Below are positions 1-39,125 of a stretch of DNA of 39,125 bases, in pieces. Both the position numbers and the translations under genes were made by a program. Position 1 is the stretch's first letter. Each line of letters begins with the position of its first letter. Under the pieces are notes generated by a model that had not been told where the DNA came from, searched no databases, and saw only the letters and a list, made by a program, of their open reading frames with translations. Source of the DNA: Parcubacteria group bacterium GW2011_GWA2_40_143 (GTDB taxonomy: Bacteria > Patescibacteriota > Minisyncoccia > UBA9983); the NCBI GenBank assembly GCA_000996035.1, contig LBYH01000005.1, positions 1 through 39,125 on the forward strand, given 5' to 3'.

Positions 1-483
1 ACTGGTATTCGGATAAAATTTCTTTAAAACCAAAGAAGGAACGAGAGAAAAAATGATTACGGCGGCCGCTATAAAATAAATTACGCTAAGAGCAAAAGAA
101 TTAAAAGCTCCTTGTTCCGCTTCCACAAAAAGACCTATTAAAAAAGTAAAAGTGAACAAAAAAGCCAAAATATAAAGAATAGCGGTAATAGCAAAATTAA
201 AAATTATTAATTGTTTCCAACCAAAATTTCCTTTTAAAAGCATCTTCTCCGCGCGATAGAGAGAAAATATGTAAATCAAAGAACTTAGCGCAGCAGGAAT
301 AAACAAGAATATGACCGATAAAAAATCTATGTCGAAAAAGATATCAATCTCCCAATAGCCAAAAGAATAATAATGGATTGCAAAAAGGGACAAGAAAAAT
401 AGAAATATCGCGCTCTTCCATCTTATTCGCGGTTTTTGCTCTAAAGTGTTGTTTATTTGATTCGCTAAAAATGATTCATTCAT
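1..483 (-). CDS. Hypothetical multi-pass membrane protein, 3' end outside window
   Basis: Manual translation from ATG at 483: MNESFLANQINNTLEQKPRIRWKSAIFLFFLSLFAIHYYSFGYWEIDIFF..., open to position 1 with about four hydrophobic segments. Absent from the ORF track because there is no stop in the window. Confidence 0.75.
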   Translation of the reverse strand, partial: MNESFLANQINNTLEQKPRIRWKSAIFLFFLSLFAIHYYSFGYWEIDIFFDIDFLSVIFLFIPAALSSLIYIFSLYRAEKMLLKGNFGWKQLIIFNFAITAILYILAFLFTFTFLIGLFVEAEQGAFNSFALSVIYFIAAAVIIFSLVPSLVLKKFYPNTS

Positions 484-675
484 TTTTCTATATTTAGATT
501 TATTATACTCCTTCTATAGAAAAATGCAAACTTCGCAGCGCTACATTCAATAACTAATTGCAACACCTGTTTTCTCTAATAATACCTCAAGCGGAGTTTT
601 TCCGCCAAATCTTTTTCTTTGATGAGTATTTTTTGGAATAGTTCCTAATGAACTAGGAACTAGGAACTATTTGAT

Positions 676-705
676 TTGACACATACTGCCAGTCTCTCTT
701 ATAAT
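676..705 (+). promoter_or_regulatory. Sigma70-type promoter for groES-groEL
   Basis: TTGACA (676-681), 18-nt spacer, TATAAT (700-705); both hexamers are perfect consensus. Confidence 0.75.
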
Positions 706-753
706 CCAAGACATTAAAGGCTAATCGCGCAAAGCGAATCTAATAAAAGCAAT

Positions 754-2741
<1,988 letters not shown>

Positions 2742-2760
2742 TAAACAACAAAGTAGTAAA

Positions 2761-2798
2761 AAACAAAAACTTGGCTATTTATAGCCAAGTTTTTGTTT
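2761..2798 (+). terminator. Intrinsic terminator after groEL
   Basis: AAACAAAAACTTGGCTA-TTTA-TAGCCAAGTTTTTGTTT, perfect 17-bp stem with T-rich 3' arm. Confidence 0.85.
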
Positions 2799-2856
2799 AG
2801 CTTTAGATTGAGCATTGTAGTATTGATTTTTATATTTGACATAGTATAATGAGTGT

Positions 2857-3222
2857 GGTTTTACATCGCGCGACTGCTCCGCTTATAGCGGGGAGGAAAG
2901 TCCGAACACGTCCGGCTTTAAGCCGGAGGACGGTAGCGGGTAACGCCCGTCTGCCTCGCTTATAGCGTGGCAAGGGATGCGAGCAGAGACGTTGGCTTAA
3001 GAGATTAAGCCAAAGCCCTTATGGGGTTAGCTCGGGCGGAAACGCTCGGGGTGAAACGGCTAAATTCCTACCTACGCGCAAGGCCGTATTCTGTCAGGTT
3101 TAAAGCTTGACAGAAAGTGCCGCTTGACCGCCGGAGTAATTCGGCGGCTAGATAAATAGTCGCGCTTTGCTTTTCGCCATTTGGCGAGGCAAAGACAGAA
3201 TTCGGCTTATAGATGTGAAATC
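2857..3222 (+). ncRNA. rnpB: RNase P RNA (atypical architecture)
   Basis: GAGGAAAGTCCGAA (2893-2906) and ACAGAATTCGGCTTATA (3195-3211) with covarying P4 (CCGAA/TTCGG); P1 GGTTTTACATC/GATGTGAAATC; P2 GCGCGACT/AGTCGCGC; TATAAT at 2845-2850 upstream. Confidence 0.93.
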
Positions 3223-3229
3223 AAATATC

Positions 3230-3263
3230 AAACAATCCTTCGCTTACGGCGAAGGATTGTTTG
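3230..3263 (+). terminator. Intrinsic terminator after rnpB
   Basis: AAACAATCCTTCGC-TTACG-GCGAAGGATTGTTT hairpin. Confidence 0.85.
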
Positions 3264-3329
3264 TATAAATATCCATTTTTGTTTTATAATAAAGAAACAA
3301 ATAATTAACAGCTTATTAAAGTAAAAAAA

Positions 3330-5747
3330 ATGAATAATATTGAAAAAGAAACAGAAGCCGTAAAATTGTCGGATAAAAGTGAACTAAAGAAGAAAACACT
3401 TTCTTTTGAAAAAATTTCGTATTGGATTATCGGCGCGATTTTGTTTTTAATGCCTGTCTTTGTTTTTCCGAATTTTGTCGCTCCCGTTCATCCCATGAAG
3501 ACGACACTTTTTTTCGGGGGAGTTTTTGCCGCCGCCGCTTTTTGGCTTTTTGGCTTTTTTAAAAAAGGCTCAATCAAGTTTACCGGCAATGTTCTTTACT
3601 TCGTTTTCGGTTTAATGCTGGCGGTCTGGCTTGCTTCGTCTTTTTACTCATTAAACGCTGGCAATTCTTTTTTTGGCAAGATAAACAGCATAGAAACATT
3701 TTTCATGCTTTTGGCGATGGCGTTATATATGTTTCTTGTGTCAAATCATTTTAAGACGGAAAAAAGATTATTTAATTTTTTCTTGATTGTCTTTGTTTCC
3801 GCCGCCGTGGTTTTTATCTATCAAGCGGTTCACTTGCTTTTGGGTTTTGATCTTTTGCCTTTGGCTTATTTTAAACCAAAGGCGGCCAACCTTGTGGGTA
3901 AATGGAACGACTTTTCAATATTTTTTGGTTTGATTGGCGTATTATCTTTGGTATTTTTCCGGACATTTAAATCAAGCGCGATGGTCAAAACGATTCTTAT
4001 CGCCGCTTTGGCGACAACGGTCATCGTCCTTGTTTTTACAAACTTTCTTTTAAATTGGATTGTGCTTGGTTCCATCGCTCTGATTGTTTTAGTATATTCT
4101 TTATTTAAGAAAGATATTAAGAACAAGATTAAAACAATAAAAGTTCCGCTTTTGTTTATTGTTTTGGCTTTATTTTTTATACTCTTTAGAGGTATTTCCG
4201 GCGATATTTCCACGAGCGTCGGTCTTGGCACTTCCGAAGTGAGACCGGCTTTCTCTTCCACCATGAGCATTGCAAAAGGCGTTATCAAGGAGGGACCGGT
4301 TCGCGCCGCGCTCGGGAGCGGTCCGAATACTTTTTCAATTCTATGGGCTAGAATGAAGCCGCTTAGCGTGAATAACACCATCTTTTGGAACACGAATTTT
4401 CCTTCGGGGCTGGGGCACGCGCCAACACTCTTGGCCACAACCGGTATTTTGGGCGGACTTTCTCTCTTGTTTTTTGCCATTATGTTTTTAAAACAAGGAC
4501 TTTACGTGTTTAAGAGTGGGCGCGCTGACGGAGACTTTTTAACCGCTGTCGGTTGGGCGTCATTTTTGGGCGCGGCTTATCTTTGGATTATGATTGTGTT
4601 TTATACTCCAGGGATAGTTATCATGTCTTTGGCGTTTGCTTTAACCGGCATAATGATTTCCACTTTGTCCTTATTAAGAAACAGCAAAGAGAGGGAATTG
4701 TCTTTCGCGGGCAAGAAGATGGGCTTTATTTTTAGCGGGGTGATTTTGGTAATGATTATAGGCGCGGCGGCTCTCTTCTATATGCAAGCCTCTAAATTTT
4801 TGGCTCTTGGTTATTATGGAAAGGGGGTAAAAGCATTTAATATCAACGGCGATATTGGTGTCGCTGAGAATAATCTTAAAAAGGCGGTTTTTTTAGACGG
4901 AAATCAAGATGAGTATAGAAGATCTTTGGCGGAGCTTGGTTTGGTTAAAATTAACAGCGGTGTTTATAAGCCGGGAGAATCGGAAGAAGAAACGATAAAA
5001 TTTGGCGAAGCTCTAAACTATTCCATAGAAGTTGCCAAAATGGCGACAAAAGTTGATAGTTTAAGCGCTGAGAACTGGATGCAATTGGGCGGCGTGTATG
5101 AATTGGCCGCCAAGTATGGAATAGAGAATGCCGAGGAAATGGCGATGGTTTCTTATCAAGAAGCAGCTAAAGTTTCTCCTTTGAATCCCAATCCGTTTTA
5201 TTTGGCGGCAAGATTAAAGTTCTTGCTTGGTAAGAACAGCGAAGCCAAGGAATATTTAGATTACGCTCTTTCTCTAAAGCCGGATTTCGCTTCCGCGCTT
5301 TATCTCGCGGCGCAAATTCAAATTAAAGAAGGGAATACAAAAGAGGCCATTATGAAGATGATACAAGCGGCTGTTGCCGCGCCCGGAGATATCGGATTGC
5401 ATTTCCAGTTGGGCGTGCTTGCTTACCAAAATAAGGATATGGAAACGGCTCGTCTGGCTTTTGAAAAAGTAATTCTTCTCAATCCATTTTACGCCAATGC
5501 CAAGTATTTTCTCGGCTTGATATATGACGGACAGGGTTTAAACGAACAAGCTTTGGAGCAGTTTAAAGGAATACTTGAAACCAATCCCGGCAATAAAGAA
5601 GTGGAAAAGATAATTCAAAATATTTTGAGCGGCAAGGGCGCTTTGAGTGGTGTTGCCACGCTACAAGGCGTTAATCCTCCAATTTCCGATAAAACAGATG
5701 ACAAGTTAAAAGAACCGAACGAGATTGAAGATAAAAAATCCGAATAA
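3330..5747 (+). CDS. Polytopic membrane protein (O-antigen-ligase-like) with C-terminal TPR repeats
   Basis: More than 12 hydrophobic segments, LGSGPNTF loop motif, and TPR-like repeats (WMQLGGVYE, HFQLGVLAY, AKYFLGLIY...NP). Ligase-like call is by motif resemblance only. Confidence 0.6.
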   Translation: MNNIEKETEAVKLSDKSELKKKTLSFEKISYWIIGAILFLMPVFVFPNFVAPVHPMKTTLFFGGVFAAAAFWLFGFFKKGSIKFTGNVLYFVFGLMLAVWLASSFYSLNAGNSFFGKINSIETFFMLLAMALYMFLVSNHFKTEKRLFNFFLIVFVSAAVVFIYQAVHLLLGFDLLPLAYFKPKAANLVGKWNDFSIFFGLIGVLSLVFFRTFKSSAMVKTILIAALATTVIVLVFTNFLLNWIVLGSIALIVLVYSLFKKDIKNKIKTIKVPLLFIVLALFFILFRGISGDISTSVGLGTSEVRPAFSSTMSIAKGVIKEGPVRAALGSGPNTFSILWARMKPLSVNNTIFWNTNFPSGLGHAPTLLATTGILGGLSLLFFAIMFLKQGLYVFKSGRADGDFLTAVGWASFLGAAYLWIMIVFYTPGIVIMSLAFALTGIMISTLSLLRNSKERELSFAGKKMGFIFSGVILVMIIGAAALFYMQASKFLALGYYGKGVKAFNINGDIGVAENNLKKAVFLDGNQDEYRRSLAELGLVKINSGVYKPGESEEETIKFGEALNYSIEVAKMATKVDSLSAENWMQLGGVYELAAKYGIENAEEMAMVSYQEAAKVSPLNPNPFYLAARLKFLLGKNSEAKEYLDYALSLKPDFASALYLAAQIQIKEGNTKEAIMKMIQAAVAAPGDIGLHFQLGVLAYQNKDMETARLAFEKVILLNPFYANAKYFLGLIYDGQGLNEQALEQFKGILETNPGNKEVEKIIQNILSGKGALSGVATLQGVNPPISDKTDDKLKEPNEIEDKKSE

Positions 5748-5749
5748 CC

Positions 5750-7429
5750 ATGGTAAAGAAGATTCTCAGGATTTTTAATTATGAACTTGGCGGCCTGCAC
5801 AAGGCCGCCTTGGTTTTGGCTTTCTCCTCTGTTATTTCGGCTTTTCTGGGTATCTTTAGAGACAGATTACTCGCCTCCAAATTTGGCGCTAGCGAATCTC
5901 TGGACATATATTACGCCGCTTTTAAAATTCCTGATCTTCTTTATATTGCACTTTTATCTTTGGTTTCCGTTACTGTTCTTATTCCGATATTTTTGGATAA
6001 AAATTACAAATCGCAAAAAGAAGCCGGCCGATTCTTAAATGGCATATTAACTTCTTTTTTGCTGGCTGTCGCCGCGCTTAGCGTGGCGGCTTTTTTTGCC
6101 ACTCCTTACTTTGTCGGTCTGGTGGCGCCAGGTTTTGGCGATGAGGCAAGCGCCAAATTGATTTTAGTCACCAAGGTGTTGCTTTTATCACCGCTTTTTT
6201 TAGGGCTTTCCAACCTTCTTTCAAGCGTAGTTCAATCTTACAATAAGTTTTTTATCTACGCCCTTAGTCCTGTTTTTTACAATGCTGGCATTATTTTCGG
6301 CATAGTCTTTTTTTCAGAAAAGTATGGATTGGTCGGGGTGGCCATGGGTGTGGCTTTTGGGGCATTTCTGCACCTTGCGGTTCAGTTGCCTACCGTTTTT
6401 AAATTGGGCTTTATCCCTATGGCGAGTCTTAAAATAAATCTCAAAGAAACTCTAATGGTGGCTAAAATGTCTTTGCCGCGCACCTTTGGATTGGGGCTTA
6501 ATCAAATCGCTTTAATTTTTATAACCGCCTTTGCTTCTTTTCTCGGCGCGGGCAGTATTGCCGTGTTTAATCTTTCTTTTAATTTGCAGTCGGTTCCTTT
6601 GGCGGTAATAGGAGTCAGCTACAGCGTAGCCGCTTTCCCCACTCTGGCAAAGTATTTTGTAAGAAATCAGAAAGAAGAATTCAACGCGCACGTGGTGGCG
6701 GCCGCGAGGCAGATCTTGTTTTGGTCGGCGCCGGTGTCCGCTCTGGTGATAGTGTTGCGCGCTCAAATAGTAAGAGTTATTCTGGGCGCCGGAGAATTTG
6801 GCTGGCGCGACACCAGACTTACCGCCGCCGCGTTGGCTATCTTTGCCGTTTCGGTTACGGCTCAAGCTGGTATCATTCTTTTTACAAGAGCTTTTTACGC
6901 CGCAGGCAAAACATGGAAACCGGTCGTAATCAATCTGGTATCCACTGTTTTTATAATTATCGCTTCTTTTTTTTCTTTAAAATTCTTCGGAGCCTTCGCT
7001 AGTCACGAGGCAGTCATAAAAGAAGCGTTGAGAGTCGGCGATGTGGCTTCATCCGGCGTGTTGGCTTTGCCGGCGGTATTTTCCATGGGAATGATTTTGA
7101 ACGTGTTTCTTTTGTTAATTATTTTTCAGAAAGAATTCGGCTCAATATGCCAATTGTTGGCAAAAACTTTTTTTCAGGTTGTTTTTTCTTCTTTCGCTTT
7201 AGCCACCGTGTCTTATCTCTCTCTTAATATTTTTGATGATATTTTTGATATAAACACTTTTATTGGAATATTTTCTCAAGGCGCTTTGGCGGCCGCTTTC
7301 GGTTTTGCCGCGTGGTATCTTGTTTTAAAGTTCATGAAAAGCAACGAACTTGAAGAAATTGCCAAATCTCTAAGACAAAAATTCTGGAAAACAAATGTCA
7401 TCGCTCCGGAACCGGACAGGATAGATTAA
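5750..7429 (+). CDS. murJ: Lipid II flippase MurJ/MviN
   Basis: LGIFRDRLLA..FGAS..DIYYAAFKIPD, PLAVIGVSYSVAAFPTLA, RAFYA...TWKPV; about 14 TM segments. Confidence 0.9.
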   Translation: MVKKILRIFNYELGGLHKAALVLAFSSVISAFLGIFRDRLLASKFGASESLDIYYAAFKIPDLLYIALLSLVSVTVLIPIFLDKNYKSQKEAGRFLNGILTSFLLAVAALSVAAFFATPYFVGLVAPGFGDEASAKLILVTKVLLLSPLFLGLSNLLSSVVQSYNKFFIYALSPVFYNAGIIFGIVFFSEKYGLVGVAMGVAFGAFLHLAVQLPTVFKLGFIPMASLKINLKETLMVAKMSLPRTFGLGLNQIALIFITAFASFLGAGSIAVFNLSFNLQSVPLAVIGVSYSVAAFPTLAKYFVRNQKEEFNAHVVAAARQILFWSAPVSALVIVLRAQIVRVILGAGEFGWRDTRLTAAALAIFAVSVTAQAGIILFTRAFYAAGKTWKPVVINLVSTVFIIIASFFSLKFFGAFASHEAVIKEALRVGDVASSGVLALPAVFSMGMILNVFLLLIIFQKEFGSICQLLAKTFFQVVFSSFALATVSYLSLNIFDDIFDINTFIGIFSQGALAAAFGFAAWYLVLKFMKSNELEEIAKSLRQKFWKTNVIAPEPDRID

Positions 7430-7472
7430 TTCCAAGTGGAGTTTTATGGGCTATTCTGCTATTATTTAGCGC

Positions 7473-9263
7473 ATGAATAGCAGTAATATACGTAACTTTT
7501 CTATTATAGCCCATATTGATCACGGCAAGAGTACTCTTGCCGACAGGATTCTTGAGATAACCGGCTCGGTTGAAAAGAGAAAGATGAAAGAGCAATTGCT
7601 TGACTCAATGGAATTGGAAAGAGAAAGGGGAATAACGATTAAAATGCAACCGGTGAGAATGAAGTTTAAGGATCATGTTTTAAATCTAATAGACACACCC
7701 GGCCACATTGATTTTAATTACGAAGTTTCCAGAGCACTAAAGGCGGTGGAGGGTGCCGTTTTACTCGTTGATGCCACGCAAGGCGTGCAAGCGCAAACCA
7801 TCACAAACGTGGAAATGGCGAAATGTCTCGGCTTGGTGATAATACCTGTTTTAAACAAAATAGATCTGCCAACGGCGAGGATAGATGAAGTTAAAAAAGA
7901 AGTAATGGAATTTTTGGAATGCGGCGAAGAAGAAGTTTTGCAAGTTTCCGGCAAGACCGGCGCCGGCGTGGAAGAGCTCTTGAGCGAGATTGTAAAACGC
8001 GTTCCTCCGCCCAAAGAAGAAATATCAAGCGGAGCGAGAGCCATCGTGTTTGACTTTGAATATTCACTCCATCAGGGAATGATTGTGTACGTAAGAGTAA
8101 CCGATGGCGAGATAAAAAAAGGCGATCAGCTCAAGCTTTATCAAGCGGGAGAAATATTTTCAGTCGGTGAGATCGGTTTCTTTTCGCCGGAAAAAAAGCC
8201 GGCAGATTCTCTTTCCGCCGGCGAGATCGGTTATATCGTTACCGCCATAAAAAAGGCCAGCATTGGCACGGTGGGAGACACGGTGGTATCCGTTAAAGAG
8301 CCGCTGTCGCCGCTGGGCGGCTATATGCAGCCTAAACCCGTGGTATGGGCCAGCATCTATCCGGAATCGCAAGAAGATCTGGCGGAGTTCAGACGCTCGC
8401 TTGAGAGACTCAAACTCTCAGATAGCTCGCTCTCTTTTGAAGAAGAGCAAAGTGGATCAATGGGGCGGGGCTTTAGATGCGGCTTTTTGGGGATGCTTCA
8501 TTTGGAAATAGTGATAGAAAGACTTAAAAGAGAATTTAATCTTAATCTTGTGGTGGCAATGCCGACTATCACTTACAAGGTGTTACTCATGGACGACAAA
8601 GAAGTGGAAATTTATTCTCCTAATCTTTTTCCTGAAGAGAATCTTATTAAAAAAGTTTTTGAGCAGTGGGTTGATATGCAGATAATAATACCGCCGGACA
8701 GGCTCGGCGGCTTAATGCCGCTGCTTTACGAGCACGAGGCGGAAGTGGGCGAGATGGAGCAATTCGGCAAGAGCAGAAATATAATAAACGCTAAAATGCC
8801 GCTGAGAGAATTGATGAGAAACTTTTTTGACGAACTTAAAAGCGTTACATCCGGTTACGGTTCTTTAAGTTATAAAATATCGGGCATGAGGGAAGCGCCA
8901 AACGGCAGTATCGTGAAGCTGGATATTTACGTGGCGGAGGAGATAATTCCGGCTTTTTCAAAAATTGTGAGCAAAGCGCGGGTGGAAAAAGATGCCGAGG
9001 TGGCGGTGGAGAAACTTAAAGATCTCATACCAAGAGCGCTTTTTGCCATTAAGATTCAGGCCAAGGCGCTTGGCAGAATATTGGCTTCAAGATCTATCAC
9101 TCCGCTTAAAAAAGACGTTACCGGTTATTTGTACGGAGGAGATATAACCAGAAAAAAGAAACTCTGGGAAAAACAAAAAAGAGGCAAAGAAAAACTCAAA
9201 AAACTTGGCAAAGGCAACGTAAATATCCCCCAGGATGTGTTTGTGAAAATGATGCAGGGGTGA
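7473..9263 (+). CDS. lepA: Elongation factor 4 (LepA)
   Basis: IRNFSIIAHIDHGKSTLADR, ERERGITIK, DTPGH, NKID, GFRCGFLGMLH, GGDITRKKKL. Confidence 0.98.
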   Translation: MNSSNIRNFSIIAHIDHGKSTLADRILEITGSVEKRKMKEQLLDSMELERERGITIKMQPVRMKFKDHVLNLIDTPGHIDFNYEVSRALKAVEGAVLLVDATQGVQAQTITNVEMAKCLGLVIIPVLNKIDLPTARIDEVKKEVMEFLECGEEEVLQVSGKTGAGVEELLSEIVKRVPPPKEEISSGARAIVFDFEYSLHQGMIVYVRVTDGEIKKGDQLKLYQAGEIFSVGEIGFFSPEKKPADSLSAGEIGYIVTAIKKASIGTVGDTVVSVKEPLSPLGGYMQPKPVVWASIYPESQEDLAEFRRSLERLKLSDSSLSFEEEQSGSMGRGFRCGFLGMLHLEIVIERLKREFNLNLVVAMPTITYKVLLMDDKEVEIYSPNLFPEENLIKKVFEQWVDMQIIIPPDRLGGLMPLLYEHEAEVGEMEQFGKSRNIINAKMPLRELMRNFFDELKSVTSGYGSLSYKISGMREAPNGSIVKLDIYVAEEIIPAFSKIVSKARVEKDAEVAVEKLKDLIPRALFAIKIQAKALGRILASRSITPLKKDVTGYLYGGDITRKKKLWEKQKRGKEKLKKLGKGNVNIPQDVFVKMMQG

Positions 9264-9266
9264 GTC

Positions 9267-9296
9267 GAGCAAATGATACTGTTTCGTAATTCAAAG
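9267..9296. repeat. Solo arm of the 36876-37016 inverted-repeat element
   Basis: GAGCAAATGATACTGTTTCGTAATTCAAAG is the reverse complement of 36876-36905 at 28/30 positions. Confidence 0.85.
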
Positions 9297-9300
9297 ATTA

Positions 9301-9414
9301 CTAATAAAAGGCCGGCAATATGAGAGACATAATCATGCCAAGAGCGGCTATGATGCTGATGACTGTCCAAATGATTTGGTGTCTTCTTTTTTGGCGATGG
9401 GTTTTTCCTAACAT
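9301..9414 (-). CDS. Small single-TM protein (37 aa)
   Basis: Manual translation MLGKTHRQKRRHQIIWTVISIIAALGMIMSLILPAFY*: basic N-terminus then one hydrophobic helix. Fills the lepA-divIC gap; TATTAT lies 6 nt upstream of the ATG. Confidence 0.7.
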   Translation of the reverse strand: MLGKTHRQKRRHQIIWTVISIIAALGMIMSLILPAFY

Positions 9415-9434
9415 ATTGGTATAATAATATTTAT

Positions 9435-9818
9435 ATGCTGGAATTTCAAGAAAAACAAAAAACCAGAAAACTTATATATTCAAATTGGAGCTTGATGATA
9501 CTTTCAATAGCTGCTGTTCTTATGTTTTTTTCTCTCGCTAAGATTTATGTAAAAAGCAGAGAAGCCAAAGCTAAAAACGAGGAAATAATAAATATTCTTG
9601 AAACGGCAAAAGAAAGGGGACTAAGCATAAAAGAAGGAATAGAGCGTCTTGAAGGAGAGTTTGGAGCGGAAAAGGAAATTCGCGACAGATTTGACGTGGC
9701 GAAACCGGGCGAGAAGGCGATTGTGATAATAAACAGATCGGAGGAAACTCCATCGCCGCCGGAAAAAAAGGAAAGCTTTATTCTTAAGCTCTGGCATGTT
9801 ATAAATATCTTTGATTAA
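9435..9818 (+). CDS. Septum formation initiator family (FtsB/DivIC-like)
   Basis: N-terminal TM, coiled coil, then EKEIRDRFDVAKPGEKAIVI, the typical DivIC signature. Confidence 0.8.
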   Translation: MLEFQEKQKTRKLIYSNWSLMILSIAAVLMFFSLAKIYVKSREAKAKNEEIINILETAKERGLSIKEGIERLEGEFGAEKEIRDRFDVAKPGEKAIVIINRSEETPSPPEKKESFILKLWHVINIFD

Positions 9819-9831
9819 GCTTTAGAAAAAA

Positions 9832-9902
9832 GCGGAATTGGTTTAGTGGTAGAATGCGACCTTCCCAAGGTTGAGACACGGGTTCGATTCCCGTATTCCG
9901 CA
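9832..9902 (+). tRNA. tRNA-Gly (CCC), CCA not encoded
   Basis: Acceptor GCGGAAT/ATTCCGC, anticodon arm CGACC-TTCCCAA-GGTTG, T arm ACGGG-TTCGATT-CCCGT. Confidence 0.96.
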
Positions 9903-9942
9903 AAACTTTTATTTAAGACGATAATTTGTTATTATGGGTGTC

Positions 9943-10833
9943 ATGATAGACATTAAAGAGAATGAATCGCTTTCAAAACATACCACCTTTAAACTGGGCG
10001 GGCCGGCTCGGTATCTTGTAGCGGCCAAGACAAAAGAAGATATTATTGAGGCGGTAAATTTTGCCAAAGAGAAGGAACTGCCTTTCTATATACTTGGCGG
10101 TGGCAGTAATATTTTGATAAGAGACGAGGGATATAACGGCGTGATTATCAAACCGCAGATCGGGGGAGTAAGAATTGAAGAAGATAGAATTATTGCCGGC
10201 GCCGGCGCTTTGCTGAGTCAGGCCATGAACATGTCTATCCAAAGCGGCTTGGCCGGCTTGGAGTGGGCGGCAGGGGTGCCAGGCGCCACAGGCGGAGCCA
10301 TAAACGGTAATGCTGGCGCTTACGGCCAATCCATGTCCGATCTTGTTGAATCGGTTTTGGTTTTGGAAGAAGACTTAAATGGAAATTGGATTGAGAAAAA
10401 ATATAAAATGGAAGATTGTGGCTTTTTATACAGAAAAAGTTGCTTTAAAGACAAGGAGAATAAAAAATTTATTATAGAAACAGAGCTTAAATTGCGTAAG
10501 GGTAATAAAGAGGAAAGTATGGCCAAGATAAAAGACATCCTCACGCAAAGAAGAGAAAAAGTGCCGCCGCAGCCTTCCGCCGGATGCGTGTTTAAAAATA
10601 TAAAATCGCCGGACGGCAAGGAGCTTATTCGCGCCGTAGGCCCTCTTATACAAGAATGCGGACTTAAGGGTGTGAGAGTGGGTGGCGCGGAAGTGTCTCC
10701 CGTGCACGCCAATTATATAGTAAACGCCGATAACGCCACTTCGCAAGACGTGATTGATTTGATAAAAATTGTTCAGGAAAAGGTCAAAGAAAAATTCAAT
10801 ATGGATTTGGAGACGGAAATCGTCGTATTGTAG
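9943..10833 (+). CDS. murB: UDP-N-acetylenolpyruvoylglucosamine reductase
   Basis: LSKHTTFKLGGPA, LGGGSNIL, GNAGAYG, YRKS, PSAGCVFKN (Cys at the usual Ser position), HANYIVN. Start 9943 preferred over 9934 because TGTTATTAT lies 7 nt upstream. Confidence 0.95.
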   Translation: MIDIKENESLSKHTTFKLGGPARYLVAAKTKEDIIEAVNFAKEKELPFYILGGGSNILIRDEGYNGVIIKPQIGGVRIEEDRIIAGAGALLSQAMNMSIQSGLAGLEWAAGVPGATGGAINGNAGAYGQSMSDLVESVLVLEEDLNGNWIEKKYKMEDCGFLYRKSCFKDKENKKFIIETELKLRKGNKEESMAKIKDILTQRREKVPPQPSAGCVFKNIKSPDGKELIRAVGPLIQECGLKGVRVGGAEVSPVHANYIVNADNATSQDVIDLIKIVQEKVKEKFNMDLETEIVVL

Positions 10834-10876
10834 CGCGACTTGGTAAGCGATTTTAAATTATGTATAATAAAATACA

Positions 10877-11071
10877 ATGAAAAATAATTGGTTAAGCTTA
10901 ATACTCGGTTTATTTCTAATCATTTTTGCTTTTTTAGGTTTGCCTTCAAGCGTGAAGAATAAGATGCTTATCGGAGTTGGAACAGTCGTGGCGATCTTAT
11001 CTTTTAGGGAGATTGCCGGCAAAAAGGTTGCGATAAATATGCCGGAATCCAATACAGACGGTGCGAATTAA
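10877..11071 (+). CDS. Small two-TM hypothetical protein
   Basis: 64 aa, two hydrophobic helices around FLGLPSS; TATAAT 8 nt upstream. Confidence 0.7.
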   Translation: MKNNWLSLILGLFLIIFAFLGLPSSVKNKMLIGVGTVVAILSFREIAGKKVAINMPESNTDGAN

Positions 11072-11083
11072 GCTTTTTTCAAA

Positions 11084-12265
11084 ATGATTAATAAAAAATT
11101 TATTTTAAATGTCCGAAAAAGAATAAAGGGCGGTTATTTTTTAATAGCTTTCTTTTTTGTTTTTATTATTTCAGTGGCGGCTTTTTTTTATTATGATTCA
11201 ATCTTTTGGGAGTATTCTTCCACAAAGGCGGTGGAGACGATAATTGATGGAGTTGAAGAAAAAAGAGTCCGTCACATTAAAACTCCGGAATCGGTTAAAG
11301 CCATTTACATGACGGCTTGCGTGGCGGGCACTCCAAGCATGAGAGAGAGATTGGTGGATCTCGCCGACAGTACTGAAATAAATTCCATTATCATAAATAT
11401 AAAAGACGAAACCGGCAGAATATCTTTTAACACGGACAACCCCTTGCTTAAAGATGCCGCCGTGGGAACGTGCAAAGTGGCCGATATGGCTGAATTTATA
11501 GAATATTTGCATGAGAAAAATATTTACACTATAGGCCGTATCGCTGTGTTTCAAGATCCGTATTTAGTGAAAAAAAATCCGGAACTGGCGGTAAAAGAAC
11601 GCGGTGGCGAAAAAGTGTGGCGTGACAGAAAAGGTTTAAGTTGGATAAGCGTTTGTTCCAAGGAATCTTGGGATTACACGATAGAGCTGGCCAAAGAGTC
11701 GGAGAAAATCGGTTTTGACGAACTTAATTTTGACTACATAAGATTTCCTTCGGATGGTGACATGAATAATATAAGCTATCCTTCCTGCGGGGCAGTGACT
11801 TTTTCCAAGCAAGACAGACTGGAAGATTTCTTCTTCTATCTTAATAAAGGATTGAGAGACTTAGGTATTCCCACTTCCGCCGATTTGTTTGGTATGGTTG
11901 CCACCAATAAAGATGATTTAAATATTGGCCAAGTGCTTGAGAGAGCGGAACCTTATTTTGATTTTATCGCGCCGATGGTTTACCCGTCGCATTATCCCGC
12001 CGGCTTTAAAAATCTTTCCGATCCGAACAAATATCCTTACGAGATAATCAAATATTCAATGGACGAAGCGGCGAGAAGGCTTGTCGCGGCTTCCAGCACA
12101 CCGCTCAAGCTTAGGCCGTGGCTTCAAGACTTTGACTATCCAGTTACGTACACGGCTGATATGGTGAGAGCGCAGATTAAGGCCACTTATGATGCCGGCT
12201 TAACTTCGTGGATGCTTTGGGATCCAAGCAATAAATACACGAGAGACGCCCTTGAAGCTCAATAA
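11084..12265 (+). CDS. Membrane-anchored putative glycoside hydrolase (DUF4015-like)
   Basis: N-terminal TM; VKAIYMT, GRIAVFQDP, GFDELNFDYIRFPSDG, PMVYPSHY, RPWLQDF motifs. Confidence 0.75.
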   Translation: MINKKFILNVRKRIKGGYFLIAFFFVFIISVAAFFYYDSIFWEYSSTKAVETIIDGVEEKRVRHIKTPESVKAIYMTACVAGTPSMRERLVDLADSTEINSIIINIKDETGRISFNTDNPLLKDAAVGTCKVADMAEFIEYLHEKNIYTIGRIAVFQDPYLVKKNPELAVKERGGEKVWRDRKGLSWISVCSKESWDYTIELAKESEKIGFDELNFDYIRFPSDGDMNNISYPSCGAVTFSKQDRLEDFFFYLNKGLRDLGIPTSADLFGMVATNKDDLNIGQVLERAEPYFDFIAPMVYPSHYPAGFKNLSDPNKYPYEIIKYSMDEAARRLVAASSTPLKLRPWLQDFDYPVTYTADMVRAQIKATYDAGLTSWMLWDPSNKYTRDALEAQ

Positions 12266-12327
12266 AAAACACCGAATTATCACAAGGCTTTATTTTTTAG
12301 ATGCTTTGGAGTATTATTTAAAAAACA

Positions 12328-12741
12328 ATGATGGAAAGCATAATGAAAAATAAAGACTTGATGGCGATGTTTAAAGAAAATAATGTTTCTTTCGCTTATC
12401 TTTTTGGTTCGCTGGTAAGTGGCAATTTTAATCAAGGTAGTGATGTTGATATCGCCGTGATGTTGCCGTTTGAAATGAAAAAAGAAGAAAGATTTGATTT
12501 GCGTCTTAAGTTTATGGGTGAGATTTCCAAAATATTAAAAAAGAAGGTTGATGTCGTGGTGTTAAACGACGTTAGTTCGTTGTATTTTAAATACATCATC
12601 ATAAAAGAAGGAAAGATTATTTATAAGGAAATTGATTTAAGCCCAGCCGAATTTGAAAGCAAAACGCTTGGCATATATTTTGACTTCAGGTCGTTTTTAG
12701 AAAATTACAACAAAGCTTATGTCAAAAGAAGCCTACAATAA
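12328..12741 (+). CDS. Minimal nucleotidyltransferase (MNT/MntA-type antitoxin)
   Basis: YLFGS-LVSGNFNQGS-DVD matches GSX10DXD; VDVVVLN third Asp; EGKIIY. Confidence 0.85.
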   Translation: MMESIMKNKDLMAMFKENNVSFAYLFGSLVSGNFNQGSDVDIAVMLPFEMKKEERFDLRLKFMGEISKILKKKVDVVVLNDVSSLYFKYIIIKEGKIIYKEIDLSPAEFESKTLGIYFDFRSFLENYNKAYVKRSLQ

Positions 12742-12835
12742 AATAATTTCCAAGTTGCAGAAGCGGAATAATCTGGATGATTTTGAGAATTTCAAAAAAG
12801 AGATAGTTAGATATGTAAATAAATATATAGCATAA
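12719..12835 (+). pseudogene. Internally deleted HEPN (DUF86/HepT-like) toxin remnant, 38 aa
   Basis: MSKEAYNKIISKLQKRNNLDDFENFKKEIVRYVNKYIA* overlaps the MNT 3' end as HEPN partners do. Resembles DUF86 first and last helices; no RX4-6H motif. Confidence 0.65.
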
Positions 12836-12841
12836 AAAAAC

Positions 12842-14788
12842 ATGCTCAAACTGGAAAACAACATAACCTATTTTGCCGAGACTAACTTTCGCAACGAGCG
12901 CAAGCGTTTTGGCATTAAGCGCAGAGATAGAACCAGACACATGTACGTGATAGGAAAGACGGGCGTGGGAAAAACTACTCTTCTTGAGAATATGGCTATC
13001 CAAGATATTCTAAATGGAGAGGGTGTTTGTATCGTTGATCCGCACGGCGATTTTGCCGAGAAGATGCTTAAATTCGTGCCGCAAGAACGCGTGGACGACG
13101 TGCTTTATTTTGCTCCGCACGATACCGACTGGCCTATAGCTTTTAATATGATGGAAAATGTTAATCCGGCTCAAAAGCATTTGGTGGCCAACGGCTTGCT
13201 CGGAGTGTTTAAAAAGATTTGGGGGCCGGAAGTATGGTCGGCCAGAATGGAATACATATTAAACAACACTATTTTGGCTCTTTTGGAATACCCAAATTCC
13301 ACTCTGCTTGGCATAAACAGAATGCTCTCGGATAAACATTACAGAGACGAGGTGGTGTCAAAGATTACGGATCCGGCGGTAAAATCTTTCTGGCTGGACG
13401 AGTTTGCCAAATACAGTGACAGGTTTATGACGGAAGCCGGCGCCGCCATCCAAAACAAAGTTGGCCAATTTATCTCCAATCCTCTCATAAGAAATATTAT
13501 CGGGCAAGTTAAGTCTTCTTTTGACATCAGAGATCTGATGGATCAAAAGAAAATTTTTATAGTTAATCTTTCAAAAGGCAGAATAGGAGAAGAAAATTCC
13601 CGTCTTATCGGCGCGATGCTTATTACGAAGATTTATTTGGCGGGCATGAGCAGGGTGGATGTGCCTGAGAGCGAAAGAGAAGATTTCTATCTGTATGTGG
13701 ACGAATTTCAAAACTTCGCCAATGAATCTTTCAAAGATATTTTATCCGAGGCCAGGAAATATCGTCTTAATCTTGTTTTGGCCCACCAGTACGTGGCTCA
13801 GATGGATGAAGGTGTGAGAGACGCGGTGATAGGCAACGTGGGCACGCTTATCACTTTCAGGGTGGGGGCGTTTGATGCCGAGCTGCTTGAGAAGGAATTC
13901 GCGCCTGAGTTTGACGTGCAAGACATAGTGGGTCTTGGTTTTGGCAGTATTTATCTTAAGCTTATGATAGACGGCATGGCTTCAAGGCCTTTTTCCGCCA
14001 ACACTTTACCGCCCATTAACTCAGAAAAAGAATCTCTTGAGGACAGGATTATAGAAGAATCAAGAAGCAAATATGCCAATGCCAAAGAAGAAGTGGAAGA
14101 AAAGATCACCCAATGGCACAGTCAGCTGGCTGAGGGCATGAGAGCGGAGAAAGCCGGCGGTTCGGCTTCCACCAGGAAGTCTCTGCCGCACACCGGACCC
14201 GCGGATGCCTCGCGTCCGCAGGTGTTTGAAGCTTCTTGTTCCGTCTGCGGCAAGAAGGTGTTCGTGCCCTTTGAGCCGGACGGCAAGAGGGCGATATATT
14301 GCAAAACGCACATGCCGGGAGCCGCCGCCGTTCAAGCGCCACAAAAGCATGAACCGTTAAGCGTAGGAAGCATAACATCAAAAGTAAAAGAACGCATTTC
14401 TTTGGGAGACAAAAAAAGTGTGAAAATAAATAACAAAGAAGAGAAGGTTGCTGAAAGTAAAATGCCGGAAAAAATATTGTCTCTTTCCGAGCTTAATACC
14501 AAGAAAAAAGTTAATCCCAAGCTTGATGAGCTCAGGAAGGTTTTAGATGAGGCCATGGCAGGGGATGAAAGCGAGGAAGATAACAGTATTCCGGCTCTTT
14601 ATGATGATTCGTTTACGGATGAGGAACTGATTGATGATGTCACGGAAGACTCTGCGAGAGAGGAAATATTGAAAAGTTTTAAAAAACCAATGATGGAAGA
14701 ATTAAAAATTCCGGATGATAAAGAAAGCATGGCAAAAAAGCCGGAGAAAAAGATTTTAAAGCCGGGCGATAAGATAACTTTTAATTAG
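12842..14788 (+). CDS. VirD4/TraG/TrwB-like (HerA/FtsK superfamily) ATPase with C-terminal CxxC-x17-CxxH module
   Basis: Walker A GKTGVGKT, VDPHGD, Walker B YLYVDEFQNF, LSEARKY, AHQY; CSVC-17 aa-CKTH followed by a charged low-complexity tail. Confidence 0.85.
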   Translation: MLKLENNITYFAETNFRNERKRFGIKRRDRTRHMYVIGKTGVGKTTLLENMAIQDILNGEGVCIVDPHGDFAEKMLKFVPQERVDDVLYFAPHDTDWPIAFNMMENVNPAQKHLVANGLLGVFKKIWGPEVWSARMEYILNNTILALLEYPNSTLLGINRMLSDKHYRDEVVSKITDPAVKSFWLDEFAKYSDRFMTEAGAAIQNKVGQFISNPLIRNIIGQVKSSFDIRDLMDQKKIFIVNLSKGRIGEENSRLIGAMLITKIYLAGMSRVDVPESEREDFYLYVDEFQNFANESFKDILSEARKYRLNLVLAHQYVAQMDEGVRDAVIGNVGTLITFRVGAFDAELLEKEFAPEFDVQDIVGLGFGSIYLKLMIDGMASRPFSANTLPPINSEKESLEDRIIEESRSKYANAKEEVEEKITQWHSQLAEGMRAEKAGGSASTRKSLPHTGPADASRPQVFEASCSVCGKKVFVPFEPDGKRAIYCKTHMPGAAAVQAPQKHEPLSVGSITSKVKERISLGDKKSVKINNKEEKVAESKMPEKILSLSELNTKKKVNPKLDELRKVLDEAMAGDESEEDNSIPALYDDSFTDEELIDDVTEDSAREEILKSFKKPMMEELKIPDDKESMAKKPEKKILKPGDKITFN

Positions 14789-14804
14789 TTTTTTAAGTTT
14801 TTAA

Positions 14805-16244
14805 ATGAAATTTTTTATTAGGATTTTTATTTTTGCTTTTTTCGCGATTACGCCGTTTTACGCCGGCGCTTCTTTGGAGATTACGGAGATAATGTATGAT
14901 CTTAGCGGAACGGATACTAACAGGGAATGGATAGAAATTTATAATAATGGAGAGGAGAGCGTGGATGTTTCAACTTGGAAATTTTTTGAAGAAAATACGA
15001 ATCACAATCTAGTCGCGTCTCAAGGAGATACTGTTTTAGTAAAAGGGGAATATGCCGTTATTGCCGATAAGCCGGAGAAATTTTTAATTGATTGGCCGGA
15101 TTTTGCCGGCATTATCTTGGATAGTTCTTTTTCTCTAAAGAACACGGGAGAAACTTTGACTTTAAAAGATGCCGATTTAAATATCATTGATTCAGTAAGT
15201 TACACTTCCGATTGGGGAGCGGAAGGCGATGGTAATTCTCTTCAGAAAATAGGCGGGGAGTGGAAAGCGGCCGCGCCCACTCCGGGATCGGCGAATGAGG
15301 CATCAAGCGAAAACACTTCAGAGAATCCGCCGATAGAGGAGAGCGCGTCGCCAAGCCAAGAGCAGGATATTGATATTGTTACGCAGACGATTATTGCCAT
15401 GGAAGAAAAGATTTACGCTGATGCCGGCGCTGATAAAATCGCGGTTGTAGGCGCGGATACGGAATTTAGGGGCACGGCCTTAGGCTTTAAAAAAGAACCG
15501 CTTTCAAACGCCAGATACCTTTGGAGTTTTGGTGATATGGAATACCGCGAAGGGCAGAATGTAACCCATTTTTATAAATACCCGGGAGAGTACATTGCCG
15601 TTTTAGAGGTGTCTTCCGGTTCCAAATCCGCTTCCGACAAGATTGTGGTAAAGGTGGTGGAAAATAAAATAAAAGTGCTGGAAGCTGATGCCAAATTTGT
15701 AAAAATAAAAAATGATTCAAGTTTTGATATAAATATTTCAGGATGGTTTTTGCGAGGCAGCGGTAACACCTTTTTCTTTCCGCGTAATTCTTTTATAAAA
15801 AGCGGCGCGACTTTAGCCATTTCCTCCGAGCTTACCAAAGTGTTTGTAAACGAAACCTTTAGAACCATTGAGCTTTTGTATCCAAACGGATCTTTGGTTG
15901 ATTTTTATATCTTGCCGTATAAGACATTGGTTGTCGCTTCTTCCGACACCGTGGCCGCCGCGGTAAAAAGTTTAAACACAAATGAAATACCACGAAGTCA
16001 GACTCAACCAAAGGAGGCAATAAGCCAATCGGCGACCAGTAGTGTAGTATTGAAAGAAAAAAACGCCGGCGAAACTCTGCTTGAAACGGCGGAAGCCGCT
16101 TCAAGCAACATGGAAAACGACATTGTGCTTGCTGCCGAAGACGGTAAAGACGGAAATTTAGGCAAGTGGTTGGCTTTTGTCGTCTCTCTCGGCTTTTTTG
16201 GCGCGGCCGGTTTGTATTTCGTACGTCGTCATGGTGACGTTTAA
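14805..16244 (+). CDS. Surface protein with lamin-tail and PKD-like domains, C-terminal TM anchor
   Basis: Signal peptide; ITEIMYD...EWIEIYN...DVSTWK (LTD); YLWSFGD...HFYKYPGEY (PKD); C-terminal hydrophobic helix plus RRH. Confidence 0.8.
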   Translation: MKFFIRIFIFAFFAITPFYAGASLEITEIMYDLSGTDTNREWIEIYNNGEESVDVSTWKFFEENTNHNLVASQGDTVLVKGEYAVIADKPEKFLIDWPDFAGIILDSSFSLKNTGETLTLKDADLNIIDSVSYTSDWGAEGDGNSLQKIGGEWKAAAPTPGSANEASSENTSENPPIEESASPSQEQDIDIVTQTIIAMEEKIYADAGADKIAVVGADTEFRGTALGFKKEPLSNARYLWSFGDMEYREGQNVTHFYKYPGEYIAVLEVSSGSKSASDKIVVKVVENKIKVLEADAKFVKIKNDSSFDINISGWFLRGSGNTFFFPRNSFIKSGATLAISSELTKVFVNETFRTIELLYPNGSLVDFYILPYKTLVVASSDTVAAAVKSLNTNEIPRSQTQPKEAISQSATSSVVLKEKNAGETLLETAEAASSNMENDIVLAAEDGKDGNLGKWLAFVVSLGFFGAAGLYFVRRHGDV

Positions 16245-17309
16245 CATTTTCTCCACGGAAAATTCAGTTTTGATTTTTTCATGAAGATTGGCGGCCAGCG
16301 TGTCTCGCAAGTTTTTGTCATCAATCAATCTTTTAATAGCTTCAGTCAGCGCTTCCGGATTTTTGGGCGGTATCAAAAGACCGTCTTTTCCATCTTCTAT
16401 AATTTCCGGTATGCCGCCAACATTTGAGGCAATGACGGGCAAGCTGGCCAAACCCGCTTCTAAGATCACATAAGGCAAGCCTTCTTTAATTGATGGCAGC
16501 GCAAAAATATCAAAATTTTTAAGATATCGGGAAGCATCAGACATATTGCTGATGATGTTGAATTTTATGCTTGGTAAATTTTTTTGAGCTTCTCTCAGAT
16601 ATTTATGACCTTTATTTTTCGTAGATTCTCCTATGGTGCCGATAGTAAATTCTTCTTCGGTTCTCTCTAAAAAGTTATAATCATCGGGTGAGATACCATT
16701 ATGTATAACAACAAATTTTGCGGCCGGCGCGATTTTATTTTTCAGCGCTTCATTGTAATCGTTATGAGAGACACAGATAATTTTGTCGTAAAACAGGCAG
16801 GTGATTTTGCTGACCATTTTTATCAGGTGTATTTGCCACCCTGGTCTGCTTTCCAAAAATGCCCAACCGTGAACGGTAAAAATAGCGACAGGGCGCAAAA
16901 CGGATAAGTTTGTTTTGGAATCATTTCCCTTATGACCGTGATGGAAAAACAAATTTATCCGTTTTGCCGCTTTCTTGGCAAGAAAATAAATAAGGCTGGC
17001 AAATCCAACAATACCGCCAGCTTTGGAACTGGAAACATGTATAACATCCGGCTTTATTTTGAATAGAATTTTTAGAATTTCAAAAAAAGAAAAAATTTCT
17101 TTAAAAATATTTATGTCTCTTTGGAAAGATTTTATTTCAAAGTAGGGCAAGCCGGCCGATATTATTTTATCCGCCATCACACCTTTGTCGCCGCCGGCAA
17201 CAATCGGTTCAAAATGGTTTTTCGGCAGATTTATCGCCAGATCGTAAACATATTTCTGAGCGCCACCCCAGACAGATTTGGTGATTATATATAAGACTTT
17301 TTTCTTCAT
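16158..17309 (-). CDS. Glycosyltransferase family 4 (GT-B) with in-frame hairpin insert
   Basis: WGGAQKY, FTVHG, IHNG, PSIKEGLPYVILEA (EX7E), VGGIPEII. Confidence 0.9.
   Translation of the reverse strand: MKKKVLYIITKSVWGGAQKYVYDLAINLPKNHFEPIVAGGDKGVMADKIISAGLPYFEIKSFQRDINIFKEIFSFFEILKILFKIKPDVIHVSSSKAGGIVGFASLIYFLAKKAAKRINLFFHHGHKGNDSKTNLSVLRPVAIFTVHGWAFLESRPGWQIHLIKMVSKITCLFYDKIICVSHNDYNEALKNKIAPAAKFVVIHNGISPDDYNFLERTEEEFTIGTIGESTKNKGHKYLREAQKNLPSIKFNIISNMSDASRYLKNFDIFALPSIKEGLPYVILEAGLASLPVIASNVGGIPEIIEDGKDGLLIPPKNPEALTEAIKRLIDDKNLRDTLAANLHEKIKTEFSVEKMLNVTMTTYEIQTGRAKKAERDDKSQPLA
16895..16967 (+). repeat. 73-bp hairpin element inside the GT coding sequence
   Basis: GCAAAACGGATAAGTTTGTTTT / AAAACAAATTTATCCGTTTTGC form a 22-bp stem (one G-T) around a 29-nt loop; core 39/52 identical to 22941-22992. 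Confidence 0.85.
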
Positions 17310-17377
17310 TTTTTATTTAAAATCGACAAAAGCTTGTCTTTTAGCCGTTTTTGTAGTATTTTAACACTAACATATTT

Positions 17378-18544
17378 ATGAAAGTTTCTAAAGGAGACAA
17401 GAAAAAAATCCTTATTTTTTCACTTGCTTACTCGCCATTTGTGGGCGGAGCGGAGCTGGCGGTACAAGAGATTACCGATAGAATCGGCGAGTTTGAATAC
17501 GATCTTATTACGAAGAAGTTTGATCCCCATCTGCCGTCTTTTGAGAAAATTGGCAATGTGAACGTGCACAGAATAAGATCACCCAAACTGCTTTTTCCAT
17601 TTCTGGCTTATTTGAGAGGTAAAGTGATGCATAAAGAAAAAAAATATTCCATGGTTTGGTCTATTATGGCCAATCGAGCCGGATATGCCGCTTTGTTTTT
17701 TAAAAGAAAATTTCCGGAAGTGAAATTTTTGCTTACTTTGCAAGAGGGCGATACTCTTGATCACCCCAGAAAAAGAGCGGGGTTGTTGTGGATTTTTGTC
17801 GGACGATTGTTTAAAAAGATTTTTACCGAGGCGGATTGCGTTCAGGTTATCTCCGGTTATCTTGCCAGATGGGCGAAGAATATGAGGGTAAGCGGTGGCA
17901 AAATAATTATTGTGCCAAACGGTGTTGATATGGAAAAATTCAAATTTTCCGAAAGAGGAAAAAAGACGGATGATGCCGTTGTGATAACCACATCAAGATT
18001 GGTGCGAAAAAATGGTTTGGATATTCTGATAAAGGCGATAGCTGAGATAAGTAGAAGCGGAAGCGGCATGAAAATAAAATGTTTAATATTGGGCAATGGA
18101 CCGGAGGAGAGAAATTTAAAGGATTTGGCCAAAAGTCTTAGTGTAAAAGACAAAGTTGAATTTTTGGGGCATGTTGACCCCGCTCTTTTGCCGGGATACC
18201 TGGGTATGGCGGATATCTTTGTGAGGCCGTCAAGGAGCGAGGGTTTAGGCAGTTCGTTTTTGGAAGCCATGTCTGTTGGTTTGCCGGTAATAGGCACGAG
18301 AGTGGGCGGCATAGTGGACTTTATTAAAGACCCTTCGGAAGTTGGCGCCGATATGGCTACCGGGGTTTTTGCCGAATCGGAGAATCCTTCCAATGTGGCC
18401 GATAAAATCAAGATGCTTGTAAGAAATAAAGATCTGGCCGACAGTATTTCCAGAAACGGCAGGTGGCTTATAACTCAAAATTATTCTTGGGATATTGTGG
18501 CTGATAAAATGCGGGCAATTTTCAGTAAAATATGTCATAATTAA
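17378..18544 (+). CDS. Glycosyltransferase family 4
   Basis: PFVGGAE, VPNGVD, SRLVRKNG, PSRSEGLGSSFLEAM (EX7E). Confidence 0.9.
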   Translation: MKVSKGDKKKILIFSLAYSPFVGGAELAVQEITDRIGEFEYDLITKKFDPHLPSFEKIGNVNVHRIRSPKLLFPFLAYLRGKVMHKEKKYSMVWSIMANRAGYAALFFKRKFPEVKFLLTLQEGDTLDHPRKRAGLLWIFVGRLFKKIFTEADCVQVISGYLARWAKNMRVSGGKIIIVPNGVDMEKFKFSERGKKTDDAVVITTSRLVRKNGLDILIKAIAEISRSGSGMKIKCLILGNGPEERNLKDLAKSLSVKDKVEFLGHVDPALLPGYLGMADIFVRPSRSEGLGSSFLEAMSVGLPVIGTRVGGIVDFIKDPSEVGADMATGVFAESENPSNVADKIKMLVRNKDLADSISRNGRWLITQNYSWDIVADKMRAIFSKICHN

Positions 18545-18549
18545 AAAAT

Positions 18550-19224
18550 ATGGGTTTTGATAAAAAAGATTTTTATCGTTCTTTAATCGCCGGCGGGGCG
18601 ATTGCTGTTTTAAGCATACCGATTTTCAGAAACTTGGGAATGTTGGGCGGATTTTCAAAATACAATTTATTTTTATTGGTGATGATGGCGTTTTTTTGGT
18701 CGGTGTTTATCGCTCTCTCAATGGCGCTTGTCAATTATGTTGTTTACAGAATCACTTTTTTAAAGTGGCCTGTAATTTTTGAGATAAGCAAATACGGCAC
18801 GATAGGCTTGCTCAATACTTTTCTGTCAGCCGCCATTTTTAATTTTCTTATTATGATGACAGGCGTGGAAAAAGGTTTGACCGTTGACGCTTTCGTGGCC
18901 GTCTCCTTCGCCATTACCACTTCACACAGCTTTCTTTGGAATAAACTATGGACTTTTAATACCAAGGGGTCGGGCAATCACAAAAAAGAATATTCCGCCT
19001 TTTTTACCATAACCGGCCTCGTGTCTTTGCTTAACATATTTCTAATGCATATCTTGATAAACACCATTGGTTCGCCGGAATTTTTAAACGAAAGAATCTG
19101 GACTAATTTGGCTTTTGCCATGTTGGTGCCGGTATCTTTCCTTGGCAATTTTTTCGGCTATAAATTTTTTGTTTTTAAAACCGAAACGGCCGCGGCTAAA
19201 AATGCCGTTATGGAAACAATATAA
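18550..19224 (+). CDS. GtrA-like membrane protein
   Basis: KYGTIGLLNT, SFLWNKLWTF, NFFGYKFFVF GtrA-type motifs with two extra N-terminal TMs. Confidence 0.8.
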   Translation: MGFDKKDFYRSLIAGGAIAVLSIPIFRNLGMLGGFSKYNLFLLVMMAFFWSVFIALSMALVNYVVYRITFLKWPVIFEISKYGTIGLLNTFLSAAIFNFLIMMTGVEKGLTVDAFVAVSFAITTSHSFLWNKLWTFNTKGSGNHKKEYSAFFTITGLVSLLNIFLMHILINTIGSPEFLNERIWTNLAFAMLVPVSFLGNFFGYKFFVFKTETAAAKNAVMETI

Positions 19225-20252
19225 TGCGGATGAAGAAAAAAATTTTAATCTGCAGCGGTTTGTATCCGCCGGACGTTGGCGGGCCGGCCAAGTATGCCAA
19301 AAATCTTGAACAAGAATTTCTAAAAATAGGATATGGCGTTAAAGTGTTGGCTTACGGAGTGGAAAAAAAAATGCCAATCGGCATAAGGCATTTTTGGTAT
19401 TTCTTTAGAATAATTTTAGCTTTATCAAAGACGAATCTTATAATAGGTCTGGATATTCTTTCAACCGGCTTCCCGATGGTTTTAGCCGGTAAAATTTTAG
19501 GTAAAAAAACAATCTTGCGAGTCGGCGGCGACTTTCTTTGGGAGACTTACGTGGAATCAACCGGCAATCTTATCAAACTGGAAGATTTTTATAATAAAAA
19601 GCCGCAGCTATCAATTAAGTTCAAGATTATCGCTCTATTTCAAAAGTTCGCGATCAAAAACGCTTCCGCGTTAGCCTTTAACACCAAATGGCAAAAAGAA
19701 TTTTTTGAAAAAGTTTATAATCTTGACGCGAGGAAAAATTTTGTGATTGATAATTTTTATCCAGAAAAAATAGTTAATTCTGAAAATGAAGACAAACCTA
19801 AGGAGAAGAATTTTCTTTTTGCCGGTCGCAAAATTAAATTCAAAAACCTTAAAATATTAGAGAAGGTTTTTGAAGAATTGAAAACAGAGGGCGTTAAGGC
19901 AAAGCTGGAGGTTATAGATAATCTTTCCGCCGAAGAACTAAAGGAGAAAATAAAAAGTTCTTACGCGTTGATAACCGTATCAATTTCCGATTTTGCGCCA
20001 AATTTTATAATAGAGGGTGTTGGCGCCAATAAACCTTTTATTTTAACTGAAAATTGCGGCTTAACGAAAAGACTCAATGGGCTCGGTGTTTTTATTGATA
20101 CTTCCGGTGCCGATAATATAAAGAAGGCGGTTTTGAATTTGCTAGACGATGATGTTTATAAAAACTATAAAAAAAGACTCGCCGATTTTAATTTTACTCA
20201 CTCGTGGCAAGAAATTGCTCAAGAGTTTTTAGTTATTTATAAAAGCTTATGA
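19224..20252 (+). CDS. Divergent glycosyltransferase family 4
   Basis: YPPDVGGPAKY, FAGRKIKFKN, SDFAPNFIIE (DX7E variant of EX7E). Confidence 0.75.
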   Translation: MRMKKKILICSGLYPPDVGGPAKYAKNLEQEFLKIGYGVKVLAYGVEKKMPIGIRHFWYFFRIILALSKTNLIIGLDILSTGFPMVLAGKILGKKTILRVGGDFLWETYVESTGNLIKLEDFYNKKPQLSIKFKIIALFQKFAIKNASALAFNTKWQKEFFEKVYNLDARKNFVIDNFYPEKIVNSENEDKPKEKNFLFAGRKIKFKNLKILEKVFEELKTEGVKAKLEVIDNLSAEELKEKIKSSYALITVSISDFAPNFIIEGVGANKPFILTENCGLTKRLNGLGVFIDTSGADNIKKAVLNLLDDDVYKNYKKRLADFNFTHSWQEIAQEFLVIYKSL

Positions 20253-21421
20253 AGATTTTAAATTTAAGTTTAGACAAAGCGGCGCTTGATAAAAATTCTT
20301 CTCTGGCGAGGAGAATAATTGAGTATGGTGGCATGACAGATAAATACACTATGGTGGTGCCGATCGGCAATGAGAGTGTTTTAAAGATATCTGATAAAGT
20401 AAATATCTATGGCGTTGGCGGAAGAAACAAAATTACGCGCTTGTTAAAGCTTTATTTTTTCGCCAAAAATATTTTAAAATCGGAGAAGTATGATGTTATC
20501 ACCACGCAGGATGTTTACTATCTCGGTTTCGTGGCGGTGCGTTTGGCTAAAAAATTCAACATCGGACTTGAAGCGCAAGTTCACGGCTGGGAAAAATTTG
20601 TTGGTATTCGCAAGATGCTTGCCGGAAGAACGCTAAAGCGCGCCGATTCCGTAAGAGTGGTAAGCAGCAGACTTAAAAAACAGATAATAAAAGATTTTGG
20701 CGTAGCGGAAGAAAAAATAACCGTGGCGCCGATATTTGTAAATCTAAAAACTAAAATCTTAAATCTAAAATCTGAAAAATTTAAAAAAGACAAGTTTATT
20801 TTTTTAACGGTCGGACGATTAGTGCCGGTTAAAAATATCGGTTTACAAATAAAGGCGATGGCTAAAGTAGTTGAAAGTCAAAAGTTGAAAGTGAAAAGTG
20901 GAAAAATTGAACTTTGGATAATTGGCGATGGCCCGGAAAAATCAAATCTCAAATCTAAAATCTCAAGTCTCAAATTAGAAAACAACGTGAAGTTATTTGG
21001 TTGGCAAAACAATCCGGAGGAATTTTATTCCCAAGCTGATGCCTTTTTGCTCACTTCAAACAGCGAAGGTTGGGGAATGGTGGCGGTGGAAGCGGCGACT
21101 CACGGTTTGCCGATAATAATGACGGATGTCGGTCTTGCCGGTGAGGTTATAAAGAATGGCGAAAGCGGCATAGTGATACCGGTAGGGAATCAGGCTAAGC
21201 TGGAAGAAGTGATGATTAAAATCATTGGTGATGAAGATTTGCGGAGAAGACTGGCGGAAGGCGCCATTTCAGCCATAGAAAAAATGCCAAGCAAAGAGGA
21301 AACACTGGCTTTATACAAAAAAAGTTTGGAAAAGGCGATGAAAAGTATTGAAATAATTACACAAGGAAAAGGGAAGTTTATTTCGGACGACTTTTCCGCT
21401 ATGTCAGGGAGGGAGAAATGA
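20249..21421 (+). CDS. Glycosyltransferase family 4; last ~22 codons and stop come from a hairpin element
   Basis: VGRLVPVKN, IIGDGPE, SNSEGWGMVAVEA (EX7E); tail [21 protein letters not shown] lies within the 21355-21445 repeat. Confidence 0.9.
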   Translation: MKILNLSLDKAALDKNSSLARRIIEYGGMTDKYTMVVPIGNESVLKISDKVNIYGVGGRNKITRLLKLYFFAKNILKSEKYDVITTQDVYYLGFVAVRLAKKFNIGLEAQVHGWEKFVGIRKMLAGRTLKRADSVRVVSSRLKKQIIKDFGVAEEKITVAPIFVNLKTKILNLKSEKFKKDKFIFLTVGRLVPVKNIGLQIKAMAKVVESQKLKVKSGKIELWIIGDGPEKSNLKSKISSLKLENNVKLFGWQNNPEEFYSQADAFLLTSNSEGWGMVAVEAATHGLPIIMTDVGLAGEVIKNGESGIVIPVGNQAKLEEVMIKIIGDEDLRRRLAEGAISAIEKMPSKEETLALYKKSLEKAMKSIEIITQGKGKFISDDFSAMSGREK

Positions 21422-21445
21422 ATTTCCCTTTTTCTTGTGTTGGGT
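21355..21445 (+). repeat. Hairpin element copy A1
   Basis: Inverted arms AATTACACAAGGAAAAGGGAAGTTTATTTC / GAAATGAATTTCCCTTTTTCTTGTGT; 77/82 identical to 22926-23007. Confidence 0.9.
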
Positions 21446-21514
21446 GTTTTCTTTCATTTATTCTTGTTTTTTGTTAGAATTTAGAAGCTAACTTTATTCA
21501 AAGTATCAATAATA

Positions 21515-22879
21515 ATGATTTTTAAACGAAGCTTTTTAATTTTTGGTTTAATTTTTATCGCTATTTTTGTCGTTTCTGCCGGCAGGGGTGTTTTTGCCGA
21601 GGATCTTGGTCAAGAAGCCGTTAATAACAGAAAAGCTCAGCTGGAAAAAGAGCTTGAATATCTTGAAGCACAAATAGACGGTTATGGATCGCTTATCCAA
21701 TCCAAACAAAAAGAATCAGCCAGCTTGCAAAGAGATATAGATGTTTTTAACGCCAAAATACAAAAGACTAAACTTGAGATTCAAAAGTTGGACATCACTA
21801 TCGCGAACGCTTCATCTGGCATTTCTAAGCGAAACTCAGAAATAGATTTCTTGCAAGAAAAGGCTGACAGAGTTAAAGAATCTCTTGCCGAACTTGTAAG
21901 AAAGAATAACGAAATGGATGATGTTACCGTGGTAGAAATGATTTTGGGAAATGAAGTTGTTTCTGATTTTTTTGTAATTACAGATTCTTTCGCTTCGGTG
22001 CAAAAATCAATTCACGTATCTCTTGAGGATATACGTGATACTAACGATAAGCTTGGCAAAGAGATAGATAATCTGGAGAAAGAAAAGGCGGAAAAAAATC
22101 GTCTGAAAATGGCTCAAGAGATGAACAGAAAGAGTCTGGCGGCCAGCGAGGCGGAAAAAAAGGAAATGCTCAACGTTACCAAGGGGCTGGAAAAAAATTA
22201 CGCGAAAATTCTTGAAGATAAACACAGAGAGGCCGCCAAGATACGAAGCGCTTTGTTTGCCTTAAGAGACACGGCCGCCATTCCGTTTGGGGAGGCGTAT
22301 GGCTACGCTTTGGAAGCGCAGAAAAAAACGGGAGTGAGGCCGGCGTTTTTACTGGCGATTCTTACTCAAGAATCTAATCTGGGAGAAAATACCGGTCAAT
22401 GCCTTGTTACTGATTTTAAAACAGGAGATGGTGTTGGTAAGAATACCGGCAGAGTATTTAAAGGCATTATGAAGCCAAGCAGAGATGTTACGCCTTTTCT
22501 TGACCTTGCCAACCGCTTGAGTTTTGATCCTAAAACAAAACCGGTATCTTGCCCGCAAACGGGAGGATACGGCGGCGCTATGGGGCCATCGCAATTTATA
22601 CCTTCAACATGGAATATATACGAGAAAAAAATCAGCGCCGCTACTGGCGTGGTGATACCCGATCCTTGGATTCCGCGAGACGCTTTTTTCGCCTCGGCCA
22701 TATATTTGGCTGATCTTGGGGCGGGGAAAGGCACTTACAATGCCGAACACGAAGCGGCGGCCAGGTATTACGCGGGAGGGGGTTGGTATAAGGCGTCGGG
22801 CCAAGGTTATGGCACAAGTGTTTTAAGACACGCTCAAAACATTCAAGAGAATATGATTGATCCGCTTAATCTCTATTAA
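21515..22879 (+). CDS. Secreted coiled-coil protein with lytic murein transglycosylase (MltB/SLT-like) domain
   Basis: Signal peptide, long PcsB/EnvC-like coiled coil, LLAILTQESNLG (catalytic ES), GAMGPSQFIPSTW, DAFFASAIYL. Confidence 0.85.
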   Translation: MIFKRSFLIFGLIFIAIFVVSAGRGVFAEDLGQEAVNNRKAQLEKELEYLEAQIDGYGSLIQSKQKESASLQRDIDVFNAKIQKTKLEIQKLDITIANASSGISKRNSEIDFLQEKADRVKESLAELVRKNNEMDDVTVVEMILGNEVVSDFFVITDSFASVQKSIHVSLEDIRDTNDKLGKEIDNLEKEKAEKNRLKMAQEMNRKSLAASEAEKKEMLNVTKGLEKNYAKILEDKHREAAKIRSALFALRDTAAIPFGEAYGYALEAQKKTGVRPAFLLAILTQESNLGENTGQCLVTDFKTGDGVGKNTGRVFKGIMKPSRDVTPFLDLANRLSFDPKTKPVSCPQTGGYGGAMGPSQFIPSTWNIYEKKISAATGVVIPDPWIPRDAFFASAIYLADLGAGKGTYNAEHEAAARYYAGGGWYKASGQGYGTSVLRHAQNIQENMIDPLNLY

Positions 22880-22920
22880 AATCCAATGATGAGAGCCGAG
22901 CAAATTCAAATGTCAGCTAT

Positions 22921-23011
22921 ATCTAACACAATGAAAAGGGAAGTTTATTTCGGACGACTTTCCCGTTATGTCCGGGAGGGAGAAATGAATTTCCCTTTTC
23001 CTTGTGTAATT
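22921..23011 (+). repeat. Hairpin element copy A2 (may also act as terminator between convergent genes)
   Basis: Direct repeat of A1 with inverted arms and internal CTTTCCCG/CGGGAGGG stem. Confidence 0.9.
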
Positions 23012-23039
23012 GTCCCAACTTTTCTCTTTTAAGTGTCAT

Positions 23040-23771
23040 CTAAAGCGCTTCCATCGCTTTAAAAATCTTATCCAATCCGCCTTCCATAATTCTTTCTATG
23101 TCGTGAAAGGACTTACCGACGCGATGGTCGGTGATCCTGTCTTGTAAAAAGTTGTAAGTCCTTATTTTTTCCGAACGGTCTTGCGTGCCGATTTGTTGTT
23201 TTCTGGCATCAGCCATTTCGCCGTGAGCTTGGCTCTTTTGAGCTTCACTGATTTTTGAGGCCAGAATCATCATGGCTTTTTCTCTGTTTCTTTGCTGGGA
23301 TCTCTCGCTAGTGCATTTGACCACTAAGCCGGTCGGTCGGTGGGTGATTCGGACAGCAGTTTCCACCTTATTGACATTTTGCCCTCCCGCTCCGCCGGAA
23401 CGAGTAAAAGCGATTTCCAAATCCTGAGGTTTGATTATCATTTTTTCTGTTTCCCTTATCGGCAAAACCGCCACGGATGCGGTGGAAGTATGCACTCTGC
23501 CCGATTTTTCCGTCGCTGGCACTCTTTGAACGCGATGGACTCCGCTTTCTTGTTTTAATTTATCATAAACTCCTTCTCCGGATAATTCTATGACGACTTC
23601 TTTGTATCCGCCCAAGTCATTTCTTGATTCGTCTAAAATAGAGGCAGTCCAGCCTTCTCTTGAGGCGAATTTTGTATACATATTGGCCAAGTCGCCGGCA
23701 AAAATAGCCGCCTCGTTTCCGCCAACGCCGGCGCGGATTTCAAGAATAATATTTTGGGGAGATGAGTTCAT
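23040..23771 (-). CDS. prfA: Peptide chain release factor 1 lacking N-terminal domain 1
   Basis: [27 protein letters not shown] (RF1 PxT), [10 protein letters not shown] (GGQ), [10 protein letters not shown]; only 243 aa. Confidence 0.92.
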
Positions 23772-23772
23772 T

Positions 23773-23799
23773 ATGAATTTCCCTTTTCCTTGTGTAATT
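23773..23799 (+). repeat. Solo right arm of hairpin element (A3)
   Basis: ATGAATTTCCCTTTTCCTTGTGTAATT is identical (27/27) to 22985-23011. Confidence 0.9.
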
Positions 23800-23807
23800 A
23801 AAAGTTT

Positions 23808-24029
23808 TTACTTTTTTGCGGCTGTTTTCGCCTTGGCTTGTCTGGCCTTAAATTTCTCCACGCGACCGGCGGTATCTATAATCTTCTTTTGGCCGGTGTA
23901 GAAAGGATGACAGGCGCTGCAAATTTCAACGCTTATTTTTTCTTTGGTTGAACCGGTTTTAAGCTCATTGCCGCATGAGCATTTGATAACCGATTCGGTA
24001 AAATATTTTGGATGTGTGTCTTTTTTCAT
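23808..24029 (-). CDS. rpmE: 50S ribosomal protein L31 (Zn-binding type)
   Basis: MKKDTHPKY...CSCG...[10 protein letters not shown]...DTAGRVEKF; start placed at ATG 24029. Confidence 0.97.
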
Positions 24030-24036
24030 ATTAAAC

Positions 24037-24065
24037 ACGATAGCACAAGCCGAAAATAAGGTCAA
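24037..24065 (-). promoter_or_regulatory. Promoter for rpmE-prfA (likely leaderless)
   Basis: Minus strand TTGACC-17 nt-TATCGT with TG extension, 7 nt before the ATG. Confidence 0.65.
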
Positions 24066-24074
24066 ATTTTCGAA

Positions 24075-24119
24075 ATGCACCAAGGTTAAACCCTGGTGCA
24101 TGGTGCCTGTGGATAACTT
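24075..24119. promoter_or_regulatory. Palindrome plus DnaA box
   Basis: ATGCACCAAGGTT-A-AACCCTGGTGCAT (24075-24101, one mismatch); TGTGGATAA at 24108-24116. Confidence 0.65.
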
Positions 24120-24192
24120 TATTAGACAAAGCCGTCAACAATCTGTTACAATTCAAACATACAGATTAATTATAAATTATAAAATAAAAAAA

Positions 24193-25941
24193 ATGCAAAA
24201 TATGAAAAAGTTTCTATTGTCCGTATTTGCTTTGTTTTTCGTTTTAAGCGCAGTGTACAGCGTTACGAATATGGCAAACGCGGGGTTCCTTGATTTTTTG
24301 TTTGGAAGTGATGGTTCGCGCTCGGTAGCCGCCTCATCTTCAACAGGAAGCGGAGAATATAAATTAAAAATAAGGCTAAGTTATTCCGGTAAATCCGGCA
24401 CGGTAACGAGTGATGACGGGACTGTATCTTGCAGCAAGAAGTGCACTCTATACTATTCCAATGGAGAAACCATAACTTTAAGCGTTACGGCAAACAGTGG
24501 CTATTCTTTCAGCAAATGGAGCGGCAGCGGCTGCGAAGGCACGGGGACATGTCAAGTGGAAATGAGTAAAAGCAGAAGCGTTAAAGCTGTCTTTAAAAAA
24601 GATAAAAGCAGCAGTGCAACGACTGACGATGGCAAAGTGAGATTGACGGTTGAAAGAGCGTCTTCAGAATACGGCGGTTCCGTGGATATATCCGCGAAAT
24701 ATACCTCAACCGGAGGCAGAGAATATATGGGTGAAGAGGAATATTTTACCGGAACTTGCCAACTCACAGATACTACAAAAAGCTCAGAGTCTTGCGTCAA
24801 TGAACTAAGTACGTCGGATTCTAATGTTTGGCTTACTCCTATTTCTTCCGAAGGCGCTATTTTCAGCAAATGGAGCGGTTGCGATAATACAAGTGACGAA
24901 AAATGTTATTTGAGCGTCAGTGGTAAATCAACAACGGTTAAAGTTTATTTTAAAGCCGCCACAGCCACCGTTGAAAAGAAAATTACAATCTACTCATATA
25001 CTGACGGCAGTTCTTCTTCCGGCGCCGGCGGTAAGGTTGAGGTGAAAAAGGATGGAGTAAGCAAGGGCACTTGCTCTAGTAAATGCTCGACCGAGTATGC
25101 CGAGGATACCGAACTTAAGCTTACCGCCACTGCCAATGAAGGATATAATTTTGAAAAGTGGGGTGACAGTTGTTCAGGCAGCAGTAGTGAGTGTAGTGTA
25201 ACACTCAGTGGTGACAAGACGGTAAAAGCTTACTTTACGAAAATTTCCGATTCAACAACGACTCCAGGCAGTACAGTTTCCAATGTCACCATGAGGGTTA
25301 GCGGAGCAAAAACAACGGATTCTAATAATGAAACGTATGGTATTAACAAAGGAGATGATCTGACTGTATTCTGGGATGCTCAATATGTTAGCGAGTGTAC
25401 TTTGTATGGAGGTTATGATGGTTATGTCGCTCAAAGTATTATAACCGATAATGCAAGCGATGATAAAAACACGGCAGTAGGATTTATTAGCGGAGAAAAA
25501 ACACTTGATGATATTAAAAAGGATGCGGAATTCAGTCTTTTGTGCGGAAGTATTGGCGAAAAAAGTGTTGGTTATGATTTTAAAGTTACGGTTATTGCTG
25601 ATACAACAGGAACACAAGCAACAAGCAATAGTTCGGCCACTAATATTACTTCCACTTCAGCGACATTAAATGGCACTGTTAATCCGGCAGGAGGAGAGAT
25701 TACTTATGAATTCAAATACGGCGTTGGTTCGGATTATTCTAAGTTTACGAAAACAGGTGGCAAAACAGTTTCCGGTTCAGGAGAACAATCAGTAAGCGTT
25801 GATATCACTGGACTTACCGCTGGGACAACTTACAATTATTACATTTCGGCTTATGATTCAACAACAAGAGAATATCTCGAAAAAAATACAGATGCAAACC
25901 ATAAAGACAACTGGCAAAGTTTTACGACGGGTAACCAGTGA
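24193..25941 (+). CDS. Secreted Ser/Thr/Cys-rich protein with three divergent InlB B-repeat-like domains and a C-terminal FN3-like domain
   Basis: Signal peptide MKKFLL...ANA (start 24193 or 24202); repeated F(S/E)KW(S/G)..C....C...V...F units; ITSTSATLNGTVNP...GLTAGTTYNY. Confidence 0.75.
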   Translation: MQNMKKFLLSVFALFFVLSAVYSVTNMANAGFLDFLFGSDGSRSVAASSSTGSGEYKLKIRLSYSGKSGTVTSDDGTVSCSKKCTLYYSNGETITLSVTANSGYSFSKWSGSGCEGTGTCQVEMSKSRSVKAVFKKDKSSSATTDDGKVRLTVERASSEYGGSVDISAKYTSTGGREYMGEEEYFTGTCQLTDTTKSSESCVNELSTSDSNVWLTPISSEGAIFSKWSGCDNTSDEKCYLSVSGKSTTVKVYFKAATATVEKKITIYSYTDGSSSSGAGGKVEVKKDGVSKGTCSSKCSTEYAEDTELKLTATANEGYNFEKWGDSCSGSSSECSVTLSGDKTVKAYFTKISDSTTTPGSTVSNVTMRVSGAKTTDSNNETYGINKGDDLTVFWDAQYVSECTLYGGYDGYVAQSIITDNASDDKNTAVGFISGEKTLDDIKKDAEFSLLCGSIGEKSVGYDFKVTVIADTTGTQATSNSSATNITSTSATLNGTVNPAGGEITYEFKYGVGSDYSKFTKTGGKTVSGSGEQSVSVDITGLTAGTTYNYYISAYDSTTREYLEKNTDANHKDNWQSFTTGNQ

Positions 25942-26001
25942 TAAAACTATACATAGCCGCTGCCACCTATATTAAAGTAGATGTCAGATAGCATAAAAAT
26001 C

Positions 26002-26038
26002 ACAAAAACACCCAAGGACGCGCCGCGGGTGTTTTTGT
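26002..26038 (+). terminator. Intrinsic terminator
   Basis: ACAAAAACACCC...GGGTGTTTTTGT 12-bp stem with T-rich tail. Confidence 0.75.
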
Positions 26039-26061
26039 TTGACTGCCTTTCCTAAGCTTAT

Positions 26062-26102
26062 CCAAGGACAGTCCTTGGTGTTTTTTCACCTGTGGATAAC
26101 TT
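26062..26102. promoter_or_regulatory. Palindrome plus DnaA box
   Basis: CCAAGGAC-A-GTCCTTGG (26062-26078); TGTGGATAA at 26091-26099; TGGTATACT extended -10 at 26125-26133. Confidence 0.65.
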
Positions 26103-26189
26103 GTGTTACTATTTTTTATTTAAGTGGTATACTAAAATAAATATTTTATAAGCAAAGACCGCTCGGAGGTTTTTTAAAATTTTAATTTT

Positions 26190-29100
26190 ATGTTCAAAAA
26201 AATTTTTAGTATCGCTCTTCTCTCCATCGCCGCCATTTTTGGCGTCTTCAATCTTACTCCAAACGTCTCAGCTGAAGAATTGCCGGAGGTGGGCATAAAA
26301 GAAGTAGAGGTGAAAATTGGCGACAAAGAAATTATAATTTTTGCCACACTTTTTAACAGTAGCGACAGTTTGACTACCACCCCTTTTACTTATCTGGCAA
26401 TGCTAAAGAGCATAAACCACTTCATTCCCTCATCCGATCCTGACCTTGATTTGCCGGCGCTTATCGTCTCAGCCGTGGAGGGAGAAGAATACACGATTCT
26501 TAATCCGCTTGAAGAAAAAAGGGCTTCGTATCTTATACCGATAAGTCCGGATTTGCCGCAAGATAATTATGACTTGTCTCTCAACCTTATCTTAAAAGAC
26601 GGTCGTTCCGTAGGTTATTATTATGATGTGCTTAGAGATTACGGCGCAAACGAGAAAAGCAACAAAACTTCATACACAGAAGGCTTTTTAGCTTTTAATC
26701 AAGAAAGTTGCGGCGTGGCGAGAGCGGATGGATTAATCTTTCCGGCAAACGAAGGACCTGTTTTTAAGCCGCTTGAAAGACCTGTGGCCAATTGTAAGGT
26801 AAGAAACATCGGCGACAAAGATTTAACGGTGTATCCCGTGGTAATTTGGAAAGAGTTTTTTGTGTACGGCAGACCGTCCAGCGGGCAGAGGTATTACGAG
26901 AAGCTTGAACAGCCTATTTTCATAAGAGCCGGAGAAACCAAAAATGTGGAAGTTTTGCTGCCGGACGAAGAAGTTCCTCAGGTTTATCAGGCGCTTGTCA
27001 GTTTTGAAGATGCCGGTGGCAATAAAAAATCTTTTGATATGTTCTTTAGATGGACCATAAAAGGGGAGTCCGGCAGAGTCAACGCCGTAAGCCTTGTGGA
27101 TGCGCCGAAAGAGAGTTACACCAAAGGAGAAACTCTTGCTCTTTCGGTGGATTATTACGGGTCGGTTGATCTATATTGGCGAGATTTGGAAGAGAATATT
27201 TCTCAAACTGCCAATTTTAATCTTACCGCTATCGTAAAAGATAAAAACGGCGAAATCTGCGGCCAAAAAACCGTAAAGCTTCCGACCATAGAAGATGGCG
27301 GTCTTAAAAACGAAGTGGTTGATGTCGCGCTTAGCAAGGATTGCAATGGGGTCTCTTACAGTGTTTCTCTTATTTCGGAAGACGGCAATGTGGTGGCGCA
27401 AGAAGAGGATATTTTGCCTGTTAGAAAAAACATTGCCGGAAATCTTATGCCATATTTTTATCTTCTAACGGTTCTAATGGCCTTTATTATTTTTGTCATG
27501 GTTTTTGCGATTCGTAAAAAGAAAAAATCAATAACTGGTGTTTATTTGCTTGCTTTTGTTTTCGCGGCGACTTGTTTTTTTGGTATTTTCAGCGAAACGG
27601 AAGCGGCAACAACTAAACCCTATACCGGCGTGCCTTCTCCGAGTGGTTATAGTGGCGAAGCCTTTACCGCAAATGACACAAACAATGGAGAATCTTCCGA
27701 TAAACTTTATTCGTACTACACCGGTGGCAACAATGAAGTAAAAATAAAAGATGTTTATGCTTACTTTGACGATTATTTTGCCTATACTAATGAAGTTCCT
27801 TATGTGCACTTTGATTACGGATCCGGTTATGGCGGTTCGTGTTCAAACTCAGCTTTATACATAAGAGTTAAAATGGAGTTGGTTGTGGGAAATTCAACTT
27901 ACAAGCTTGATATAAAAAAGAGATCAAGTTCCGACGGTTATGATGGTAAATATATTAAAGAGATAATTGGTTCGGCAATGAGTGACAGGAATCTCAATCT
28001 TGAAATAAATCCGGATAATTTTGCCAATATTTATGACAGTAATGGCAAACTCAAAGATAATGCCAATCTGATTATATACGTCACTGCCGTAAGCCGACAC
28101 GCTCAAGACAGTACCACGCCGGAAGGTTCTTACTACAAAAGCACATTTACTACTCCGACGAATAAAACGCAGTATAGTTCCAGGAGTGATGCTTTAGACG
28201 CCAGCGATGACATGAAGATAACCATACCACTTTCAAGCTTACCAAACCCGAGCGTAACTTTAGACGCCAACCCGACTGAAGTGGACTATGGCGGAAGTTC
28301 CAAATTGACGTGGACAACGAAAGATGTTGATTCGTGCGCAGAGTTCAACACAAATAATGATTCGCAATTTAGCGGATCAATTACCGTTATGAGCTCAGGC
28401 TCAGAAACTATTTACAATATCACAAAAGACAATACTTATACTCTTCAATGCGATAAGTATCTTGGCTCGGCTGTTGGTAAAAAGAATTATTTAGATACGG
28501 CGAGCGTGAGTGTAAAACCCAATCCTTCCTGCACTGCCAGTCCGAGTTCAACAACGACAGGCAGTAACGTAACATTCTCATCAGCCGTGACGGGGGGAAC
28601 ATCGCCCTATACTTATTCTTGGTCGGGAACGGATATTTCAGGAACAAATACCGGTTCAACCCTTACCAAATCGTATTCAACCATTGGAACAAAAAGCGCC
28701 ACAATCAAGGTTACGGACAAAAACAACAAAATCGGAGAGGGTACTTGTACGGTGAGTATTAGCTCTCCAGATCAATGCGATTCTGCGAACAACTCTTGTG
28801 TAAGCGGTTCTTGGTCTGATCTTACCGACACATCAACGAAATATAAATGGAAATGCGGAAGTTTGATATAAATGGAAATGCGGAAGTTTGAGTTGCGAGG
28901 CAAGTATTACAACCACGCCCTCAGATCAATGCGATTATGCGAACAACTCTTGTGTAAGCGGTTCTTGGTCTGATCTTACCGACACATCAACGAAATATAA
29001 ATGGAAATGCGGAAGTTTGAGTTGCGAGGCGAGTATTACAACCACGCCACTTGAGCCTCCAACAGGTCTTACCGGATCGGCCGGAGCTTGTGGCGGTAAT

Positions 29101-30984
29101 ATAAACTTGTCGTGGAATTCCGTTACGGGCGCGACGAGCTATACTCTTTACAGAAGCGGTTATGAATTTAGTGGAATTAACGGAACATCATATGCTGATT
29201 CCGGTTTGGGGACCGATATGAGTCATGAATATAAAGTGAAAGCATGCGATAGTAGCGGCGTATGTTCCCCTTATTCTCCGTCCATATCCGTAACTTCTTC
29301 CGGCGAGTGCCCATCCGATGCGTATTCATTGACATTCAGGACTAAAGGAAACGGTTCGGGATACGCCAAGTTTTATGATTGGCGAGATTATTGGCAAGAC
29401 GGTTCATTTTATGATTGGGTACTTATGGGCGATAATCTATCAGAGTTGACCGATGGCGAGCAGGCGACCATAGGAAAAGATTATAAATTCAAATTGACGG
29501 CTATGCCTGCCGCGGATTCTTATTTCGGCGGCTGGTCCGGTTGCGATGATAGCAGTGGCGATGAGTGTTTCCTTAATGAAAATACATCCGGAACAAGTAA
29601 AACGGTAACGGCCGATTTTAAGAAGGAAGGCGGCCCGGTTTCCTGCGATCCGACGGTAAAATTTGGTCCAAATAGTGATATCATGACATCAGGCAATACG
29701 AGAAATATTTATTGGTATTCGGCTTATGCCGATTCGTGCGTTCCATCCGGCGGAGGCAAAGATACAAATTGGGCAAATTCAAGCATAGGAACGAGCGGAT
29801 CTTATAGTGTTACGGAAATAAAAACAAGCGAGGGAATCTCAAGAACTTACAATATAACTTGCTATAACAGTTCAGGCGGAAGTTCTTCCGGATCAGCGAC
29901 GATAACTGTTAGTGACAGTAAGAATTCTCCGTATTTTGCATTTGACGCGTTTCCTAATCCGGTTACTTCCGGCCAATCAACGAATCTTTATTGGATTGGG
30001 ACGAATTGTCTTAGTTCTAGAGTTAGTTTATTTTCACCAACCGATTCCTCGGTGGGAGAATTATATAATACCAGTTCGTATATAGCTACGTTGAAGGGAT
30101 GGTACGGTTCAATAGCCGATAACGGCGGTTATTACTCGTGGGGGTTAAGCTCTTCCAACACCGGAGACCATGCCACAAGTGATCTTTCCAGCGATACCAC
30201 ATACGTTTTGCGTTGCGAGACGCTAGAAGGAACTAATTCTTACGCATACCAGTATCTTACGGTGGAAGCCGGCGTTAATTCTTGCGGTCCGTCAAACGTT
30301 CCGCCGGAAGTTTCTTTAGTCTGCGATCCGGTTTCTTGCGAAGGGTACTATGGTTCGGTGGCGGGGCAGGATGGTTCATTGAAAGTTACTTACGCCGCGA
30401 CCGACGTGGATGACAATATAGACAGTTGTGAATTTGAAGTTGATGGTAATCTTGAATCATCTTCTTGCAACGATAATTATTACCCGACATCCGTTTTGAG
30501 CGCTGGGACACATACGGTAGCCATGACGGCAACTGATAAAGATGGCGAAGCCGCGGTTGGATCAAAAACCGTTGAAATTTTAGAGCGAAAGACAGTTGTA
30601 TTTGAATTTTACCCTCCGACGGACGACCCTCCGACGGACGACCCTCCGACGGACGACCCTCCGACGGAATTATATGCCACCATTATAGACGTTATAGACG
30701 GCTTGTCGGTCAATTCTACTTCTGTCACTATGATGGTCTCTGGCACATGCGAAAATATCTCGCTTTCAACTTCAGCGATAGTGCCTTCAATCCTAGGCGC
30801 GGAAGTTAAGCTAACCAAAAATAATGATGGAACTTACAATATAACCGTAAAATCAATACCCGGAATAACGGCAACGGGAACATATAACATTACCGTAAAA
30901 GGCACTGGCACGAATTGCGCAGAGACCACCGTGTATATTCCCTTAAACGTGAAAAACATAACCACTAGATGGGAAGAAGTTTAA
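26190..30984 (+). CDS. Giant surface protein (1589 aa if rejoined), split into 26190-28871 and 28888-30984 by a 25-bp duplication
   Basis: Signal peptide, two central hydrophobic helices, PKD-like, Cys-rich repeats, FN3-like and InlB-B-like domains. Deleting one 25-bp copy gives 4770 nt in a single frame. Confidence 0.8.
28768..29048 (+). repeat. Two tandem 129-bp (43 aa) Cys-rich units; the first contains an exact 25-bp tandem duplication
   Basis: DQCD(S/Y)ANNSCVSGSWSDLTDTSTKYKWKCGSLSCEASITTTP twice; ATATAAATGGAAATGCGGAAGTTTG at 28841-28865 and 28866-28890. Confidence 0.95.
30611..30668 (+). repeat. 15-bp tandem repeat (PPTDD linker)
   Basis: ACCCTCCGACGGACG x3 plus 13 nt of a fourth unit, perfect identity. 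Confidence 0.95.
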
Positions 30985-31030
30985 AAGGAAAAAGTTAAAA
31001 TTGCAGTATACTGGCGCGCGTAAAATAAAG

Positions 31031-32890
31031 GTGAAAGAAAAGATAAAAAAAAATTCAATCGCAATTATCATCTGCATTTTTTTCGCTTTAATCTGCTTTT
31101 TCTCAGTCTCCTGGTTCAATTTTTTAGACTTGAAATATAGTGGCGATTCAATAACTAGCGATGAGGTGCCTCACATTACTAGCGGTTTTTATTATTTGAA
31201 AACAGGAAGATATTTCTTGAATCCGGAACATCCGCCGCTTGTAAAAGACGTTTCTGCTATTTTGCCTCTTTTTGCGCTAAATCCGTCGTTTCCAAAAGTA
31301 TCATTTGAATATCAGTCGCCAAAAAATGAAGAAGAAAAAACGGAACTTTTTTTCAAAAAAAATATTTTTCCCCGCGATTTGGAGATCACAAATTATCATT
31401 GGGACAACCGTATGCTTATTTTCAATCCCAAAAACAACCCTGACCTTATTATTCTTTTGGCCAGATTGGGAGTCATTTTATTTAATTCGGCGATACTGTT
31501 TGTTTTATATCTTCTTCTTAAGAGATACTGGGGCAAAAAAACCGCCGCTTTATGTTTGCTTTTTCTGGCAATACCGCAATTCAATATTGCTCACGGCAGT
31601 TTGGTAACAACCGATTTCGCCGCTGCCGTTCTTCAAATGTGCGCGCTGGCTTCTTTTGGTGTTTTTTTGAAATTATTCAACTGCGCATCCAAGAAAAAGA
31701 CGCTTTCGTGGTTTTTTCTTTCTTCTCTTTTGTTTACCCTCGCTTTTGCCGCCAAATTTTCTTCATTGATTTTAATCCCAGTTTCTTTCATTGGCGGGCT
31801 CATTTTCATTTTAGCCGTTAAAAAATTTAATTTCAAAAATCTGCTGGTTTACTTGTCTTCGTTCGCCATCCTTATCGCTCTCTCTTTTTCTTTAATTATT
31901 TTTTATTATTCTTTCCATGTGAAAAATATGGACACAGAAGGAATAAACTCTCAACTTGACGCCAATTATCCGAAAAAATTTCCGCCTGCCGTAAAAGTTT
32001 TTCTTAATCAAATGGCGGAAGGCAACAGGTTTGAAAAAGCCGTATCGGTTTACGCCATTGGAACATTTATGACTATAAACAGAATCGACAGCTCCGGACA
32101 ATCAACGTATTTTTTGGGTAAAATATACGGATCGGAAGGAGCCGGATTGTTGTATTTCCATATTCTTTATTTTACCAAGCTGCCTTTGCCTTTTCATGTT
32201 TTAACACTGTTGTCTTTGGTATTATTTTTTCTTTTATTGGGTAAAAATGTTTTTAAAAAAGAATTTTGGCAAAAAATTTCCGTTTTGGATTTTCTTCTTT
32301 TTGTTTTTGTCGCCGTTTATTCTTACAAATCAATATTCAGCAATCTCAATATAGGTTTAAGACATTTTATGCCCGTCATTTTCGCCGTTTCTTTATTGAC
32401 AGCGCACGGAACAGTTGTTTTTTGGAATGAGAAAATTTTTAAAAAAATAAAAATGGCTCATCTAGCTTTCGCCTTGTTAATAATAGCGTTTATTTCAACG
32501 ATAATTTCATTTCCGCATTACTTAAGCTACTACAATATACTGGCTGGCGGAACAAACAATGGATACAAAATAGCCACTGATTCCAATTACGACTGGGGAC
32601 AAGATATAAAGCGACTGGGGAAATTTGTTCGCGATAACAATGTTGATAAAATCTATGTCCACCTTTTTAGCGCCAATAAATTGGACTATTATTTAAACAA
32701 CAAGCACCAATGGTTTGATCTTAAGTATAATGAATTGCCACCCTCCGGTTCTTATTTAGCTGTTTCAGCGCAGGAACTTCAAAATAATATTTACGATCGA
32801 GATTTGCCTGAAAATAAAAAGTATTCTCAATTAAAAAACAATCTCGTAGCCAGAGTTGGCAAGTCTATTTTTATTTTTAAAATTCCTTAA
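31031..32890 (+). CDS. GT-C membrane glycosyltransferase (GT39/ArnT-like)
   Basis: TSDEVPH, NPEHPPLVK, HGSLVTTD, AKFS, NIGLRH, DSNYDWGQD; many TMs. Start GTG 31031 (or TTG 31001). Confidence 0.8.
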   Translation: MKEKIKKNSIAIIICIFFALICFFSVSWFNFLDLKYSGDSITSDEVPHITSGFYYLKTGRYFLNPEHPPLVKDVSAILPLFALNPSFPKVSFEYQSPKNEEEKTELFFKKNIFPRDLEITNYHWDNRMLIFNPKNNPDLIILLARLGVILFNSAILFVLYLLLKRYWGKKTAALCLLFLAIPQFNIAHGSLVTTDFAAAVLQMCALASFGVFLKLFNCASKKKTLSWFFLSSLLFTLAFAAKFSSLILIPVSFIGGLIFILAVKKFNFKNLLVYLSSFAILIALSFSLIIFYYSFHVKNMDTEGINSQLDANYPKKFPPAVKVFLNQMAEGNRFEKAVSVYAIGTFMTINRIDSSGQSTYFLGKIYGSEGAGLLYFHILYFTKLPLPFHVLTLLSLVLFFLLLGKNVFKKEFWQKISVLDFLLFVFVAVYSYKSIFSNLNIGLRHFMPVIFAVSLLTAHGTVVFWNEKIFKKIKMAHLAFALLIIAFISTIISFPHYLSYYNILAGGTNNGYKIATDSNYDWGQDIKRLGKFVRDNNVDKIYVHLFSANKLDYYLNNKHQWFDLKYNELPPSGSYLAVSAQELQNNIYDRDLPENKKYSQLKNNLVARVGKSIFIFKIP

Positions 32891-32902
32891 TCACTTAACC
32901 AA

Positions 32903-33646
32903 ATGGAGCAAAAAAAACAAAAAATATCAATCGCCGTACCGGTTTACAACGAAGAGGTGATAATAAGCCGGACAATTGCGACTTTGTGCGATTTTTGCGA
33001 AAAAAATCTTAAAAATTACGATTGGAAAATAATTATCGCTGATAATAACTCCGGCGACCGCACGGCGGAAATGGCGAAAAAATTGGAAAAAGAGTCCGCT
33101 GGAAAAATTATTTACAAATTTATTCCGCAAAAAGGCAAAGGTTTGGCCATTAGGGAAAGCTGGAAAAGTTTTGAAGCCGATTTTTATATTTTTATGGATG
33201 CCGACCTCGCAACCGCTTTGTCCGCTTTGCCCGTTCTTATAAAAGAATTGGAAAACGGCAACAACTTGGTCATTGGTTCTCGCTTTATCAAAGGCTCATC
33301 AGCCAAAAGAATGCTGGCCAGAAAAATTACTTCCAAAGTTTTTAGTATTCTTACCCGCTTGACGTTTGACCTCAAAATAAAAGATTATCCGTGCGGCTTC
33401 AAAGGCGCCGATAAAAATGTTATAAATAAAATATTGCCTTTGGTTGAAAACAACACTTTCTTTTTTGATACCGAGCTGGTTATTCGTTCAGCCGCGGGCG
33501 GAATGAAAATAAGAGAAATACCGATTGTCTGGCGGGACCGAGATAAAACCGCAAGCAAAAGCCGAGTTAGTATCTCAAAAGTGACAAAAGAATATCTGCT
33601 TGAATTATTAAAATTAAAAAATGACTTGAAAACAAAAAATGGTTAG
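32903..33646 (+). CDS. GT2 polyprenol/dolichol-phosphate hexose synthase-like
   Basis: PVYNEE, ADNNSGD, GKGLA, MDAD, IGSRF, DYPCGFK, FFDTEL, EIPIVW. Confidence 0.85.
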   Translation: MEQKKQKISIAVPVYNEEVIISRTIATLCDFCEKNLKNYDWKIIIADNNSGDRTAEMAKKLEKESAGKIIYKFIPQKGKGLAIRESWKSFEADFYIFMDADLATALSALPVLIKELENGNNLVIGSRFIKGSSAKRMLARKITSKVFSILTRLTFDLKIKDYPCGFKGADKNVINKILPLVENNTFFFDTELVIRSAAGGMKIREIPIVWRDRDKTASKSRVSISKVTKEYLLELLKLKNDLKTKNG

Positions 33647-35105
33647 CATTTTCAAAAAACTTTTTTCCAAAAAAAGAAATATCCTTATTTTTTACAGCGT
33701 TATCGTTCTAGCTTTTTCTTATTTTTCTTATTTCAAAAATTACGATTACCCGCCTGCTGTTTTTTGGGACGAAAATTACCATATCGCTTCCGCTCAAAAA
33801 TATCTGACGGGAGTAATGTTTATGGAAACGCACCCGCCGCTTGGGAAATTAGTTATCGCTCTAGGCGAATATTTAATTCACCCCAATGATGCCATCAATA
33901 AAAGCGAGTTCACCAAAACAGATTACATAAAGGATTTTCCTGCCGGATATTCTTTTGCCGGTGTCCGATTTTTTTCCGCATTGTTCGCTTGGCTTTCGGC
34001 TATCGTCTTTTTCTACATATTTTATTTTATTTCCAAAAACCCCCACACTTCCCTTATTTTTTCTTCCTTTTACATATTTGAAAATGCCTTGATCACTCAC
34101 TCCCGCGCCGCCATGCTGGAAGGCAGCCATTTGTTTTTTATTCTCTTAGCCATTCTTTATTTTGTTTATTTGGTCCAAAAACCATCAAGAAAAACTTTAC
34201 TCAATTATCTTATTTTGGGAATTTTGGTCGGCTTGACCATATCCATTAAAGCCACCGGCGCGATAACCGTTTTTCTGTTTCCTTTCCTTTTTGTTTGGGA
34301 CTGGAAATATCAAGGTTTAACCTTGATATTAAGGAAAGGCTTGTTTTTTGCCGTTGGTTCTATAACTATTTTTTCTTTGGTTTGGTACATACATTTTTCT
34401 TTAGGTAAAACAGTGGCGGATGATAAGTTTTACAAAGCTTCGGAAGAATACAAAGAAATTATGACCAAAGGCCTTACTTCCGACCCGAAATATTTTCCGA
34501 CAATGCTGAAAGACAACTTTGCTTATATGGCCAACTACAATAAAGGTGTGCCTAAGCTTGATGTCTGCAAACCGGACGAAAACGGCAGTTATCCACTTGC
34601 ATGGCTTGTCGGTGACAAGAGCATTAACTATCGCTGGGAGAAAAGCGGCGATGGTGTCAGATATATGTACTTGCAAGTTAATCCTATAACTTGGTTTTTG
34701 AGTTTGGCTGGAATAATTTTGTCTCTTATTCTGATAATCGGCCGTGTTGTCTTTAAAACTCCAATTAAAAACAAAAATCTGTTTTACTTGATAACTACTT
34801 TTGCGACTCTTTATGTAATCTATATGGCGATAATGCTCCATATAGAACGAGTGATGTATTTATACCATTATTTTATCCCACTCATATTTTCTTTTGTTTT
34901 GGCATTCCTGATCTTTAATTATATTTTTGAAGGAAAAATCGCTAACAAATCTAAAAAACTTTACATCAGCCTAATCATAATGGTTGTTATAATCGCCGGA
35001 ACTTATAAATTCTTCAGCCCGCTTTCCTACTACCAGCCTCTCACGACCGAACAATTTGAAAAACGGATCTGGTTTGACTTCTGGAAATTGAAACCGATAG
35101 AATAG
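33639..35105 (+). CDS. PMT-like lipid-carrier-dependent glycosyltransferase (GT39)
   Basis: VFWDENYH (DE motif), HPPLGKLVIALG, SRAAMLE, SYPLAW, NPITW, RVMYLYHY, FFSPLSY: N- and C-terminal PMT signatures. Confidence 0.8.
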   Translation: MVSIFKKLFSKKRNILIFYSVIVLAFSYFSYFKNYDYPPAVFWDENYHIASAQKYLTGVMFMETHPPLGKLVIALGEYLIHPNDAINKSEFTKTDYIKDFPAGYSFAGVRFFSALFAWLSAIVFFYIFYFISKNPHTSLIFSSFYIFENALITHSRAAMLEGSHLFFILLAILYFVYLVQKPSRKTLLNYLILGILVGLTISIKATGAITVFLFPFLFVWDWKYQGLTLILRKGLFFAVGSITIFSLVWYIHFSLGKTVADDKFYKASEEYKEIMTKGLTSDPKYFPTMLKDNFAYMANYNKGVPKLDVCKPDENGSYPLAWLVGDKSINYRWEKSGDGVRYMYLQVNPITWFLSLAGIILSLILIIGRVVFKTPIKNKNLFYLITTFATLYVIYMAIMLHIERVMYLYHYFIPLIFSFVLAFLIFNYIFEGKIANKSKKLYISLIIMVVIIAGTYKFFSPLSYYQPLTTEQFEKRIWFDFWKLKPIE

Positions 35106-35147
35106 TCCCTTCGCGTCTCTTTGCCGGCTCAAAGCTTTAGGTTGATG

Positions 35148-35175
35148 TTGCAAAAAAAAAGTTTTTTGCTATAAT
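35148..35175 (+). promoter_or_regulatory. Promoter for rpsB-tsf (likely leaderless)
   Basis: TTGCAA-16 nt-TATAAT with TG extension, 7 nt before ATG 35183. Confidence 0.7.
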
Positions 35176-35182
35176 ACTTTTT

Positions 35183-35950
35183 ATGTTAGAAACAAAAGAA
35201 AATCCGGTAGATCAAAAGGTTTTGGAGGAGATGTACGCCAAAGGCATGCACCTTGGTTATTCCCCAACCAGCCGGCATCCGCAGATGAGCAAATACCTAT
35301 TTGGCACCAGAAGCGGATTGGAGATTTTTGACCTTGAGAAGACGGTTGATTGTTTAAGCGTTGCCAAAGAATTCGTAAAAAAACTTGGCAAAGAAAAAAA
35401 GACAATGCTTTTTGCGGGCACTAAAAAAGAAGCCATGGCTTTTTCTGAAAAGGCGGCTGTTGAAATAGGTATGCCGTATATAAGAGAAAGGTGGCTTGGT
35501 GGCACTCTTACCAATTTTAGCGAGATTAAGAAAAGAATAAACCATCTTATTGATTTGAAGAAAAAAATGGCTTCCGGCGAACTTGATAAGTATACCAAGA
35601 AAGAAAAATCCCAAACAGACAAGAAAATTAAAAAACTTGATAGATATTTGGGCGGTATGGAAGGTTTGGAGAGAATGCCGTCAGTTATAATAGTGGTTGA
35701 TCCGAAGCATGAGAAGATTGGCGTGGATGAAGCCGTTTGCATGGGCATACCGGTGGTTGCCATAATAAGCAGCGATTGCGATCCGCGCGATATAAATTAT
35801 CCGGTGCCGGCTAACGACAGCTCTTCCACCAGTATAGAATATTTTATTTCAGAAATTGTTAAAGCCTATAAAGAGGGTCTTGCCGCCGCCCAAGAGGCAG
35901 CGACTTTGTCTCCTCAAGTAGCAGAAAAGGCAGCGGAAATTAAAAATTAG
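35183..35950 (+). CDS. rpsB: 30S ribosomal protein S2
   Basis: GMHLG, HPQM, IFDLEKT, RWLGGTLTNF, GIPVVAI, PANDSS. Confidence 0.97.
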   Translation: MLETKENPVDQKVLEEMYAKGMHLGYSPTSRHPQMSKYLFGTRSGLEIFDLEKTVDCLSVAKEFVKKLGKEKKTMLFAGTKKEAMAFSEKAAVEIGMPYIRERWLGGTLTNFSEIKKRINHLIDLKKKMASGELDKYTKKEKSQTDKKIKKLDRYLGGMEGLERMPSVIIVVDPKHEKIGVDEAVCMGIPVVAIISSDCDPRDINYPVPANDSSSTSIEYFISEIVKAYKEGLAAAQEAATLSPQVAEKAAEIKN

Positions 35951-35965
35951 ACTCTTGAGACTTCT

Positions 35966-36418
35966 ATGATTACGTCACAACAAATAAAAGAGTTAAGAGA
36001 TAAAACAGATGTTTCCGTGATGGCTTGCAAGAAAGCTTTGGAAGAGGCCGGTGGCGATATGGAAAAAGCTTTGGAAGTTTTGAGAAGAGAAAGCGCCAAA
36101 GTGGCTGAGAAAAAATCAGACAGAGAACTGGGCGCCGGCATAGTGGAAGCCTACATACACGGGAATAGACAAATGGGCGCTATTGTAAAGCTCAAGAGCG
36201 AATCAGACTTTGTGTCTAAAAATGAAGGTTTTGCCACTCTTGCCAAGGATCTTGCCATGCATGTAGCCGCCGCGAATCCCGAAAACAAAGAAACATTTCT
36301 TAGTCAGCCTTACATAAAAAATCCGGAAATTACGGTGAGTGACTATATAAAAGAGCATATCCAAAAATTCGGGGAAAACATAGAGGTGGTGGAATTTTCC
36401 AGACTTAGTTTGTTTTAA
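35966..36418 (+). CDS. tsf: Elongation factor Ts (short form)
   Basis: IKELRDKT..SVMACKKAL, ESDFV, LAMHVAA, FGENIEVVEFSR; follows rpsB. Confidence 0.95.
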   Translation: MITSQQIKELRDKTDVSVMACKKALEEAGGDMEKALEVLRRESAKVAEKKSDRELGAGIVEAYIHGNRQMGAIVKLKSESDFVSKNEGFATLAKDLAMHVAAANPENKETFLSQPYIKNPEITVSDYIKEHIQKFGENIEVVEFSRLSLF

Positions 36419-36451
36419 ATACCGGCTTGCTTCGCGGAGAGCGAAGAAATT

Positions 36452-36871
36452 ATGTCTTTAGATATTTTATTTTACATAACAGCCGCTTCGGCGCTAGGTT
36501 TGATGCTTATATTCGCAAGCGACCTGACTATTCTAAGAAGAGCTCTTTCCGGCAGAGAAATAACGGAAAAGATCTCGGAATCAAAACCTGTTTTCCACGG
36601 CGCTTATATTTTGTTGTATCTCCCTATGGCAAGATTCGCTAAAGCGGTTGTGATGCCTAAAGTTTTCAGAGAGATTGAAATTGTCATATCCAAAACAAGA
36701 TTGCTCTTTCTCAGGGCGGAAAGATTTTTGCTTGGATTAACGCATTACGTGAGAGGGAAGAGAAAGATAAATGATAACGGAGCCGGCGCTCATCCTTATT
36801 GGGATAGTTTAAACGGCAATAAAAAAAATACGGACGGCGACGAGGAAGAAAAAAGTGGTAAAGATGTGTAA
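36452..36871 (+). CDS. Hypothetical membrane-anchored protein
   Basis: 139 aa ORF with N-terminal hydrophobic helix, co-oriented with tsf. Confidence 0.65.
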   Translation: MSLDILFYITAASALGLMLIFASDLTILRRALSGREITEKISESKPVFHGAYILLYLPMARFAKAVVMPKVFREIEIVISKTRLLFLRAERFLLGLTHYVRGKRKINDNGAGAHPYWDSLNGNKKNTDGDEEEKSGKDV

Positions 36872-36875
36872 AGTT

Positions 36876-37016
36876 CTTTGAATTACGAAATAGTATTATT
36901 TGCTCAGCTCGCATAATTTTCTACGAAAATTTGCTCTACTCATCCGCTTTTATTAGAAAGATTAAAGTAGCGGGTTCCGTAAGGCGTCGCAAACAATACT
37001 ATTTCGTAATTCAAAG
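36876..37016. repeat. 141-bp element with 28-bp terminal inverted repeats (MITE-like)
   Basis: CTTTGAATTACGAAATAGTATTATTTGC (36876-36903) versus GCAAACAATACTATTTCGTAATTCAAAG (36989-37016), 27/28 complementary. Confidence 0.85.
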
Positions 37017-37029
37017 CAGGAGTGCTTAC

Positions 37030-37054
37030 TTGCCACCTTAGCTCAGCGGTAGAG
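37030..37054 (+). repeat. Duplicated 5' end of tRNA-Thr
   Basis: TTGCCACCTTAGCTCAGCGGTAGAG identical to 37110-37134. Confidence 0.9.
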
Positions 37055-37111
37055 GCCTTAGGCCGTTTGTTTATGCGCTAGGATGGTATAAAATGGAAGA
37101 GTGGTAATTTT

Positions 37112-37183
37112 GCCACCTTAGCTCAGCGGTAGAGCAACGCTTTTGTAAAGCGAAGGTCCCCGGTTCAAATCCGGGAGGTGGCT
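37112..37183 (+). tRNA. tRNA-Thr (TGT), CCA not encoded
   Basis: Acceptor GCCACCT/AGGTGGC, D arm GCTC/GAGC, anticodon loop TT-TGT-AA, T arm CCCGG-TTCAAAT-CCGGG. Confidence 0.96.
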
Positions 37184-37187
37184 CAAA

Positions 37188-38942
37188 ATGATGACATCGT
37201 CGCAAATTCGCCAAAAATTTCTTAGGTTCTTTGAGGAAAGAGGGCATACTATAATACCCAGCGCTTCTTTGGTGCCAAACGAGGCGGATCCGACAGTGCT
37301 TTTTACCACGGCTGGAATGCATCCTTTAGTGCCGTATTTTCTTGGTGAGAAACACCCCGGGGGCAAAAGAGTCGTCAGTTCTCAAAAGTGCGTCCGCACC
37401 GCGGACATATCAGAGGTGGGAGATGCGAGTCATTTAACTTTTTTTGAAATGCTCGGTAACTGGTCTTTTGGCGATTATTTTAAAAAAGAGGCGATAGAGT
37501 GGAGTTGGGAATTTCTTACTGATAAACAATGGCTAGGGCTTGATAAAAATCGTCTAGCTGTTTCCGTATTCGCCGGAGACGCTGACGCGCCTTTTGACGA
37601 AGAAGCCTTTAATCTTTGGAAGAGATTTGGAGTGCCGGAAAAGAAGATATCCAAATTGCCGAAGAAAAATAATTGGTGGGGGCCGGCCGGAACATCGGGG
37701 CCGTGCGGACCGGATACGGAAATTTTTTATTGGACGGGAGATCCGGATAAAATACCGGAAACATTTAATGATGATAATAACTTGTGGGTGGAAATCTGGA
37801 ATAACGTTTTTATGGAATATAATAAAACCGATGAGGGCAACTTTGAGCCGCTCAAGCAGAAAAACGTGGACACCGGCATGGGGCTAGAGAGAATTATCAT
37901 GATATTGCAAGATAAAGATAATGTATATGAGACGGACCTTTTCCAACCGATAGTTGATAAAGTCAAAAGTCAAAAGTCAAAAGTCAAAATTGAAGAAAAA
38001 TCTATCAGAGTAATTGCCGACCACATAAAGGCCAGTGTCTTCATAATCGCCGACGATGTGGAGCCCTCCAATACCGGCAGAGGATACGTTTTAAGAAGAC
38101 TCATAAGGCGAGCGGTAAGACACGGAAAATTGCTGGGGATTGGAGAAAACTTTTTGGCAAAAGTTGCCGGATCTGTTTTTGAAATTTATAAAGAATCTTA
38201 TCCGGAACTTAAACAAAGTAAAGAAAAAATTTTGGATGAAATAAAAAAAGAAGAAGAAAGATTTACCAAAACTCTCAACCACGGATTAAAAGAGTTTGGT
38301 AAGATAGCAAAAAATAAAATTATCTCTGGCAGGGATGCCTTTATTCTCTTTTCCACTTATGGGTTTCCTGTAGAGATTACTCAGGATATGGCTAAAGAAA
38401 AAGGGATTGATGTAGACATAGAAAGCTTTGATAAGGAGCTTAAAGAACATCAAGAGCTTTCCAAAACCGCTTCGGTTGGCATGTTTAAGGGCGGTCTCTC
38501 TTCTGCCGGAGCGCGAACAGCCAAACTCCACACAGCCACGCATCTTCTTCACGCGGCTTTAAGAAAAGTTTTGGGAGACCATGTTTCTCAGAAAGGCAGC
38601 AATATCACGGAAGAGAGATTGCGTTTTGATTTTTCTCATCCGGAAAAGCTTACGGAAGAGCAGAAGCGGGAACTGGAAGATCTGGTAAACGAGAAAATAA
38701 AAGAAGACCTGTCCGTCATTTGCGAAGAGATGGAATTGAACGAAGCCAAAAACTCTGGCGCCATAGGCATCTTTGGAAGCAAATATGGCGATAAGGTGAA
38801 GGTGTATTCGGTTGGCGATTTCTCTAAAGAAATTTGCGGCGGCCCTCATGCCAAAACTACCGGCGAGCTTGGGAGATTTAAAATTGTCAAAGAAGAAGCT
38901 GCTTCCGCCGGTGTCCGCCGAATCAAAGCAATATTGGAGTAA
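37188..38942 (+). CDS. alaS: Alanine--tRNA ligase (short form)
   Basis: LFTTAGM, HLTFFEMLGNWSFGDYFK, CGPDTEI, DTGMGLER, YVLRRLIRRA; editing HTATH and CGGPH; ends at GVRRIKA. Confidence 0.98.
   Translation: MMTSSQIRQKFLRFFEERGHTIIPSASLVPNEADPTVLFTTAGMHPLVPYFLGEKHPGGKRVVSSQKCVRTADISEVGDASHLTFFEMLGNWSFGDYFKKEAIEWSWEFLTDKQWLGLDKNRLAVSVFAGDADAPFDEEAFNLWKRFGVPEKKISKLPKKNNWWGPAGTSGPCGPDTEIFYWTGDPDKIPETFNDDNNLWVEIWNNVFMEYNKTDEGNFEPLKQKNVDTGMGLERIIMILQDKDNVYETDLFQPIVDKVKSQKSKVKIEEKSIRVIADHIKASVFIIADDVEPSNTGRGYVLRRLIRRAVRHGKLLGIGENFLAKVAGSVFEIYKESYPELKQSKEKILDEIKKEEERFTKTLNHGLKEFGKIAKNKIISGRDAFILFSTYGFPVEITQDMAKEKGIDVDIESFDKELKEHQELSKTASVGMFKGGLSSAGARTAKLHTATHLLHAALRKVLGDHVSQKGSNITEERLRFDFSHPEKLTEEQKRELEDLVNEKIKEDLSVICEEMELNEAKNSGAIGIFGSKYGDKVKVYSVGDFSKEICGGPHAKTTGELGRFKIVKEEAASAGVRRIKAILE
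37959..37989 (+). repeat. Perfect 7-bp tandem repeat inside alaS
   Basis: (AAAGTCA)x4 plus AAA, encoding KVKSQKSKVK. Confidence 0.9.
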
Positions 38943-38977
38943 TAACCCACTTGGAGACTGAGTCTCCAAGTGGGTTA
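38943..38977. repeat. Perfect palindrome after alaS (possible terminator or REP-like)
   Basis: TAACCCACTTGGAGACT-G-AGTCTCCAAGTGGGTTA, 17-bp arms, no U-tract. Confidence 0.85.
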
Positions 38978-39004
38978 GATCATAAAACCGGAAGCCATTT
39001 TATT

Positions 39005-39057
39005 TTTTACTCCAATGTCAAGGTTGAACCTTGACATTGGAGTAAAAGTTATCCACA
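39005..39057. promoter_or_regulatory. Perfect palindrome plus DnaA box
   Basis: TTTTACTCCAATGTCAAGGTT-G-AACCTTGACATTGGAGTAAAA (21-bp arms) then TTATCCACA at 39049-39057. Confidence 0.7.
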
Positions 39058-39125
39058 CCTTTCATTTCTTTTATTTTTTCCTATGTTTAAATAATCTTAA
39101 TGTGTCTGAAAGAAATATCGTCGCA

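What the first reader, a model, noticed from the sequence alone, without database searches (positions are those of the whole stretch)
16895..23799. Family of 70-90 bp hairpin elements with conserved loop and covarying stem
Seen: copies at 16895-16967 (B), 21355-21445 (A1), 22921-23011 (A2) and a solo arm at 23773-23799. B and A2 share a core (39/52 identical): AAGTTTrTTTyGGA-N4-TTTCCC(G)TTATGnCCGnGAnGGArAAAyrAATTT. Stem differences are compensatory (A-T to G-C, C-G to T-A, T-G to T-A) and the outer stems differ in sequence yet stay paired. The wobble pairs work only on the + strand, and all copies lie in + orientation regardless of host gene direction. Inference: a structured ssDNA or RNA element selected for fold plus loop sequence and spread by an enzyme encoded elsewhere (HUH/REP-associated transposase or an ssDNA-acting tyrosine recombinase are candidate classes). 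I do not recognise it as a named family.
Basis: partly seen in the sequence, partly recalled or inferred. Interest (0 to 1): 0.75.

Follow-up and report, generated by a model that had tools for sequence, protein, structure and literature searches.

The report
Translated hairpin repeats inside essential genes
The hairpins are real members of a small family of about 78-base palindromic DNA repeats that, in this tiny groundwater bacterium and its relatives, sit between genes and also in frame inside essential genes, much like the "selfish" palindromes known from Rickettsia.

Summary
They belong to a family of 12 full copies in this 729-kb genome, plus 1 solo arm and 1 half-deleted copy. About 50 more copies were read in relatives.

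All share a 16-nt apical loop (consensus TTTCCCGTTATGWCCG). Stems covary strongly: 87-88% of cells are paired, against 58-63% in shuffles.

More than half of the copies lie in frame inside housekeeping genes: GatB, an IscS-like gene, a Xer-type recombinase, LigA, GT4, and in relatives TsaD, YchF, KsgA, PheT and LeuS. They occupy hypervariable loops. In 35 of 37 in-gene copies a codon boundary falls on the hairpin's dyad centre, in either orientation.

The family was found only in two families of its class. It matches no Rfam family, and none of the genome's eight HUH-Y1 (RAYT-like) genes is bracketed by it.

Best reading: an RPE-like or REP-dimer-like palindromic repeat, probably recognised as folded single-stranded DNA. 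The mobilising enzyme is unknown.

The "+ orientation" rule does not hold genome-wide.

This scan has noted other in-frame palindrome families in such genomes on other DNA, but not this family.

The parts
16886..16976 (+). Copy B (hairpin 16895-16967). It lies in frame, antisense, inside the GT4 glycosyltransferase gene and encodes about 25 extra residues.
   Evidence: Five relatives have 102 nt between the same two anchors where G000 has 171.
16158..17309 (-). Host gene of B: a family-4 glycosyltransferase of 383 aa.
   Evidence: Pfam Glycos_transf_1 and Glyco_transf_4. Orthologue alignment.
21354..21445 (+). Copy A1. In sense orientation it supplies the last 22 codons and the stop codon of the glycosyltransferase ORF 20249-21421.
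22921..23012 (+). Copy A2, intergenic between the convergent genes 21515-22879 (+) and 23040-23771 (-).
23773..23799 (+). Solo right arm of an A-type copy, in the 36-nt spacer between the L31 gene and the release-factor gene. Read on the - strand it places a purine-rich, Shine-Dalgarno-like run just before the release factor's ATG.
   Evidence: 27/27 identical to 22985-23011. Sequence read. Gene identities.

Best explanation
The features are copies of a non-autonomous palindromic repeat of about 78 nt (26 codons). It is a long hairpin with a conserved 16-nt apical loop. It behaves like Rickettsia palindromic elements and intragenic REP dimers.

Shown:
- The whole hairpin is the unit that is present or absent at a site.
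- Copies occur between genes and in frame in variable loops of housekeeping proteins, where they are read through.
- Copies persist at the same sites across genera and still keep their pairing.

Inferred:
- The folded single strand carrying the loop TTTCCCGTTATGWCCG, most likely as DNA, is what a trans-acting enzyme recognises. One of the genome's HUH-Y1 proteins is the leading candidate, but this is unproven.
- Pairing is kept by several processes together: the need for a hairpin in mobilisation, overwriting or conversion between copies of one genome, and template-switch correction of quasipalindromes.
- In genes, only copies that add a hydrophilic loop survive. These are the copies with a codon boundary on the dyad centre.
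- That phase is symmetric, so a copy can also be inverted in place without breaking the frame.
For: Family size and fold:
- 12 full copies in the genome by nhmmer and by covariance model.
- Strong covariation.

Unit of insertion:
- A clean 78-nt gain in the Xer-type gene relative to G005, including the outer stem.
- The GT4 site measures 102 nt when empty and 162-171 nt when filled.

Translation:
- 37 of the 60 copies whose loop I could place lie in open frames of at least 250 codons.
- 35 of those 37 are read in one triplet phase, with the codon boundary at alignment column 46|47, the dyad centre.
- All 7 sense-oriented in-gene copies use the phase where the consensus has TAA, and in each the TAA is changed.
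- Hosts are unrelated core genes.
- In an AlphaFold2 model of GatB both inserts lie between secondary-structure elements, with block-mean pLDDT 39-67.

Persistence at the same sites:
- TsaD in 4 genomes, YchF in 3, IscS-like in 5, GatB site 1 in 4.
- Between same-site copies, 2-15 of 30 pairs are changed on both sides yet stay paired.

Turnover within genomes:
- Genome-specific cores are shared by different sites: two GatB sites in G005, and the GatB and IscS-like sites in G015.
- Young, near-identical intergenic subfamilies occur in G015, G023 and G000 (A-type copies 89-93% identical).

Inversion:
- A3 and A4 share flanks of at least 70 nt on each side but carry the hairpin in opposite orientation.

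Strand bias: 73 G-U against 29. Since 30 of 37 in-gene copies are antisense to the mRNA, the favoured strand is mostly not the mRNA.
Against: - No transposase is linked. None of the 8 Y1_Tnp genes is bracketed by the family; they carry other, short palindromes. In five relatives only 2 copies lie within about 1 kb of a Y1 gene, which is near chance expectation.
- No clear target-site duplication was seen: at most a possible 3-nt TTC at one site and none at the GT4 site.
- No identical source copy exists for the G000-specific insertion. Its closest relative in the genome is 67% identical.
- Resident copies stay paired over genus-level divergence. Selection on mobility alone does not explain this, so a function in place is not excluded.
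- Same-strain contigs from other samples showed no empty allele.
- The strand bias and the covariation counts are inflated by shared ancestry among the copies.
Confidence: 0.6

Rival explanations
1. The hairpins are functional single-stranded structures kept in place by selection. They could be binding or nicking sites whose conserved apical loop is read by a dedicated protein, as in rolling-circle origins. Candidates are a HUH enzyme or the Xer-type tyrosine recombinase. Alternatively they are antisense RNA hairpins. On this view they are not mere passengers.
For: - Pairing and loop are kept at the same sites across genera.
- The strand-specific G-U excess falls on a strand that is mostly not the mRNA.
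- The loop is more conserved than the stems.
- Copies cluster at the Xer-type gene: 3 inside plus 1 about 60 nt upstream in G000, 2 in G005, at least 2 in G015, and 2 in G126 of another family.
- Small palindromes nest in the apical loop, which fits a loop that is single-stranded in vivo.
Against: - Six of the 17 same-family genomes have no copy at E <= 0.01, yet all 18 family genomes carry the Xer-type gene.
- Sites are empty or hold unrelated inserts in many relatives.
- One copy is half deleted and one is a solo arm, without visible harm.
- There is no orientation rule relative to GC skew.
Confidence: 0.17
2. The pairing is purely mutational. Once a quasipalindrome exists, intramolecular template switching during replication copies one arm onto the other. 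The 'covariation' then needs neither selection nor an enzyme, and the family spreads by recombination or conversion between loci.
For: - Same-site copies differ at up to 51 of 92 positions yet stay paired.
- Genome-specific cores are shared between sites.
- No transposase is linked.
- Template-switch perfection of quasipalindromes is established for E. coli. This is recalled from memory; no paper was read here.
Against: - Conserved asymmetries survive in all copies of a subfamily: a bulge, the unequal GT/TAA internal loop, and the same G-T wobbles in all four A-type copies. Arm-to-arm copying should erase these.
- It does not explain the conserved loop.
- It does not explain the new 78-nt insertion.
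Confidence: 0.12
3. The conserved unit is the peptide: a shared surface module such as ..SLRTDxxGNxTE.. added to many proteins. The DNA hairpin would be a by-product.
For: 28 of 37 in-gene copies are read in one orientation and phase and give similar hydrophilic peptides.
Against: - About 23 of 61 copies are not in a long open frame, and these include the youngest subfamilies.
- Sense-oriented copies give a different central peptide.
- Stems vary freely in sequence while keeping complementarity, which no protein constraint predicts.
- The inserts have low model confidence.
Confidence: 0.03
4. The in-gene copies are not translated. They are cut out of the mRNA or bypassed by the ribosome, as with the translational-bypass elements of yeast mitochondria (recalled from memory).
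For: The mRNA would contain strong local structure. No RNA or protein data were available to exclude removal.
Against: - All in-gene copies keep the frame open.
- Net length changes are multiples of 3: 78, 60, 66 and 69 nt.
- The consensus TAA is changed in all 7 sense-oriented in-gene copies. Removal would make that change unnecessary.
Confidence: 0.03

Closest known systems
Rickettsia palindromic elements (RPE; Ogata et al. 2000, 2002), as summarised in the MITE review PMC10969869, of which I read passages
   Same: - Repeated palindromes inserted in frame in unrelated housekeeping genes and read through.
- Also found between genes.
- No transposase of their own.
- Inserts sit where the protein fold tolerates them.
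   Different: - A different phylum and no sequence relation tested.
- This unit is about 78 nt, against roughly 100-150 nt for RPE-1.
- The apical loop is the most conserved part.
- A codon boundary falls on the dyad centre in both orientations.
- Copies persist at the same sites across genera.
REP dimers / REPINs with RAYT transposases, and intragenic REPs (Di Nocera et al. 2013, PMC3733652: abstract and passages read)
   Same: - Inverted pairs of short palindromic units that can fold into one large stem-loop.
- Conserved spacers in some dimer classes.
- Intragenic dimers encoding 20-30 residues.
- REPs nested inside other palindromes.
- RAYT-like genes are present in this genome.
   Different: - The arms are only weakly palindromic on their own (mean z about -0.9).
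- There is no terminal GTAG or CGTC tag. A GTAG occurs, but internally, beside the loop of one subfamily.
- No RAYT gene is flanked by this family.
- Copy number is low, 6-17 per genome.
Stem-loop origins of rolling-circle replicons, with a conserved loop nicked by a HUH Rep and variable stems (recalled from memory)
   Same: The loop is conserved while the stems covary, and the hairpin is strand-specific.
   Different: - No Rep gene is attached.
- There are dozens of chromosomal copies, many of them inside genes.
- The stem is about 30 bp rather than about 10.
- Nicking was not tested.

Membership tests
RPE-like protein-coding palindromes | A repeated element that folds as a palindrome or hairpin | tested here: met
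RPE-like protein-coding palindromes | Copies in frame inside unrelated protein genes, with the frame kept open | tested here: met
   37 of 60 placed copies lie in open frames of at least 250 codons. Hosts include GatB, IscS-like, Xer-type, LigA, GT4, TsaD, YchF, KsgA, PheT and LeuS.
RPE-like protein-coding palindromes | Inserts lie in loops compatible with the fold | tested here: met
   GatB model: the inserts at residues 196-222 and 349-373 lie between secondary-structure elements at low pLDDT. They fall in hypervariable alignment regions. Only one protein was modelled.
RPE-like protein-coding palindromes | Sequence homology to RPE-1 to RPE-10 of Rickettsia | not tested
   No RPE sequences were on hand. 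The family was found only in two families of its own class.
REP / REPIN with RAYT (REPtron) | A cognate RAYT gene bracketed by the repeat | tested here: not met
   The 8 Y1_Tnp genes are flanked by other, short palindromes. No bracketing was seen in 5 relatives.
REP / REPIN with RAYT (REPtron) | A unit that is a 20-40-bp palindrome with a terminal GTAG or CGTC tag, paired in inverted orientation | tested here: inconclusive
   The arms fold weakly on their own: 41 of 60 reach -3 kcal/mol or lower, and mean z is -0.9. The GTAG is internal and present in one subfamily only.
MITE derived from an insertion sequence | Target-site duplication and a parent IS with the same ends | tested here: inconclusive
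   A possible 3-nt TTC at one site and none at the GT4 site. No parent IS was sought beyond the Y1 genes.
Any Rfam family | A score at or above the family's gathering threshold | tested here: not met
   No match at gathering threshold. Only animal miRNA-precursor models matched, at 26-34 bits against thresholds of 70-99.
Integron attC sites | Conserved R''/R' core sites at the foot of the hairpin, a variable loop, and an integron integrase nearby | not tested
   By eye the pattern is the reverse: the loop is conserved and the foot is variable. The core-site consensus was recalled from memory and no integrase search was run.

The most novel reading that the evidence does not exclude
These are loop-recognised hairpin elements. 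A dedicated single-strand-DNA enzyme (a HUH-Y1 paralogue or the Xer-type recombinase) would bind or nick the conserved 16-nt apical loop, as Rep proteins do at rolling-circle origins. It would thereby insert, invert and overwrite the hairpins in place. That would be a class distinct from foot-recognised REP/RAYT and IS200/IS605 ends. It would also explain why pairing and loop are kept inside essential genes over genus-level divergence.
Probability: 0.15. Interest if true: 0.75.

Novelty: new variant of a known kind. Interest (0 to 1): 0.5.

Why it matters
- It shows that extremely reduced genomes carry hairpin repeats inside essential translation and repair genes, and keep them for a long time.
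- It gives a natural map of insertion-tolerant loops in those proteins.
- It offers a compact, testable single-strand recognition motif: a conserved loop on a variable stem.
- The dyad-centred codon phase is a simple rule for how a palindrome can live, and flip, inside a gene.
- It is a caution for covariation-based searches for non-coding RNA: palindromic repeats give very strong 'covariation'.
- It is also a caution for annotating protein lengths in such genomes.

Tried and rejected
1. **Rfam.** At gathering and at E <= 1 only sub-threshold animal miRNA-hairpin models matched.
2. **Solo arm truncating the release factor: rejected.** Short release factors (open frames mostly 241-287 aa, PCRF match starting near profile position 97) are the rule in the family.
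3. **Variable outer stems as arms of older palindromes, with only the core inserted: rejected.** For the two sites with empty alleles the whole hairpin is the gained unit.
4. **Snap-back synthesis of one arm from the other: rejected.** Conserved asymmetries are inherited by all copies of a subfamily.
5. **Replichore rule.** Six copies lie on the G-rich strand and 6 on the C-rich strand.
6. **GT4 orthology of the B-like copies in G001, G006, G007 and others: wrong.** Those hosts are YchF, PheT, KsgA, LeuS and one unassigned protein.
7. **Expression.** No RNA holder was listed. Contigs of four DNA runs showed the same strain with the copies present, and other organisms with other letters at GatB site 1. 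No empty allele of this strain was seen.
8. **Literature.** Four searches for such elements in Candidate Phyla Radiation / Patescibacteria / Parcubacteria found nothing relevant. PMC186582 (Ogata 2002) is not held.
Full report
**Observation**

The window is contig C5 of a 729-kb, 24-contig genome. Earlier notes of this scan call the organism a Patescibacteria (candidate phyla radiation, CPR) bacterium. I did not verify the taxon. The best DNA holders are listed as groundwater metagenomes.

The three hairpins and the solo arm are at the stated coordinates. They fold far better than shuffles on the + strand (z -5.9 to -6.5) and less well on the - strand (z -3.2 to -4.9). The B/A2 core identity is 38/52 or 39/53, and the named compensatory changes check out.

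**The family**

BLAST, a loop-motif scan, nhmmer and a covariance model built here (R1) agree on the copy set:
- 12 full copies in the genome;
- the solo arm;
- one half-deleted copy inside the Xer-type gene.

There are three looks.
- A-type has 4 copies, 89-93% identical: A1 and A2 in the window, and one each on C7 and C2.
- B is a single copy.
- C-type has 7 copies, whose stems are 50-71% identical to one another (one, here called C7, is nearer to the A-type).

All align without gaps, apart from one column, over 92 columns. They share the apical loop TTTCCCGTTATGWCCG.

Stems covary:
- 87.2% of cells are paired against 63.1% in shuffles;
- 27 of 30 pairs change on both sides;
- slid controls give 42-62%.

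With about 49 further copies from relatives the figure is 88.3% against 57.9%. That alignment is fitted to the model and includes 5 opposite-strand rows. Rfam has nothing at or near threshold.

B and six C-type copies lie in frame inside long conserved genes:
- GT4 glycosyltransferase (B);
- an IscS-like desulfurase;
- GatB (two copies);
- a Xer-type tyrosine recombinase (two full copies plus the half-deleted one);
- LigA.

A1 supplies the last 22 codons and the stop of another glycosyltransferase.

Of 61 copies read in 13 genomes, I could place the loop in 60. Of these, 37 lie in open frames of at least 250 codons: 30 antisense and 7 sense to the host. The one dropped copy is a further sense-oriented copy in TsaD. 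Hosts in relatives are TsaD, YchF, KsgA, PheT, LeuS and GT4.

Orthologue alignments place the copies in hypervariable loops. In other genomes of the same family these loops are short or hold unrelated inserts. In an AlphaFold2 model of GatB (mean pLDDT 76), both inserts lie between secondary-structure elements, with block-mean pLDDT 39-67.

**A phase rule**

In 35 of the 37 in-gene copies the reading frame puts a codon boundary between alignment columns 46 and 47. That is the dyad centre of the hairpin. The rule holds in both orientations: 28 antisense and 7 sense.

In the C-type consensus three of the six orientation/phase combinations are free of stops. Usage is very uneven:

| Orientation and phase | Stop-free in consensus | Copies |
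|---|---|---|
| Antisense, dyad-centred | yes | 28 |
| Antisense, second open phase | yes | 1 |
| Sense, open phase | yes | 0 |
| Sense, dyad-centred | no (TAA) | 7 |
| Antisense, third phase | no | 1 |

All 7 sense copies use the phase where the consensus has TAA, and each has the TAA changed.

The dyad-centred phase is the only one that is unchanged when the hairpin is inverted in place. This fits three possibilities, which I cannot separate:
- insertion of a 2 x 13-codon unit at codon boundaries;
- selection for the hydrophilic peptide of that phase;
- in-place inversion.

Inversion itself is supported outside genes. A3 and A4 share at least 70 nt of flank on each side but carry the hairpin in opposite orientation. 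PheT holds a copy at one site in opposite orientations in two families.

**Mobility and persistence**

One copy in the Xer-type gene is a clean 78-nt (26-codon) gain relative to G005, outer stem included. At the GT4 site, 5 genomes have 102 nt between two anchors and 4 have 162-171 nt. One of these four has a copy in the other orientation. The whole hairpin is therefore the unit of gain.

Copies also sit at the same sites across genera:
- TsaD in 4 genomes;
- YchF in 3;
- IscS-like in 5;
- GatB site 1 in 4.

Same-site copies differ at 16-51 of 92 positions, with 2-15 of 30 pairs changed on both sides yet still paired. Different sites within one genome share genome-specific cores: the two GatB sites in G005, and the GatB and IscS-like sites in G015. 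This points to conversion or overwriting among copies.

Young, near-identical intergenic subfamilies exist in G015 and G023.

**Distribution**

- 13 of 61 relatives-plus-self have a match at E <= 0.01. That is 11 of 17 genomes of the same family, and 1 of 43 genomes sampled from other families.
- In an even sample of the class, 8 of 151 genomes have a match. All are from two of 74 families: the organism's own family and f7 (genus g20, 6-17 matches per genome).
- These are samples searched with strict filters. The correct wording is 'not found in those searched'.

**Strand**

G-U pairs number 73 on the loop-sense strand and 29 on the other. 26 of 31 copies fold better on the sense strand. Because most in-gene copies are antisense to the mRNA, the favoured strand is usually not the mRNA. 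That favours single-stranded DNA, or an antisense RNA, as the folded form. Shared ancestry inflates these counts. There is no rule relative to GC skew (6 against 6).

**Enzyme**

The genome has 8 Y1_Tnp (HUH, RAYT-like) hits. Each is flanked by other, short perfect palindromes, as earlier notes of this scan reported. None is bracketed by this family. The nearest copy is 1.5 kb from one of them. In five relatives the proximity is near chance.

Copies do cluster at the Xer-type gene, in two families. However, that gene is present in all 18 family genomes, including the six without any copy. New copies also tend to land beside old ones. I therefore leave the enzyme open.

**Architecture**

Each arm is weakly self-complementary, a purine run and a pyrimidine run around GTTTG. 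Mean z is -0.9, and 41 of 60 arms reach -3 kcal/mol or lower. The element can therefore be read as an inverted dimer of a small REP-like unit around a conserved spacer of about 28 nt. Such dimers are described for REP families, as are intragenic REPs and REPs nested in palindromes (PMC3733652, abstract and passages).

In relatives, small palindromes are nested in the apical loop of several copies.

**Comparison and verdict**

The family works like Rickettsia palindromic elements (PMC10969869, passages) and like intragenic REP dimers. It is not shown to be a member of either. No RAYT is flanked by it, it has no terminal tag, and no homology to RPEs was tested.

Its own traits are:
- the loop-over-stem conservation;
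- the dyad-centred codon phase;
- long persistence with pairing inside essential genes.

I found no description of such elements in this bacterial group in the held library. This scan has noted other in-frame palindrome families in such genomes several times, but not this one.

I rate it a new variant of a known kind, of moderate interest.

Noticed in passing
window 36876-37016 and 9262-9297; also C9:16551-16693, C7:10919-11110, C2:45862-46055: A second, MITE-like repeat with terminal inverted repeats of about 27 bp (starting CTTTGAATTACGAAATAGTAT). The window copy lies just upstream of the tRNA at 37112-37183. The C7 and C2 copies carry an A-type hairpin in their middle, where the window and C9 copies have other sequence.
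   Followed up: partly
window 23040-23771 (-): The release factor next to the L31 gene is only 243 aa and lacks the first ~97 positions of the PCRF profile. Equally short release factors (open frames mostly 241-287 aa) are the rule across the family, and a second, longer release factor exists elsewhere in the genome.
   Followed up: partly
window 38988-39032: The end of the window holds part of the short palindrome (CAATGTCAAGGTTGAACCTT...) that flanks a Y1_Tnp gene on contig C3 at 38957-38991 and 39661-39687.
   Followed up: no
relatives: L137, L128, L126, L131, L159, L160, L161, L162: Small palindromes (for example TCCGCC-N4-GGCGGA, once doubly nested) are inserted in the apical loop of copies in G005, G015 and genus g20. 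In G015 one such insert is translated inside the Xer-type gene.
   Followed up: partly
window 28768-29048 and 30611-30668: A 99-nt segment is repeated 154 nt apart at 99% identity, across the junction of two large ORFs. Overlapping direct repeats with a 15-nt period (28-nt copies starting 15 nt apart, ACCCTCCGACGGACG...) lie inside the ORF 28888-30984.
   Followed up: no
GT4 site in relatives (L145, L146, L147, L150, L152): The 'empty' alleles of the B insertion site are themselves short tandem repeats of 6-7 nt units, such as CTTTCAA three or four times. The unit differs between genomes, but the total length is the same, 102 nt between the anchors.
   Followed up: no
window 20739-20984: Two similar AAATCT-rich segments lie 190 nt apart inside the glycosyltransferase gene 20249-21421 (repeat families D6 and D10). 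They may be another in-frame repeat.
   Followed up: no
window 2858-3225, 9832-9902, 37112-37183: RNase P RNA (class A, 109.7 bits) and two tRNA genes.
   Followed up: no
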